A stretch of 64,000 nt of DNA, taken from assembly GCA_024650005.2 (NCBI GenBank), contig CP122380.1, positions 1,088,001 through 1,152,000 on the forward strand, in the 5' to 3' direction. Of the stretch, positions 1 to 64,000 are shown piece by piece; the stretch's first letter is position 1; every line of letters begins with the position of its first letter. The notes beneath the pieces are model-generated. The model had not been told where the DNA came from, did no database searches, and was given only the letters and a program-made list of their open reading frames with translations. The stretch is from Candidatus Bathyarchaeum tardum. GTDB taxonomy: Archaea > Thermoproteota > Bathyarchaeia > Bathyarchaeales > Bathyarchaeaceae. Both the position numbers and the translations under genes were made by a program.

Positions 1-332
1 TACTAATTCAAACCGCATTTTATCATCCAGCACGCAAAAATCTTAATCTTGAAAAAATTGCTGAGCCTTAAAAGCTTTTCAGTTTTAGATGTACTTCAAT
101 GTATATTTTTTTATTCTTCACAGGGCATATAGACGGTATACTTTACTTTTTGGAGATTTATTTTCGATTTGAAGCAATAATCTAAACGAATGTGTTTTTT
201 TGTTTGATCTTGCATTAAATGACCATACTCAAAAAAACTTATTATAAGTCCCATTTTGAAAACCAACCTTTTGTCAACATTTTCAAATTTAATAGCTGGG
301 ATAGATCGAACTTTAGCAAAGCGGAGAGATGA

Positions 333-434
333 ATGAAACTGATCATTTTTATTGATAAGCTAGTTGTTTGCCTAATTCAGATTAAAATAAGCGGGCTACT
401 CCACGCTATGCGTGGGGTTGGAAGGAACCCGTAA
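333..434 (+). CDS. candidate small ORF (33 aa, MKLIIFIDKLVVCLIQIKISGLLHAMRGVGRNP)
   Basis: Read manually. ATG at 333 follows GGAGAG (323-328), a TATA-like TTTAATA lies at ~288-294, and a hairpin plus T-run follows the stop. Too short for the ORF track. Confidence 0.35.
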   Translation: MKLIIFIDKLVVCLIQIKISGLLHAMRGVGRNP

Positions 435-445
435 AATAAACGGGA

Positions 446-465
446 GGGAATTTTTTCCCTTTTTT
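446..465. terminator. hairpin/oligo-T terminator between convergent units
   Basis: AGGGAA-TTT-TTCCCT followed by a T-run on the + strand, abutting the stop codon of the 464..688 gene. Confidence 0.5.
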
Positions 466-688
466 ACTCAGTAGATTTGCTTAGGTATACCCAGATTACT
501 ACAAAGAATGTAGTTATCAGAGCTCCCGCCATCCCTGAGATAAGCCATTCTGCTGAGAAGATCAAAGGGAAGTTAGCTACTAACCATGGCCACAATGTAT
601 GGAAACCAATGTTAGCTACTATTCCGCCTACGAAACCCAACAGAGCAAATATTCCCAGTATTTTTACTCTATCATTCATTCGTTTCAC
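464..688 (-). CDS. small two-TM membrane protein, function unknown
   Basis: 74 aa with two hydrophobic Gly-rich segments; divergent from the cdv cluster. Confidence 0.75.
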   Translation of the reverse strand: MKRMNDRVKILGIFALLGFVGGIVANIGFHTLWPWLVANFPLIFSAEWLISGMAGALITTFFVVIWVYLSKSTE

Positions 689-905
689 CGTGTTTTTAAC
701 TGTTATTTCTTCGTGCTTTTGAGTCTAACTTACATAAAACTGTCTATTTTAGTATATAGACCCTGTCTCTCTTGTAATCTTAGATTTAAAGCTCAAAACA
801 GTCCTAGAACGGTCATAGTATGTCTGGTATATATGTAGATAATCTTTGCATGTTAACAATGTAATAATACGGTATAAACACACCTGCTTGCCTGAGGAAT
901 TAAGT

Positions 906-1559
906 ATGTCTGAAAAATTTGCCAAAAAATGGGGAGAAGGAGTAGATGACACTCCTCTCAGTAATAAGATTAAGGACGCAGTTCGTCCTCCAGGTCCTTT
1001 GAAACCAAGATTAGATTTTGCAGTAAAACGAATGGAAATGCAGATACAGAAACTCGACAAAGCTGCAGACCGATTCAGTGACCGTGACAAAGCAATCTTC
1101 CAAAAGATTGTTAACGCTTACACAAAACATGACATGGCTCGAGCTAACGTCTTCGCTAACGAATTAGCTGAAATCCGAAAAATGGAAAAAATGATTATGC
1201 ACTCTAGGCTTGCTCTAGAACAGATAGTTCTACGACTTAGCACAGTTTCTGAACTTGGTGATGTTGTCAGCACATTGGCTCCAGCTGTAAACGTTCTACG
1301 CAATGTAAAAACTGGAATGGGTTCAGTATTCCCTGAAGCAGAACGCGAAATCGGAAGCATTGGCAACCTGCTTAGTGGAATTATAATGGATGCAGGCTAC
1401 AACTCTGGAATGAACATTGACTTCCAGACCGCAGGCGACGATGCACAAAACATCTTGAATGAAGCAGCCACTGTTGCAGAACAAAAAGTCAAAGAAAAGT
1501 TCCCTGACCTACCTACTGGAATGCCTTCATTTGGGCAATCCCTGCAGAGCGAATCATAA
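906..1559 (+). CDS. ESCRT-III/Snf7-family protein (CdvB1/B2-like paralog)
   Basis: Snf7 core (RDKAIFQKIV...ARANVFANELAEIRK...LEQIVLRLSTV) and C-terminal MIM2-like FPDLP. Start moved to the ATG at 906. Confidence 0.9.
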   Translation: MSEKFAKKWGEGVDDTPLSNKIKDAVRPPGPLKPRLDFAVKRMEMQIQKLDKAADRFSDRDKAIFQKIVNAYTKHDMARANVFANELAEIRKMEKMIMHSRLALEQIVLRLSTVSELGDVVSTLAPAVNVLRNVKTGMGSVFPEAEREIGSIGNLLSGIIMDAGYNSGMNIDFQTAGDDAQNILNEAATVAEQKVKEKFPDLPTGMPSFGQSLQSES

Positions 1560-1605
1560 GCTCTGCACCAACCTAGGTATGCATGGATAATAAGGAGGTG
1601 ACACT

Positions 1606-2361
1606 GTGTCTAAACCTATTTCCAACCCTTTTCTTTTTGTTGGCAACCAAATAAAGGATGAATACGGAAGGCAAATCGGTCGAATTGCATCTTTCAAGAT
1701 AGCACCTACTGGTAGGATAGATGGCGTCTTTGTTGAACACGGTGACGGAGAATTCCTAAGTTACTCTAGTGACCAAATCAAAATGGACAATGGAACCTTA
1801 GTTGTTTCTCCATCAATCAAACTAAGTGCAAACTCAATCTGTCAAGAAATTCCATTAATCTGGAGAAAAGACAAAGCACTAAACGACCTTGTAGCAAAGA
1901 AAAAAATCCCAGCCGAAATGTATGATGATCTACATTCAACATTTGAAGGGGCACTAAACGAACTCAACGAAAAAGCAACTGATCTAATTGGAGAAATAGA
2001 CAACGAAATAGATCGTTGCAACACACAAATTCACGAACTACACTCAGCATTGATTAATCTCGAAATCGAACGTGAAATTGGCAGATTAACTGCCGAATCT
2101 TACGACAAGGCTTTGAGGATAATTCAATGGGGACTAAAAGGCGCTAACGCAGAAAAACAAGATCTCGAACTCGTAAAAAGTAAACTTGACAATTTGCTTA
2201 TCGGCGAAAAAACTAAATCAACACCATCTGAAGAATTACAACTAAACACTCATGAACCAACAGAAACTTCAAAACCTCAGCCATCAGCTGATATTGCTCA
2301 TAATCTTCCTGAACCCCCAGTAATCATCCATGTTCGGAACCCCAACAAACAAACTTCCTAA
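1606..2361 (+). CDS. cdvA: CdvA-like cell division protein
   Basis: N-terminal PRC-barrel-like segment (IKDEYGRQIGRI), long coiled coil, C-terminal PPVIIHV tail. GTG start after AGGAGGTGA; lies between ESCRT-III genes. Confidence 0.85.
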   Translation: MSKPISNPFLFVGNQIKDEYGRQIGRIASFKIAPTGRIDGVFVEHGDGEFLSYSSDQIKMDNGTLVVSPSIKLSANSICQEIPLIWRKDKALNDLVAKKKIPAEMYDDLHSTFEGALNELNEKATDLIGEIDNEIDRCNTQIHELHSALINLEIEREIGRLTAESYDKALRIIQWGLKGANAEKQDLELVKSKLDNLLIGEKTKSTPSEELQLNTHEPTETSKPQPSADIAHNLPEPPVIIHVRNPNKQTS

Positions 2362-2389
2362 CCTTTTTTAGATCTGTGAGGGAATATCG

Positions 2390-3268
2390 ATAAAAAACCC
2401 TTTTCGCTCTTCTCCTCAATTTGAGAAGATAGTTGTTGAAGCAGTACCAAAACTTAAAGCTCAACAGCTTCGACTGGGCCAAGTTGTTATTAAACTTACA
2501 CGAAGAGACAAAATTCTCTTCAAAACTTGTGCGTCAGCATTACAAGCTAAAAATACTGAACGAGCAGCGATTTTCGCTACTGAACTTGCTGAGTTACGAA
2601 AACTTACCAAAGTAATCTACCATACTCAGATACTTGTGGAACGAATAATCTTACGGCTAGAAACGCTCAAAGAATTCAACGCAGCATTTTCTGATCTTAA
2701 ACCAGTTCTCCATAATTTACAATCAGTAACAAAAGGTCTAAGTGCATTCATGCCCCAAATGGCCGTCGAAATGGAAAGGGTTAACGAAACAATCTTTGAG
2801 GTCATGACAATGTCCAAAATAGACTCTGCAAAAATGGAAGTGCATACTGATGTAAAAACTGAAGGCGGTCAAGAAGTTCTCGAAGAAGTCGCAGAGTTCT
2901 TGGAGGAACAAATAACAGATAAACTTCCAGCACCTCCAACATCGCCAGTCATTGCAACCCCTCAACCACAGCCTCAACAGCAACGAGTAGAACAAAGACA
3001 ATTAGTTGCCCTCACAGCTTCTGGGTCCGAAGATTCTGAACCTGAATTTTTCCCAGGTTTTGCAACCTTCAAAGAAATCGAAACGGAAACTATTACTTGG
3101 TCAGCTACTAAAGATGACCTAGAAGAGTCTGTTTTGGAGTATGCAAAACGTAAAGCAGGCAACCTTGACATTGGTGAATGTGCCAATGACTTGAATGTTG
3201 CATACGGGGAAATTGAAAAAGCTTTAGAAACTCTGGGCGTAAAAGGTAAAATCAAGATTGCGTCGTGA
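2390..3268 (+). CDS. cdvB: CdvB, ESCRT-III with C-terminal winged-helix-like domain (non-canonical start inferred)
   Basis: Frame is open from 2372 and encodes Snf7 helices (RRDKILFKTC...ERAAIFATELAELRK) upstream of the track start at 2636. MIM2-like KLPAPP and a C-terminal wH follow. The ATA start is inferred. Confidence 0.82.
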   Translation: MKNPFRSSPQFEKIVVEAVPKLKAQQLRLGQVVIKLTRRDKILFKTCASALQAKNTERAAIFATELAELRKLTKVIYHTQILVERIILRLETLKEFNAAFSDLKPVLHNLQSVTKGLSAFMPQMAVEMERVNETIFEVMTMSKIDSAKMEVHTDVKTEGGQEVLEEVAEFLEEQITDKLPAPPTSPVIATPQPQPQQQRVEQRQLVALTASGSEDSEPEFFPGFATFKEIETETITWSATKDDLEESVLEYAKRKAGNLDIGECANDLNVAYGEIEKALETLGVKGKIKIAS

Positions 3269-3273
3269 TTCAC

Positions 3274-4476
3274 ATGAGTGCTTCTGAGGAACTTGAACAA
3301 GCTGCAACAAAATACGCTTTAGAAGCTGTCCGTCTTGACAATCAAGGCTCCAAAGGCATGGCGATTACCATGTACCAAAAGGGTATCTCAACTCTTTTGA
3401 AACTTGTAAGGTTATATCCGAATTATGGCTTAAACTCTGTTTACATTCAACGCGCACAGGCTTATCAAGAACGCATAAAAGCCCTGCAAGGTGGTGCACC
3501 TGTTCAGCCAATTAACAATTATGTTCAGCCGCAGCACGACCGAACTGAAGAAATGCCAAAGGGTCCTGCAGAACCTTCTGGACCTAGTGCACCAGAAGAT
3601 AAGTCAAGCTATGATGAACTAGTGCTTCAAGAAAAACCCAATGTAAAATGGGATGAAGTAGTTGGTTTAGAAATCGCCAAAAAAGCAATCAAAGAAGCTA
3701 TAGTATACCCTGTTGAACGACCTGACCTGTTTCCCTTAGGATGGCCTCGAGGAATTCTTCTGTTTGGTCCTCCTGGTTGTGGTAAAACTTTGCTAGCTGC
3801 TGCTGTGGCAACAGAAATTGATGGCGCGTTCGTTTCAGTAGATGCTGCATCAGTCATGTCAAAATGGTTAGGTGAAGCAGAACGAAACGTAGCTAAATTG
3901 TTCAACCAAGCACGAAACACTGCAAAGAATGGTCGCCCTGCTATATTGTTTATCGACGAATTAGACTCATTGATTGGTATGCATTCCAACGAAGTGGGTG
4001 GAGAAACCCGAGTTCGTAACCAATTCCTCAAAGAAATGGATGGAGTCATGGACAAGGGTAAAAAATTACACGTTTACGTTATTGGTGCAACCAACAAACC
4101 ATGGGCTCTAGACTGGCCCTTCATTCGAAGATTCCAAAAACGAATCATGGTTCCCCTGCCTGATTACGATGCCCGACTACACCTGCTTAACCTATATACA
4201 AAACATCTGAACCTCTCATCGAAAATTGACCTTGACGAATTTGCACGATTAGCTGCTGGTTTCTCTGGCAGTGACATACGTGACATCTGCCAATCTGCAC
4301 ATCTGCGGGTTATTGGAGAACTATTTGATTCTGGCAAAGCAAGCGACAAACATGCAAAACCTCGACCTCTTTCAATTGAAGACTTTAAGAATATATTGGC
4401 TGACAGAAAGCCCAGCGTATCACCTAGGGTTCTTTCAACATACAAAGAATGGTCTGAAGCCTTCAAAGCGCTTTAA
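3274..4476 (+). CDS. cdvC: Vps4/CdvC AAA+ ATPase with MIT domain
   Basis: N-terminal MIT domain (YALEAVRLD...AITMYQKGI), Walker A GPPGCGKT, Walker B ILFIDELD, second region of homology with RRFQKR. Confidence 0.95.
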   Translation: MSASEELEQAATKYALEAVRLDNQGSKGMAITMYQKGISTLLKLVRLYPNYGLNSVYIQRAQAYQERIKALQGGAPVQPINNYVQPQHDRTEEMPKGPAEPSGPSAPEDKSSYDELVLQEKPNVKWDEVVGLEIAKKAIKEAIVYPVERPDLFPLGWPRGILLFGPPGCGKTLLAAAVATEIDGAFVSVDAASVMSKWLGEAERNVAKLFNQARNTAKNGRPAILFIDELDSLIGMHSNEVGGETRVRNQFLKEMDGVMDKGKKLHVYVIGATNKPWALDWPFIRRFQKRIMVPLPDYDARLHLLNLYTKHLNLSSKIDLDEFARLAAGFSGSDIRDICQSAHLRVIGELFDSGKASDKHAKPRPLSIEDFKNILADRKPSVSPRVLSTYKEWSEAFKAL

Positions 4477-4479
4477 AAC

Positions 4480-4630
4480 GGAAAGAGGGGCAACAAACTA
4501 CTAGTGCTCTTGGAAAGATTCAGAGTTTTGACAATTCCTCTAGACTCTGTTGAGAATCTCTTTCTCTCCACAAGACAAAGGTTTACGCTCTGAATCCCAG
4601 AACGGCACAAAGTTTGATTGCCTCTTGCCA
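4480..4630. ncRNA. candidate rod-like structured RNA downstream of cdvC
   Basis: Nested complementary blocks: GGGGCAA/TTGCCTC, CAAACT/AGTTTG, GTGC/GCAC, TCTTGG/CCAGA, GATTCAGAG/CTCTGAATC. Confidence 0.5.
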
Positions 4631-4729
4631 ATAGCTTAATGCTAAACAAAGCATCTCTTCCCCCTTTTTATTTTTTTAGTAATTTAATTTTGAAATCATT
4701 TAATGCTTTTTTATAAGTCTTACAAATTT

Positions 4730-6229
4730 TTATTTTTCTTTTGAATTTCTTAGAATTTTTATGTCTTCTTGAGTGAGGTATCCAGAATAATATACCATAA
4801 CTCCATAAATTGCAACACTTACTGCTGTTCCCGCAATAAGAAACAACAAGTTATTTTTTGGGAAAAGTAAAAGAATTGCTGCCATAATAATTGCTGCCAT
4901 TACTACTTTTGGGATTCCTGAATAAACATCAACTTTCAGGTTTCGGTGAATAAAATAAGGAATTAAAACCAATGCTGTTACTCCTGTACATGTCAAAGAA
5001 ATTGCTGCACCGTTTAGACCAAATATTGGCACAAAAACAAACAGTAAAACAAGATATTGCGTAGCTGCAACTGCAAGTAATGTTCCAGATAGTTTGGGTT
5101 TTCCAATACCAATTAGTATTGACGTCAATGTTTTTCCAAACATAAGAAGGAATGTTCCAACAATTAGAATCTGCAGTGGAACAACGGCACCTTGGACTTC
5201 AATACCGTATAGTCCTACAACAATCGGTTCAGCTAACGCAAAAATTATTACAGTTAATGGCAATCCCAATAGTAATGGATATTTTATTGAAATTTTTACG
5301 TATTTTTCCAGTAACACATTATCTTTTCTTGTCCATGCTTCAGACACTGAAGAAATTATGGGCAATGCGAATGCAGTCATCATGAACATAATACTGGATA
5401 TTGTGTCTGCAACACTGTAAATTCCTACATCCGTAATATCAAAAAACAGATTAAGTAACGGTATGTCCAGACTTTTCATTACCATAAAGGATATTTTACC
5501 AATAGATATCGAAAAACCAAAAACTAGTGTCTTTTTAAAATCTTTTACATCTTGAAATATTGAATCCTTGATTTTCCTGTTTTTAAAGTATTCAACATTA
5601 TACATGAACAAATTCTTCAGGTATGGTCTCAAAAAAAACATGCAGACAATTAACTGGGAAATGGGATTGAAAATTACTAGAATCGGCAATAATTCCTGGG
5701 GCATATTCAATAGAGTAAATATTATGCCAATTATCGAAACAGCGTAAAACCCAAAAGACTGGGTTATGGAAAGTTGCTTGCTATTATGTAATGACCCACT
5801 TATGGCTGCAAGGGCGTCTTTTGTTCCAGAGAACAGAAACGCGACACCCAATGAAAGAACTATTGTACGGTAGATTACATCTGATATTTGAAATGACAAA
5901 AATGTCAATAAAATAAAAATTATTACACTTATTGAAGTTAAGTATCTGACGTGCTTTGCAAAGTATTGTGAAATGTTTTCTTTGTTTTGTGTTAAATGGC
6001 ATGTACCAAAATGGATTAGACCCTCAAACAGTCCACCAAAAATTAGTGCCCACATGAAATCAAACATTGAATATGCTGTATTGAATAATCCAAATCCCGC
6101 GGGACCATAGTAGTTTGTGATTTGAATTCCCAAAAAAAACCAAAAAACTCCACTGAGAATCATGAGGCCTAAGAACCAAGCTCCACCTGAAATCAGTCTT
6201 TTTGGTCCTGAGTCACTCAAATCTTCCAT
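4730..6229 (-). CDS. oligosaccharide flippase (MOP/Wzx family)
   Basis: About 14 TM segments; YYGPAGFGLF, DVGIYSVA and PIFGLNGAAIS motifs typical of Wzx-like flippases. Confidence 0.85.
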   Translation of the reverse strand: MEDLSDSGPKRLISGGAWFLGLMILSGVFWFFLGIQITNYYGPAGFGLFNTAYSMFDFMWALIFGGLFEGLIHFGTCHLTQNKENISQYFAKHVRYLTSISVIIFILLTFLSFQISDVIYRTIVLSLGVAFLFSGTKDALAAISGSLHNSKQLSITQSFGFYAVSIIGIIFTLLNMPQELLPILVIFNPISQLIVCMFFLRPYLKNLFMYNVEYFKNRKIKDSIFQDVKDFKKTLVFGFSISIGKISFMVMKSLDIPLLNLFFDITDVGIYSVADTISSIMFMMTAFALPIISSVSEAWTRKDNVLLEKYVKISIKYPLLLGLPLTVIIFALAEPIVVGLYGIEVQGAVVPLQILIVGTFLLMFGKTLTSILIGIGKPKLSGTLLAVAATQYLVLLFVFVPIFGLNGAAISLTCTGVTALVLIPYFIHRNLKVDVYSGIPKVVMAAIIMAAILLLFPKNNLLFLIAGTAVSVAIYGVMVYYSGYLTQEDIKILRNSKEK

Positions 6230-6371
6230 CCATTAACTTCTCCATTTGATTAATTTTTTTGCAGGGAATTTACGACCAAACTTTGAATCCTTATGTTTTA
6301 CTCTGATATAAATTGAGCCACAAAAAACGATTTTCAAAATATTTACGAAAGTAATAATAAAATTGTTGATA

Positions 6372-7322
6372 TCATGGTTTGTAACCATTCAAGTTATTTA
6401 GCGCCAATACGGCCTCGATTATGTCTGCAGTTGTTCCCGGACTCAAATCATTTTTTGGATCTCTGAGATTTTTATCAAAATCTAAAAGAAGTTTCTTCCC
6501 GGTTTCGGTTTTTAATCCACCTTTACTTAATACGTTTGCAGCTTGAACTGAAATTTTTTTAGCTTTCTTTTGACCAACTTTTCGGCAAATAAAAGTATCG
6601 GGTACTTGTGCAAGAACCTTCAAAAAAGCATGAACTGTAGCTGTGTTCAAGTTTTTAGTCTCTTTGAGCTCTTTAACTAAATGTGGGTAACCTAAATCAA
6701 AAGTGATAGGATAATTGTTTACCCATTCGTACGCTATTGAATCATATGCTGATGCAATTTTAAATGTGTCAAACAACGTAATTTTATCCTCTAAAATTTT
6801 CTTTTTAGAATCAGGGTTTTGAACATCCAATTCTTTAGAATTATTCAACCCCCCTGGGTTAACAAGAGCTATTGCATCATAAACTTGAATCGCATCTTCA
6901 GAAGCAGTTGCTTCAACAACTAACTTAATATTTTTTCGAAGTTTAGTCAACGAAAACGCCTCATTTATCATGCCCGCAGCTGCTGCTATAGGCGCCAGAA
7001 TGATAATTGCACCCAATAAAGTATTACCCCCATTTTGACTAGATAACATCCGGTTAACCGCATCCTTAATTACAAAACCAATGCCAATTTCGGAGCAATC
7101 AATTTCATTGTTCAAAACTTTAATCCCTTGTTCTGCTGCTTTCCTGAAAGATGGGGCTATTGCAACTGCAGATGCTAGATAGTGTTCAAATGTGGTTTCC
7201 GAAAAATCTGCTGTTCTGTGGATGTTTCCAGGTTTTGGATAACCACTTACTTCAAATAAAATGGCGAGTTCTATACAACGAGAAATATAATCAGATTTTT
7301 CTATTATTGGATCTGCGTTCAT
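6372..7322 (-). CDS. citG: triphosphoribosyl-dephospho-CoA synthase (CitG family, archaeal type)
   Basis: EVSGYPKPGNIHR, GGNTLLG, PDTFICRK and LSPGTTAD motifs. Confidence 0.88.
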   Translation of the reverse strand: MNADPIIEKSDYISRCIELAILFEVSGYPKPGNIHRTADFSETTFEHYLASAVAIAPSFRKAAEQGIKVLNNEIDCSEIGIGFVIKDAVNRMLSSQNGGNTLLGAIIILAPIAAAAGMINEAFSLTKLRKNIKLVVEATASEDAIQVYDAIALVNPGGLNNSKELDVQNPDSKKKILEDKITLFDTFKIASAYDSIAYEWVNNYPITFDLGYPHLVKELKETKNLNTATVHAFLKVLAQVPDTFICRKVGQKKAKKISVQAANVLSKGGLKTETGKKLLLDFDKNLRDPKNDLSPGTTADIIEAVLALNNLNGYKP

Positions 7323-7557
7323 GGGATAAAACCTTGAATCTGCAATATCTCGCCAATGGGTAAAATCTAGCTTAAATTAGTTTTTAAATTAATTTTATAA
7401 CTCTTTGTTTGCTCTAATCAATCCAGTTTTTTCAAGTTATATTTTTGTATTGCCCCCCGTTGGAATGCTTAATCCCGTATTTACTGCTATTATTACCATA
7501 AATCTTATCATCTTGAAAAAGGTGATTAATCTAAGATATATCTGGCAGACGGTATCT

Positions 7558-8091
7558 ATGGTTGATTCTGGATGTTCAAAAAAAAATAAATTCAATTTTT
7601 CATTTGGTTTTAGGAGTTCATATAAAATAATCCTTTTAGTGCTCGTCGTTGCAGTACTTTCAATCATTGGATCGAGTTTAGTTTCAATATTGATGTCGAA
7701 TTCTACTACTGATATTTACATTCCTAGTGTTGGAAACATAAAAACTCTTGAAGTTGAAGCATACACAGATTCAGCCTACGCCAACAAAATTGATCAAATT
7801 AGTTGGGACACTTTGGAGCCTGGGAAAACAGTTAACACAACTATATACATTAAAAGTGTCAGTAACGTTGAAATTACTTTGGATATTCATTTAACCGACT
7901 GGGTACCTAGTAATCTATCAAAGTACATAACAATTTCTTGGGATTATGATGGGTCATCTTTGAATCCCCGTGAAGGTATTCCAGTTACTCTCATGTTATC
8001 TGCTTCCTCTTCAGACGATTTTATTTATTACCTAGTAGAAAATGAAGTTCAGAACTTCAATGTTGATGTTCATTTTGTTGGTTCTGCCTAG
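7558..8091 (+). CDS. exported beta-rich protein, paralog of 62775..63239 (TasA-like by inference)
   Basis: N-terminal hydrophobic helix, then WDTLEPG, DWVP and SWDY motifs shared with the paralog. Start moved to the ATG at 7558. Confidence 0.7.
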   Translation: MVDSGCSKKNKFNFSFGFRSSYKIILLVLVVAVLSIIGSSLVSILMSNSTTDIYIPSVGNIKTLEVEAYTDSAYANKIDQISWDTLEPGKTVNTTIYIKSVSNVEITLDIHLTDWVPSNLSKYITISWDYDGSSLNPREGIPVTLMLSASSSDDFIYYLVENEVQNFNVDVHFVGSA

Positions 8092-8656
8092 AACTAAACT
8101 TTAATTTTTGTTCTCTTCATTTTCCTTTTAGTTAATTTAAGCTGGCACAAATCGTTAACTGATTTTTCTTGTATGTAGGAATTTATGAACTATTTTTCCG
8201 TAATATTTCTATTTTTTGAATATTTTTGCTGTTGAAGTAATTGGTATATATTTTCTTGACGCTGAAACAAACGTGGGTAACAATGACATCCAAGCGACTT
8301 TCAAACAAAGAATTTCAAGAATTCCTTCATGCCTTGTTTTCTGATGACAAACTAAAGATAAAATACAATCAACCTGATGCGTGGCGAAAACCCCCAATCA
8401 AAAAGTAAAGAATATTTTTGTTTGTTTGTTTTTTTAAAAAAAAATGTTTTTTGCGTAGTTACTCCGATCTATAAATAAAATATATCTTACATTTGTTCAT
8501 AATGAGTGGGAGGTTTAATGCCCGATTTTGTTTTAATTAGTATAATTGGTTTTAAACCCAATACCTGAATGTGAGGACAACCTTTTTTGTTGTTTTGGTC
8601 TAGCAAACAATAATCTGCAGTTTTGCTTTCATCCATTTGTCTAGATCTTACTCAGT

Positions 8657-9163
8657 TTACCATTTTTCGTAATGAACTAGTTCATCAATATTTTTTCGGT
8701 TTGTAACTGGACCTTTTTTTTCTGCAGGATACCCCAAGGGAGTCATGGCAACAATACGAATGGGCTTTTTAACTCCCAAAACTGTTTTAGCTTTTTTCTC
8801 ATCAAATGCGCATATCCAGCATGTTCCTAAGCCTTCTGCGTGGGCAATCAAGGATATATTTTGCATAATTAAACCGGCATCTACTTTCCAGAATTCTTCT
8901 TTATCTTTTCTTATCCAAGCTTCTTTAGGATTCACACAAACTACAATCATTGCCGGAGCAGACCATTCTTGATATGCAGCTGAACTAAGTTCTTGTATCG
9001 TCTTTTTTTCCGTTACTACAACAAATCCATAAGGCTGACGGTTCGCCGCCGACGGTGCAAAACAAGCAACTTCCAAGACTTTCAAGATTTTTTCATTTTC
9101 TACTGCATCTTCTTTATATTTTCGAATGCTTCGTCTATTTTTTATTGCTTCAAAAAGTTCCAA
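8657..9163 (-). CDS. nitroreductase family protein
   Basis: AIKNRRSIRKY, APSAANRQP and EGLGTCWI motifs. Confidence 0.92.
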   Translation of the reverse strand: MELFEAIKNRRSIRKYKEDAVENEKILKVLEVACFAPSAANRQPYGFVVVTEKKTIQELSSAAYQEWSAPAMIVVCVNPKEAWIRKDKEEFWKVDAGLIMQNISLIAHAEGLGTCWICAFDEKKAKTVLGVKKPIRIVAMTPLGYPAEKKGPVTNRKNIDELVHYEKW

Positions 9164-9225
9164 ACAAAACCCCAACTAAAATATAGGTGTTTGGAAAATA
9201 AAAACCTGTCTAACATACTATTTTT

Positions 9226-10416
9226 TTATTTCATGAATTTGTCAAAACGGTTAAAGCTTTCTTCAAGGATTCCTAGTGGCGGCAAGAAGACTCCTCTAAA
9301 ATGTCCTGAGCCATATTTTGATCCAAAACCTGACCCGTGAACAAAAACTATTCCTGTTTCATCTATCAGGTCACGGACAAATGCCATATCGTTTGGCCAT
9401 TGAGAACCAATTCCTTCTACTTTTGGGAAGAAATAGAACGCTCCGTTAGGTTTCGCACAGTTGATTCCCTCAATTTCGTTGAGACGCTTGTAAGAATAGT
9501 CCCGCCTTTCTTCTAGCTTTTTCACCATGTCAACTATATGCTCTTGAGGTCCGCGCAATGCCGCAACCGCTGCTTTTTGAACTGGAGTGTTAGCTGAAAG
9601 TCTTATTCTTGCCTCTTTTAAAATGTATTCTCGTAAATCTGATAACTCTTGTTCATTTTGTCCCGTAAAATACATATAACCAAGACGCCAACCAGTCATC
9701 AAATAAACTTTTGAGAAGCCATTAAGACCAATTACTGTAACATCTTTTGCAACGTTTGCAGTGCTGACTATTTCTCCATATGCAAGCTGGTCATAAATTT
9801 CGTCAGAAATGATGGGTATGCCATGTTCACCTGCTAAATCAACCATTTTTTTAACTGTTTTGCGATCATATAAGGCACCACATGGATTGTTAGGATTAAT
9901 GATAACAATACCCCGTGTTTTGTCAGTTATCTTTGCCCTTACATCATCCAAGTCTGGTTGCCAGCCATCTTCTTCATTTGTCCTATATTGGATTCCTTTT
10001 CCACCAAAAAACTCAGTATAAGAAATATACGGTGGATATGCTGGACCCGGAACTAAGATTTCATCTCCTGAATCTACTAATGCTCCAAGAACCATTTGAA
10101 TAGCTTCAGAAACTCCGTTCGAAACTAAGACATTCTCTGGCAATATGTCAAATTTTCCCACTCTTTTTTCTTTTTCACATATTGCATCTAAGAGTTCAGG
10201 GATTCCTTCAGAAGGAGAATACGAGTTTTTTTCATCTTTAACTGCTTGAATCAATGCTTCTTTAATATGTTCAGGAGTTCTAAAGTCAAACTGCAGGGGA
10301 TCTCCGATGTTAAGGTAGATTATCTTTTTTCCATTCTTTTCAAGATACTTAGCATGACCAACAACATCGCGAATTGCGTACTCAAGATTTTGAACCCGCT
10401 CAGTAATATTCACCAA
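9226..10416 (-). CDS. PLP-dependent aminotransferase class I/II (AlaA/aspartate aminotransferase-like)
   Basis: LNIGDP, IINPNNPCG, SDEIY and GFSKVYLMTGWRLG motifs. Start is probably TTG/GTG at 10416/10413 rather than 10503. Confidence 0.9.
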   Translation of the reverse strand: MVNITERVQNLEYAIRDVVGHAKYLEKNGKKIIYLNIGDPLQFDFRTPEHIKEALIQAVKDEKNSYSPSEGIPELLDAICEKEKRVGKFDILPENVLVSNGVSEAIQMVLGALVDSGDEILVPGPAYPPYISYTEFFGGKGIQYRTNEEDGWQPDLDDVRAKITDKTRGIVIINPNNPCGALYDRKTVKKMVDLAGEHGIPIISDEIYDQLAYGEIVSTANVAKDVTVIGLNGFSKVYLMTGWRLGYMYFTGQNEQELSDLREYILKEARIRLSANTPVQKAAVAALRGPQEHIVDMVKKLEERRDYSYKRLNEIEGINCAKPNGAFYFFPKVEGIGSQWPNDMAFVRDLIDETGIVFVHGSGFGSKYGSGHFRGVFLPPLGILEESFNRFDKFMK

Positions 10417-10517
10417 TATGACCACATCACGATTAATATTCTGCAATAAAACATTTTCACTTTTGTTTCCAAAAACGAGCGTTCTTGCAACAAAAGTAAA
10501 CAAGTTTTCTCTGGTTT

Positions 10518-11774
10518 TTATACTGTGAAAGCGTCTCCAGTTTTAGGTGCTACCGCTTCTAATCCAACTTCAGTTTTTATCCAATCAGCAAACATTTCAC
10601 AAATTTCGGGTTCCCCATGAACAACATATACTTTTGGATTTCCTTTAAGGTCTTTAACTGCACCTTTTAGCTCGTTAGCTCCACTGTGGGACGAAAAATC
10701 AAAACGTTTCACTTGTGCTTTAACATTTTGAACTTTATCGTCGATGATGCATTTTCCTTCATCAAGTAATTGTCGCCCAGGAGTACCTGGAATTTGATAA
10801 CCAACAAGAAATACGCCATTCTTGCTCTTTTTTCCAACTTTTTGTATGTAAAACGCTGCTGGTCCCCCTTTAAGCATGCCTGCAGGAGATATGATTACTC
10901 CTGGTTTGCTTGCAATCCTTCGGCGATCTTTCCATCCATCGACCCATATTGCATCCTGAAGGGCTTTTGTGAACAATTTCGGATCCCGCATATAGGAAGC
11001 ATGATTCATCATAATTCGGTTTGCTTCACGTGCCATACCATCCATGGCAACTGGATATTCAAAGTGATTTGCTGCTAAAACACACGCAATTTCTTGTGAA
11101 CGCCCCACACTAAAGGCTGGAACTAATGCTGTTCCTCCTTTTTCTACAACCCCATTAACATGGTCCATGAATTCTTTTTCAATTTCTTTTCTTTCGGGAT
11201 GAACTTCATTAGCATATGTGCTTTCAATAATTATTGCATCAAGTTCCCCATAGTCACGGTCAGCACCCGGAAGAAGTTGAGTATCTGTAGAATTGTAATC
11301 TCCAGTGTAAACCATTCTTTTTCCATCGGCTTCTACTAGTACTTGGGCGCCTCCAGGCAAATGGCCTGAATTAAGGAGTTGAAATTTCATGTCCCCAATG
11401 TTTTTTTCTTTCCGGAAATCAAGATGCTTACAGTTTCTCATCATTGTGTCAAGCTCAAGGAACTCAAAAGACAGATAATAACCTGACAAACGGATAAAAT
11501 CTGAGATTAGGGGTTTGGCTAGGTCAAATGTTAATTGTGTTCCATAAACTGTTTTTTTGTCTTGAATATGAAAGTGTGGAATACCACCTGAGTGGTCAAG
11601 GTGACTATGAGTTAAAACTAGTGCGTCTACATCTTTTGGTGGAATATGCATGGGAAATCCGGGTTCTTCACCGAACATGACTCCATAGTCAAGGAGCAGT
11701 TGGTTTTGTTCTGATTTTACTGCAATACCTGCTCTGCCTACTTCTCTTGCACTTCCGAGAAACTTAAGTTCCAT
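10518..11774 (-). CDS. beta-CASP MBL-fold ribonuclease (aCPSF2-like)
   Basis: FLGSAREVGR, THSHLDH, GHLPG, ESTY, FSSH and VHGE motifs; no KH domains. Confidence 0.88.
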   Translation of the reverse strand: MELKFLGSAREVGRAGIAVKSEQNQLLLDYGVMFGEEPGFPMHIPPKDVDALVLTHSHLDHSGGIPHFHIQDKKTVYGTQLTFDLAKPLISDFIRLSGYYLSFEFLELDTMMRNCKHLDFRKEKNIGDMKFQLLNSGHLPGGAQVLVEADGKRMVYTGDYNSTDTQLLPGADRDYGELDAIIIESTYANEVHPERKEIEKEFMDHVNGVVEKGGTALVPAFSVGRSQEIACVLAANHFEYPVAMDGMAREANRIMMNHASYMRDPKLFTKALQDAIWVDGWKDRRRIASKPGVIISPAGMLKGGPAAFYIQKVGKKSKNGVFLVGYQIPGTPGRQLLDEGKCIIDDKVQNVKAQVKRFDFSSHSGANELKGAVKDLKGNPKVYVVHGEPEICEMFADWIKTEVGLEAVAPKTGDAFTV

Positions 11775-11932
11775 TATCTTTTTCATCCTCGTTATTTAAT
11801 ATTAATAAATGTGATATTTACTGTTTTAATTGCACGCTATCATTTAAATGGTAAGCTTTTTTTCAATGCAGTTTATATAAGCACTTGTTTTCTCTTTAAT
11901 ACAAAAGTTCCATCACAATAAATTGATAGCGA

Positions 11933-13546
11933 TCACTCTTTTAATATCTCTACAATGTGTTCCAGAGTATTTTCATTCCATGGCTCTTTTTCTTGTGTTG
12001 CCCTAAACTGAATTTGTTTGTTTTTACAAGCACGTTTACATGCTGACAAAACCTTTCCTTTCCAAACTTTTGGTTCCCGTAGAAGGATTACTTTTATGTA
12101 ATTTGTGGCTGCTATGTATTTTTCAACTTGTTGGGCAACATATGTAATTGTTTCATTATCGAAAGGATAAGCGATAACATTTTGTGATACAGGATGCACA
12201 TCATCAAGTTCATTGGGTACCAGACCAAAGGGAGCTGCATAACTGCAGACATGAACTAAATCAAGTTTATCAGGGATTTTTTCTTGTATTTTCTTTAATA
12301 ATGTTTCATGCTCCCCTGAAGTGTGAAATGGTTTTTTCATCGTTTGTGGCAACAACAACAAAACTTTAACTTTTTGTGGTGGAGAGTACCTGCTCCTAAG
12401 CCTTTGTTGATAGCGAACAACTTCTGGACGGGCTAAACTCAATGAACTATACAAAAACACACCACCTTTTTTGTTGACTGGACTGTGTTTCTCTATGTAT
12501 TTTCTGTATATTTTGACCTTTTTTAATGCTTGAAGCAGTGATGGGTGACCATATGCTCGCATTTCCATGTGTTCCCAGAGTCTTCCATCTGTGACTGCTT
12601 GTTTTATTCGCTGTAACTCGCCAAAACTAACATGAAGATTATGCTCTGCAAGCAACCTATGTCTTTCATCATTTGGTAGTGCTCTAACTGTTTGGGGGTC
12701 AGTTTTGGTGCAAACTGGACAAGAACATGGAAAATACTCAAGCTCACTTAATCTTGCTGTTCCTGAATCTGTTAAGTACCGATCTTTTCGGGCAAACAAT
12801 GCATATGCTGCAGAATCAAATAAGTCACAACCCAGAGCTACTGCCAAAGCAAACATAAACGGGTGACCTGCACCAAACAAGTGAAGAGGACGGTCGGGTG
12901 GAAGATTCATCTTTGCAGTTGCAATCATGTCTACCAGAACATCAAACTTGTATTGCTCCATTACTGGAGTTGGACTGCCTAGAGCATGAACCTGAAACGG
13001 CAGTTTTCCCATGGCTTTTGCAGATTTTGCCACAAGGTCAAGGTATTGTCCGCCCTGAACTGGACCTACCCATGCCAATTCCTCTCGTGATTTCATTTTT
13101 TTGAGAGCTTTTGCCCGTTTGATTGTCTCTTGCACTGTATATTTTGCATACTCTTTTGAAACCCCCCAACCTGTAGGAATATCAAGTATGGTGGCGATGT
13201 CAGTGTCAATTGCTTCTTGGAACTGAACGATCTCTTTTGGCGTAGTTTCAACTCCCTTGTAAATAAGAAGTTGATACGCACCAGAATCCGTCATGATTGA
13301 ACCATCAAAATCCAAAAATTCATGCAATCCTTTTTCAACTGCGATTTCTTTGAAGTTTTTGTTTATGATGTACGCGTTAGTTATGAGAGCTTCGCACCCA
13401 AATTCTTTCTGTAACTTTTTTGGTGGAATCGGCTGAATGCCTGGATTAATTACTGGAAACAGAAGTGGAGTCTCAATTTTTCCACTTTTGGTTTCAAACT
13501 TTCCTATCCGTCCTAACAAATCCTTATTAATTATTTCAAACGACAT
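11933..13546 (-). CDS. tgtA: tRNA-guanine(15) transglycosylase (archaeosine pathway)
   Basis: MTDSGAYQ, GPVQGG, HLFGAGHP, DLFDSAAY and Zn-site CSCPVC motifs. Confidence 0.93.
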   Translation of the reverse strand: MSFEIINKDLLGRIGKFETKSGKIETPLLFPVINPGIQPIPPKKLQKEFGCEALITNAYIINKNFKEIAVEKGLHEFLDFDGSIMTDSGAYQLLIYKGVETTPKEIVQFQEAIDTDIATILDIPTGWGVSKEYAKYTVQETIKRAKALKKMKSREELAWVGPVQGGQYLDLVAKSAKAMGKLPFQVHALGSPTPVMEQYKFDVLVDMIATAKMNLPPDRPLHLFGAGHPFMFALAVALGCDLFDSAAYALFARKDRYLTDSGTARLSELEYFPCSCPVCTKTDPQTVRALPNDERHRLLAEHNLHVSFGELQRIKQAVTDGRLWEHMEMRAYGHPSLLQALKKVKIYRKYIEKHSPVNKKGGVFLYSSLSLARPEVVRYQQRLRSRYSPPQKVKVLLLLPQTMKKPFHTSGEHETLLKKIQEKIPDKLDLVHVCSYAAPFGLVPNELDDVHPVSQNVIAYPFDNETITYVAQQVEKYIAATNYIKVILLREPKVWKGKVLSACKRACKNKQIQFRATQEKEPWNENTLEHIVEILKE

Positions 13547-13701
13547 ACTGAAACCGCCAACCGGGCATTCTACCGTAGTGTCTCAGAGGGCTCATTTATT
13601 AACCTTAACTTAACAAAACCATCATCTGAAGTTGATCTTTTTACATTGCATTTATATTGAAAGTTGTCTTAGTTGTGCTGGTTTCCCCGAAGGTTAACAC
13701 G

Positions 13702-14454
13702 ATGGTCTGCAAAATACAGTTTTATGAAAAACCTGTCTTAAATAATCCTGTTTTAATCGAAGGATTGCCTGGAATCGGATTTGTTGCAAACGTTACTACA
13801 TTACATCTCATTAAACAGTTAAACGCAAAACTATTCGCGCAAGTACAATCTTCATCATTTCAAGACCTTGCCATGACCACCAGAAATGGAAAAACATACT
13901 TTCCAACAAACCAGTTTTATTATTACAAAGGCAAAGAGGGGGAACGTGACCTCATACTTTTGTACGGGAACACTCAGGCTCTAACTACTGTTGGGCAGTA
14001 TGAGCTGTGTGGAAAAATTTTGGACATATGTCAAGAATTTGGCTGCAAATATGTTTTAACTGTTGGAGGGCTAAAAAAAGACGAAGCTGTAGAAACACCT
14101 GACATATATTGTACAGCCTCAGACAAAGAAACCCTGCAAGAAGTCTTGGATTTAGGTGCAAAAATAATGAAGGGTCATATTTTCGGTGTGGCTGGCTTGC
14201 TTGTTGGTTTATGTAAATTGCGAAACTTTAAAGGACTTAGTTTGTTGGCTGAAACTCCTGGGTTGTATGCTGACGCAGTGGCTACACGTGAAGTTCTTAA
14301 AATGCTTAACACTCTTTTGAACCTGAAAGTAAATGTTGACGATTTAGATGCAGCTACCGAAGAAACTAGTGAAATTTTAGAATCTTTTGGAATTGTTTCG
14401 CCCTCTTCGATGGAAAAAAAGAATCGGGAAGCGGATTACCGCTGGTTTATTTAG
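13702..14454 (+). CDS. PAC2-family proteasome assembly chaperone-like protein
   Basis: NPVLIEGLPGIGFVA and IFGVAGLLVG...LLAETPG motifs. Confidence 0.85.
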   Translation: MVCKIQFYEKPVLNNPVLIEGLPGIGFVANVTTLHLIKQLNAKLFAQVQSSSFQDLAMTTRNGKTYFPTNQFYYYKGKEGERDLILLYGNTQALTTVGQYELCGKILDICQEFGCKYVLTVGGLKKDEAVETPDIYCTASDKETLQEVLDLGAKIMKGHIFGVAGLLVGLCKLRNFKGLSLLAETPGLYADAVATREVLKMLNTLLNLKVNVDDLDAATEETSEILESFGIVSPSSMEKKNREADYRWFI

Positions 14455-14872
14455 ATGCAGAGTCTTTCGTAAACAAACTGTGGACTCTTTGCACTCGTTC
14501 GGCGATTGGACCTGAACCCTCTACTACACCCTTTTCGTTTACTTTGATTTTTTCCATGACCCAAATGAATCCTTGATCTTCGTAGAGTCTTACCATTGTT
14601 GGAAAAACTTTTTCGAGGCGTTCGGCTAGGGCCTTCAAGTCAAAGGGTTTTTCGATAGTAAATATTTGTGCTAATATATTGCCGTTCATAAAAATTTTGT
14701 GAGTTATTTTGCCTAGTTCGTCTTTAGCGTCTGACAGTGAAAGATTCAATGTGTCTGGGTCTATTCCTGATAATGTTCCAGTGTATTTTTTTCCGTCAAC
14801 TGTAATTACCATGACTATCTTATCGATTAGTGATCCAATTTCGCCAATGAAATTTCTTTTAGCTACTGACAT
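14447..14872 (-). CDS. Sm-like protein with C-terminal domain (SmAP3 type)
   Basis: Sm1 motif (GKKYTGTLSGID...NLSLSDA) plus an Lsm C-terminal domain (IKVNEKGVVEGSGPIAERV). Confidence 0.88.
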   Translation of the reverse strand: MSVAKRNFIGEIGSLIDKIVMVITVDGKKYTGTLSGIDPDTLNLSLSDAKDELGKITHKIFMNGNILAQIFTIEKPFDLKALAERLEKVFPTMVRLYEDQGFIWVMEKIKVNEKGVVEGSGPIAERVQRVHSLFTKDSASK

Positions 14873-15003
14873 CGTAACACCTAGCCACTTAATATAAACA
14901 GACTAACTTATTTATTTCTACCATAAAGCCTTTTTAGTTATCAATCTTCAAGAAACCTTACTTGAACGAACAAATGTTTTTAATCTTTCACAAAACAAAA
15001 TGT

Positions 15004-16335
15004 TCATTTATTTTTCAATAATTTTTTCATCAGTTGATTTTTGCTCTGTTCTGAAATGATTACTTTGTTGGGTTTTTTGATATAACTAGATTTGTTAATC
15101 AAAATAATTTTGTTTGGTTCTAAATCTTCCTGCAAGTTAACATTAGGTCCAACAAAGCTTTGGGGACCAATTTTTATTCCCGGTTCTATGCAAGAATTGA
15201 TTCCTGTCTTACAATTGTCACCTATTATTGCTCCCAACTTATTTGTTCCCGAGTCTATTCGGTTGTCTGCAATTTTTATTTTGATGTTTTTTTCGTCAAA
15301 CCTGTAGTTTGCTGTTATTGTTCCAGCGCCAAAAAGGCAATTATTTGAAATTATGGAATCTCCAATGTAGTTTGTGTGGAACCAGCAGTTATCCCCAATC
15401 AAAGAATGTTTAATTTCGGTGGCAAAGCCTACGACACAGCCTTGAGCTAATGATGAATAATCCCTGACTAAACTGTTGTTTCCTATAACACAGTTTTTCC
15501 CAATAAAACACGGTCCCCTGATGCAAGCGCCTTCTAGGGCTTTCACTCCTTCAGATATCCATACGTTTCCTTCGATGATTGCGCGGTTAGAAATGTTCAC
15601 GCTTTCATGGATTTTTTGTTCTCTTAATTGGTTATCCATTAAATGATTATTAATTGTGAACAAGTCCCATGGATACTTGTATCCAGCAAAAAAGCCATCA
15701 TAATTTACTGCTTTTACAACATTTTTGTTTTTGATGAACTGCAGTATAGCATCCTCGTATTGATGGTCGGAAACTGGAATCTTTTTGTAATAATCAAAAA
15801 TATTTTTAGTTAAAATGTAAACCCCGACAACCGCTAAATTGCTAGGTTCTCTGCCCTTTGGCGGTTTTTCAACAAAATCTGTTACTTGCTCATTTTCTAC
15901 TTGAATTATGCCAAATTTCCAAGTTTCTTTAACTGATTTGCATGAAAGGATTATTTGGGCGCCAGTCTCATTGAATTTTTTTTTCATGTTTTCAATTAAT
16001 GAAGCTTCAAAAATATCATCAGCGTTCACAACAAAAAAGTTGTCATCTACCAAATCCTTGGTAGTTTGTAAAGCATCTGCCATTCCCAACGATTGCTTCT
16101 GTTCAGCATACTGAATGTTAACTCCGAGTTTACTGCCATCGTTTAGGTAATCTTTGATTTGTTCGCCACAATGACCTACAACGATAACATACTCCTTTAG
16201 ATCAGCTTGCTTGAGAGTATCTATTACATGATGAATCAGGGGTTTTCCCAAAAGTTTGAACATAGGTTTAGGACTGTTTGCTGCAAGTGGAAAAACACGT
16301 TTTCCTTCACCTCCTGCAAGGATAACAGTTTGCAA
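15004..16335 (-). CDS. bifunctional sugar-1-phosphate nucleotidylyltransferase/acetyltransferase (archaeal GlmU-like)
   Basis: ILAGGEGKR...PKP, EKP and C-terminal hexapeptide repeats (KLGAIIGDNCKTGIN). Confidence 0.88.
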   Translation of the reverse strand: MQTVILAGGEGKRVFPLAANSPKPMFKLLGKPLIHHVIDTLKQADLKEYVIVVGHCGEQIKDYLNDGSKLGVNIQYAEQKQSLGMADALQTTKDLVDDNFFVVNADDIFEASLIENMKKKFNETGAQIILSCKSVKETWKFGIIQVENEQVTDFVEKPPKGREPSNLAVVGVYILTKNIFDYYKKIPVSDHQYEDAILQFIKNKNVVKAVNYDGFFAGYKYPWDLFTINNHLMDNQLREQKIHESVNISNRAIIEGNVWISEGVKALEGACIRGPCFIGKNCVIGNNSLVRDYSSLAQGCVVGFATEIKHSLIGDNCWFHTNYIGDSIISNNCLFGAGTITANYRFDEKNIKIKIADNRIDSGTNKLGAIIGDNCKTGINSCIEPGIKIGPQSFVGPNVNLQEDLEPNKIILINKSSYIKKPNKVIISEQSKNQLMKKLLKNK

Positions 16336-17736
16336 TCAATCACCTTTCAAAGCTTTTTTCAGTTCTTTGACTGCCAAATCGTAAAGTTCATTTAGTTTTT
16401 CTTCTGTATGCGCCTCTGCTGAAATCCTAATCACTGGTTCGGTGTTAGATGCTCGTAGAATTACCCACCCGTCTTTTTGGATTAATTTAACGCCGTCAAT
16501 GTCCAATGTTTCAAGACCCAAAGCTTTGAATTGGCTACGAACTTTTTCAATTACTGAAAATTTTTTTGTATCAGGGCAATCAAAGTTTTTTTCATAAATT
16601 GACGGATACTGCGGCAAAGCAGAAACAAGTTCAGATAAAGTATTGTCAGTTTTGGATAAAATTTCAGCCAATTTCATGCTTGCAAACACGCCGTCATCCA
16701 TTCCGTAAACATCTGCAAAATAGAAATGGCTACTTTTTTCTCCCCCAAGCACTGCATTTTCCTTAATCATCTTATCCATTATGAAAGTGTGACCCACACG
16801 TTCAACTATGGGTATTCCTCCAAGTTGTTCGACATACTCTTTGATTGCCATGGAGCATGTTAATTCATAGACTACTTTTCCTCCTTTTTGTTTTTGGAGA
16901 ATATCTTTCGCAAAAAGAAGTAACGTTAAATCTCCCGGAATTAAGTTGCCTTTTTCATCAATGAATACTGCTCTGTCACCGTCTCCATCGTAGCCCACTC
17001 CAAAATCTGCTTTGCTGTTAACTACTTGTTTCATTAACTCCCCTAGAGTTTCAGCTTTTGGAACTGGAAGATGGGCAGGAAATGTTCCATCAGGTTCCTT
17101 GTTTAACGTTAATATGTTAACGCCTATTTTTTTAAAAAGTTCTGGAGCAACAAGTCCACATGTACCGTTTGATGTGTCTGCTACGGCCTTAATTTTTTTT
17201 TCCATACTTATTTTGCTTTGAACAAATTTTTGATACTCTTTGATTATGCCATCATGCTTTATTGCTTTGCATTTTGGATTGCCAAAAGATTTGATGCTAA
17301 ACTGTTTAGCGTAATTCTTGACCTTTTCCATGTCTTCGCCATAGATACTTCCTTTTTGCCCCCTGAATGCTTTGAAACCATTCCATTGAGGCGGATTATG
17401 CGATGCAGTAACCATTATTCCTGCATCTTTTTTTAGAATAATTAAAGCAAAATAAAGTAAAGGGGTTGGAAGCACACCCACGTCAGTTACATCCGAAAAA
17501 TTGAGTATACCTGAAAGTAAGGCGTCTCGAAGTTTTTCTCCACTTATTCTAACGTCTCTACCAACTACGAATTTTTTTCCTTCTAATAATTTGCCAAAAG
17601 CTGCTCCAATTTTGGTTGCAACTTCTTCTGTTAGGTCTTCTCCAAAAACTCCTCGGATGTCGTAGGCCCTGAATATGTGATCAAAATCTTTTTTGGTATC
17701 CGTCAAAACTTTTGCCTCTGCTTTTATTTTGGTCAA
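16336..17736 (-). CDS. phosphomannomutase/phosphoglucomutase
   Basis: FRAYDIRG, TASHNP, DGDGDR, GEKSSH and RASNTEP motifs. Confidence 0.93.
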   Translation of the reverse strand: MTKIKAEAKVLTDTKKDFDHIFRAYDIRGVFGEDLTEEVATKIGAAFGKLLEGKKFVVGRDVRISGEKLRDALLSGILNFSDVTDVGVLPTPLLYFALIILKKDAGIMVTASHNPPQWNGFKAFRGQKGSIYGEDMEKVKNYAKQFSIKSFGNPKCKAIKHDGIIKEYQKFVQSKISMEKKIKAVADTSNGTCGLVAPELFKKIGVNILTLNKEPDGTFPAHLPVPKAETLGELMKQVVNSKADFGVGYDGDGDRAVFIDEKGNLIPGDLTLLLFAKDILQKQKGGKVVYELTCSMAIKEYVEQLGGIPIVERVGHTFIMDKMIKENAVLGGEKSSHFYFADVYGMDDGVFASMKLAEILSKTDNTLSELVSALPQYPSIYEKNFDCPDTKKFSVIEKVRSQFKALGLETLDIDGVKLIQKDGWVILRASNTEPVIRISAEAHTEEKLNELYDLAVKELKKALKGD

Positions 17737-17785
17737 CTAACTTAAATTATGATCGATTTATGAATTAAGAATAAAAACAGGTTAA

Positions 17786-18511
17786 TTATCGCTCTTTGGT
17801 TTTTTCTGTGTCAGTGTAGGTCTCATGGATAACTTCTTTTACTTTTTTAGTAATTTTTGGACCCAAACCATTAACATCATTTTGCCACCGGTCTACGTTA
17901 TTTAGGGCATTTAATGGGCACTGGTATGTGTTCAATATGGATACAGCTTTTTCTCTTCCAATATTAGGCAAACTAGCCATAAAAAAAATCTGGGATTCGG
18001 CTAAACTTTCAGTTTTTTTTACAGGATGTATAACTGGAGATCTTTTTTCAACAATTTGTTCTTGTTTGGCTGCGGTGTACAAAAAATCAACTGTTTCTTT
18101 GTAGCTGTTGGTATGCATCAAATTGATTCCTTGTTTGGCGATGGCAAACATTGCACCCCAGACTGATGTGGGTTGAATTTTACTGTATTTGTAAACTATT
18201 GGTAAATATCCTTCAATTAGGATGAAAGGTTTCTCATAACATTCCTGTAAAGTGAACAATTGGTCAAAAAGGAACCTTCGAGTCAGACTATAAACAAAAT
18301 CATTTACTGTTTTTCTTTCAAAAGCACATTGATTTGAAATCACGTAGTCTCCTTTTTCAAGATAACGTATACTGATTTCAGCTCCTTTTTCTTTTAATCC
18401 TTTGATTATTTTCGGGGCTGTTTGTGCTTCTCGGCTGTCAACTATGATTATTGGTTGATTATTTTTTCCCTTTTCTTTAAGAAACGGGATAAGACTCTCA
18501 GCTCCAGACAT
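17786..18511 (-). CDS. xpf: XPF/ERCC4 structure-specific endonuclease, short form (nuclease + HhH)
   Basis: IVDSRE and GDY...ERKT..D motifs, two HhH motifs, no helicase domain. Confidence 0.88.
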   Translation of the reverse strand: MSGAESLIPFLKEKGKNNQPIIIVDSREAQTAPKIIKGLKEKGAEISIRYLEKGDYVISNQCAFERKTVNDFVYSLTRRFLFDQLFTLQECYEKPFILIEGYLPIVYKYSKIQPTSVWGAMFAIAKQGINLMHTNSYKETVDFLYTAAKQEQIVEKRSPVIHPVKKTESLAESQIFFMASLPNIGREKAVSILNTYQCPLNALNNVDRWQNDVNGLGPKITKKVKEVIHETYTDTEKTKER

Positions 18512-18570
18512 ACAGTTCTCCATTTAAGCTTAATTATTGGAAGAGTAATAAATAGTAGGGGTTCATCAAA

Positions 18571-19125
18571 ATGTTCAAAGACCGATATTTTGCACTTTTT
18601 GGGATTATTGGACCAGCTTTCGCAATTGTATTAATATTTGTCGCAATAGGGCTATCACCATGGTTCAGTTGGAGCCAAAATGCATTAAGCGATCTTGGGC
18701 ACTCCGTAAAAAGTGCTGTTGCTCCCCTGTTTAATTTTGGCTTGCTTTTGGGTGGATTTTTCATCATCTTGTATTCATTAACTAGTTTTCGAAAAAATGC
18801 AAAAAAAACTAGTTACTTTTTAGCCTTTACTGGATTGTCGCTTCAGTTCGTCGCTACCTTTGATGAGGTTTATGGGACACTGCATTTTTTCGTTTCAGTT
18901 TTATTTTTTTGTTCGCTAGGTTTCGCCTCAACTAGTTACATTCTTGAGAAAAAATCATCTCTAGCTGCTTTAGCGTTAATTATTGGTCTTGCTTCTTGGA
19001 TACTTTATGGTCTAAGTTTTTTCGAGTCTGGAATTGCTGTTCCCGAAACAATTTCATCGGTTGCAACTACTTCATGGGTCATAAAATCCGCTATACGCCA
19101 ACTAAGTTTGAAACAAGCCGCATAA
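18571..19125 (+). CDS. DUF998-like membrane protein
   Basis: SPWFSWSQNALSDLG motif, several TM segments, LH and PE motifs. Confidence 0.75.
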   Translation: MFKDRYFALFGIIGPAFAIVLIFVAIGLSPWFSWSQNALSDLGHSVKSAVAPLFNFGLLLGGFFIILYSLTSFRKNAKKTSYFLAFTGLSLQFVATFDEVYGTLHFFVSVLFFCSLGFASTSYILEKKSSLAALALIIGLASWILYGLSFFESGIAVPETISSVATTSWVIKSAIRQLSLKQAA

Positions 19126-19235
19126 TTATACTTGATTTTGCTAAATTTTTATATCTTTCAAAATTTGTAATATTACGAAATTGGCATATTACAATTATTG
19201 ATATATATCATGATTTGGAAACCTTTGTGTGCTTC

Positions 19236-19634
19236 CTAGGATTTCGCTGTTACCGCTTTAACTGGTTTGCTTTGATTATGGTTTTCTGTTCCAATTGGAA
19301 TCCGGTTCAGTCCTATCCTGATTAGTTTACGGCAGATATGGTTTAATGATTCTTCTGTGCCTTTTAGCAGGTTTTTTCCTTCAGGAGTTAGAGAGTACAC
19401 TTTTTTTGGGCGTTCACAGTTTAAATTCCATTGGCTTTCTATGTATCCATTCTCTTCTAGAATGCCAAGCAAAGGATATATTGTACTTGGACCAAAATAC
19501 ACTCCAAAGTTTTTGCGTATGCTTGTAATTATGTTGTATCCATGCATTGGTTTTGTTTTCAAGAATTGCAGTATTACTAGATCAAGAAGGCCTCTCATGA
19601 GTTTTATTTCTACGTCTCTGAGTTTTTCTTTCAT
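19236..19634 (-). CDS. PadR-family transcriptional regulator
   Basis: PMHGYNI, GPSTIYPLL..LE..G and KKVYSLTPEG motifs. Confidence 0.9.
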   Translation of the reverse strand: MKEKLRDVEIKLMRGLLDLVILQFLKTKPMHGYNIITSIRKNFGVYFGPSTIYPLLGILEENGYIESQWNLNCERPKKVYSLTPEGKNLLKGTEESLNHICRKLIRIGLNRIPIGTENHNQSKPVKAVTAKS

Positions 19635-19686
19635 TTTGGCATTCCTGTATTATTGCTCAACAGTTCATCAGTTTTACACGGATACG

Positions 19687-19724
19687 ATATGTACTTTTTA
19701 TGACATATTATCAAATCTTATATA
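19687..19724. promoter_or_regulatory. palindrome ATATGT-N10-ACATAT plus TATATAAGATTTG box (minus strand) upstream of padR
   Basis: Inverted repeat at 19687-19708. The 13-mer at 19712-19724 recurs exactly at 21287-21299. Confidence 0.5.
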
Positions 19725-19867
19725 TGCGGAAACCAGATATAAATCTTCTTGCATCTGCTAAACATAAAAAAGCATATTTGAGCATACGAAAAAAAGTAAA
19801 ATGATTAACAATTTAAATAAATAACATCATCATACTTATCATTTAACTTAACAGGAATCAGAAAAAC

Positions 19868-20215
19868 TTGACTGAAAACCCCAAAAACCAATTTGTTCAA
19901 CGCATAGCCAAAAATTTTCTTGACATATTGATTTTACGGCTCATTCAAACAGAGCCAATGTGGGGCTATAAATTGATAAAAAAAACCAAAACTCTTTTTG
20001 GAATAAAACTACGACACGGAGCCCTATATCCACTTTTAAATAATCTTGAATCAGAAGGATATGCTCAAAGTGAAAAAATAACCATTAAAGGGCGAATACG
20101 AAAAGTTTACTACATCACCCAAAAAGGAACCCAACTCGTTGATGCTTATTATGATTTCCTGAAAGAACAACTAGAAAAATTGGATCTTCAAGAGGAAAAC
20201 AATAATGAAAAATAA
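19868..20215 (+). CDS. PadR-family transcriptional regulator
   Basis: PMWGYKL, HGALYPLL..LE..G and RKVYYITQKG motifs; overlaps the next gene. Confidence 0.9.
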   Translation: MTENPKNQFVQRIAKNFLDILILRLIQTEPMWGYKLIKKTKTLFGIKLRHGALYPLLNNLESEGYAQSEKITIKGRIRKVYYITQKGTQLVDAYYDFLKEQLEKLDLQEENNNEK

Positions 20216-21239
20216 TTCTTCACAAGAAGAAGTTGTTGAACAATTACAAAAGCTTCTTTATGACCGCGGAAACAAAGCCCTAGCACTTGCTCAAAAAACA
20301 ATTCTAGACGAAAAAATCGAATCCAAACCAATTAGAGACGCTCTGCTCTATTTTATCAATGATTATTGGAATGACGTCACCCGCCCTGCTTTACTTTCGT
20401 TAGTCTGTGAATCCGTAGGTGGAGATCCCGACTTGACTACGCCTGTTGGTGTTTCAATGACTTTAATTGCCGGGGGAATCGACATTCATGATGACATTAT
20501 CGATGAATCAAAACGCAAAGACTCTAAATTTACTGTTTATGGAAAATACGGCAAAAAAATTGCTCTCCTAGTTGGAGATGCCCTAATGTTTAAAGGGTTC
20601 ACTTTATTGTATGAGACCCTTGGAAAAGGAATTTCTCCAGACCAGATTGCTACTATGAGCAAAATAATTAATCAAACCTTTTTTGAACTTGGGGATGCAG
20701 AAGCTCTGGAACTTGATTTTCGTACCCGTGAAGATGTAACTCCTGAAGAGTATCTTTCTGTAATTCGAAAGAAAGCAGCAGATGTTGAAGCTCATACTCG
20801 AATCAGCGCCATACTTGGTGGGGCTTCTTCAGATGAAATTGAGGCCCTTGCAGAGTACGGTAGGATATTGGGCATGTTAGTGATTTTACGTGATGAAATG
20901 ATTGATATGCTTGATCCAAAAGAGACAATTCATAGAATAAAAAAAGAGCATCTTTCAATGGCAATAATCTATGCTTTGCAGAATCCTGGTATGAAATCTT
21001 CGATATCTAACTTGTTAAACCAAACACGGAACTTGAAGGATGCTGACAATCTTTCCTTGTTAGTTGATGCTGCAGATGGTTACAGTAAAATGAATGCTTG
21101 TATGCAAAGCTTGGCCAATATTGCTTATAGGAAAATAGAAAACGCTAAGTATAACAAAAATCACTTAGCTTTAATTATTCAAGGGATGCTTCTCCCTGAT
21201 TGGAGAAGTTATTTAACGCCAATAAAGTCGGACAGGTAG
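20205..21239 (+). CDS. polyprenyl-synthetase-fold (class I isoprenoid synthase) protein with degenerate motifs
   Basis: FARM HDDIID, ALLVGDAL and YL..IRKKA present; SARM altered to LRDEMID. Confidence 0.82.
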   Translation: MKNNSSQEEVVEQLQKLLYDRGNKALALAQKTILDEKIESKPIRDALLYFINDYWNDVTRPALLSLVCESVGGDPDLTTPVGVSMTLIAGGIDIHDDIIDESKRKDSKFTVYGKYGKKIALLVGDALMFKGFTLLYETLGKGISPDQIATMSKIINQTFFELGDAEALELDFRTREDVTPEEYLSVIRKKAADVEAHTRISAILGGASSDEIEALAEYGRILGMLVILRDEMIDMLDPKETIHRIKKEHLSMAIIYALQNPGMKSSISNLLNQTRNLKDADNLSLLVDAADGYSKMNACMQSLANIAYRKIENAKYNKNHLALIIQGMLLPDWRSYLTPIKSDR

Positions 21240-21265
21240 TTTCTTCTGCATTTTAATCACGTGTC

Positions 21266-21299
21266 TATATGTTCTACACATATACCTATATAAGATTTG
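21266..21299 (+). promoter_or_regulatory. palindrome TATATGT-N5-ACATATA plus TATATAAGATTTG box upstream of the MFS gene
   Basis: Read directly from the sequence; mirrors the elements upstream of padR 19634. Confidence 0.5.
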
Positions 21300-21408
21300 T
21301 TCAACATATCTACAAAAAACATAATAAATGGATGTAGAATCTGGTTTTATGTTTCTAAATTGTTAATTGTTACGATGTAATCAGTACCTTATGGGCAGTG
21401 CATAGCGA

Positions 21409-22653
21409 ATGCTTAGAACATTCTTAGGTGAAAATACTATCGGCAAAAGAAATTTTCTTGTACTGACCATTCTGTTCTTAAGTGTTTTTGGCTGGTTCTT
21501 TATGACCTTGCCTGTTATTGAACAAATGCTAGGGCCAGATCCTGAATATCAGGTAAATCTTGCTGTCTGGGCTGCATTTTATTTATCGATCATTGGGTCG
21601 AGCATATTAGGTTCTTTGTTTTCACAGAAAATTGGAAAACTTAAATTCATTTATTTGTGGGCTATCCTGGGAGTTGCTGTATCATTTTTGCCTGCAATAA
21701 TTAATACCGCTAGTTTCGAACAGGTTTTTGGGGTTTCTTTGTTTTTGGGTGTCTCTTTTGGTTGGGGTGTGCCTGCATTTTTTGCCTATTTTGTAGAAAG
21801 CACAGTTGTGGAAAACAGGGGGAGAGTAGCTGCAATAACCTTTTTGCTCGCTAACCTTGCTGCTCCATTTCTTTCAATTGTTGCGTCTGAATTTGATTTT
21901 ATGATAGTTACCGTTTTGTTTGCCCTTCTTAGGGGAACTAGTTTGTTCATATTCTTTCTTAAACCCGAAGAACAGCTTTCTTCTGATGTCCCGAAAGATG
22001 TTTCCTTTAGGGAAATTCTAAAAAATCGAACCTTTTTGCTTTATTTTGTTGCATGGTCTATGTTTCCTCTCATTGATAACTTTGAACGAGTTCTTGTAAT
22101 TCCTTTTCTATCCATTAATTATCCCAATTTAGTTAGCGAAATGGGTATTGTTGAACCATTGGTTGCTGGACTTTCTATATTGATTGCTGGAATTTTATGT
22201 GACCGAATTGGAAGAAAAAAAATTGTCCTTTCTGGTTTTGTAGCCATAGGCATTGCATATGGACTGATTGGTATTCTTCATAATATTGAATTCCTGTGGT
22301 ATGTTTATTTCATTGTTGATGCCATTGCTTGGGGAATCTTTTCCTTAATCTTTTTCATCATTTTGTGGGGAGATATTGCCCATACAAAAAACAGCCAGAA
22401 GTTTTATGCCATCGGTAGTATCCCATTTTTTGTTGGTAGCATTTTGCCATACTTATTGCCTTCATCAATAGTTGAAAATATTGAAATTTATGCCACTTTT
22501 TCAGTGGCTAGCCTTTTCTTGTTTGTTGCCGTTATGCCTTTGGTGTTTGCCCCTGAGACTTTGCCTGAAAAGAAAATTGAACTTAGGCGATTGAAAAATT
22601 TTGCTGAAGAAGCAAAGAAAGCTAGAGAAAAGTTCGAACAAAAAAAGAAGTAA
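21409..22653 (+). CDS. MFS transporter
   Basis: About 12 TM segments; motif A (GILCDRIGRK), ENRGR and PET. Confidence 0.88.
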   Translation: MLRTFLGENTIGKRNFLVLTILFLSVFGWFFMTLPVIEQMLGPDPEYQVNLAVWAAFYLSIIGSSILGSLFSQKIGKLKFIYLWAILGVAVSFLPAIINTASFEQVFGVSLFLGVSFGWGVPAFFAYFVESTVVENRGRVAAITFLLANLAAPFLSIVASEFDFMIVTVLFALLRGTSLFIFFLKPEEQLSSDVPKDVSFREILKNRTFLLYFVAWSMFPLIDNFERVLVIPFLSINYPNLVSEMGIVEPLVAGLSILIAGILCDRIGRKKIVLSGFVAIGIAYGLIGILHNIEFLWYVYFIVDAIAWGIFSLIFFIILWGDIAHTKNSQKFYAIGSIPFFVGSILPYLLPSSIVENIEIYATFSVASLFLFVAVMPLVFAPETLPEKKIELRRLKNFAEEAKKAREKFEQKKK

Positions 22654-22663
22654 AAAATAAAGT

Positions 22664-23437
22664 TTAGAATTGTTCGACTTTTGTGGCTATGTTATTTAAA
22701 GTCTCTGTGAATGGATGATCGGGGCGTTCTTCTGAGAATATGAAATTTCCTGCTGCCCGTAGTACTTCGCAGAAACATGGTATTGTTGCTAACACTGGTA
22801 AGCTATGAATTTCTTTGATGCGTTTGTTGAATTTCTTTTCCTCCTCTTTTGAAGATAGGTAATCTGCGATTACTTTGTTGATTAGGATTCCTGTCTTCTT
22901 TTCGAAGAGATCATAAAGTTCATTGGTCATACGTTGGCTGCCGATAATGTCTGATGCATCTAAGCTTGTTACGACTAATACAATATCTGCAGTTACGATT
23001 GCGTTTATGGAAGAATATTGAAGTCCTGGGCTTGTGTCAAAGATTATGTAATCAAAATTGCCTTCGTTAAGAATTGCTGCTCTGAGTGACAGAAGTCTAC
23101 CTAGTGCTTTCATTTCCCATTTTCTGTCTTTTGCGGTCATGTCTCGGATAGCTTCGGTGGTGGGATTTGCTAAGCCTACTGTTAATTTGCCGCCGTTATT
23201 GTGTTGTTTTACGTCCACTAGAACTTTGTCGATTTCGCATACGCCATTAAGGTAATCATTAAGCCAGTGGTCTAGTTTTTCTTTTTTAAATATGGCATGA
23301 AGACTTGGGGCTCGAAAATCCAAATCCATTAAACAGACTTTTTTTCCTCGTCTGGCATATGTAGCTGCCAAGTTTACTGACAGTGATGTTTTTCCAGTTC
23401 CGCCTTTGTATGAATGAATTGCAATTATTTTTCCCAT
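22664..23437 (-). CDS. MinD/ParA-family ATPase
   Basis: Deviant Walker A KGGTGKT, DLDFRAP, DTSPG and INK. Start moved to the ATG at 23437. Confidence 0.9.
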   Translation of the reverse strand: MGKIIAIHSYKGGTGKTSLSVNLAATYARRGKKVCLMDLDFRAPSLHAIFKKEKLDHWLNDYLNGVCEIDKVLVDVKQHNNGGKLTVGLANPTTEAIRDMTAKDRKWEMKALGRLLSLRAAILNEGNFDYIIFDTSPGLQYSSINAIVTADIVLVVTSLDASDIIGSQRMTNELYDLFEKKTGILINKVIADYLSSKEEEKKFNKRIKEIHSLPVLATIPCFCEVLRAAGNFIFSEERPDHPFTETLNNIATKVEQF

Positions 23438-23441
23438 TTTT

Positions 23442-23813
23442 TTATGTCTCCTCTCTGTCAACGTAGAAGTATGCCTTTCGGCCATCTCGTTCTTTTTTCA
23501 TATATCCCATGATCACAAGTTGGTTTAGGTATCCACTTTCTACTGCTCTTGCTCGTTTTGTTTGTTCTGCTACTTCGTCAGCTGTCGCTTTTTCTAGTTT
23601 GCAAAGAGTAACTGCTGTTTTCCTTAGATGATCAGGAAGGGAAAGTAACGTCATTACATCTAGGGCTTCCGGCAAGTTTTCGGGGAGTTCTTTTTGTCCG
23701 TGTTTTTGTATTTCTATCATTACGTCGATTTTATCGTTGAGTTTCTCAAGGTTCTCTCTAATTTTTTCCAGCAGTTGTGTCGATTTTGTGTCTATTTTCC
23801 GGTAAGCTGCCAT
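23442..23813 (-). CDS. coiled-coil + winged-HTH DNA-binding protein
   Basis: ATADEVAEQTKRARAVESGYLNQL...G...ERDGRKAYF; ends 4 bp upstream of the MinD-like gene. Confidence 0.8.
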   Translation of the reverse strand: MAAYRKIDTKSTQLLEKIRENLEKLNDKIDVMIEIQKHGQKELPENLPEALDVMTLLSLPDHLRKTAVTLCKLEKATADEVAEQTKRARAVESGYLNQLVIMGYMKKERDGRKAYFYVDREET

Positions 23814-23990
23814 GGTTTTGGTCCTAAATCCATTTTGGGATCTGAACTAATGTACTACAAATAGTTTATTAAATCTTATGATATGATACTTCATATTGTT
23901 AAACTGAAAGTGCAAGTTTGGAAACTTGAACTGAAAAAATTAGTGAATAAAACAAAATAAAAATGTAAAGACAAAGGAAAAAAGGAGTTC

Positions 23991-24287
23991 CTAATAAAGA
24001 GATGCAGGCAATTTTGCCTGTCCTTCTTCAACGACAGGTAGCATTACCTTCAATTCTCTGAAGTATTTTAGAACTTTTAATCCCTTTTCTGAAACAACGA
24101 AAACTATCCTTTTCTTGCCAACGGTTTTTTCCTCTACAAGTTCTTGCTCAATGAGGAAATCTAGGTACTCTTTGAGTACACTGCAGTTCACGTTAGCTTT
24201 GTACATGATGTGCGTTAGCTTAAGTGGACCTTTTTGTGATAATACTCTCAGGATATCGATATACATTTCAAGTTTTGACCTTCGCAA
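23991..24287 (-). CDS. winged-helix regulator (HTH_45-like)
   Basis: RRSKLEMYIDIL...THIMYKANVN...YLDFL...SEKG pattern. Confidence 0.85.
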   Translation of the reverse strand: MRRSKLEMYIDILRVLSQKGPLKLTHIMYKANVNCSVLKEYLDFLIEQELVEEKTVGKKRIVFVVSEKGLKVLKYFRELKVMLPVVEEGQAKLPASLY

Positions 24288-24361
24288 TGTTAACGCCTCT
24301 TGATTTTATGTTCCCAATTTTTGTATATATTATTTATGGATTCTTAATATACTTTTTACAG

Positions 24362-24556
24362 TTATTCAGTATATACTGTAGATTTTGATTGAATTCTCTG
24401 GAAAACGGTTAATCTATTCTGGAATGCAGTAACCATATCATCGGCCAGAATAGTTTGCAATTCTGGTGTAAGTGTATGGATTTCGTTGGTGAATGTTTCC
24501 ATAATCATTTTTTGTAGCCGTTTTCGGCTTTGAATTGAGCCCAATTTTTCCATCAC
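24362..24556 (-). CDS. small helical hypothetical protein
   Basis: 64-aa ORF with a GGAGA SD, co-oriented with its neighbours. Confidence 0.6.
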   Translation of the reverse strand: MMEKLGSIQSRKRLQKMIMETFTNEIHTLTPELQTILADDMVTAFQNRLTVFQRIQSKSTVYTE

Positions 24557-24676
24557 AATTTATCTCCAAGCTGTATTGACGCTAACTGTGCTTTTGGTAT
24601 TTAACTGTCTTATGAATTCAGCGTTCATATCCAAAATTAGCTGATTTTATGGGAATGCTAGAGGCAAGGTTTTGGT

Positions 24677-25381
24677 TTAATATGTTGTCTGTTTAGGGCG
24701 GAGATAACGAGGGATGAATCCCGGCACATCATTTTTGTATTTGAGGTACCTTTCTCCATATTTTTCGATCGCTTCTTTTTCTTCTGTTTTGGAGAGTCTA
24801 TAATAGAGGATGACTACGACCGGCCATAGGGCAAGCATGATGATGGTTAGCCATTGTATGTTCATTCCTAAGGTTATCAGGAAAAATCCCAAGTATTGGG
24901 GGTGGCGTATGTATCGGTACAATCCAGTGGTGACAAGTTTGCCTTTGCCTTCGTAGATTTGTTTCCATCCGTAGATTACTAGTAGTATGCCAATGCCCAT
25001 GACAATTTTTGAGATGTTAAACACCCAGTGGTGGATCATAAAGGCTGTTTCTTGTCCTAGGGATTGGGTTAAAAAGAATTCAATAGAATAAACTTCGTTG
25101 TATCCGAACATTCCCATAAACACGTACATTGTTAATGGCAATCCGAACATTTCAGCAAAAAAGGCTACAGTAAATGCCAGATACACACTGCTTGGGAGTC
25201 TGGCTACTTTTCTTCTGAATTGGATTGTGGCAATAAATATACTAAAAAAAATAACATTAGCGGCAACCAATAACCATTGGTTCCAACCAAACGAGGTCAA
25301 GGTCAAATAATACAAGAAAACACTAACAACACTAACAATAACGATGAACAACAAAATGCTCTTGATTTTTTTTGTATTAAT
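24677..25381 (-). CDS. isoprenylcysteine carboxyl methyltransferase (ICMT/PEMT)-family membrane protein
   Basis: LVTTGLYRYIRHPQY, EE...YGERY..Y...VP and FAEMFGLPLT motifs. An in-frame ATT at 25381 sits 8 nt after GGGAGG; the alternative start is TTG at 25354. Confidence 0.85.
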   Translation of the reverse strand: MNTKKIKSILLFIVIVSVVSVFLYYLTLTSFGWNQWLLVAANVIFFSIFIATIQFRRKVARLPSSVYLAFTVAFFAEMFGLPLTMYVFMGMFGYNEVYSIEFFLTQSLGQETAFMIHHWVFNISKIVMGIGILLVIYGWKQIYEGKGKLVTTGLYRYIRHPQYLGFFLITLGMNIQWLTIIMLALWPVVVILYYRLSKTEEKEAIEKYGERYLKYKNDVPGFIPRYLRPKQTTY

Positions 25382-25441
25382 TTTTGTAGCCTCCCTTTGT
25401 TCATCAAAAATATTTAGAGTTGTTATCTAAAAACTTTTTTT

Positions 25442-25493
25442 GTCAAGAAACATTGACCAAATTTTTTGTAAACTAGTCAAGAAACCTTGACTA
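25442..25493. promoter_or_regulatory. tandem palindromic operator GTCAA-N6-TTGAC (two copies)
   Basis: GTCAAGAAACATTGAC (25442-25457) and TAGTCAAGAAACCTTGACTA (25474-25493), upstream of the ICMT-family gene. Confidence 0.7.
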
Positions 25494-25704
25494 TCAAATT
25501 AAATGCCAAAATTGAACCTTTATTTTTAGTTGCCTGCTGTGCAGAAAAAATAATAAAAATAGTTTTAGGATATTTGATTTTGAAGTTATTTTGAAAAATA
25601 GGCAAAAATTGTTTTAGGTTATTTTCCCACTCGGATGTAAACGGCAATAAAAGTCTGTAAAGGGGTGGAAAAATGTAGGTGATGTTAATTTAGACATTTT
25701 TGAT

Positions 25705-26781
25705 TTACTTGTTTATGATTACAGTTTGTGTTGGGTATGCGAATTCTATTTTTTCTTTTTCGAATTCTTTTTTGAGTTTTAGGTTAATTTCTTGTTGGGT
25801 GTCCATGTATTTGTTATAGTCCGAAGTGTTCACGTAGTATACTACTTCAAAATTCAGGCTAAAATCGCCGTATTCTTTGAAATGTACTCTATCAAACTCT
25901 ACTAACTCAATTGAACTTATAACTTCTTTTGTTATTTCCAACGCTTTTTCTAGTTTTTCTGATGATGTACTGTAAATTAATCCATACTTGAATTGCACTC
26001 TTCTGCGTTCCATTTTTTTGTAGTTATGAATTTGGGCTGAGGTTAATTCTTGATTTGGAATTATTACTTCTTCCCCCCATAGGCTTTGAATTCGGGTGCT
26101 TCGGATTCCAACTTTTTTTACTACCCCTAAGTTATCACCAACAATAATGAAGTCACCTATACTGAATGGTTTATCAAAAAATATTGAAAATGAAGCAAAA
26201 ATGTCACTCAAAACATGTTGGAGCCCAAAGGCAAGAACGATTCCGGCTACTCCAAAGCTTGCAACTATTGTGGTCATGTCGTAACCAAAAAGAGTAATAA
26301 TGTACAGAAAGGCTAGGCTCCAGAGTATTACTTTTGATATTCTCCCAATCACATTTGCTACTGAGCGCCCGTTTTCTGGATCTTTTTCTTTTGTTACTTT
26401 AACTATTCCGTAATCGACTACCTGTTGTAGGCTTTTTATGATAATGAAAATAACAACTATCGGTGTAACATAACCAAAAATCGTGGTTATAATCACGGGC
26501 AGTTGGATAAAATTGATTGCCAAATATGTGGCGAAAAATACGTAGAAATGCCATCCTATGTTGTCAACAATTTTTATTATTACATTGTCAATTTCAGCAG
26601 ATGTTTTGTCTGCAGCGTGTGTTAGTCTTTTGATTACTTTATATTTGATTGTTTTGAAAACGATTAGTGAAACAAAAAAAACTGTTATTGCCAAAAGGTA
26701 GTCTCGTAAAGCATTGTCAAATATTGTGTAACTCAAAATTTCGTTTAACGTCATTAATATCTTGTTGTTGCAACGTAACAT
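25705..26781 (-). CDS. small-conductance mechanosensitive channel (MscS family)
   Basis: DKPFSIGDFI...G.V..VGIRST...IPN...I.NY and IEFAYPTQT motifs. Confidence 0.92.
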   Translation of the reverse strand: MLRCNNKILMTLNEILSYTIFDNALRDYLLAITVFFVSLIVFKTIKYKVIKRLTHAADKTSAEIDNVIIKIVDNIGWHFYVFFATYLAINFIQLPVIITTIFGYVTPIVVIFIIIKSLQQVVDYGIVKVTKEKDPENGRSVANVIGRISKVILWSLAFLYIITLFGYDMTTIVASFGVAGIVLAFGLQHVLSDIFASFSIFFDKPFSIGDFIIVGDNLGVVKKVGIRSTRIQSLWGEEVIIPNQELTSAQIHNYKKMERRRVQFKYGLIYSTSSEKLEKALEITKEVISSIELVEFDRVHFKEYGDFSLNFEVVYYVNTSDYNKYMDTQQEINLKLKKEFEKEKIEFAYPTQTVIINK

Positions 26782-27264
26782 TCTTAATAAATATTTTTCA
26801 AAAATTATTTAATTTGGATATTTTTTTGTTTTTCTGTTGTTAATTATTTGACAACAATTAGGAATATGAAGTAACTCTACTCTTTTTTCGTAATTTTAAC
26901 AGGTTTTTAATATGTTGGATATGTATGATGTTATTTTTTAGTATAAACATAATCCCAACATTAGCATTATTATTTTTTTTTTAAAAAAAAACCCCATATA
27001 TTTGATGGGTAAAATTTAAATGAAAAAAAAATAAACTGTAACTGTAATTGCATAAGCAAAACTGATGTGAAACTGATCAAAATTTTGTTCACATCGCGAT
27101 TTAAACACTTCATTTACTCTGTTTGTTGTAATTAGCAACTGATTTTGTTCAAGTTTAATGGCTTCATTATTGAGACTTTTCAGCTCAAGTGCGTATGATG
27201 GGTAACATTTACCTTTTTGTTGCATGTTTCGGATTCACTTGCCTTTTTGCAGAGTTGACTGAAA

Positions 27265-27993
27265 ATGGAAAGCCAAGATATTCCTCAAAGTGATGGTGCA
27301 GCAGAACAAGAAATTATGCTGTTGGAATCTGCTTTGTATGTTGCTGGGTGCCCGTTGGATTTACGAACATTGTGTAATGTTTTAGGAATCAGATCAAAAG
27401 ACAAAGCATTAAAAACAGCCCAAACTCTAGTGGAACAATATAACGCCTATAACGGTTCAGACGTTGTTGGAGCAAAGGTCTGTGTGAACGGAACAGAATG
27501 CGTAACAAACAGTTCAGGGTGGGCAGGTTTTAATGCTTTTTACGTTTCTGCTGGTAAACGAGTATGGACTGTTACAGATTTAACCCATTCAACAGTTACT
27601 GGATACAAGGTTACTGCTGCAACTCCAAATGTGGTTTGGGATTCAATTGTTATTGATGTGGAAGTTTCTGCTACTGCCTTTGGATCAATGAGGTTTACTG
27701 TGAATGTTGTCTCTGGTTATGATTGTCGTTCAGTTACTGGGGCAAAGGTTCTAGCAAATGGAGAAACTTGCACAGAAACCAAACTTGGTGTATATGAAAT
27801 ACAGCTAGGTTCATGGAATTCAATTCAGCAAGTGACCATAGTTGTTGAACGGTTAGACGCCTCCACATGGTTTTCAGGTTCTTTTGATAATTTTTCAAAT
27901 ATTGTCCTGTATGTTGCAGTCGTTGCTACGGTGATTGCTATTAGTATTATTTTTTGGATGCACCACAAGTCCAAAACTATTGAATCGAAGTAG
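27265..27993 (+). CDS. chimeric ORF: ScpB-like N-terminal 60 aa fused to a membrane-anchored beta-rich surface-protein C-terminus (possible pseudogene)
   Basis: LLESALYVAGCPLDLRTLCNVL resembles the ScpB N-terminus. The remainder has duplicated GAKV..NG..C repeats and a C-terminal TM with a basic tail. Confidence 0.55.
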   Translation: MESQDIPQSDGAAEQEIMLLESALYVAGCPLDLRTLCNVLGIRSKDKALKTAQTLVEQYNAYNGSDVVGAKVCVNGTECVTNSSGWAGFNAFYVSAGKRVWTVTDLTHSTVTGYKVTAATPNVVWDSIVIDVEVSATAFGSMRFTVNVVSGYDCRSVTGAKVLANGETCTETKLGVYEIQLGSWNSIQQVTIVVERLDASTWFSGSFDNFSNIVLYVAVVATVIAISIIFWMHHKSKTIESK

Positions 27994-28055
27994 CTAGATG
28001 TTTTTTTGCATAAATATATAATTGACTGATTACTAGCCTGATTAGATTTGGTTAT

Positions 28056-29660
28056 TTGAGGCGAGAACACGTTTTGGTGGATAAAGCCAAAGACTTGGGC
28101 AAAGTTTCAGCCAAAGGCGGATTTAACCTATTTTGGGGCATCGCTCTTTCTTCTGTGATTACCGCCTTGGGTATAATCCTGATTGGACGGGACCTAACAG
28201 GCGAACAAATGGGCTTAGTTTCTATTGTTTTGATTGCTCCTAATCTCATCAAGACCTTTCGTGACCTCGGAGTAGACCAAGCAACTATCAAATACGTTGC
28301 ACAGTATCGGGCTGAAGATAAATTAGACAAAGTTAAACAAATTATAGCTTCAGAAGTCCTGTTTGAATTCCTTGTTGGATTCGTGTTGTTTGCATGTTCT
28401 TTTTTGCTTTCAGGATTTTTTGCCCAAATTTACGACAGACCTGAAATCACTGGGCTGATTCAAATTGCATCCATCATCATTTTTGCAGAAGCCCTGATGA
28501 AAGCAGCTCAATCTGCTTTTACGGGTTACGAAAAAATGGGGTTATACAGCGCAATGCTGGTTGTGCAATCGGGGGTTAAAACTGGCTTGATGGTCTTGCT
28601 TGTAAAATTGGGCTATGGCGTATATGGTGCAACTTTAGGTGATGCTACATCCTATTTAGTTGCAGGAGCCCTTGGAATGATTGGTTTGTATTTTGCAGTT
28701 TATCGGGGCTTACACAAGTTTTCGGGACCGTTGCAGATAATTTCTACATTGAAGTCTATGTTTCGGTATGGAATCCCCGTGTCCATTGCATGGACTATTA
28801 ACGCTTTTTTAACACAGTTTTACAGTACCCTTTTAGCTATTTATAGTTCAGATTTAATCATGGGCAACTATTTCATTGCCTTGAGTTTTTCGGTTATCTT
28901 AACTTTCTTTGTGGTTCCCCTGAATACTATACTGTTTCCAGCCTTTTCTAAAATCAACCAGCAAACAGAGTCTGAACTCCTTAAAACAGTTTTTAGGTCG
29001 TCTGTAAAATACGCTACCCTGATTGTTGCACCTGCTACACTGGCGGTGATGGTTTTGGCGCAACCTGCAATTTACACCTTGTTTGGGGACAAATTTGAGT
29101 TTACTCCCCTGTATGTTGCCTTGTATGTGGCTATCTACTTGTACACTGCAATTGGCAGTTTAAGTGCAGGAAACGTAATCAACAGCCAAGGACGAACTGA
29201 AGTCAACCTCAAACTAACCCTGATAACCGCCGCAATGGGGTTATCCCTGAGTTTAATTTTGATTCCCCTGTTTGGCGTTATTGGGCTATTGGCTACTTAC
29301 CTTGTTGCTGGAATCCCCAGCACCCTTCTAGCCCTTTGGTGGATAAACAAACATTACAACGCCAGCATCGATTACTTATCATCAGCAAAAATTCTGAGTG
29401 CATCCACAGCAAGCGCAGCAGTAACTTTTCTTGTAATTTCTCAACTCCAGCAAGCCAGCTGGATAAACCTCATACTGGGGGCAGTGGTATTTGTTGCCGT
29501 GTTCCTTTTTATGGCGCCTCTGTTTAGGGCAATCAACAGAACAGACATCCAATATCTCAAAGAAACAATAAACGCCCTTGGGCCACTTTCAAAAATCTTG
29601 AACATTCCGTTTACTATATTAGAAAAACTAACAAACATATTCCAACCCAGTAATAAGTAG
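28056..29660 (+). CDS. oligosaccharide flippase (Wzx family), paralog of 54144..55733
   Basis: About 14 TM segments; FRDLGV, MGNYFIA, LFPAFSK and IPLFGVIG motifs. Confidence 0.88.
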   Translation: MRREHVLVDKAKDLGKVSAKGGFNLFWGIALSSVITALGIILIGRDLTGEQMGLVSIVLIAPNLIKTFRDLGVDQATIKYVAQYRAEDKLDKVKQIIASEVLFEFLVGFVLFACSFLLSGFFAQIYDRPEITGLIQIASIIIFAEALMKAAQSAFTGYEKMGLYSAMLVVQSGVKTGLMVLLVKLGYGVYGATLGDATSYLVAGALGMIGLYFAVYRGLHKFSGPLQIISTLKSMFRYGIPVSIAWTINAFLTQFYSTLLAIYSSDLIMGNYFIALSFSVILTFFVVPLNTILFPAFSKINQQTESELLKTVFRSSVKYATLIVAPATLAVMVLAQPAIYTLFGDKFEFTPLYVALYVAIYLYTAIGSLSAGNVINSQGRTEVNLKLTLITAAMGLSLSLILIPLFGVIGLLATYLVAGIPSTLLALWWINKHYNASIDYLSSAKILSASTASAAVTFLVISQLQQASWINLILGAVVFVAVFLFMAPLFRAINRTDIQYLKETINALGPLSKILNIPFTILEKLTNIFQPSNK

Positions 29661-29779
29661 TTTTTCTATAAAACTTTTGCAGATTGTATATCAAACTTCG
29701 TACGTTTACAAAGATTAAAGAGTGCAATATCTTTGATTTTTGTCAAATGCTTTTAGCTATGTGTTGTTAACCTAGGTGT

Positions 29780-30292
29780 ATGGTGGCTGATGTGGCTAAA
29801 TTCACTGTTGTTTCTGCAAAGTTGCCTGTAGACCTTTATCAAGAACTAGCCTTACGGATTCCCGAAGGAGATCGAAGCAACTTTATCCGGGAAGCGATAT
29901 TTGAAAAACTTGAGCAAACTCCCCGGGCAAACAAATTATTGGAACTTGAAAATAACATTATTCAACTCACAAAAACAGTTAACACTATTAAAAACAGCTT
30001 AGCCAAACTTGAGATTTTAGCCCATGAATCTGGAAAAACAAATCCATACGTTTTTTGTGTGGACAGCATCGACCGCAAACTTGTAACTTTTCTTATCGAC
30101 TACAGGGGTGCCACGACCCCTGAAATTGCTGAACACCTAGAAACTAACAGGTGGCTTGTATTAAACAGGTTACGTAAACTTGAAAAAACGTCCAAAAATC
30201 AACTGGGAAAACCAATTGTCGAATACTACGCTGGACAAAGAAATGGTAAATGCAAAGCATGGTGGATAAACGAAGACCTAATAGAAACATGA
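29780..30292 (+). CDS. putative RHH + coiled-coil + wHTH DNA-binding protein
   Basis: N-terminal VVSAKLP..LY..L...RSNFIREAI (RHH pattern); C-terminal GATTPEIAEHL...VLNRLRKL (HTH pattern). Confidence 0.7.
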   Translation: MVADVAKFTVVSAKLPVDLYQELALRIPEGDRSNFIREAIFEKLEQTPRANKLLELENNIIQLTKTVNTIKNSLAKLEILAHESGKTNPYVFCVDSIDRKLVTFLIDYRGATTPEIAEHLETNRWLVLNRLRKLEKTSKNQLGKPIVEYYAGQRNGKCKAWWINEDLIET

Positions 30293-30365
30293 CCTACAGC
30301 TTGTTGTATGGAACTGCTGTAACAATCCTTATTTTATAGAACATGACTGAACCAATGAACACAAA

Positions 30366-30465
30366 GGGTCCGTAGCCCAGCCAGGATTAAGGCGTCGAAC
30401 CTCAATAAAGGTGTGCAAGCCTCCGAAGCCGGAAATCCGGGGTTCAAATCCCCGCGGACCCGCCA
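30366..30465 (+). tRNA. tRNA-Arg(CCG) with 21-nt intron at position 29/30 (30398-30418), CCA encoded
   Basis: Acceptor GGGTCCG/CGGACCC, T arm CGGGG-TTCAAAT-CCCCG, anticodon stem TCG^GC/GCCGG with loop CT-CCG-AA, and a BHB motif at the intron ends. Confidence 0.93.
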
Positions 30466-30510
30466 ATTTTAGCTCAGCTATTTAGTGGAATACATAATTA
30501 GATGCAACTT

Positions 30511-30693
30511 TTATTGTGTTTGTGTTTTTGTTGCGTTTATTTTTTCGATTTCTTCTGTTCTTTTTCTAACTGATTCTGCAACAAATTCTGTTACGCTTCT
30601 GTAGCCTAGGTCGGTTCTGGTTTTTACTAAATTTTTTACTTTTAAATAAAGTCCTGAAGGAAGATTAACAGAGTCGTATCCTTTTACTGGCAT
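30511..30693 (-). CDS. small ribbon-helix-helix protein
   Basis: 60 aa; YDSVNLP..LY..V...GYRSVTEFVAESVR pattern. Confidence 0.75.
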   Translation of the reverse strand: MPVKGYDSVNLPSGLYLKVKNLVKTRTDLGYRSVTEFVAESVRKRTEEIEKINATKTQTQ

Positions 30694-31040
30694 TTTACCG
30701 TCACAAATGCGAAAATGTTTGATGGCCTTTAATAGTTTTACTGTATCCTTGTCGTCAGTTTGACTTAGATTTAATTGGTGAAAACAAACAATAGATCGCA
30801 GAAAAGAAATAAATGGAAATGATAATCAGCAACATTTGCTGAATTAGAAAAGACTTGTAAAAACTAGGGAAAATCATTGGAGCAACTTTTTAGTTCAATC
30901 TGTTCTCTTTTTTGTTTTTCTCATGAAAACCTTTAAAAATGTTGTAATAAAACGGAGTTTTAGAAAGAACTTGAGCGTTGGGCTCAGGAACAATTTAATA
31001 GTTCTTTCAATTCATGTCATAATGATGTTGGTGTAAAGCC

Positions 31041-31613
31041 ATGGCTGAAATAGGATTAAGACCAAGAATGTTAGTCAAAGATGTAATGAGCAGCCCTGCA
31101 GTAACAACTCCTGAAGATACTACTGTGGACAAAACAGCACAACTAATGAGCAGTGACCGTTTAGGCTGTATTATAGTAACAAGCAAGGATGGAAAAGCTC
31201 TCGGGATAATAACTGAACGTGATCTGGTAACACGGGTTTTAGCTAAAAACCTTAAACCTAGCAAATTAACTGCTAAAGAAGTCATGTCAACACCCCTAAT
31301 CACAGTAGACCCTGAGGAAAAACTAACTGAAACTGCTCGTCGAATGAGTAAACTTGACATCCGAAGAATGGGTGTAGTATACAAAGGAAATCTAGTGGGA
31401 ATCATTTCAAGCAGAGATATTTTGGCAATAACTCCTGAACTTTTAGAAAACATGCAAGAAAAAGCTCGAATAGAACGAGATGTAGAGTTGGATGAAAACG
31501 ATTCAGAATCAAATCCTTCAGCAGGATACTGTGAACAATGCGGAAGCTGGTCAGAAAACTTGGATGAAATTGATGGAACATACCTTTGTGAAGACTGCCA
31601 AATGGATCTCTAA
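31041..31613 (+). CDS. CBS-pair protein with C-terminal Zn-ribbon
   Basis: VKDVMS, GIITERD and GIISSRD motifs; C-terminal CEQC...CEDC. Confidence 0.88.
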   Translation: MAEIGLRPRMLVKDVMSSPAVTTPEDTTVDKTAQLMSSDRLGCIIVTSKDGKALGIITERDLVTRVLAKNLKPSKLTAKEVMSTPLITVDPEEKLTETARRMSKLDIRRMGVVYKGNLVGIISSRDILAITPELLENMQEKARIERDVELDENDSESNPSAGYCEQCGSWSENLDEIDGTYLCEDCQMDL

Positions 31614-31761
31614 AGATTTGTACGTTTGTTCGGGTTAATCCTAAATGGATCTTCAGTAAAACGGATGTATAAGCGTCCGAGCTTTGTTTTATTTTTTTTA
31701 TTATTTGATTTGCCTGTACGCTTATAACATCTGTAATCGATAATTCTTTGAAGGTTTAATC

Positions 31762-33093
31762 GTGACAATCGACACTGTGCTTTACAATTGCAAACTTTAT
31801 TTTGGTGGGGAACTAATCGAAGCCGGAATCGGAATTGATGGCGGAAAAATTGTCAAAATTGCTAAAGATTTGAACCTTCCTAATGGGTCAACAAGAATCA
31901 ATCTGAACGGCAACATAATTCTTCCCGGATTAATTGATGGTCACGTCCATTTGCGTGATCAACAATTGGCATATAAAGAAACCTTCAAAACTGGGACTGC
32001 TGCTGCAGCCGCTGGAGGTGTAACTTCTGTAATCGATATGCCTAACAACAACCCTGTTACAATGGATTCTTTTTCCCTTAAACAGCGAATGAAATTAGCA
32101 GAAAACCAATTACTAGTAAACGTTGGTTTCAATTCAGCTTTTCCTAAAGACATTAATGAAATACCGAAAATTGTTGAAATGGGGGGCAAAGGCTTCAAAG
32201 TCTATTTAGCTGGAAAAATAGGAGGCGTTAACGTTGATGATGATCAGTCGTTAGTTAATGCTTTTCAGGTAGCTTCAGAAAACGGTGCTCTAATTTTGAT
32301 TCATGCAGAAGATCGTGAAATAATTCAAACCAAAAAAAAGGAATTTGAAGTTTCAGGGCAATCGAATTTGATGTCTTATGTTAAATCCCATTCTCCATTG
32401 GCTGAAGCGAAATCAATACGACGCATTGTTTCGATAATAAAAAGATTTGATATCTCTGTTCATTTTTGTCATGTAAGTTCCAGGTTAGGTCTTGATGTAA
32501 TTCTGGACGCAAAGAAAGCAGGATTGCCCGTAACTTGTGAAGTCACTCCTCATAATTTGTTTCTTTCTGATGAACAATATGCTGTTTTTGGCAGTCTTGC
32601 CCTCACGGATCCTCCTTTGCGACAACAAAAGGATGTAGCAAGCTTACAGACTGCTGTTAAGCATGGTTTAGTTGATATAATTGCTTCGGATCATGCCCCT
32701 CATGCTTTTACTGAAAAAAAAGCAGATTCGATATGGCAAGTTCCACCTGGTGTACCTGGACTAGAGACTACTTTGGTGCTTTTATTAAATAGGATAAACC
32801 AAGGACAACTGTCTTTTGCTGAACTTGTTAGATGTACAGCTCAACGGCCTGCAGTAATATTTCGATTGTCTAACCGGGGTAACATAAAGGAAGGAAATTG
32901 GGCGGACCTTGTAGTAGTCGACATGAAAATGAAACATAAAATTGATTCTTCTTTGTTTTTTTCAAAAGCAAAATATTCTCCTTTTGATGATCTCCAAGTT
33001 AAAGGCAAGCCTACAAAAACTTTTGTAAATGGAATTTTAGTTATGGATGACGGACAAATAGTTACGAAAGTTCATCCTGGAAAGCTGTTATAA
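31762..33093 (+). CDS. pyrC: dihydroorotase (amidohydrolase family)
   Basis: PGLIDGHVHLRD, DMPN, HAED, CEVTPH and SDHAPH motifs. Confidence 0.85.
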   Translation: MTIDTVLYNCKLYFGGELIEAGIGIDGGKIVKIAKDLNLPNGSTRINLNGNIILPGLIDGHVHLRDQQLAYKETFKTGTAAAAAGGVTSVIDMPNNNPVTMDSFSLKQRMKLAENQLLVNVGFNSAFPKDINEIPKIVEMGGKGFKVYLAGKIGGVNVDDDQSLVNAFQVASENGALILIHAEDREIIQTKKKEFEVSGQSNLMSYVKSHSPLAEAKSIRRIVSIIKRFDISVHFCHVSSRLGLDVILDAKKAGLPVTCEVTPHNLFLSDEQYAVFGSLALTDPPLRQQKDVASLQTAVKHGLVDIIASDHAPHAFTEKKADSIWQVPPGVPGLETTLVLLLNRINQGQLSFAELVRCTAQRPAVIFRLSNRGNIKEGNWADLVVVDMKMKHKIDSSLFFSKAKYSPFDDLQVKGKPTKTFVNGILVMDDGQIVTKVHPGKLL

Positions 33094-33325
33094 CCCTATT
33101 TTTTGAGTTAGTTTTTATAGAATTATCTTCTATTTTTTTGCTCTATAAAATGGTTTCCTGATTGTTTATATATTTACTCCGAGTTATTCAATTTAACGTA
33201 AAAACCAGTGAAATGTGATCCTTGTCTGCTCCAATCAGGAGAGATTTCCGAGGATACGACATCTTTCCTGTTTTGAATTCTTGGTTATTTTTTTATTAAT
33301 TAATTTTGTGAGTTTGTGTGCCAAA

Positions 33326-33700
33326 ATGGGTAAACATAGAAGCCGTTTAAGAATAGTAGCAAAAATTCTTTCTGTAGTTGATTCTAACAACGGGGCAAAG
33401 AAAACCCAAATAATGTACCAAGCTTACTTAAGTTACAGTCTACTAGTTCAATACTTAAATGACGTAACTGAATCTGGATTAATTATTTGTGGAAAAAAGA
33501 ATTGTTACGAAATTACTCCCAAAGGGAAAAAATTTTTAACAAAGTTTAATGAATATGCCAAATCCCAAGCAAATGTTACACAGCAATTAAACTACATTGA
33601 ACATCAAAGGAAGTCATTAGAAAAAATGTGCCCTAACACTGAATTATCAACTGGTAACGATTCCCCTTTACTAAAAGTTGTCAAACAAGAGGCAAAATAG
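33326..33700 (+). CDS. winged-helix regulator (HTH_45-like) heading the polysaccharide locus
   Basis: RSRLRIVAKIL...KKTQIMYQAYLSY...YEITPKG pattern. Start moved to the ATG at 33326. Confidence 0.82.
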   Translation: MGKHRSRLRIVAKILSVVDSNNGAKKTQIMYQAYLSYSLLVQYLNDVTESGLIICGKKNCYEITPKGKKFLTKFNEYAKSQANVTQQLNYIEHQRKSLEKMCPNTELSTGNDSPLLKVVKQEAK

Positions 33701-33712
33701 GAGTTAACATAA

Positions 33713-34306
33713 ATGGTTTCTAAATCAAAAATTCTAATAGTTTCAATTTTAATAATTAGCGTAACCCTAGTTTGGTTAATTGCACCCTTTCTAAGCAATC
33801 TATTCGCTACAAGTAATGAACCTTTTTCTGAACTCTGGCTCTTAGGTCCTGAACGTACCGCAGAAAATTATCCACATGATATTACTTCGAATCAAGAATA
33901 CACTGTTTATTTAGGTGCTAGCAACCAATTAAATGAAGATGCAGAGTATTCTATCCATGTTAAATTGAGTGATGGCATTAAACAGCTCCTCAATTCAACT
34001 GCCGCTGAATATAGTTTATTGCCTTCTATTCGCGCTTTTGATTTTAGTCTTTCTGATGAAGAAACTTGGGAAACCAGATTTGTTTTTGCTTTAGATTATA
34101 GCCTGATTCAGGAAAACCTTACTCGAATTGAAAATATAAAAATTAATGGGGCAACTTTTTCAGTCAATCAAAACATACTTTTGGATCCCCGTCTAGATTC
34201 ATTTTATATAATTTTGGTTTTTGAGCTCTGGTCTAACAATGGAACAGATAATACACTTCAGTATACTAACCAACATCTTCAACTATTTTTAAAATTGGAT
34301 AGTTGA
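33713..34306 (+). CDS. DUF1616-like membrane-anchored protein
   Basis: N-terminal TM; EPFSELWLLGP...NYP motif. Confidence 0.72.
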   Translation: MVSKSKILIVSILIISVTLVWLIAPFLSNLFATSNEPFSELWLLGPERTAENYPHDITSNQEYTVYLGASNQLNEDAEYSIHVKLSDGIKQLLNSTAAEYSLLPSIRAFDFSLSDEETWETRFVFALDYSLIQENLTRIENIKINGATFSVNQNILLDPRLDSFYIILVFELWSNNGTDNTLQYTNQHLQLFLKLDS

Positions 34307-34387
34307 TTATGTTGTTTTTTCTAATTATGCATTTGAAAATATTTTTTGAGATAAAATTATTCGATTAAGTTCCGAGCAACAGTTTGG

Positions 34388-35398
34388 GTGGTTTATTTGC
34401 AGACAAGAAAATTGAAAGTTGGTGTTGTTGGATTAGGTAAAATGGGGCTGCTTCATGCAAGTATATTGAACACTTTGCCCAATGTTGAGCTTACTGCATT
34501 ATGTGAGAAAAGTACCCTTATTCGGAAAATGTGTAAAAAATTATTCAAGGACCTTCACGTAGTGGCAGATATCGAGAATCTTTCTGATTTAGGTTTGGAC
34601 GTCGTTTATGTAACAACTCCTATTCCATCCCATTTTGTTGTTACTAAAAACATCTACTCAAACAAAATTGCGCAAAATGTGTTTATTGAAAAACCTCTTG
34701 CCAAGAATTATGATGAATCAAGCAATTTGTGTAAGTTAGCAAAATCTTTTGGGGGTTTCAACATGGTCGGTTACATGAAAAGGTTTGCTGTTACTTTCAG
34801 GAAAGCTAAAGACTTGTTGGACAACCAGATATTGGGCGATTTAGCTAGTTTTGATGCTTATGCTTATTCTTCTGATTTTTTTGGAACTGACAAAAATTCG
34901 AAAGCTTGTACAGCTAGGGGAGGTGTTTTGAGGGATTTAGGTGCCCATGTTATTGATCTTTCACTTTGGTTCTTTGGGGACTTAGAAGTTGTTTATTCTA
35001 AACCTGAGCAATCTAGTGATTTTTGTTCAGATACCCCTTTAATGTTTAACGTTAAACGTTCTGATGGTTTAGAAGGGCAATTCAATGTTTCATGGTTTAA
35101 ACCAAATTATAGAATGCCTGAATTCGGTCTACATATCACGGGTTCTGATGGCATTATGTCTGTAAATGATGACCAAGTCCAGCTAAAGTTACAAAATAAT
35201 GAACCTGTAAGCTGGTATCGTCATGATCTAAAAGATAATGTAGGTTTTCAGTTAGGTGGGCCTGAATACTACCGTGAAGATGAATATTTTGTTAAATCAC
35301 TATTAGATGCTCGTAAGGTAACACCGGATTTTCATGATGCCGCTAAAGTTGATTACATTATTGACCGTGTAAAATTTGGAGATGAAATTAATGACTAA
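34388..35398 (+). CDS. Gfo/Idh/MocA oxidoreductase
   Basis: GVVGLGKMG, EKP and GGVLRDLGAHVID motifs. Confidence 0.9.
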   Translation: MVYLQTRKLKVGVVGLGKMGLLHASILNTLPNVELTALCEKSTLIRKMCKKLFKDLHVVADIENLSDLGLDVVYVTTPIPSHFVVTKNIYSNKIAQNVFIEKPLAKNYDESSNLCKLAKSFGGFNMVGYMKRFAVTFRKAKDLLDNQILGDLASFDAYAYSSDFFGTDKNSKACTARGGVLRDLGAHVIDLSLWFFGDLEVVYSKPEQSSDFCSDTPLMFNVKRSDGLEGQFNVSWFKPNYRMPEFGLHITGSDGIMSVNDDQVQLKLQNNEPVSWYRHDLKDNVGFQLGGPEYYREDEYFVKSLLDARKVTPDFHDAAKVDYIIDRVKFGDEIND

Positions 35399-36308
35399 CA
35401 GCCGAAAAAGATTGTTTTTGGTTGGAGATAATGCATTTCATGGAATTAGTCATCTTTCTCAGGATAATGCTAGAAGTAGGGGCAATTCAATTAACTCTCC
35501 CGAGTTCGCTGCTGACCTAGTTATGACTTCTCTTGAGAATGAAGCCAATGGTTTCATGTTTTCGGTAAGTGAGACAACTCTTACAATACTTAAGATAATA
35601 CATGAAAAAGACCCTGAAAGCCGTCCAGAACTTTACGCTCTTGTACCTTACGCTTTTGAGTATGTTCGACAAGCAACTCAGATAGGAATTTCTGGTTTAG
35701 CAAAAAATTTTACAAAACAGATAGCTCGTTCAGGAAATATTGGAGCAACTGCAATGGGGTTAAAAGGTGTTCTTCGCATGGATCCGGTAACTCTTTTAAA
35801 AACTTATGTTTTGTATGAAATTTCTCGGATAAAATCTGCAGCAGGTAAACAGGCTAACATTGCATCAATCGTGCTTCATGAACTAATAACCGATATTGGG
35901 CTTGCTTTAAGTTTAGATTGGCTCTTCAAGTCATTTATCGAATTCATGGTTAACCAAGGGATAAAGCCTGGATTTAACACTAGGAATTTTGCCTATCTCG
36001 TAAAAAAGTTTGATGAATGGAACATAAATTTCAATGATGTAATAATTGCTGCACCATTCAATAAAGTAGGTTTCCAAATGGATCCCTCTAAAGATGAGTG
36101 CGAAAGAGCCTTAGCCTCGGTTGATAATGGTAATGTGATAGCAATCAGCATTTTGGCAGCGGGATACCTCGCTCCTCTGGATGCGATAGAATATGTTCAG
36201 AGTTTGCCTAACATACTCGGTGTGGCGGTTGGTGTATCAAAAGAAAAACATGCGTTTGAAACATTTAACTTTTTTAAAAAAAATTTGACTCAAAACCGTT
36301 TTTTTTAA
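35391..36308 (+). CDS. conserved hypothetical protein (TIM-barrel/aldo-keto-reductase-like by inference)
   Basis: GDNAFHGISHLS, PFNKVGFQM and ISILAAGYL; overlaps the upstream oxidoreductase gene. Confidence 0.65.
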   Translation: MTNSRKRLFLVGDNAFHGISHLSQDNARSRGNSINSPEFAADLVMTSLENEANGFMFSVSETTLTILKIIHEKDPESRPELYALVPYAFEYVRQATQIGISGLAKNFTKQIARSGNIGATAMGLKGVLRMDPVTLLKTYVLYEISRIKSAAGKQANIASIVLHELITDIGLALSLDWLFKSFIEFMVNQGIKPGFNTRNFAYLVKKFDEWNINFNDVIIAAPFNKVGFQMDPSKDECERALASVDNGNVIAISILAAGYLAPLDAIEYVQSLPNILGVAVGVSKEKHAFETFNFFKKNLTQNRFF

Positions 36309-36339
36309 AAATGTTTTATTTTGTAAATAATTTTTCTAT

Positions 36340-37545
36340 GTGTTAAAAGTTACGGATATATTTTCATATGGTTGGTTGAATTTGGTCTTATTTTTATGGT
36401 TATTTTTAGCTTTGATTTTTGTAGGTATTCCAACTGCCTACCACCAATACATGAAACATCAAGCTGCTAAACCTTGGTTGTTGAACATTGACACGAATTA
36501 TCGACCCTCAGTAAGCATAATCGTCCCTATGAGCAATGAAGAGAAAACAGTTAAATTGAAATTAAAAAACTTGTTCAACGTTAATTATCCTGTTGAAAAA
36601 GTCCAAATTATCATCGTTAATGATGGTTCAACAGATTCTACCTTAGATAAAGTTCACGACTTTGTGAATTCAAATCACAGGTTTGATACTCGAATATTTT
36701 CGAACGATCAGCGAATCGGAAAGTGTAATTCTATGAATCACGTGCTAAAACATACAACCGGTGAAATTATCGTTGTATCTGATGCCGATTGCTTCTTGGA
36801 TTCAGAAATTCTTGTTAATGCCCTTCCATATCTTTCTGACCCCAATGTTGCTGCAATAGCCGGAAAAGAAAGACTTCTTAATTTTAAACACACTTGGATA
36901 ACTAGGGGCGAATTAGTTTACAATGATTTTGTTCAAACTCTAAGAGTTGGAGAATCAAAAACTGGGTCAACAATTTTTTTTCAAGGTGGCTTTTCAGCTT
37001 ATAAAAAGTCCTGCCTTGAGGAATTCAATAATGAAACCGATGACTCTGGAACAGCATTAGACCTTGTCCAAAAAGGAAAAAGAGCAATTCTGCTTAGTGA
37101 TGCTGTTTTTTACACAACTTTTCCCACTCAATGGAAAAGCAAAGTTGATATAAAAATACGAAGAGCGAATCAGTTGCAAAAAATCTGGATGAAGTGCTTA
37201 AAATTATTTTTTCAAAGAAAACTAAAGCTTCCGAGAAGTGTTTTTGTTCCTGAAATTTACTTGCACCTTTTTGCTCCCCTTGTATTTGTAATGTTTATTT
37301 TAGTTTCTTGCATTCTTGTCATTAATATCCCCCTTCTGTTACCATTTTTTGTATTTTTTTTATTAGCTGTGGTTGTGGCTCCAAAAACTCGTTTCTTGCT
37401 AGTCGAAATGCTTCAAAATAATTTAATTCTTTTAGTTTCAATGCTTTTGCTTTTTTCCAAAGGTAAATTCAAAATCTGGAAAACTTCTGATGATTCACGT
37501 TCGCTTCTAACTGAAGAGATGCTTCATAAAAAGAATTTGATATGA
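36340..37545 (+). CDS. membrane-bound GT2 glycosyltransferase
   Basis: VNDGSTD, DAD and TDD motifs with N- and C-terminal TM segments. Confidence 0.88.
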   Translation: MLKVTDIFSYGWLNLVLFLWLFLALIFVGIPTAYHQYMKHQAAKPWLLNIDTNYRPSVSIIVPMSNEEKTVKLKLKNLFNVNYPVEKVQIIIVNDGSTDSTLDKVHDFVNSNHRFDTRIFSNDQRIGKCNSMNHVLKHTTGEIIVVSDADCFLDSEILVNALPYLSDPNVAAIAGKERLLNFKHTWITRGELVYNDFVQTLRVGESKTGSTIFFQGGFSAYKKSCLEEFNNETDDSGTALDLVQKGKRAILLSDAVFYTTFPTQWKSKVDIKIRRANQLQKIWMKCLKLFFQRKLKLPRSVFVPEIYLHLFAPLVFVMFILVSCILVINIPLLLPFFVFFLLAVVVAPKTRFLLVEMLQNNLILLVSMLLLFSKGKFKIWKTSDDSRSLLTEEMLHKKNLI

Positions 37546-37596
37546 TATTGTGTGCTCTGTAATGTCCAAGAATTGTGTTATTAGTTGGTGTAACAT

Positions 37597-38484
37597 GTGA
37601 CCAAACCTTTTGTTACTATCGGTGTTTGTGTAAAAAATGGAATGCCCACTCTGTCTGAGGCAATTGATAGTATAATTCATCAAGATTATCCTCATGAGTT
37701 TATGGAAGTAATTTTTGTTGATGATGGTAGTGAAGATGAAACTCTTAGCTTAATCAATAATTATGCTCCAAAGATGGGAATAAAAACAAAAATATTTCAT
37801 CATGACTGGAAAGGGCTCGGTTACACCCGTAATATTGTAGTAAAAAACAGTGAAGGGGATTTTATTATTTGGGTTGACGCTGATATGTTTTTACCAAAAA
37901 ACTATGTTAGTAAACTTGTTGAGTTCATAATTAATCACCCTATGGTCGCTATCGTAAAAGGTAAACAAGCTTTAGCTTCTGGAAAAAATCTTCTTGGGAC
38001 CCTAGAAGTATATTCTCGTGCCGCCAGTAGAATGGTAGATTATACATCAGAAGCTGCTAAATTCAAATCTCTGGGAACTGGCGGTGCAATATACCGTGTT
38101 GAAGCATTGCACCAGGCTGGCGGTTTTAATGATCGTATAACTGGATATGGAGAAGATTTTGATTTAGAATATAAAATCAGAAAATTTGGTTGGGGGCTTT
38201 CAACCACTAATGTTCAATTCAGTGACTATGAACGAGGTAATGTATCCCCCAAAGACCTCTGGAACCGATACATGAAACGAGGCTATGATTCGCGAATATT
38301 CGCATCCGAACAGAATAAATTGGTAAGATTTTACACAATGTCTCCTCCTGCAGCTTTTCTTGTTGGACTTTTTCATTCATTTAAAATATACAAAAAAACT
38401 GCAAGAAAAACAGCCTTTTTGTTGCCTTTGCAGTATGTTTTTAAGATGAGTGCTTGGTGTGTGGGTTTCACAAAATCTCGATAA
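37597..38484 (+). CDS. GT2 glycosyltransferase
   Basis: VDDGSED, RN, VDAD and GED motifs. Confidence 0.9.
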   Translation: MTKPFVTIGVCVKNGMPTLSEAIDSIIHQDYPHEFMEVIFVDDGSEDETLSLINNYAPKMGIKTKIFHHDWKGLGYTRNIVVKNSEGDFIIWVDADMFLPKNYVSKLVEFIINHPMVAIVKGKQALASGKNLLGTLEVYSRAASRMVDYTSEAAKFKSLGTGGAIYRVEALHQAGGFNDRITGYGEDFDLEYKIRKFGWGLSTTNVQFSDYERGNVSPKDLWNRYMKRGYDSRIFASEQNKLVRFYTMSPPAAFLVGLFHSFKIYKKTARKTAFLLPLQYVFKMSAWCVGFTKSR

Positions 38485-38564
38485 ACTTCAAAGTATTTGA
38501 CCTGAACTTGGTTTTTATTGCTTTTCTTTCTGGACTATTGAACTTTATTGTGGGGTTGCAATGC

Positions 38565-39473
38565 GTGACAAAATATGTGGTGACTCTAGGTGTATGTGTA
38601 AAAAATGGTGAATATCATATTAGCAATGCAATAGATGCTATTATGGCACAAGATTTTTCGCATAATTTGATCCAAATCATTTTTGTTGATGACGGTAGTA
38701 CGGATAGAACGCTTTCAATTATTGAGAACTCTGTTTCAAAGTTAGATATGCATGTTAAGATTTTTCATCACTCTTGGAAGGGGTTAGGTTACTCTAGAAA
38801 TGTAGTTTTTGAAAATGCTGATGCTGATTATATCATTTGGGTCGATTGCGATATGGTTCTGTCTCCTACTTTTGTAAGCGAACAGGTTGAATTCATGGAA
38901 CAAAATCATTCTGTAGGTATCGCCAAAGGTAAATATGGTTTATATCCAGACTCTAATTTGGTTGGATTTCTAGAAAACATTGAATTTGTTACGAAAGATT
39001 TGAACATCTCAGAATCTGTTAATGTTTCTCTAGGGACTGGGGGCGCAATTTATCGCGTTAAGTCACTTCAAGAGGTTGGAGGCTTTGATTCAAATATTAG
39101 AGGAGCAGGAGAAGATACTGACGTTGAATATAGGATTAGCAAAGCAGGGTGGTTATTGTTTCGAACCCCTGCTATTTTCTACGAAATGAGACGAAAAACT
39201 TGGAAAGCCCTTTGGGATGAATATTTTAGGTATGGTTATGATGGGAATTATGTCGCGAACAAAAATGGACTGCAAGCATTAACTAGCTTAGACAAAGTGT
39301 TTCCATTAACTGCATTTTTGAACAAAAATTTCCAATCTTTTGTGGCTTACAAATTAACTCACCAAAAAGCCGTATTTTTGTTACCCTTTCATTATTTTTT
39401 TAAGAGAACTGCATGGTGTCTTGGTTTCATTATTCGTCATATAACAAATAACAATGTTGTCAGAAATGTATGA
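38565..39473 (+). CDS. GT2 glycosyltransferase (paralog of the preceding gene)
   Basis: VDDGSTD, VDCD and GED motifs. Start moved to the GTG at 38565 by alignment with the paralog. Confidence 0.9.
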   Translation: MTKYVVTLGVCVKNGEYHISNAIDAIMAQDFSHNLIQIIFVDDGSTDRTLSIIENSVSKLDMHVKIFHHSWKGLGYSRNVVFENADADYIIWVDCDMVLSPTFVSEQVEFMEQNHSVGIAKGKYGLYPDSNLVGFLENIEFVTKDLNISESVNVSLGTGGAIYRVKSLQEVGGFDSNIRGAGEDTDVEYRISKAGWLLFRTPAIFYEMRRKTWKALWDEYFRYGYDGNYVANKNGLQALTSLDKVFPLTAFLNKNFQSFVAYKLTHQKAVFLLPFHYFFKRTAWCLGFIIRHITNNNVVRNV

Positions 39474-39524
39474 TTATCTGTTTTCATAATAATGTTTATT
39501 TGACTTTAATTCACATTCACAGGG

Positions 39525-40589
39525 ATGAAAAACATGAAAGTTGGAATAATAGGTTGTGGAGGCATTTCTCCCGCCCATATGGCAGCATATAAAAATATAG
39601 AAAATGTTGAACTTGTTGCTCTTTGTGACTTAGATGCTCAAAGAGCTAAGACTCTAGCAAAAAAATTCAATGTTAAAAACACGTATACCGACTATTGGGA
39701 AATGTTCAAAAAAGAGGATTTGGACTCTGTTGACATTTGCACTCCCCTAACAACTCATGCAAAAATAGTTTGTGATGCAGCAGAAGCGGTTCCCGCAATT
39801 CTTTTAGAGAAACCGATGGCACTTAATGTTTCTCAATGTAAGGAAATGGTAAAAAAGACCGAAAAAACTGGAACAAAACTTTCTATAGCTCATTGCCAAA
39901 TCTTTTCACCGAATATTAAAAAAGCAAAGTCTATTGCAGACTCCGAACTATTCAATTTACTAACATTCCATACTACTCTTAAAGCAAGCTTTGAAAACCT
40001 AAGAGCACATAATCTTGCCTCTCCATGGAATGTTTTACCTGAGCAAAGAGGAATCATCTGGGAAGTGTGTAGTCACCATGCCTATCTGCAGTTACATTTT
40101 CTGCCTGATATCAAAGAAGTTTATGCTCTTGGTGAAAAGGCTAAATATTCTGTTTATGATGATTTCGCGGTCCTATTGCGCACTTCCGGAAAACGTTATG
40201 GAATGATTGAGATTTCTTGGATTCCTAATGAAACTGAAGTAATTTACGAATTGAAAGATTCCGCTGGGCGAAGAGTAACAATAAATTGGGAATACGATTA
40301 CTTGCTGGAAAAAAATCTATCACCTCCATTAACCGTTGGACTTGTAGCAAAAAATGTATTAGTGGATTTCAAACGATATTTAAAAAAGTGGACACGTTTT
40401 GGGCTTTCATACATTCAAAAAAGAAAAATGTTGCCTATACAAAATGTTGTTAAAGAGTATGTAAACGCCATTCAAAATGATTTACCCGTTCCTGTTACGC
40501 CTCAAGATGGAATGAATACAATCAATCTGTTAGAATGTATTGAAACATCGTTGAATGAAAAACGTTCAGTACATTTTACTAAGAATTAA
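39525..40589 (+). CDS. Gfo/Idh/MocA oxidoreductase
   Basis: GIIGCGGIS, DICTP...H and EKPMA motifs. Confidence 0.9.
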   Translation: MKNMKVGIIGCGGISPAHMAAYKNIENVELVALCDLDAQRAKTLAKKFNVKNTYTDYWEMFKKEDLDSVDICTPLTTHAKIVCDAAEAVPAILLEKPMALNVSQCKEMVKKTEKTGTKLSIAHCQIFSPNIKKAKSIADSELFNLLTFHTTLKASFENLRAHNLASPWNVLPEQRGIIWEVCSHHAYLQLHFLPDIKEVYALGEKAKYSVYDDFAVLLRTSGKRYGMIEISWIPNETEVIYELKDSAGRRVTINWEYDYLLEKNLSPPLTVGLVAKNVLVDFKRYLKKWTRFGLSYIQKRKMLPIQNVVKEYVNAIQNDLPVPVTPQDGMNTINLLECIETSLNEKRSVHFTKN

Positions 40590-40664
40590 AGTATGTGTCA
40601 TAATAGAATTGTTTTCGGTATATTACAAAATTCAGGATACACTATTTCTTTTTGTCTAATTTTA

Positions 40665-41960
40665 TTATTCTATGGTCAGCGGATGAGGATACTGATATGG
40701 CGTATAAGTGAATGAAGAAGGTTCATTAAAATGATAATTTTTCCCTTCAATAATTTGGTTGTATGGGTCATATTTTGTAAACAAATTTGCTCCATTGGTT
40801 AATGTATTGTTCCAAATATACCAGTCGTTACACCAGACAAACGAGGCATCAGGGTTAGCGTTCGCGTCATTTCTCAAATACATAAGAACAGTGTAAGTTC
40901 CACCACCAAAAGTGTTATTAAAAGCAACTCCAGCACCACCTCGAATAGCTGTGCCCCACGGATGCTGAACCGCATTAGTTATTGTGTTGCCATATATTTC
41001 AACTGCTCTTGTTCCAACTTGTGTGATTGTTCCTCTTGACTCTTGATACCATCCATGTGCATCTATTGAACCATAACCATAATCATCTTGAATAGTGGAA
41101 TGTCTAAGAACATAGTGTGCTCCATCGTTTGAACTTACAACATGTCTCCATTTTTCGAAATAGCAATCTTCTATGTATACGCTATATTCCGTGTGTTTTC
41201 CAAGAACTTGAGTAACATCTTCCTCCCAATAATATCCCCAATCCCTACCAACTTGTATAGCATACCCGACCGTGCACTCAGCTATGGCGTCAACAACTAA
41301 ACCATTTGTGTTTACAAAATAATTATGATCAAAAACCCCTGAATTTTTGGCGGTATTGCTGCCAAATGTGTAGACACCACTAGGGGTGTTTTCAAAGTAA
41401 CAGTGATCAATCCTGTAATCTACACAATCAATTATCATTAAAGGACGATTAAGTTGAACCGAACTTGAATCAACACTTCTGTATCCTACTAGCTTTATGT
41501 CACTAAAACGGGACTTCATGTTTCCATTGCCCTCTCCTGTAAGTTTGAACCAAGTAGGAATATTGCTATAACTTCCTGGCATATCCCACGGCAAAACGAG
41601 AATTGTTTTCCAGCTTATGTTTTGCCCGTCTGAATTTCGATTATTTGGAGCACCAAAAATGCTAACACCTTCTGGAACTTCAACTTTTGCTCCTGTCCAG
41701 CTTTCACCTACTTCTACGAAATTCCAAGTTCCTTCTGGAATGTAAACAGAGCCTACTCTACCATTAGCTACAATATAATTTACTGCTGCTTGAATGTCTG
41801 AAGCTGAACCACTTTCAGCCATTATTGTAGGTAATCTAATTTGACCCATGCTTTGTATTGTTATACTGCTTGTTAATGATGAGAATACAGGGTATGTCAG
41901 AAGAGTAATTGAAAGTAAAATAAAAAAGATATTTATTGCGTAAACGTTTTTTCGTTGCAA
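40665..41960 (-). CDS. exported right-handed beta-helix (pectin-lyase-like) protein
   Basis: N-terminal signal/TM; DIQAAVN...VYIPEG cap; repeated DHCYF/DHNYF/EDCYF/YGNTI/FNNTF/WNNTL rungs. Confidence 0.75.
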   Translation of the reverse strand: MQRKNVYAINIFFILLSITLLTYPVFSSLTSSITIQSMGQIRLPTIMAESGSASDIQAAVNYIVANGRVGSVYIPEGTWNFVEVGESWTGAKVEVPEGVSIFGAPNNRNSDGQNISWKTILVLPWDMPGSYSNIPTWFKLTGEGNGNMKSRFSDIKLVGYRSVDSSSVQLNRPLMIIDCVDYRIDHCYFENTPSGVYTFGSNTAKNSGVFDHNYFVNTNGLVVDAIAECTVGYAIQVGRDWGYYWEEDVTQVLGKHTEYSVYIEDCYFEKWRHVVSSNDGAHYVLRHSTIQDDYGYGSIDAHGWYQESRGTITQVGTRAVEIYGNTITNAVQHPWGTAIRGGAGVAFNNTFGGGTYTVLMYLRNDANANPDASFVWCNDWYIWNNTLTNGANLFTKYDPYNQIIEGKNYHFNEPSSFTYTPYQYPHPLTIE

Positions 41961-42390
41961 TGTCTTTTTCTCACCAATTTTGTATTGTGGGCTTCAGATA
42001 AGTATTCTGTTTATTTGCTCTTTAAGAAAAGATATGTTAAAGACTTAATAAATATTCTGTATTACTAAACCATATGCTTGTAATGTTAATACGTTTGAAT
42101 TTTGCTTCATAGACTCTAAATGTAATTAAATATATAACTAGTTTTGAATCATTCTTTATAGTTAATTTATGCATCAATTGTTTTCAATTATAACAGTTTC
42201 ACACACTACAGAGAGTGTCACCCTTTTTTAGATGGAACACATCAATTGTAACTCCATAATTTTTTTATATATGTTCCCTTTTTCTGAACCTAAGTATGCA
42301 CAGGGATAAATTCCTAAAATTACTTTATTCATCATGTTGTGTTCAAAGAAAAAATATTGCAGTCAAATTAAAAAAAGGAAGTAGAACTGT

Positions 42391-43293
42391 TTGAATATGG
42401 TCAGTTTTGTAAAAATTAATAATGATGCTATCGCCTCATATAAGTATGCTATCATTAAATCATTGGATTTAGTTAATTACTCATTTCCACATGAAACAAA
42501 AAACATTGTAATTAAGCCTAATATGTGCTATTATTGGGATTACACTACAGGAGAAACGACGGACCCTCAATTTGTGGGTGCTTTGATTGAAGTTCTCCGA
42601 GAAAATATATCTCCTAACGTAAACATTTCTATAGTTGAATCGGATGCTTCAGCAATGAAGTGCAAACATGCTTTCAAAATACTTGGATATGAAAAAATGT
42701 CTCACGAGTATGATGTCAAACTTGTGAATCTCTCTGAGGATCCAACAGAAACAGTTGAAACTTGTGCTGGCGGATATAACTTTAAATTTCAAATTCCACA
42801 AACAATTCAAAACGCAGACTTGAAAATTAATGTACCAAAGATCAAGTATAGTGTTCCACAGCTCCAGATAACCTGTGCTCTGAAGAACATTTTTGGATGT
42901 AACCCATTTCCAAAAAAGTTCAAGTATCACCCACAAATCTGGGAAGTAATTGTTGCTCTCAATAAGCTATACAATTTTAACCTTTGCCTAATCGATGGAA
43001 ATATTGTTTCGGGAATCAAACCCCGCAAAATAAGTTTAGTAATGGCCAGCCGAGACCCCGTGGCAATTGATGCTGCTGCTTCTAAAATAATGGGTATTAA
43101 CCCAACAAAAGTAAAGTATGTCCAACTTGCGGCAAAAGAAGGATTAGGATCAATAGATTTTATCAATAAAGGCGTCCCCCTAGAAAATTTCAAGGCAATA
43201 TATCCTCGGAAAGGAATAAAAAACAAGTTAACGCGACAAGCCTATGAACTAGTTGTTACAATGGGTTTGAATAAAAAATTAGGATTACCCTAA
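42391..43293 (+). CDS. DUF362-family protein
   Basis: IKPN, TDP, INVPKIK, TCALKNIFG and DPVAID motifs. Confidence 0.85.
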   Translation: MNMVSFVKINNDAIASYKYAIIKSLDLVNYSFPHETKNIVIKPNMCYYWDYTTGETTDPQFVGALIEVLRENISPNVNISIVESDASAMKCKHAFKILGYEKMSHEYDVKLVNLSEDPTETVETCAGGYNFKFQIPQTIQNADLKINVPKIKYSVPQLQITCALKNIFGCNPFPKKFKYHPQIWEVIVALNKLYNFNLCLIDGNIVSGIKPRKISLVMASRDPVAIDAAASKIMGINPTKVKYVQLAAKEGLGSIDFINKGVPLENFKAIYPRKGIKNKLTRQAYELVVTMGLNKKLGLP

Positions 43294-43313
43294 TTTTCAC
43301 GGGGTGTTGAAAA

Positions 43314-44300
43314 ATGCAAAAAATTGGCTTGGGAATAATTGGTCTTGGATATATTGGTAAACTCCATATGAAACATGCACTCAAAATCCCTAATGCAAAG
43401 CTTGTAGCTGTATCTGATTTGTCAAAAAGAGCTTTGAAAGATGCAAAAAATATTGGGGTTAAAAAAGTTCTCAGTGACTATGAAAAACTTTTGAAGCAAC
43501 CCGATGTGGACGCCGTAGCAATTGCATTGCCTACACATCTTCATTTGGATTGTGCAATAAAAGCTGCTGAAGCGGGTAAACATATATTTCTAGAAAAACC
43601 AATGGCCATAAACCTTAAGGATGCAAAAGAAATAGTAAATGCAGCTCGTAAGAATACAGTAGAACTGATGATGGGCTATCCATTACGGTTTAACAAAGTC
43701 TTTAATGAACTCAAAATAAAAAAGGACAACGGGCTCTTAGGTGACATTGAAGTTGCACATGCAACGTTCATAAGTTCAGGTCCATTTTTCCACAGAACAG
43801 AAAGTCATACACCTGTCCCGGTTCCGAACTGGTGGTTTAACCGAGAACTCACAGGGGGCGGAGTATTAATTGACCTTGGTAGTCATATCATAAACTTGCT
43901 CCGGTGGTATTTTGGCGAAATCAACAGCATAAAAAGTCAATTAGGTTATCGGTTTAACCTTGACCTTGAAGATAGTGCAGTATGTGTTGCAAAATTTGAC
44001 TCTGGGACAACTGGAGTTATTACAACGGGCTGGTTCCTCCAAGGCTATGAGCTTAACCTTGATTTTTTTGGCACCGTAGATCATGGAGTCGCAAATTACA
44101 AACCTGGAAATCGTTTGGTGGCAGCCACTCAGCTGTTAACAACTGGAATATCAGATTTTCATCGACCGCACTATGATGAACTTAACTACTTTGTGCATTG
44201 TTTGATGAATGGGTATTCTCCTTTACCTTCAGGGGAAGATGGAGTTAAAGATATGGAAGCAATCTGTAAAGCATATCAAAATAGTATTAATTTAGATTAA
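43314..44300 (+). CDS. Gfo/Idh/MocA oxidoreductase
   Basis: GIIGLGYIG, GKHIFLEKPMA and GGGVLIDLGSH motifs. Confidence 0.92.
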   Translation: MQKIGLGIIGLGYIGKLHMKHALKIPNAKLVAVSDLSKRALKDAKNIGVKKVLSDYEKLLKQPDVDAVAIALPTHLHLDCAIKAAEAGKHIFLEKPMAINLKDAKEIVNAARKNTVELMMGYPLRFNKVFNELKIKKDNGLLGDIEVAHATFISSGPFFHRTESHTPVPVPNWWFNRELTGGGVLIDLGSHIINLLRWYFGEINSIKSQLGYRFNLDLEDSAVCVAKFDSGTTGVITTGWFLQGYELNLDFFGTVDHGVANYKPGNRLVAATQLLTTGISDFHRPHYDELNYFVHCLMNGYSPLPSGEDGVKDMEAICKAYQNSINLD

Positions 44301-44347
44301 AATTGATAACTTTTCTGTTCAATCAAAATGACCATTAGTGATGTATA

Positions 44348-46477
44348 ATGACTACTCTAAATGTTTCTAAATTTACCTCCAAAATTTTACTACTTTCTAT
44401 TCTAATGTTATTTGTAGTTTTTTGTGTTACAATAATTTTTGATTTCGCTATATTGAGAGAAGTGTTTGGTTTTCTGTATCTTACTTTCATTCCGGGGTTT
44501 ATTTTTCTCAATTTATTGAATGTGAACAAGTTCAAAAGATCAGAAATATTATTCTTATCAATTGGTCTTAGCGTCGCTTTTCTAATGATTTGTGGACTTT
44601 TGATAAATGAAATACTTCCGATATTTAAATTTTCACAACCACTTTCTTTATTCCCTTTACTGATTTTCTTGAACATTCCCGTTTTAATTGGATGTGTTTT
44701 ACTATACATAAAAAACAAAAATTTACAAATCTGGGAAAATGATTCCTTTAAATTTTCTGCAGCAAGTTTAATTTTCCTTTTTCTTCCAATAATAAGCATA
44801 ATTGGGACCAAATTTGTAAATGTTAATGGTAACAATTTGTTTCTACTTTTTTTGATAATTTTAATCGCAATCTTAGTAGTTCTGAGTGTTTTTTCTCAAA
44901 AATTATTGCCTTCGGATTTATACCCTTTTGCATTGTTAATGATTGGAATTTCCCTTCTTTTTCATTCCTCATTAATTTCTAGTTACATAGTTCCGTTCGG
45001 TTCCGATATTCCTGGTGAATTTCTGCTCTTTCAAAACACTTTAAACGATTTTCAGTGGAACCAACTTTTTTCTCCCTCAATGGGTTACACCTTGCTTAAC
45101 ACTTATAACAATATGTTAAGTATTACAATCCTTCCAACAGTTTATTCAACATTATTAAATATTGATAGTTTTTTGATGTTCAAAGTTTTATATCCTTTGA
45201 TTTTTTCTTTGATACCTTTAGTTTTATATCAGGTCTGGCAATATTTCATCGATAAAAAATATGCTTTTATTGCTGCATTTTTCTTTATGGCCCAAAATAC
45301 TTTTTATACCGAAATGTTAGGTCTTTCTCGGCAAATTATTGCTGAATTATTTTTTGTTTTGTTATTATTCATTATTCTCCATAAAAACATAAAACCAATT
45401 ACAAAAATGATTTGTTTTGTAGTCTTTAGTTTTGGTTTGGTAACAGCTCATTATTCACTTGCTCTAATATTCCTATTTTTTATATCTGCAACTTTAGTGT
45501 TTTATATTATTACAAAACGTCCAACTATGAAAATTTCAATCACTATGGTTTTGATATTTTTTGTAATTATGTTTACGTGGTATATTTACACTTCTGGCTC
45601 CGCCAGTTTTATCACACTTATGGAAAAAGGTGAATTTGTTGTAAGTATGTTAGGTGATTTTTTCAACCCTGCATCTCGAGGAGACACTGTACTTACTGGT
45701 TTGGGTCTTGCTGAATCACCTTCTATCTTTAATACTATTAGTCGTATTATTGCATATGTTCTGCAAGGTTTCATTATTGTTGGATTCCTTGGTTTAGTTA
45801 CCAATTTGAAGAAAATTAGAACTGAATTTTTTGTCTTTGGTATAATTGCAACGCTGTTTCTAGGTATGCTTATAATAATACCTGGATTGGCAAATACCTT
45901 AAATATGACCAGATTTTATCATATTCTCTTGTTCTTTTTAGCACCTTTATGTATCCTTGGTGCACGCTTGATTGTTAAGTTGATTACTAAACGTCAAAAA
46001 GAATTTGCTGTTTGTGCTTTGTTGCTATTCGTGTTAGTTCCATACTTCTTTTTTCAAACAAATTTTGTCTATGAAATAACTGGGAATGATAGTTGGTCAA
46101 TACCTCTCAGTGGTTATAGGATGGACCCACTTAGATTGTATGGGCATTCTGGATATACCGATGAGTATAGTGTGCATGGAGTTAGATGGTTATCAAAAAA
46201 TGTTAATTTTACGACTTCAGTCGTGTATGCGGATGACCGAACAGGTACTAATGTTTTAACGATTCATGGCTTAATTGCAACAGGTAAAGTTGCATTATCT
46301 AATGTTACTGTGGTTGCTGATAATGGGTTCGTCTATCTGAGTAGTTTAAATGTTATATACGGTTTAATACCATATAGAGATGTTTCATGGAATACTACTG
46401 AACTTTCTCCAGTTTTTGAAGGTTTAAACCTAGTGTATTCAAATGGTGGCAGTAAAATTTACGTAAATACTCCATAA
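44348..46477 (+). CDS. DUF2206-like multi-TM protein (GT-C/polymerase-like)
   Basis: 709 aa with many TM segments; GSD..GE, MLSITILP, RQIIAELFF, HYS and VYSNG...IY motifs. Confidence 0.78.
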   Translation: MTTLNVSKFTSKILLLSILMLFVVFCVTIIFDFAILREVFGFLYLTFIPGFIFLNLLNVNKFKRSEILFLSIGLSVAFLMICGLLINEILPIFKFSQPLSLFPLLIFLNIPVLIGCVLLYIKNKNLQIWENDSFKFSAASLIFLFLPIISIIGTKFVNVNGNNLFLLFLIILIAILVVLSVFSQKLLPSDLYPFALLMIGISLLFHSSLISSYIVPFGSDIPGEFLLFQNTLNDFQWNQLFSPSMGYTLLNTYNNMLSITILPTVYSTLLNIDSFLMFKVLYPLIFSLIPLVLYQVWQYFIDKKYAFIAAFFFMAQNTFYTEMLGLSRQIIAELFFVLLLFIILHKNIKPITKMICFVVFSFGLVTAHYSLALIFLFFISATLVFYIITKRPTMKISITMVLIFFVIMFTWYIYTSGSASFITLMEKGEFVVSMLGDFFNPASRGDTVLTGLGLAESPSIFNTISRIIAYVLQGFIIVGFLGLVTNLKKIRTEFFVFGIIATLFLGMLIIIPGLANTLNMTRFYHILLFFLAPLCILGARLIVKLITKRQKEFAVCALLLFVLVPYFFFQTNFVYEITGNDSWSIPLSGYRMDPLRLYGHSGYTDEYSVHGVRWLSKNVNFTTSVVYADDRTGTNVLTIHGLIATGKVALSNVTVVADNGFVYLSSLNVIYGLIPYRDVSWNTTELSPVFEGLNLVYSNGGSKIYVNTP

Positions 46478-46542
46478 GTGTGATAATTTTTCTAAAAATT
46501 ATTTCCTCATTTTATTATGTCTTACTTTAAAAACCTTGTATT

Positions 46543-47442
46543 TTGGTGGGATTATTAATTCTGCAAAAAAACTATAGTATCACTATTGGTATTCCTACAA
46601 AAAACAGAACTGATAAGCTGGTTAATTGTTTAAGGGCTATAGAAAATCAAAACTTTAGAGATTTCAACGTAATTATTGTTGATGGTAGTGAAGGGAACGA
46701 AACTGAGAAAAGTAGCTTATTTTTTTCAAATTCTATTGATATTTTGTATATCAAACAGATAAAATCGGGGGTTTCGAACGCAAGAGGACTTATAGCTGAA
46801 CATTGTAATAGTGAACTACTTTTGTATATTGACGATGACGTTTATTTAAATAATGATTCCCTTTCAAAACTATATGATTATTCAAGATCATTGAAAAACA
46901 GTCACATTTTTTTAGTATCTGGTGAAATTCTATATTATAGAAAAATAACAAAACCAATTAAATTAACACCTCAGGGCGCTGGATTTTCAACTACTGCTTC
47001 TAATGCAGATTATATACTTGGAGCCCTCATGCTTATTCCAAAATCAGTATACAAAAAAATACACTGGACTGAAAGATTTGCTGGTTGGGGCTTTGAAGAG
47101 GTTCTATATTGTTTAATGTGCAAAAGATATGGCGTTAAAATCTGTTGGATTAATTCTTTATTGGCGGTACATGATGATAAGAAAGATACAATTTTTTCGG
47201 TGAATACTGAAATCAACAGAGTTTATACTATGCTTTATAAGCATATTTTTGAAGAACCTTCATTACTTAACATGGTAATTCTTGAATCTGCTGGATTTTT
47301 GAGGAATCTAATTATTAATTCAATGAGCAATTTATTATCTCCAAAAAAGCTAACATCATTCATTTTTTCTTATGTTCGTGCATGGACTATTGGTCATGTT
47401 ATGTTTTTTGAAGATTTAAATAGATTGAAATATTTTTTTTAA
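46543..47442 (+). CDS. GT2 glycosyltransferase
   Basis: IPTKNR, VDGS, IDDD and GWGFEE motifs. Confidence 0.87.
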   Translation: MVGLLILQKNYSITIGIPTKNRTDKLVNCLRAIENQNFRDFNVIIVDGSEGNETEKSSLFFSNSIDILYIKQIKSGVSNARGLIAEHCNSELLLYIDDDVYLNNDSLSKLYDYSRSLKNSHIFLVSGEILYYRKITKPIKLTPQGAGFSTTASNADYILGALMLIPKSVYKKIHWTERFAGWGFEEVLYCLMCKRYGVKICWINSLLAVHDDKKDTIFSVNTEINRVYTMLYKHIFEEPSLLNMVILESAGFLRNLIINSMSNLLSPKKLTSFIFSYVRAWTIGHVMFFEDLNRLKYFF

Positions 47443-47540
47443 AAAAATTGTCTAATTTATGGATGTTACGTTCTTTTTTAATCTTTCATTGTTATATGCT
47501 ATTTTTGATTTGTTCTTAAACCTGTAGATGGTGATTAGTT

Positions 47541-48446
47541 TTGTCTAAATCTCGTAAATTGAAAATACCCTTTGTTTCTGTTGTCGTTTGTACCTATAAT
47601 CGAAAAAATTTGTTGAAATCTTGTCTAAAATCAATTTATGCACAAGATTATCCTACTTCAAATTTTGAGGTCGTTGTTGTCGATGGGGGTTCAACTGACG
47701 GAACAATTGAACTTTGTAAAGAGTTTCATCAATTACGTTTTGTTATTGAAAGTAAATTTGGATTAGCATATGCTAGAAATAAGGGTACAGAACTGGCTAG
47801 AGGGTCAATAATTGCTTATACTGATGATGATTGTGTAGTCGATAAAGGATGGCTAAAAAATCTTGTCTCTGGATTTAAGTTTTCTGAAAAAGTTATGGGT
47901 GTTGGTGGACCTGTTTATCCAGTTAGCCCGGAATTTATACCTAAGAAAATTTATGTAAAGGCTGCTTTGGGGCTCTTTGAGGAGGGAAAAAAACCAAAAT
48001 GTGTAAGTGGTTTAATTACCTCCAATTCCGCCTTTAAAAAAGAACTATTTTCAATTATTAACTTTAATGAAACACTTAGAATAACTAGACGTGGGAACCT
48101 TATTTTATCAGGAGAAGATACTGTTTTTTCACGTAACATTGTTGATATTGGCTATAAACTCAGATATAATCCTGATGCAAAGGTTTATCATCATGTCAGC
48201 AATGAAAGAGTAAGAGTTTATTATATTTTGAAACATGCTCTTCATAGTGGAATAAGCAAGACTAAGATTTATCTTAATATAAAACACTCTAGGCTTTGGG
48301 CAATCAGGTATGCCGTTGGTCAATTAATGCAAAGCTTTCTTATTTTGCCCTCTGATAGATCATTCACTTCCTGTTACAATATATTACTTTATATTTCAAC
48401 ATTTTGTATCTGTTTTACAGGATTTGACAAATTATTATTCAAATAA
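47541..48446 (+). CDS. GT2 glycosyltransferase
   Basis: VCTYNR, VDGGSTD, TDDD and SGED motifs. Confidence 0.9.
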   Translation: MSKSRKLKIPFVSVVVCTYNRKNLLKSCLKSIYAQDYPTSNFEVVVVDGGSTDGTIELCKEFHQLRFVIESKFGLAYARNKGTELARGSIIAYTDDDCVVDKGWLKNLVSGFKFSEKVMGVGGPVYPVSPEFIPKKIYVKAALGLFEEGKKPKCVSGLITSNSAFKKELFSIINFNETLRITRRGNLILSGEDTVFSRNIVDIGYKLRYNPDAKVYHHVSNERVRVYYILKHALHSGISKTKIYLNIKHSRLWAIRYAVGQLMQSFLILPSDRSFTSCYNILLYISTFCICFTGFDKLLFK

Positions 48447-48496
48447 TTGGTTTAGTTTTTATTTTTTTTTTAAAAAAAATACGGAAGGAAAACTCC

Positions 48497-49531
48497 ATGG
48501 ACTCCTTAGAAGAAACCCTCATTAAGTATCGAGATAGAAGATTTATTGTGATTGAACCGGGTGGCAACCACGGTGACACCTTGATATATAAGGGTATGAT
48601 GAAGAAACTTCTGCAGCTTCAGATAAAACATATGGTGTTGAAATATGATGAACGTTTCAAATCACGTCTTTTTAATATTCTATATTTTGTTTTTTGGAAA
48701 AATTTTTTAAAAATTTTAATTTATTCAACTACCAAATTAAGCGAAACTTGTAGTTTAAAAATTAACGGACTAGATTTGTGGTTGTATGAAAATCTTTTAG
48801 TACCTTTTAAAATTCAAGCCGCACCTACTGACGTGATCCTTATACATGGTGGTGGAAACATCAATGATTTGTGGCAAGGTGTTCGACTTCTGAAATCTGT
48901 TCTTAAGTATAATCCCTGTAACATCATAATTGTTGCACCCCAAACATATTGGTTTAATAAAACCTGTTTTTCATCTCTTTTTTCAAAAACAAAAGAAGAT
49001 ATTTTTTTATTCTGCAGGGAAAAATTTAGCTATAAACTATTATCTTCGTTAAAACTTACAAAAAATGTTCATGTGTTTTTATCAAATGACACTGCTTTTT
49101 ATCTTACAAAAGAAGATTTCAATATATTTCAAGAGGATAATTACTCTTTAATCTGTTTAAGAACTGATAAAGAATCTAGAGGAATTCCAGAGATCGAAAC
49201 TTCGAAAAGATTATTAAAAGAAACAAGTCTGGCACAAGTGTCAAAAAATAAACTTTTAATAAAAGACTTATCGGTGATTGGTAACTTCAACGATTTCATT
49301 CGGTTAATTGGAACTTCAAAACAAGTATATACTGACCGTCTTCATGTTGCGATATTAGCAACTATTCTTGGTAAAGAGACTTTTTTATATCCAAATTCTT
49401 ATTACAAAAACAAGGGTGTTTATGAATACAGTTTATCTCGCTATCCTAATGTAACTTTTTTCCCCTTATTGCCTTCTTTTGATGAATTAAAAAACCATGT
49501 TGAGTTAACGAACCGGTTGGAGAATGATTAG
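48497..49531 (+). CDS. polysaccharide pyruvyl transferase family protein
   Basis: GNHGDTLI, HGGGNINDLW, PQT, REKFS and TDRLH motifs. Confidence 0.85.
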   Translation: MDSLEETLIKYRDRRFIVIEPGGNHGDTLIYKGMMKKLLQLQIKHMVLKYDERFKSRLFNILYFVFWKNFLKILIYSTTKLSETCSLKINGLDLWLYENLLVPFKIQAAPTDVILIHGGGNINDLWQGVRLLKSVLKYNPCNIIIVAPQTYWFNKTCFSSLFSKTKEDIFLFCREKFSYKLLSSLKLTKNVHVFLSNDTAFYLTKEDFNIFQEDNYSLICLRTDKESRGIPEIETSKRLLKETSLAQVSKNKLLIKDLSVIGNFNDFIRLIGTSKQVYTDRLHVAILATILGKETFLYPNSYYKNKGVYEYSLSRYPNVTFFPLLPSFDELKNHVELTNRLEND

Positions 49532-50845
49532 ATGTATACGACGACCTATGTTCGAATTGAAGAAACATATGTCTTGAATAATAAAACAATAATTTCTCGA
49601 TTATCTTTTTCTAATAATATAAAAAAATACTTCAATTCTTCACTATTTTTTGCAAAGTATGATGTTGACATTCAGGATGTAGACTTAAGTATTTTAAACA
49701 TTCCAGTTGTTGCAAACATAATACCAATTGCTTGGGCAATCGGTGCTGATATTTTTGTTAAAGAACTTGATCAGGTATTTCTACAATCTTTGGATTATAT
49801 AAAATCAATAATGAAAAAATGGTACCCAAATTTTTCTTTTTCAATCCGCATGTTTGTAACAAAGAAAATTGTGAATAACCTATCTCATGAACGTAATGCA
49901 ATGCTGTTCAGTGGCGGACTTGATTCTACATGTTCCTATGTTGAGTGTAAAAACAAAAAACCGATTTTAATAGTGATTTGGGGTGCAGACATTCCACTTG
50001 GGCAAAAGAAGTTTTGGGAAAAGGTTAAAAAGAAAAATATGCAGTTTGCAGAAGCAGAGAATGCTGAAATTAAATTCGTAAAATCTAACATTCGTGGACT
50101 ATTAAATGAGACAAATATAACACGAAAATTTGGGAAGTTTTGTATGGATCAATCATGGTGGGGAGCCGTTCAGCATGGTTTTTCATCTTTGGGTTTATGT
50201 GCTCCTTTAACAGTTACTGAACATATTGGTAACATTTTTATTGCTTCGTCTTGGAATCCAGTTTTATTGAAAAGTGGAAAACCTTGGGGTTCACATCCAG
50301 TTACGGATAACAAAATGTCTTGGGCTAATACGAAGGTAATTCATCATGGTGATACTTTAAGTCGTCAAGAAAAGATTAGGTATGTACTAAAAGAACACAT
50401 AAAAGTTCAACAACATTACCCTACAATAAGGGTTTGTTATTCTCAGTTTGAAGAATTAAACTGTGGAAAATGTGAAAAGTGTTTAAGGACAATCACAGGA
50501 TTACTTTTGGAGAATATTGACCCAAACAAATGTGGATTTAATGTGACCGATGATTTTTGTGCCTTTCTTAAAAAATCATTGTTGAAAACGGGGTCAAATC
50601 CACTTTTGTGTGACACATATGGGATGTGGAAGGATATTCAACACCATATTCCAGAGCGTATTTCTTCTAATTTACATGGTTCTAAAGATTTTTTTGAGTG
50701 GTTTAGATGTATTGAGCTTTCAGAGCGATTTGATAAGAGGAACCCCCATTATTTGTTTTCACTTATGTTAAACAAGTTACCTGTTCGCCTAAGAATCATG
50801 ATCTTTAAACTTCGTAATTTTAAAACATTGGTAAAACAAAAATAA
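49532..50845 (+). CDS. PP-loop (QueC-like) ATP pyrophosphatase-fold protein with Cys cluster
   Basis: FSGGLDS, WGSHP, SRQEKI and RVC...NCGKCEKCLRT motifs. Confidence 0.72.
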   Translation: MYTTTYVRIEETYVLNNKTIISRLSFSNNIKKYFNSSLFFAKYDVDIQDVDLSILNIPVVANIIPIAWAIGADIFVKELDQVFLQSLDYIKSIMKKWYPNFSFSIRMFVTKKIVNNLSHERNAMLFSGGLDSTCSYVECKNKKPILIVIWGADIPLGQKKFWEKVKKKNMQFAEAENAEIKFVKSNIRGLLNETNITRKFGKFCMDQSWWGAVQHGFSSLGLCAPLTVTEHIGNIFIASSWNPVLLKSGKPWGSHPVTDNKMSWANTKVIHHGDTLSRQEKIRYVLKEHIKVQQHYPTIRVCYSQFEELNCGKCEKCLRTITGLLLENIDPNKCGFNVTDDFCAFLKKSLLKTGSNPLLCDTYGMWKDIQHHIPERISSNLHGSKDFFEWFRCIELSERFDKRNPHYLFSLMLNKLPVRLRIMIFKLRNFKTLVKQK

Positions 50846-50870
50846 AATTTTGTTTGAATTTATGCATACT

Positions 50871-52688
50871 TTATTCCTGTTGGTTTAGTGAAATATGCTT
50901 TAGCCAAAGTAAAAATCCTATCATGATTTTTAAACGTGCAGAATTAATAATTTCGTCTTCAAACTCAACTTTAATATCTGCTTTTGGAAGTAACTTTTGT
51001 AATTCATTTTTGTTAAAAAGGTTCATGGCAATGGATTGATTTACATCTGCATTTTGCCTTATTGTTTGCCATCCTGGATTATTAAAATCATATATTCGAT
51101 AATAATATCTTCTTTCTCCTTTCATTTTCATTAGTTTGTGTTGTGTTTTAGAAAATTGACCCTGAGTCATGAAATTTGCTTTTCCATAAACATATTGTTT
51201 TACTCTTTGAAGATAGGTTGGCATTAGTGGAGTTGTATTATAGAAGTTGCGGTCAAGGGGAAGGCGTGCCAATTTTGGAAATTTCTGATTTAATAATTCA
51301 ATTTCCATTTTTCTGTCAGCTAATATATTAAAAGGCATTCCACCAATGACCTCTAACACTTGGTTATCAATAAAAGGAACAATTGGCCATGCTCCAAAAG
51401 AAATCGTCCATAATGAACTTCCTACATGAAACCGTGCTCTATGGTTAAGCCAGAAACCATTTACTTTTTGGAATTCTAACTTTGAATATTTATCATAAAC
51501 CTTTCTTATGTTTTCAAATACATTATGAATTGAATCTTCAAAAAATTCTGGTTTGAGTATTTTAGTTAAACTATTTTTAGAAAATCCCCATTTATTCATT
51601 TTATTAAAAATTTTTTCAAATGAATTGTATTCTTGTAAACACGTTTTTCCTAATATTATGTCCGCGGCGTAACCTACAACAACATTTGGGGCTAACTCTC
51701 TCAAGTATGGATAAAGCCCCCATCTTGTCACCCCACTAAAACCGTTAGCTAAGTGTTCCCATTTATTTTTGATTCTGGCACAAAATAAGTATTTTTCAGG
51801 GTTAATACTTACTTTGTAATGTTCAAAACCTAATTTTCTTGCTACTTTTACTGCACATTTCATTTCGATATCTGTAGACAAGCCTTCAGTCAAGGCTGTT
51901 ACATTTATGCCTCGTTGTTTAAGATAACCCCCTATTAATCTTGAATCAAGACCTCCTGAAAGTAAAAGACTATATTTTGAATCTGTGGCTGTGTGACGAG
52001 TAAACGCTCTTTCGAGTGCTTGATCTACTAATTCCAGTTGTTCCGAAAATGGTAAATTGAAATACTTTGTTGATGCGGGAATATTATATTGATTCAACTC
52101 TCTAGGCTCTTCACCTGATTTCCACATCAGAATGTGTCCAGCCTTTAACCGTTTAACCCCCTTCAACAAAGTTTGACCATTAATTAAGCCATTAGTAAGA
52201 AATATCCCAACTAGTCCTGTTGGATTTAACTCTTTTTTAAAACTTTTATGATGCCTAAATAATTCGGGACTTGATCCAACCAATAAAACATCGTCAGTTG
52301 AATAATAATATATAGGAAAGAAACCTAGCAAATCTGCTCCTATGACAAGACCTTTCTTTGAGTTATACACAAAAGCAGCGTGAAATCCATCAAATGCAAC
52401 TGGAAAAATATTAGAACTTTCATTCCAATATTTTCGTAATTGTTTTGCAGTTATTTTTTCATATCCTTGTTGATTAATTGCATCTCCCCAAATCGTGGCA
52501 ACTCCTTGAGTATCATTAAGCTGACTTACTGGTGTCCAAGAACCAGAAGCCCAAATAGAACTTAATTCTGAGTTTGAAGCTTCAAAAACAGATAAGCCGT
52601 CAACCGGTGATATTAGTGATTTTATTTTCGTTATGAATTTTGTTCGTTGTTTAATATTTGTATCAATAACTATTACAAAATTTACCAA
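50871..52688 (-). CDS. asparagine-synthase-related protein lacking N-terminal Cys
   Basis: D.LG..PIYY, LLLSGGLDSR and PFID motifs. Probable TTG start at 52688 (MVNF) after GGAG. Confidence 0.82.
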   Translation of the reverse strand: MVNFVIVIDTNIKQRTKFITKIKSLISPVDGLSVFEASNSELSSIWASGSWTPVSQLNDTQGVATIWGDAINQQGYEKITAKQLRKYWNESSNIFPVAFDGFHAAFVYNSKKGLVIGADLLGFFPIYYYSTDDVLLVGSSPELFRHHKSFKKELNPTGLVGIFLTNGLINGQTLLKGVKRLKAGHILMWKSGEEPRELNQYNIPASTKYFNLPFSEQLELVDQALERAFTRHTATDSKYSLLLSGGLDSRLIGGYLKQRGINVTALTEGLSTDIEMKCAVKVARKLGFEHYKVSINPEKYLFCARIKNKWEHLANGFSGVTRWGLYPYLRELAPNVVVGYAADIILGKTCLQEYNSFEKIFNKMNKWGFSKNSLTKILKPEFFEDSIHNVFENIRKVYDKYSKLEFQKVNGFWLNHRARFHVGSSLWTISFGAWPIVPFIDNQVLEVIGGMPFNILADRKMEIELLNQKFPKLARLPLDRNFYNTTPLMPTYLQRVKQYVYGKANFMTQGQFSKTQHKLMKMKGERRYYYRIYDFNNPGWQTIRQNADVNQSIAMNLFNKNELQKLLPKADIKVEFEDEIINSARLKIMIGFLLWLKHISLNQQE

Positions 52689-52860
52689 GTGAAGTTTCTC
52701 CAAAAAAGAATTACGAATAAGTGATATTAATTTTTTTAAAAAGGAATGGAGATTAAATTCTAATCTGTTACGTCAATTAATGTTTTAATTATCCGATAAT
52801 TGTATAATTTATTTAAATTAAGTTATCAAAAATTAATTTATTTTTTATACGCTAAAAAAG

Positions 52861-53994
52861 GTGTATGCTTTGAGAGTTGGTGTTTTTAATCCTACTTTTA
52901 ATGTTTATGGTGGGGGTGAATTCGTTGCAGCAGTTATTGCAAATACATTGGCTCAAAATGGGCATGATGTTGTACTTTTCTGTAATGAGAAAATAAACCA
53001 GTTTAATCTCAAAAATTTTTTTGGAACGAGTTTACACCCTTCAATAAAAGAGATTATTAACTCAACTTTTTTTAAACCAACAAATGGATTGTTAGCTTTT
53101 TATCAAAACATTTTTCGCTCTTATGTTGCAAACTTAAAGACGGATATATGGATAGACGTCTTTTCTAATTGTGTTTTTCCTTGGACTAAAATAAGTTACA
53201 TTCATTTTCCATTTTTAAATACTCAAAATTATTCTCTTCGGTTTCCATACCTCAAGTATCCACACACTTTACAAACAGGGGCTTTACCATATGTAATTTT
53301 TGAAAAAACCCTATTTAATCCCAATCATAAACTCGTCATTTCTAACAGCAAATATACTGAAAATGAAATTAAAAAAAATTCTGGTATTAAATCAACTGTA
53401 TTATATCCTCCCATACCGTCTGTGTTTTTTGATAATAAAATAAAAGATTTCGAGAAAAAAGAAAAGGAAAATCTGGTTGTTACTGTATCTCGTTTTGATC
53501 CATCTAAGGGTTTAGAAAAAATTCCATATATTGCCTCATTGACAGATAACGACGTGCATTTTGTGATAATTGGTAGATTACACACCAAAAAGACATTGTT
53601 ATCGTTGAAGAATCTGACAGAAAAATTTGGTCTAACTGATAGAATACATTTTCACTCGGATATTTCAAGAACTGAAATGAAAAAAATTCTAAAAAGGGCA
53701 AAGATATATTTGCACACAAAAGTCGGGGAGCACTTTGGGATTTCGATAGTGGAAGGAATGGCGATGGGGTGTGTAACACTTGCACATGATTCTGGAGGAA
53801 TTAGAGAGTTTGTTCCGGAAAATCTTAGGTATCAAAGCATAACTGAAGCTGCTGAAATAATTTCTAGGGAGATATCTATGTGGAACCCTCAAAAAGTAGT
53901 CGAAAATATTCAACGAGCAGAAAAATTTAGGGAAGAAAATTTTTCAAAAGAATTCATTAACTTATTTGATCGATATTTAAATAAAATTTTATGA
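52861..53994 (+). CDS. GT4 glycosyltransferase (ALG11/ALG2-like motifs)
   Basis: GGGE, SNSKYT, LYPP, SRFDPSKG and EHFGISIVEGMA motifs. Confidence 0.88.
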   Translation: MYALRVGVFNPTFNVYGGGEFVAAVIANTLAQNGHDVVLFCNEKINQFNLKNFFGTSLHPSIKEIINSTFFKPTNGLLAFYQNIFRSYVANLKTDIWIDVFSNCVFPWTKISYIHFPFLNTQNYSLRFPYLKYPHTLQTGALPYVIFEKTLFNPNHKLVISNSKYTENEIKKNSGIKSTVLYPPIPSVFFDNKIKDFEKKEKENLVVTVSRFDPSKGLEKIPYIASLTDNDVHFVIIGRLHTKKTLLSLKNLTEKFGLTDRIHFHSDISRTEMKKILKRAKIYLHTKVGEHFGISIVEGMAMGCVTLAHDSGGIREFVPENLRYQSITEAAEIISREISMWNPQKVVENIQRAEKFREENFSKEFINLFDRYLNKIL

Positions 53995-54143
53995 CCTAAA
54001 AATGATTTAGTACAACATCAGTTTTAACCTATTATCACTATTTAATTAATTCTTTTACTTATCAAAACATATGCAATCCTGAAGGTTTTTATTTGCTTCA
54101 TACATTAGAAACCGAACCTAAAACCAAACTATGACCTTAAGCT

Positions 54144-55733
54144 GTGACATTCATGGATAAAGCCATAATAATGGGAAAAACTTCGGTAACAGGGAGTTTT
54201 CATCTTTTCATTGGAAAAGTGCTATCTAGTATCATACTTGCTGTGGGCTCAATAATTTTAGGGCGAGTAATGGCGCCTGCCGAATATGGGATATACGCTA
54301 TTGCATTAATTCCATCAATGACTTTAACTCTATTTAGAGATTGGGGGATATCAAGAGCAACTATCAAATTTATTTCACAGTATAAATCTCTAGATGAAGA
54401 TGAACTCATTCATGACCTAATTATAACTGGTTCAACATTCAAACTTGCGATTAGTCTGCTTCTATCGCTTCTATCTCTATTTCTTGCGAGTTTTATTGCA
54501 ACAACTATCTTCAATAGACCTGAAACTACTTCTCTAATAGCGATAGCTTCAATCGTAATTCTTTTCGAATCCCTTGTTGGTATTTCGCAATCAATTTTTA
54601 GTGGCTATGAAAGAATGGAATACATTAGTTACATACTTATTTGCCAAGCCATAATAAAAAGTACTGTAGCCCCATTATTGATTCTTTTAGGGTATGGGGC
54701 TATAGGTGCCGTAACAGGTTATGCTTTTTCTTTCATAGTTACTGGATTACTGGGGATAACACTGTTATATTTTAGAGTTTTTAAACATCTTAAAAAATCT
54801 ATTTTTCATTTTTCAGGTAAGATAAAAACGTTGAAATCCATGTTGAAATATGGCTTTCCTATTTCAATTTCTGAAATTCTAGGCAGTTTTCTTTATCAAT
54901 TCTATGCCTTTTTAATGGCTTTTTATGTCACCGATGCTATGGTAGGCAATTATCAAATTGCCGTTAACTTTGCCGTATTCACATCATTTTTTTCATACCC
55001 CTTAGTTACGGTGTTATTTCCCGCATTTTCAAAACTTGATCCCAAACGGGAAATCGAGCTTCTGCGTTCGGTATTTTCATCTGCTGTTAAGTATGCGTCA
55101 TTATTTTTGGTACCTGCTACAATGGCAACAATAATTCTTTCTGGACCTGCGATTGAAACAATATATGGACAAAAGTGGATTGATGCACCATTTTTTTTGT
55201 CACTATATGCTTTACAAAATTTTTTTGTATTGATTGGTGGTTTAGTAGCAGACAACTTTTTAAAAGGTGTAGGAGAAACAAAAATCCTCCTGAAATTAAG
55301 TCTTCTAAGATTAGTGCTTGGTATTGCGTTAGCCTTGTTTTTAATCCCTGTATTCGGAATAGTAGGTGTGATATTGGGAACTTTCTTTGCTGAACTATTA
55401 AATAAACTTTTAAGTATTTTTTGGCTACACAAGCATTACGATGCAAATCCTAATTATAAGAGTTCAATTAAAATCTTCTTGGCATCTGCAGTTAGTGCAC
55501 TGATTACTATTTTTTTCCTTAACCTTCTTGTCATTCCTGATTGGTTAAAATTAATAATTGGAGCTGGCCTTTTCCTGATAATATACATCATTATATTACC
55601 AATCTTTGGAGCCATCACGCAAAGTGATATTCACAAACTTAAAGCAATGTTTTCTAATTTAGGCATAGTTACAAAAATAATTGACATCCCCCTCAACATT
55701 GCCGAGGTAATCTGTTCCATATTACACAAATGA
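54144..55733 (+). CDS. oligosaccharide flippase (Wzx family)
   Basis: PAEYGIY, VGNYQIA, LFPAFSK and IPVFGIVG motifs. Confidence 0.9.
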   Translation: MTFMDKAIIMGKTSVTGSFHLFIGKVLSSIILAVGSIILGRVMAPAEYGIYAIALIPSMTLTLFRDWGISRATIKFISQYKSLDEDELIHDLIITGSTFKLAISLLLSLLSLFLASFIATTIFNRPETTSLIAIASIVILFESLVGISQSIFSGYERMEYISYILICQAIIKSTVAPLLILLGYGAIGAVTGYAFSFIVTGLLGITLLYFRVFKHLKKSIFHFSGKIKTLKSMLKYGFPISISEILGSFLYQFYAFLMAFYVTDAMVGNYQIAVNFAVFTSFFSYPLVTVLFPAFSKLDPKREIELLRSVFSSAVKYASLFLVPATMATIILSGPAIETIYGQKWIDAPFFLSLYALQNFFVLIGGLVADNFLKGVGETKILLKLSLLRLVLGIALALFLIPVFGIVGVILGTFFAELLNKLLSIFWLHKHYDANPNYKSSIKIFLASAVSALITIFFLNLLVIPDWLKLIIGAGLFLIIYIIILPIFGAITQSDIHKLKAMFSNLGIVTKIIDIPLNIAEVICSILHK

Positions 55734-55906
55734 AATTTTTATCTTTTACTTGAACGTTCGCATTAAAATCCGACTAAATCACAAAACTGATATATATAAT
55801 ATTTGATTTGTGTAATAGTTAAATTAACCCTTTTGGTCAATTTACCTGAATAGATAGTTTTATTTTTTTTGTTAAAAAAAGAACCCGTATAAAATTGTAG
55901 GAAAAA

Positions 55907-56857
55907 ATGATTATGTCAAAAAGAAAACAAACTCCACGGGTGAGCATTGGTTTGCCTGTTTTCAATGGCGAAGAATATCTTGAAGAAACGTTGAATTCGA
56001 TTATTTCTCAAAAGTTTACTGATTTTGAACTTATTATTTCAGATAATGGGTCAACTGATAACACTTCAAAAATTTGTCAAGAATACGCGCAAATAGACAA
56101 TAGAATTATTTATTATAAAACTAATAAAAACCGGGGGGCTGCTTGGAATTTTAATCAAGTCTTTAAAATGTCATCAGGTTATTATTTTAAATGGTCTGCC
56201 CATGATGATTTGCATCACCCAGAACACTTGTTGAAATGTGTTCGTGTACTTGATGAAGACCCCTCTATCATAATGTGTTATAGTAAAATTGGTGTTATTA
56301 ATGAGTATGGAGAAAAAAAAGGACATTACGATTACTGTGCTAAACTCGACTCATACAAGCCGGAACATCGTTTCAGTGAAATATTACAGAAGCGCCCCTT
56401 TTTTGCACTTTTTGGCGTTATCAAAAGAAGTGTATTAGAACAAACTCCTTTGTTTGCTGGGTATATTGGTTCAGATTGGAATCTGCTTGGGGAAATTAGC
56501 CTTACAGGTCGTATTTTTGAAATTCCAGAATATTTATTCTTTCGAAGAGAGCATGCGAAAGCTTACACAAATATATACTATTCAAAAAATATTAATATTC
56601 ATGATCATGGCAAAGAATCCCTTTGGTGGACGGGTGCTACAAAAAAACCTTTAATCACCTTGCCTTGCTGGAAAAATTGTTTTGAATTTTTTAAATCTGT
56701 AAATCGTTCCTCACTTAATTTTTCTAAAAAATTGTTGTGTTATAATGAACTTGGAAAATGGTTAACTAAAGGAAGCGGAGGAAAAATGTTATACTTAGAT
56801 TTAAAAAATGAATATAATCTATTTCGTCTTAAATTAAATTATAATAGTTCAAAGTGA
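55907..56857 (+). CDS. GT2 glycosyltransferase
   Basis: VSIGLPVFNGE, SDNGSTD, NRGAAWNFN and WSAHDD motifs. Confidence 0.92.
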   Translation: MIMSKRKQTPRVSIGLPVFNGEEYLEETLNSIISQKFTDFELIISDNGSTDNTSKICQEYAQIDNRIIYYKTNKNRGAAWNFNQVFKMSSGYYFKWSAHDDLHHPEHLLKCVRVLDEDPSIIMCYSKIGVINEYGEKKGHYDYCAKLDSYKPEHRFSEILQKRPFFALFGVIKRSVLEQTPLFAGYIGSDWNLLGEISLTGRIFEIPEYLFFRREHAKAYTNIYYSKNINIHDHGKESLWWTGATKKPLITLPCWKNCFEFFKSVNRSSLNFSKKLLCYNELGKWLTKGSGGKMLYLDLKNEYNLFRLKLNYNSSK

Positions 56858-56948
56858 TTTTATTACTATTTTCCATTTTTTAATCTAGTAATCATATTCT
56901 TAACCATCGCAATGTTTCAAATCAAAATTTTAAAAGTGATATAATATT

Positions 56949-57710
56949 ATGAAAGTTGTAATCCTTGCAGGCGGTCTTGGCACTCGTCTATGTGAAGAAA
57001 CTGTTGACAAACCTAAAGCTATGGTAAAAATTGGGGAGCTTCCAATTCTTTTGCATATTATGAGATATTATTCTGATTTTGGTTTCAATGAGTTTGTGAT
57101 AGCCCTTGGTTACAAAGGTGATTACATAAAGCACTGGATGAAAAACTACAGTGACTTAAATCAGAATATTATTGTAACCACAGAACTAGATGCTGATATT
57201 TCGCAAAATAAAAATGAAAAGAATTGGTTGATCCGCTTAATTGATACTGGTCTTTACACTCAAACTGGTGGACGAATTAAGCGTTTAGAACCTTTACTGG
57301 TTGAGGAACCTTTCATGTTAACTTATTGTGATGGTTTAGCAGATATTAACCTTCACTCTTTAACGAAATTCCATAAATCGCACGGTAATTTGGCGACAGT
57401 AACTGCGGTTAGGCCCCAAAGCCGTTTTGGTCATTTAGTTTTAAATGGTGATCAGGTGTTAAATTTTGAAGAGAAGCCACGTCTTGATTGGGTTAATGGA
57501 GCTTTTTGTGTTTTTGAACCTGGAGTGCTTGATTACATCGAGAATGATAATACCAATTTTATGAAAGAATCATTGAAAAAATTGGCAGACGCGGGAGAAC
57601 TTATGGCTTTTCGCCATAATGGTTTTTGGCAATGTATGGACACGATATCGGAAAAAGTGTTGTTGGAAAAAATTTGGAATACCGGTAAAGCTCCTTGGAA
57701 GAAAGAATGA
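56949..57710 (+). CDS. rfbF: glucose-1-phosphate cytidylyltransferase
   Basis: LAGGLGTRL, LGYKG, DTG..TQTGGRIK, GFWQCMDT and APWK motifs. Confidence 0.9.
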   Translation: MKVVILAGGLGTRLCEETVDKPKAMVKIGELPILLHIMRYYSDFGFNEFVIALGYKGDYIKHWMKNYSDLNQNIIVTTELDADISQNKNEKNWLIRLIDTGLYTQTGGRIKRLEPLLVEEPFMLTYCDGLADINLHSLTKFHKSHGNLATVTAVRPQSRFGHLVLNGDQVLNFEEKPRLDWVNGAFCVFEPGVLDYIENDNTNFMKESLKKLADAGELMAFRHNGFWQCMDTISEKVLLEKIWNTGKAPWKKE

Positions 57711-57802
57711 TTAGCTTTAATTTTTTCTTTGTAATATATTACTTTTAGTAATAGTCTATTTATGTGCTATTAAATAATCGATACATTGTGAAGGAAATAA
57801 AA

Positions 57803-58858
57803 ATGCGTGTGTTGGTAACTGGTCATAAAGGGTATATTGGGTCAGTTATGGTACCGATGCTTTTAAACCGTGGGTTTGATGTTGTTGGGTTAGACAATGA
57901 TTTGTATGAAGGCGCAATTTTTGGTGATGTCTCACTTTATGGCGGGGTGCCTTGTGTTCCTTACCTGCGAAAAGACATACGTGATGTTGAAATCTCTGAT
58001 CTTAACGGCATTAATTCTATAATCCATTTGTGTGCCCTTTCAAATGATCCTTTAGGGAACTTTGATCCAAACATAACTTATGAAATAAATTGTCAGGCAT
58101 CAATAAAATTGGCAAAATTAGCAAAAAAAGCTGGTGTTAATCGTCTAATTTTTACTTCTTCGTGTAGCGTGTACGGGATAGCAAAAACCGATATGGTTAA
58201 TGAAGAATCAGAACCAAATCCAATAACTGCGTATGGAACCTCTAAGCTCCGTGCTGAACAGGCAATTTCTGCTTTAGCTGACTCTAACTTTAGTCCGGTT
58301 TTCATGCGGCCTGCCACAGCCTATGGGGTTTCCCCCATGCTGCGTTTTGATTTGGTTCTCAATAATTTTGTTGCTTGGGCTTACACCAGCAGCATCGTTT
58401 TATTAAAGAGCACGGGAACAGCTTTTCGCCCAATTGTTCATATTGAAGATATTTCCAGAGCATTTATTGCTGCTTTAACTGCTCCTCGAGATGCTGTGCA
58501 TAATCAAGTTTTCAATGTTGGACAAACTAAAGAAAATTACATTATTAAAGACTTGGCTCAAATTGCTAAAGAAACGGTTCCTAAATCAAAAATAAGATAT
58601 GCTAAAGATGCTTCAGTGGACAAACGATCGTATCGTGTTGATTTTAGTAAAATATCTTCCCATATTCCAACATTTAAACCGAAATGGAATGCTCGTTCAG
58701 GTGCAAAACAACTATACGACGCGTTTAAACAATATGGACTTGTTCTTGAAGATTTTGAAGGCCCAAGATATAGGCGAATATCTCATCTCGAAAACAATGT
58801 AGCAAATGGTATTCTAGACAAAGACCTACGTAAGGTAGTGTATAATTGTGACAAATGA
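57803..58858 (+). CDS. NAD-dependent epimerase/dehydratase (extended SDR)
   Basis: [15 protein letters not shown] and YGTSK motifs. Start moved to the ATG at 57803. Confidence 0.9.
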
Positions 58859-60092
58859 TTCCTATTACTGTTCCATCTCAGGTTGTAGATCCTGTGGAAA
58901 CAAAGATCTCAAACAAGTAATTTCCTTTGGTGAGATGCCCATCGCTGATGCTTTACTCACAAAAAAACAACTTGAAGAGCCAGAAATTTTAGTTCCATTA
59001 ACAGTTGTTTTTTGTCCCGAATGTTCACTTTTACAGATTATTGAAACCGTAGATCCTGAAATTTTGTTCTGCCGTGACTATCCATATTTTTCTTCAACTT
59101 CACAAGCTTATTTAGAGCATGCACGAAAAAATGCTGAAAGCTTAATAAAATTAAGAAATTTGACCTCAGAAAGTTTAGTAATTGAACCTGCATGCAATGA
59201 TGGCTATTTGTTAAAAAATTTTTTAGATAAGGGCATCCCTGTTCTTGGGATTGATCCAGCTGAAGCACCTGTGCAAAAAGCAAAAGAATCTGGAATTAAT
59301 GCAATGTGCACTTTTTTTACAAAACAACTTGCACAGCAACTTAAAAAAGATGGCATTCAAGCTGATGTTTTGCTTGCAAACAATGTTCTGGCACATGTTG
59401 CAGACACGAACGGCTTCATTGAAGGAATTCATACAATACTGAAAAACACTGGAGTTGCTGTTATTGAAGTTCCTTATGTTGTTGACATGATTGACAAACG
59501 TGAATTTGACACTATTTATCATCAACACCTGTGCATATTTTCATTAACTGCCCTAGATAACCTGTTTCGCCAACATTCAATGTATATCAATGAAGTTTGC
59601 CATGTTTCTGTACATGGTGGAACTCTGCGAATTTATGTAGAACTAGAAGAAAACGTAGGAAAATCTGTAAAAAAAATGCTGGAAAACGAAATCAGTCGGG
59701 GCATAAACCAGTTTAGTTTTTATCAAGATTTTGCAAAACGAGTAAACGAATTGCGGGATTCACTTATGGAAATTATTGAAAACATCAAAAAACAAGGAAA
59801 AACAATTGCTGCATATGGGGCAGCAGCCAAAGGACAGACATTGATGTGCTACTGCGGAATTGATAAACGGCATATTGATTATGTTGTCGACTTGAACCCG
59901 TTTAAACACGGCCGCTATATGGGAGGCAACCATTTAGAAATATTTCCTACTTCTAAAATCCTGACAGAAATGCCTGATTATGTTTTATTGCTGCCCTGGA
60001 ATTTCAAAGATGAAATATTAGAACAACAAAAAGAATACCGGCAAAAAGGCGGCAAATTCATAATTCCGGTACCAAATCCTGTGATTGTTTAA
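58848..60092 (+). CDS. NDP-hexose C-methyltransferase-like SAM-dependent enzyme
   Basis: Zn site CRSC...CPECSLLQ; [17 protein letters not shown] and YGAAAKG motifs. Confidence 0.88.
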
Positions 60093-60135
60093 TTTTTACA
60101 AATTTTGAAATTAACACACCTTTGGATGTAAAAAA

Positions 60136-61317
60136 ATGAACACAAAAGCATTTTGTCCCAGTTGCAACTGCAATAAAATATCTATTTTTTATGAAACAAA
60201 AAACATTCCTGTAAATAATTGTTTAATGCTTTCAAGTGAACAACAAGCACAAAATTTTCCAACAGGAAATATGACATTAGGCTTTTGTAACAATTGTGGA
60301 TTTATTTTCAACACCGTTTATGATGTTTCTAAAGTAGATTATTCATCAACATATGAAGATCAACAATGCTTTTCACCAACTTTCAATCTTTTTGCTGAAA
60401 AACTAGCCAAACGGTTAATTAACAAATATGATTTGCACGACAAAAAAATTTTGGAAATTGGTTGCGGAAAAGGGGACTTTTTAAATTTACTTTGCAGATT
60501 AGGTTCAAACAAAGGCGTAGGAATCGACCCAGCATATATAAAGGGGCGAATCAACTCTGAAGATTCAAAACATTTAACTTTTATTCGTGACTTTTTTTCC
60601 GAAAAACATGCAAACTATGTTGGCGATTTTGTTTGTTGCAGACACACTTTGGAACATATACCAAACACGTTTGAGTTTGTCAGCACTGTTCGTCGCTCAA
60701 TAGGTGAGCGTTTAGACGTGACCGTATTTTTTGAGTTGCCTGATGTTACCCGAGTTTTGGATGAAATAGCTTTTTGGGATATCTATTATGAACACTGTTC
60801 ATATTTTAGTCAAGGTTCTTTGGGTCGACTATTTCGTTTTTGCAACTTTGAGATACTAGATATTTCCAAAGACTTCAACGATCAATACCTATTAATTGAA
60901 GCAAAACCAGCCAAAGGAAAACCAAAAGAAATCCATAAAAGTGAAGAAACAGTTAATCAACTGGAAAAGAAAGTTGAACACTTTTCTGTGCATTGCCGTG
61001 AAACCTTAGAGCAGTGGAAAAATCGCTTGAATTCTTTTTCTGATGAAAGGAAACGGGTTGTTATTTGGGGCTCTAGTTCGAAATGTGTATCTTTCTTATC
61101 AACACTTAATATTAAGTCTGAAATTGATTTTATTGTCGATATTAACCCTTTTCGTCATGGAAAATATCTTCCAGGTAGCGGAAAAGAAGTGATGTCCCCT
61201 CAAACTCTAAGAAAAAATAAACCTGATGTGGTAATTGTGATGAATCCAATCTACCAAAACGAAATATGTAAGATGTTAGATGAAATGGATTTAGCTCCAG
61301 AGGTAATTTCCATTTGA
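60136..61317 (+). CDS. second C-methyltransferase-like SAM-dependent enzyme
   Basis: CPSC...CNNCG, EIGCGKG, RHTLEH, DIYYEH and VDINP motifs. Confidence 0.85.
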   Translation: MNTKAFCPSCNCNKISIFYETKNIPVNNCLMLSSEQQAQNFPTGNMTLGFCNNCGFIFNTVYDVSKVDYSSTYEDQQCFSPTFNLFAEKLAKRLINKYDLHDKKILEIGCGKGDFLNLLCRLGSNKGVGIDPAYIKGRINSEDSKHLTFIRDFFSEKHANYVGDFVCCRHTLEHIPNTFEFVSTVRRSIGERLDVTVFFELPDVTRVLDEIAFWDIYYEHCSYFSQGSLGRLFRFCNFEILDISKDFNDQYLLIEAKPAKGKPKEIHKSEETVNQLEKKVEHFSVHCRETLEQWKNRLNSFSDERKRVVIWGSSSKCVSFLSTLNIKSEIDFIVDINPFRHGKYLPGSGKEVMSPQTLRKNKPDVVIVMNPIYQNEICKMLDEMDLAPEVISI

Positions 61318-61423
61318 AGCAAACGTCTAAATTATTAACTTCAAATAATATGTCCAAAAATCAGATTTATATGCAATCAAGAACAATAACGTTAAAAATT
61401 GAAAACACTGTGGTATTACAACG

Positions 61424-62521
61424 ATGTTGAATCAAAATCCATGGCGAACAAGTACAATTACCAAAGTTAGACTATTCCAACTTGTTTTTTTGTTTGTTTT
61501 GATTTGGTTCTTTTTTTGGGCGCATATTTATGAAATGATTTTTTGGAACAAGTCATTTATTGAATCTTTGTACGCGTCTATACCAAATGTTTTGATTTAT
61601 TTAGCGTCAATAATTATTCTGATTAGCCTTGAAGTTTATTCGAAACGCATCAATCAAACTTCAAAAATTTTCAACTCGCAAATTACAGAAAAATTTTATA
61701 AAAAAAAGGAGCAATTAACTAAAATGAACTCAAAGAAAAAACGTTCTAATGTAACTGAGCTTTCTCTTACTGCAATGGGGGCAATATTGCTTGTCTTTTC
61801 AATTGTTGTTTCTTCGACAATTATTGCTTTTATTGGATTAAGTCTAACTTTTTGGGGCATACTTTTCCTTCTTACTATGTCAAAAAATTACATATCAAAC
61901 AATGTCTTTGAAGCTACAAATATCTCTCCTTATGCTACTTTGAACCGAATAATGTCTGATTTTGATTATGATGTAAACGCAATCTATATTCCGTCTCTTT
62001 CTGAAGAAAGCAATCTGCCTGAACATCTTTCTGGATTAAAAGAAATGACAGTTTTTATCTCATCAAAAAAAGAGATGACCTTACCCAGTTTAGAAAAACT
62101 AGTAGGAAAACATTTCATGATTAATGACCCCGAAGGTCTTTGCATTACTCCACCTGGTTCAGGTCTTGTTAGTCTTTTCGAAAATGAATTAAAAACTAGT
62201 TTAACAAAGATCGATGCTGAAGATTTGTATGATTTTCTGCCCAAAATCATAATAGCTAACTTGGAACTTGCAGGAAATTTGGAAATAAAACCTATGAATG
62301 GAGCGATACATGTTAAGATTGTTGACTCAGTTTATGCCAATCTTTACGCCAACAAAGAAACTTTAAAAAGCATTAATCTAGTTGGGTGCCCATTGGTCAG
62401 TGCTCTTTGTTGTTCTATAGCAAATACAACTCGCAAATTAGTGACCTTAACTCAGACTAAAGTTTCGCCAAATCTTAAAACAATTGAAGTATGGTTTAAA
62501 CTAGAATCGAGGTTGAGTTAA
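61424..62521 (+). CDS. hypothetical membrane protein
   Basis: Four TM segments in two pairs, then a soluble domain with PPGSGL and GCPLVSALCC. Confidence 0.7.
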   Translation: MLNQNPWRTSTITKVRLFQLVFLFVLIWFFFWAHIYEMIFWNKSFIESLYASIPNVLIYLASIIILISLEVYSKRINQTSKIFNSQITEKFYKKKEQLTKMNSKKKRSNVTELSLTAMGAILLVFSIVVSSTIIAFIGLSLTFWGILFLLTMSKNYISNNVFEATNISPYATLNRIMSDFDYDVNAIYIPSLSEESNLPEHLSGLKEMTVFISSKKEMTLPSLEKLVGKHFMINDPEGLCITPPGSGLVSLFENELKTSLTKIDAEDLYDFLPKIIIANLELAGNLEIKPMNGAIHVKIVDSVYANLYANKETLKSINLVGCPLVSALCCSIANTTRKLVTLTQTKVSPNLKTIEVWFKLESRLS

Positions 62522-62522
62522 A

Positions 62523-62732
62523 CTGTTTTCTTTCCCGCTTTCGTTAACAGATTTTAGCTTATGGCTTGCAATTACTGCATTAGTTTTGCTTATAACTTCA
62601 GAGGCGCTGTTCTCCCAATCAGCTTTAACCCTTCGGATGGACAAAAAACGTTTTCAATTAATATCCATTCTTTTAGGTTTAGCATTCATGGTTACTGTTA
62701 TGCTGAAGGTCTTTATGCCTGATCTATTTTAA
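62523..62732 (+). CDS. small two-TM protein with CTG start (69 aa, absent from ORF track)
   Basis: Read manually as (M)FSFPLSLTDFSLWLAITALVLLITSE...KKRFQLISILLGLAFMVTVMLKVFMPDLF. CTG lies 1 nt after the previous stop, with a GAGGTTGA SD. Confidence 0.65.
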   Translation: MFSFPLSLTDFSLWLAITALVLLITSEALFSQSALTLRMDKKRFQLISILLGLAFMVTVMLKVFMPDLF

Positions 62733-62774
62733 TATGAATAAAAAAATAAGAAAGGAATTCTATCCTTTACCTAG

Positions 62775-63239
62775 TTAGCTGCCGATTATTGTTATGTCAA
62801 AGCTGAATGTTTCCACGTTTTGGATGTTGGATGCTACGGATAAGGTCAAAGTAATTGCCACTGACTGATCTGGACTGATTGCTGCATTATTGTAATCCCA
62901 GTTGACGCCAAGGTAAGTTCCAGCTGCTGTAGGTATCCAATTATCAACCACTAATGATAGTGTAGTTTGGGTATTGCCTTCGTTTTTTACATAAAATGTT
63001 ATGCTGCTACTGCCGCCTGGCGTAAGGGTTCCCCAAGGCAAAGAAGTTAAGGCAGTAGTACACTGCTGGTTTGAATACACTCCAATTCCTGTGGTAGTTT
63101 GTATTTGAATAGCTCCTGAGTTGGAAAATTTTGCTGTTGCTTGTCCAGCTGGATATGCTTGACTGACTAATGACAAACTTAGAGTGTAAGTTATGAGAAT
63201 CAACATTGAGGCTGTAATTATGGTTTCTTTGGTTGCCAT
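62775..63239 (-). CDS. exported beta-rich protein (TasA/bundling-pilin-like by inference)
   Basis: Signal-like N-terminus, then WGTLTPGG...FYVKNEGN, NWIP, WDY and a terminal strand FSFDITIIGS. Confidence 0.72.
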   Translation of the reverse strand: MATKETIITASMLILITYTLSLSLVSQAYPAGQATAKFSNSGAIQIQTTTGIGVYSNQQCTTALTSLPWGTLTPGGSSSITFYVKNEGNTQTTLSLVVDNWIPTAAGTYLGVNWDYNNAAISPDQSVAITLTLSVASNIQNVETFSFDITIIGS

Positions 63240-63431
63240 TAATTTCACCAAATATATATTGTTTAGTAAGACTTAATAAAGTTTGTTGTTGAGTTGTGCT
63301 ACAATTATACACTTTATTTAAAAAATAGAATAAATATGTATTGTTAATACGGAAAACTACAAATAATAACTAAGAAGTATTTATTGTAGTGATTAATATG
63401 CATCCTCACTTTTCAAAACCTTCAAGCGTTT

Positions 63432-63743
63432 TCACTGTTTCTGTTCGTAGCATTCCATAATCCTGTAGCATCCTAAGCATCTTTCTGAAACAGAATTATC
63501 TTCACCAATTTTTCGTATGTTTCCAAATCCACGGGGGCACTCTGCATAATCATTTTGAACTTGAATTTTTGGGGGTAATTTAGGATTTTTTGCTTGTCTA
63601 CTTTTTCTTATTTGGTTTATTTGCTTAAAAAATGATTTCTGCTCTGGATTTTTTGGTTCCAGTTTAGTGATATACATTATGAGCAAAACAACTACACCTA
63701 TAGCTAAAATTAGATCAATGGCGCTGAGTTCAAATGTTAACAT
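63432..63743 (-). CDS. small single-TM protein with C-terminal four-Cys motif
   Basis: N-terminal TM; CPRGFG...CLGC....C at the C-terminus. Confidence 0.7.
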   Translation of the reverse strand: MLTFELSAIDLILAIGVVVLLIMYITKLEPKNPEQKSFFKQINQIRKSRQAKNPKLPPKIQVQNDYAECPRGFGNIRKIGEDNSVSERCLGCYRIMECYEQKQ

Positions 63744-63890
63744 CTTTCTTCGTTTTCTCTTCGATGTTTTATCTATATAGAGTTAATGAATTTGTCGTAA
63801 TAATCCAAAATTATATACTTTCAAAAAGTATTGTTAATATGTATCAACCCAACTTAACTGAGCATTCAAGAAATCTCAGGACTGGATTTG

Positions 63891-64000
63891 ATGTTTGCTG
63901 TTGGTCACTTTGCTCTTGGCTATTTAACTGGAAAATTATTCTCAAAATTTCTTAACGTCCACGTAAGTTTACCTTGGTTGTTTCTTGTATCAGTCTTTCC
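63891..64000 (+). CDS. 5' part of a probable membrane-bound metal-dependent hydrolase (truncated by window end)
   Basis: Read manually as MFAVGHFALGYLTGKLFSKFLNVHVSLPWLFLVSVF. The N-terminal His plus hydrophobic helices fit the YdjM/DUF457 type. Confidence 0.6.
   Translation, partial: MFAVGHFALGYLTGKLFSKFLNVHVSLPWLFLVSVF

Follow-up and report, generated by a model that had tools for sequence, protein, structure and literature searches.

A gene with the polyprenyl-synthase fold that sits between two PadR-type regulators and a transporter raises the question of what its enzyme produces there. We examined such a locus in Candidatus Bathyarchaeum tardum, within a window of 64,000 nucleotides (contig CP122380.1, positions 1,088,001 to 1,152,000). 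A sequence-only reading had proposed a synthase-exporter-sensor unit for an isoprenoid metabolite or signal. We lean, by a modest degree, towards a ComQ/ComX-like peptide prenyltransferase that works with its own precursor and transporter and probably makes a specificity-group signal.

The locus and its conservation

The four open reading frames of the sequence-only reading and the 11-nt overlap between two of them lie where it placed them. Small PadR-family regulators are encoded by padR1 (19236..19634, minus strand; PF03551, E 4e-16) and padR2 (19868..20215, plus strand; PF03551, E 2e-15), the second of which overlaps by 11 nt the gene of a trans-IDS-fold enzyme (20205..21239, plus strand; PF00348), a predicted peptide prenyltransferase. 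The MFS transporter gene follows (21409..22653, plus strand; PF07690). A 12-codon candidate precursor-peptide gene on the minus strand, MQKKLPVRLYWR (21213..21251), had been overlooked; it stands tail-to-tail with the enzyme gene and covers its last 27 nt. Beyond the MFS gene, also on the minus strand, lie the genes for a MinD/ParA-like ATPase (22664..23485, likely start 23437), a candidate signal-transducing partner, and for a TrmB-like HTH protein (23442..23813; PF01978, E 9e-6). No paper describing an enzyme/peptide/MFS cassette was found in the literature.

Two objections could be raised to a unit of this kind, namely that its enzyme is the genome's sole GGPP synthase or that the linkage is not conserved. 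Both fail, because a separate canonical IdsA is encoded at C1:39107-40108 and the linkage is kept, with the MFS gene downstream at 73/77 main-clade loci, padR2 upstream at 55/71 and a divergent padR1 at 46/65. By sequence, the neighbours of IdsA resemble a mevalonate kinase, an isopentenyl-phosphate kinase and a type-2 IDI. The analysis supports a conserved producer-transporter-regulator unit apart from housekeeping GGPP synthesis, and also the suggested tie to the MinD/HTH block. The MinD-like ATPase is linked at 15 of 38 loci in the main clade, at 9 of 10 in the long-peptide clade and at all 12 long-flank Methanomethylicia loci. Eight loci have a geranylgeranyl-reductase-like gene nearby, and 23 have a SPASM radical SAM gene in their surroundings.

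An IDS-fold enzyme that has lost its IPP site

The enzyme matches PF00348 and falls under all NCBIfam cut-offs, scoring 125 where the IdsA cut-off is 468, and structure prediction gives it an IDS fold (pLDDT 90.8). Both Asp-rich motifs are present, the FARM as DDIID (residues 96-100) and the SARM as DEMID (230-234). D96, D97, D100, E169, D234 and R244 occur in all 191 main-clade sequences, and K105 and K190 in 189; in the long-peptide clade the SARM is degenerate. Of the IPP-binding motifs GKxxR, ExxH, RRG, KT and QxxDD, all present in the genome's IdsA, none is found at the aligned positions of the enzyme. The loss of RRG, KT, ExxH and QxxDD extends over the 191 sequences, in which the IPP site has also changed from G to W55 (182 sequences) and from K to D57 (178). 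The Mg and allylic-diphosphate residues are kept, therefore, and the IPP-binding residues are lost.

The best family and structure matches are GGPP/polyprenyl synthases, and archaeal IdsA (NF040698; PDB 1WY0) is the nearest family and fold, from which the cassette enzyme differs by its lost IPP site. Sequence search returned 1WY0 at 6e-36 compared to 5e-25 for Ord1, and fold comparison gave a TMq of 0.81 for IdsA (22% identity) compared to 0.67-0.74 for Ord1. That IdsA scores above Ord1 in the sequence search suggests that the cassette enzyme was recruited independently of PalQ, ChrPC and Ord1. It resembles PalQ, the ChrPC P-domain and Ord1 in its fold, its retained FARM and its Trp-bearing candidate acceptor, but is without the Gln-Asp indole-binding network that PMC13290415 describes as common to the three. 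The same source gives a Gln before the SARM as the Trp-recognition determinant of ComQ, PalQ, ChrP and Ord1, and the characterised trans-IDS-like prenyltransferases treated in its section 2.4 all modify Trp. The window enzyme has Ile227 in this column, and Gln is not among the commonest residues there in the 191 sequences (I 135, L 27, V 8, S 8, T 7, G 3).

The antisense peptide gene and a swappable module

The peptide gene is marked by its conservation and its codon pattern. A strict peptide motif was found in 61/91 related loci, with 6/2730 in shuffles and 0/91 in sense-strand controls; the motif was set only after a first look at the peptides, and the loci share ancestry, so these counts are not independent. 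The gene was not recovered under the filters used in 8/91 loci. At 37 loci it lies fully outside the enzyme gene, and all four Pro and all six Arg codons are in use. An ATG start is present in 58 of the 61 peptide genes, and main-clade precursors are 12-20 aa long. Trp occurs in 53/61 tails (Trp11 of 12 in the window peptide) and Tyr without Trp in 8/61; at one further locus the tail has no aromatic residue. The peptides are Lys/Arg-rich with Trp tails, those of Methanomethylicia being only weakly cationic. A held-out methanogen family of this other class has the strict motif at 10 of 14 loci, close variants with the Pro replaced at the remaining four, and tandem duplicate copies at five. In families f39 and f47 the enzyme is present at 5/5 loci and a matching peptide gene behind it was not found. 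A distant clade has an antisense ORF of 53-93 aa with W or Y in its last five residues at 10/12 loci, resembling ComX as described in PMC4008528; seven of these long peptides gave no meaningful Pfam match and no match to ComX (PF05952).

In a close strain, 5 of the 6 differences across 21120-21251 fall within peptide codons 8-10, where the Arg change is silent and the others turn Leu into Tyr and Tyr into Phe. The differences also hit the last codons of the enzyme. A search of the genome for further micro-ORFs carrying the motif returned 11 rows. The cassette gene accounts for two of them; the rest were unsupported, with two neighbourhoods inspected.

The enzyme, the peptide type and the MFS are linked and have been exchanged together, as a module that is swappable independently of the flanking PadR genes. 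No cassette protein varies more than the MFS, and across 37 loci its distances correlate with those of the enzyme (rho 0.72; partial 0.72; permutations 0/500), compared to 0.08 between PadR and enzyme. Ten "Tyr-type" loci, a group named after the trees were seen, form a single clade in the enzyme tree (99; a quick tree) and in the MFS tree (100; FastTree), while a PadR1+2 tree that keeps them together is rejected (p-AU 4e-35). The fold search with the MFS matched generic MFS proteins only (13-18% identity), and the sequence search found no close solved relative. The producer unit of the sequence-only reading holds, and because the conserved micro-gene co-varies with enzyme and MFS, its free isoprenoid gives way to a prenylated peptide as the more likely product. 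The three occur in many uncultured archaea and vary together between lineages, so that they likely produce and move a lipid-tagged peptide signal, similar to those by which bacteria sense their neighbours. We judge that the micro-peptide is probably the enzyme's substrate, and if it is, a signalling role is about as probable.

By this mechanism, the IDS-fold enzyme would prenylate the small peptide from the opposite strand, after ionising GPP, FPP or GGPP presumably supplied by the housekeeping IdsA. D57 and D93, acidic residues that replace basic or polar ones of the IPP site, could hold the conserved Arg of a P-[VI]-R motif, and this anchoring would place the aromatic residue 2-3 positions later as acceptor, Trp11 here and Tyr in one clade. 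The MFS would then export the lipopeptide, and perhaps re-import it, as a lineage-specific signal that may be read via the neighbouring MinD-like ATPase/HTH pair. Several observations count against this picture: Ile where ComQ-type enzymes have their Trp-recognising Gln, a loss of IPP motifs that also marks insect terpene synthases, tails with Tyr in place of Trp or with no aromatic residue, loci at which a peptide gene was not recovered, the lack of a peptidase or histidine kinase among recurring neighbours, and a MinD/HTH pair adjacent at just 15 of 38 main-clade loci, with a low-scoring HTH promoter box in the window.

The same chemistry could also yield a cationic, Trp-rich, membrane-active lipopeptide, an antimicrobial RiPP, in which case the MFS would export it or protect the producer, and the membrane proteins under PadR1 control would confer immunity. 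The Lys/Arg-rich, Trp-tailed peptides, the tandem precursor copies and the SPASM maturase-type neighbour at 23 loci agree with this, as does the boost that prenylation gives to membrane-active peptides according to PMC13290415, and toxin-immunity units would fit module swapping as well. However, the fixed chromosomal site, an ATPase/HTH pair conserved in two classes, a common promoter box and the weakly cationic Methanomethylicia peptides point away from it, and we consider it unlikely, if worth keeping in mind. We give somewhat less credit to the version closest to the sequence-only reading, in which the enzyme is a terpene synthase of the IDS type, or a prenyl diphosphatase, and yields a small isoprenoid signal, the micro-peptide serving only to regulate the enzyme or the MFS. 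Insect IDS-type terpene synthases derive from eukaryotic FPPS/GGPPS and are not known to work with a peptide partner or a transporter. They too keep FARM and SARM with their IPP motifs lost, and the K>D change with aromatic residues in IBM-1 matches the coleopteran enzymes (Table 1, PMC10108439). The missing Trp-recognising Gln, the five loci without an adjacent peptide gene and reductase neighbours that suit any prenyl product fit this version, which does not account for the conserved Arg being followed by a variable aromatic tail, for the ComX-like long precursors of the distant clade or for the joint exchange of peptide type, enzyme and MFS.

Co-variation with peptide and MFS would be expected equally well if the IDS-fold protein were a receptor that binds the imported peptide, perhaps together with a prenyl diphosphate, and signals on to PadR2 or MinD. 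Its gene overlaps padR2 and long-peptide enzymes have a degenerate SARM, but the two Asp-rich motifs and the three basic diphosphate residues hardly vary over the 191 main-clade sequences, which makes a receptor improbable. A second chain-elongating prenyl diphosphate synthase with incidental neighbours would account for the best family and structure matches; with a score so far under the IdsA cut-off, GKxxR, ExxH, RRG, KT and QxxDD absent and a canonical IdsA already present, we give it hardly any weight.

The prenylated-peptide reading invites comparison with ComQXPA, the Bacillus quorum-sensing system to which ComQ (IPR033965) belongs. As described in PMC4008528, that system likewise pairs a trans-IDS-fold enzyme with a short precursor that has Trp near its C-terminus and a hypervariable tail, and the enzyme and its partner vary more than the regulators. 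The cassette has such a fold with its FARM, an adjacent precursor with a near-C-terminal Trp and a polymorphic specificity module. In contrast to ComQ/ComX it is archaeal, places a main-clade precursor of 12-20 aa on the opposite strand, has a dedicated MFS, carries a MinD-like ATPase/HTH pair and PadRs in place of ComP/ComA, and includes one clade with Tyr-only tails. A linked histidine kinase and response regulator, as in ComQXPA, were not seen among the recurring neighbours of cassette loci, nor was a peptidase, and HATPase_c has 12 matches elsewhere in the genome and none in the window. The enzyme falls outside ComQ, since it has neither the Gln that recognises Trp nor a kinase linked to it.

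According to a 2025 paper (PMC12240190), three examples of true archaeal quorum sensing preceded its own work, with one gene empirically tied to it (filI), and a peptide signal is not named among these examples; the comQXPA census in PMC4008528 reports Firmicutes only. With all its genes in one place and a putative substrate of 12 residues, the cassette makes archaeal peptide signalling directly testable, and the enzymes may add new peptide-lipidation chemistry. Relatives bear the name Ca. Methanosuratincola, and this genus has an isolate in culture according to PMC12244365. A fuller picture, which we hold tentatively and with more doubt than belief, is of archaeal peptide quorum sensing with exchangeable specificity groups that arose from an archaeal GGPP synthase, independently of ComQ, and is common to Bathyarchaeia and Methanomethylicia methanogens, in which an Arg-anchored micro-peptide would be prenylated on Trp or Tyr Gln-independently, moved by a matched MFS and read intracellularly by a MinD-like ATPase/TrmB-like HTH switch driving a PadR cascade.

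Promoter boxes and PadR regulators

The upstream regions of padR1 and the MFS gene had been said to share motifs, and they do have in common a 13-nt word, TATATAAGATTTG, and a 12-nt one, TAAATTGTTAAT; shuffled upstream pairs share a 13-nt word in 1/500 and one of at least 12 nt in 5/500. The 13-mer TATATAAGATTTG is not the conserved element, being a TATA stretch on the MFS side that relatives do not have upstream of padR1. The element conserved in both regions is a 17-nt box, TGTWGAACA-N4-TACA. One copy lies just before the padR1 start (19646..19662; matrix score 15.1), and the pattern occurs in 30/47 padR intergenic regions and 59/79 main-clade loci. A putative divergent peptide/MFS promoter (21262..21314) has two inverted boxes (21262-21278 and 21298-21314, scores 17.3 and 21.9) around a TATA-like stretch (21287-21294). 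Boxes scoring at least 13 stand upstream of 20/48 HTH orthologues (shuffles 0/960), the window's own HTH promoter box scoring below 4, and 5/14 Methanomethylicia peptide promoters keep the box. PadR2 is disfavoured as its binder, since the box persists in Methanomethylicia, where no close PadR1/2 orthologue was found in the five genomes searched. The HTH protein is the best candidate, and its binding at the peptide/MFS, HTH-minD and padR1 promoters would provide feedback.

The padR1 promoter also carries a palindrome of the type ATATGTC-N8-GACATAT (19687..19708, with one mismatch here). The corresponding ATGT-N10-ACAT repeat agrees with the PadR-s2 operator motif, ATGT/ACAT with 8-10 nt spacing (PMC3506622), and the size of the cassette PadRs is also like that of LmrR/PadR-s2 proteins. 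They differ from LmrR in having no equivalent of the Trp96 pair and in the palindrome not being at the MFS promoter. PadR1 has a Leu aligned to the C-terminal-helix Trp of the solved PadR-s2 protein 4EJO, and the PadR2 C-terminal helix, read from sequence as the alignments end before it, is without Trp. The PadR pair is absent at the 12 long-flank Methanomethylicia loci. The idea that a PadR senses the product directly has little support; the PadRs are a Bathyarchaeia add-on, and the MinD-like ATPase/HTH pair is more widely linked.

The box and the palindrome are conserved and together define a small regulon. The palindrome has five sites in the genome, each in front of a gene, and its exact form occurs in 40/61 genomes (reversed control 0). 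In Bathyarchaeia PadR1 may act through it as a downstream layer, its targets being itself and three small single-helix membrane proteins; these targets have no Pfam family, and Atlas gave only unnamed Bathyarchaeota clusters for them. The palindrome of the padR1 promoter is a likely binding site of PadR1 itself, and a paralogue at C1:221132, 63% identical, has the same palindrome upstream.

Gene content and distribution of the cassette

All four open reading frames of the arrangement proposed in the sequence-only reading were confirmed in place: the PadR-family regulator genes padR1 (19236-19634, minus strand) and padR2 (19868-20215, plus strand), an IDS-fold enzyme gene (20205-21239, plus strand; PF00348) that padR2 overlaps by 11 nt, and an MFS transporter gene (21409-22653, plus strand). 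Genes for a MinD/ParA-like ATPase and a TrmB-like HTH protein adjoin them. The linkage extends through the main clade of enzymes: among loci with enough flank, the MFS gene is next in 73 of 77, padR2 sits ahead of the enzyme gene in 55 of 71, and a divergent padR1 is present in 46 of 65. A DUF998 membrane gene convergent with padR1 (18571-19125) stays beside the cassette in 14 loci.

A canonical GGPP synthase separate from the cassette, on which the earlier proposal depended, was located on the genome's single contig (C1). Two further IDS-fold genes are found there, C1:39107-40108 and C1:1705981; the former, IdsA, retains GKxxR, ExxH, RRG, GQxxD, KT and QxxDD and adjoins genes resembling mevalonate-pathway enzymes. 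The third gene (C1:1705981-1707036) adjoins his genes and retains GK and RRG, with KT and the context of the second Asp-rich motif (SARM) altered.

By our own count, 35 of 61 related genomes have an enzyme match at E 1e-50 or better, and a phylum-wide search gave matches at 1e-55 or better in 41 of 301 genomes. Most of the best 80 of 292 relatives in a species-wide scan were, by title, Bathyarchaeia; the rest were a few Hadarchaeota, Baldrarchaeota and entries that are probably mis-binned. The phylum-wide search also yielded 20 loci from beyond the class, and in 19 of them the sequence continues downstream of the enzyme gene. Relatives of the enzyme of family f24 carry the names Ca. Methanosuratincola or Methanomethylicaceae, and mcrA is present in the three f24 genomes tested. 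In Methanomethylicia, enzyme, peptide (see below), MFS, MinD and HTH genes occur together in 12/12 long-flank loci and the PadR pair in none of them.

An antisense micro-peptide gene and module exchange

Alignment of the enzyme-MFS gaps revealed a conserved antisense start and a putative micro-peptide gene missed by the sequence-only reading (21251-21213, minus strand; MQKKLPVRLYWR). We surveyed 91 distinct enzyme ORFs of at least 280 aa with at least 150 nt downstream (loci L004-L133) for antisense ORFs whose N-terminus is basic, which contain P[VIMTFL]R and whose tail is aromatic. This strict rule picked out 61 loci, against 6/2730 shuffles and 0/91 on the sense strand; a long-ORF rule added 13 (10 distant-clade peptides, and 3 of the main clade for which a start further upstream was taken), a looser rule 9, and 8 fell under none. 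As the strict rule was set after the peptides had first been seen, it was tried on the new loci, where 10 of 14 in f24 satisfied it and the other four have the same peptide with the Pro replaced, one of them interrupted by a run of N. No matching peptide gene lies behind the enzyme in the five f39/f47 loci (L178-L182), which have the same remodelled enzyme and no cassette-type MFS or MinD nearby.

Thirty-seven of the 61 peptide genes lie wholly beyond the enzyme gene, and between them they draw on every one of the four Pro and six Arg codons. These two residues are set by the search rule; what informs about coding is how widely their synonymous codons vary. The start is ATG in 58 of 61, an SD-like word precedes 53 (a count without a control), and 56 different tails occur; of the 61 peptides, 53 have Trp in the tail and 8 only Tyr. 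Two tandem copies were found in 5/14 f24 loci; these near-identical genes (L169, L170, L171, L176 and L187) lie head to tail just behind the enzyme gene, and each copy is preceded by a separate SD-like word. In the distant paralogue clade L034-L046 the precursors are 53-93 aa and helical-looking with W/Y at the end, and the neighbours are MFS and MinD genes, in many cases joined by KaiC-like ATPases and an enzyme resembling geranylgeranyl reductase.

Where all four genes are present (38 loci), PadR1 averages 68% identity to the window's copy, PadR2 63%, the enzyme 49% and MFS 38%, with 65% for MinD and 71% for HTH where present, a pattern that parallels the variability order of ComQXP (PMC4008528). 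Pairwise distances (37 loci, one tandem copy removed) correlate at 0.72 for enzyme and MFS, 0.08 for PadR and enzyme and 0.18 for PadR and MFS; the enzyme-MFS partial correlation of 0.72 was reached by 0/500 permutations. Ten loci with mostly Tyr-type tails, a group defined only after the trees were inspected, group as a single clade both for the enzyme (quick tree, SH-aLRT 99) and for MFS (FastTree, 100), and need five changes on the PadR1+2 tree, where the clade is rejected (p-AU 4e-35). Judged from these sequence comparisons, enzyme, peptide type and MFS are a swappable module. Tandem pairs of enzyme genes exist at some loci, and fusion or tandem oddities occur at L075, L104, L123 and L125; P0001, P0002, P0003, P0006 and P0008 are ~500-aa fusions in which a complete enzyme of a different type follows an N-terminal half-enzyme. 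Such fusions and tandem genes may be traces of module replacement.

Contigs from two runs, probably of one close strain, differ from the window by ~3-8% in enzyme and MFS pieces and, in run X2, by 0-1% in MinD/HTH pieces. Within 21120-21251, five of six differences fall in peptide codons 8-10, whose bases also encode the enzyme's tail (chance of such clustering 9/200000, for a comparison interval picked afterwards). Arg is changed silently, Leu becomes Tyr and Tyr becomes Phe, with Pro, Val and Trp unchanged.

Regulatory DNA elements

The padR1-promoter palindrome, ATATGTC-N8-GACATAT, matches the PadR family motif ATGT-N8-10-ACAT (PMC3506622); the LmrR Trp is absent from both PadR1 and PadR2. 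The genome has five sites at up to two mismatches (0-2 in five shuffles): one ahead of padR1, one ahead of its 63% paralogue, and three ahead of genes for small proteins that are paralogous to each other. Exact copies occur in 40/61 genomes (reversed control 0): by our own count, 33/35 with a main-clade enzyme vs 7/26 others, kin not being independent. In 17 of 30 operator loci retrieved the site stands in front of a padR1-type gene, in 2 in front of a gene for one of the small membrane proteins, and 11 are unassigned. The three small-protein genes (C1:600235-600609, 1804543-1804965 and 1968045-1968416; L164-L166) also have the 17-nt box described below upstream. With paralogues at C1:869080-869424 and 1519517-1519762 they make a family of five, each bearing a hydrophobic helix at the N-terminus and a cluster of His and Cys residues, for which no Pfam family was found.

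In the divergent peptide/MFS promoter, two copies of the 17-nt box (TGTWGAACA-N4-TACA type) lie on either side of the TATA stretch, and another copy precedes padR1. With a matrix trained on the cassette loci themselves, the window's included, intergenic matches genome-wide number 22/12/9 at three thresholds vs shuffled means of 6.6/1.9/0.4. The box scores at least 13 upstream of 20/48 HTH-minD operons (shuffles 0/960), in Bathyarchaeia mostly ~35 nt ahead of the start, and below 4 upstream of the window's own. Five Methanomethylicia genomes searched have no close PadR1/2 orthologues and no exact palindrome. As MinD/HTH is kept there without the PadR pair and palindrome, HTH is the better candidate binder of the box, with PadR1 probably acting as a regulatory layer further downstream. 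An HTH_45/Sso10a-like gene (23991-24287), preceded by a conserved 64-aa ORF (24362-24556), belongs to a set with at least 11 other genomic paralogues, and the box lies upstream of two of these.

Enzyme remodelling and possible functions

The enzyme model is confident (pLDDT 90.8) and matches trans-IDS structures, among them P. horikoshii GGPPS (TMq 0.81) and the Trp prenyltransferase Ord1 (TMq 0.67-0.74). D96/D97/D100, E169, D234 and R244 never vary in 191 main-clade sequences, of which 189 keep K105 and K190. Remodelling of the IPP-binding positions shows as G>W55 in 182 and K>D57 in 178, D93 is gained in 188, ExxH, RRG and KT are lost, and the Gln before SARM is Ile/Leu at 227. With the IPP-binding motifs lost, the motif scheme and Table 1 of PMC10108439 indicate no chain elongation; that the enzyme is an ordinary synthase is very improbable. 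The same source gives this motif pattern to insect IDS-type terpene synthases, and a terpene synthase beside a regulatory peptide is an improbable reading, though a less remote one.

According to PMC13290415, Trp is the residue modified by every trans-IDS-like peptide prenyltransferase characterised, and a Gln before SARM is common to them. The cassette enzyme lacks that Gln and so falls outside the characterised group; their working principle may still hold for it. We lean slightly towards a scheme in which the enzyme would prenylate the micro-peptide, the matched MFS would transport the product, and signalling would proceed via MinD/HTH with a PadR1 branch. An antimicrobial lipopeptide as the product is unlikely, if the least so of the alternatives, and an IDS-fold protein acting as a non-catalytic receptor is doubtful, ranking just behind the terpene synthase. 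No description of the cassette was found in the literature on archaeal quorum sensing, ComQ-like prenyltransferases in archaea, archaeal RiPPs and prenylated peptides, and peptide quorum sensing in Bathyarchaeia, in a coverage thin for subscription journals.

Among other neighbours, an ORF at 27265-27993 had no Pfam match; its first ~55 aa seem to resemble the start of ScpB and are followed by an unrelated surface-protein-like segment. A TIGR04084 radical SAM/SPASM gene occurs in 23 main-clade loci, mostly immediately 3′ of MFS (e.g. L047:4448-5578), and its homologue in the source genome (60%) sits away from the cassette at C1:903010-904125.
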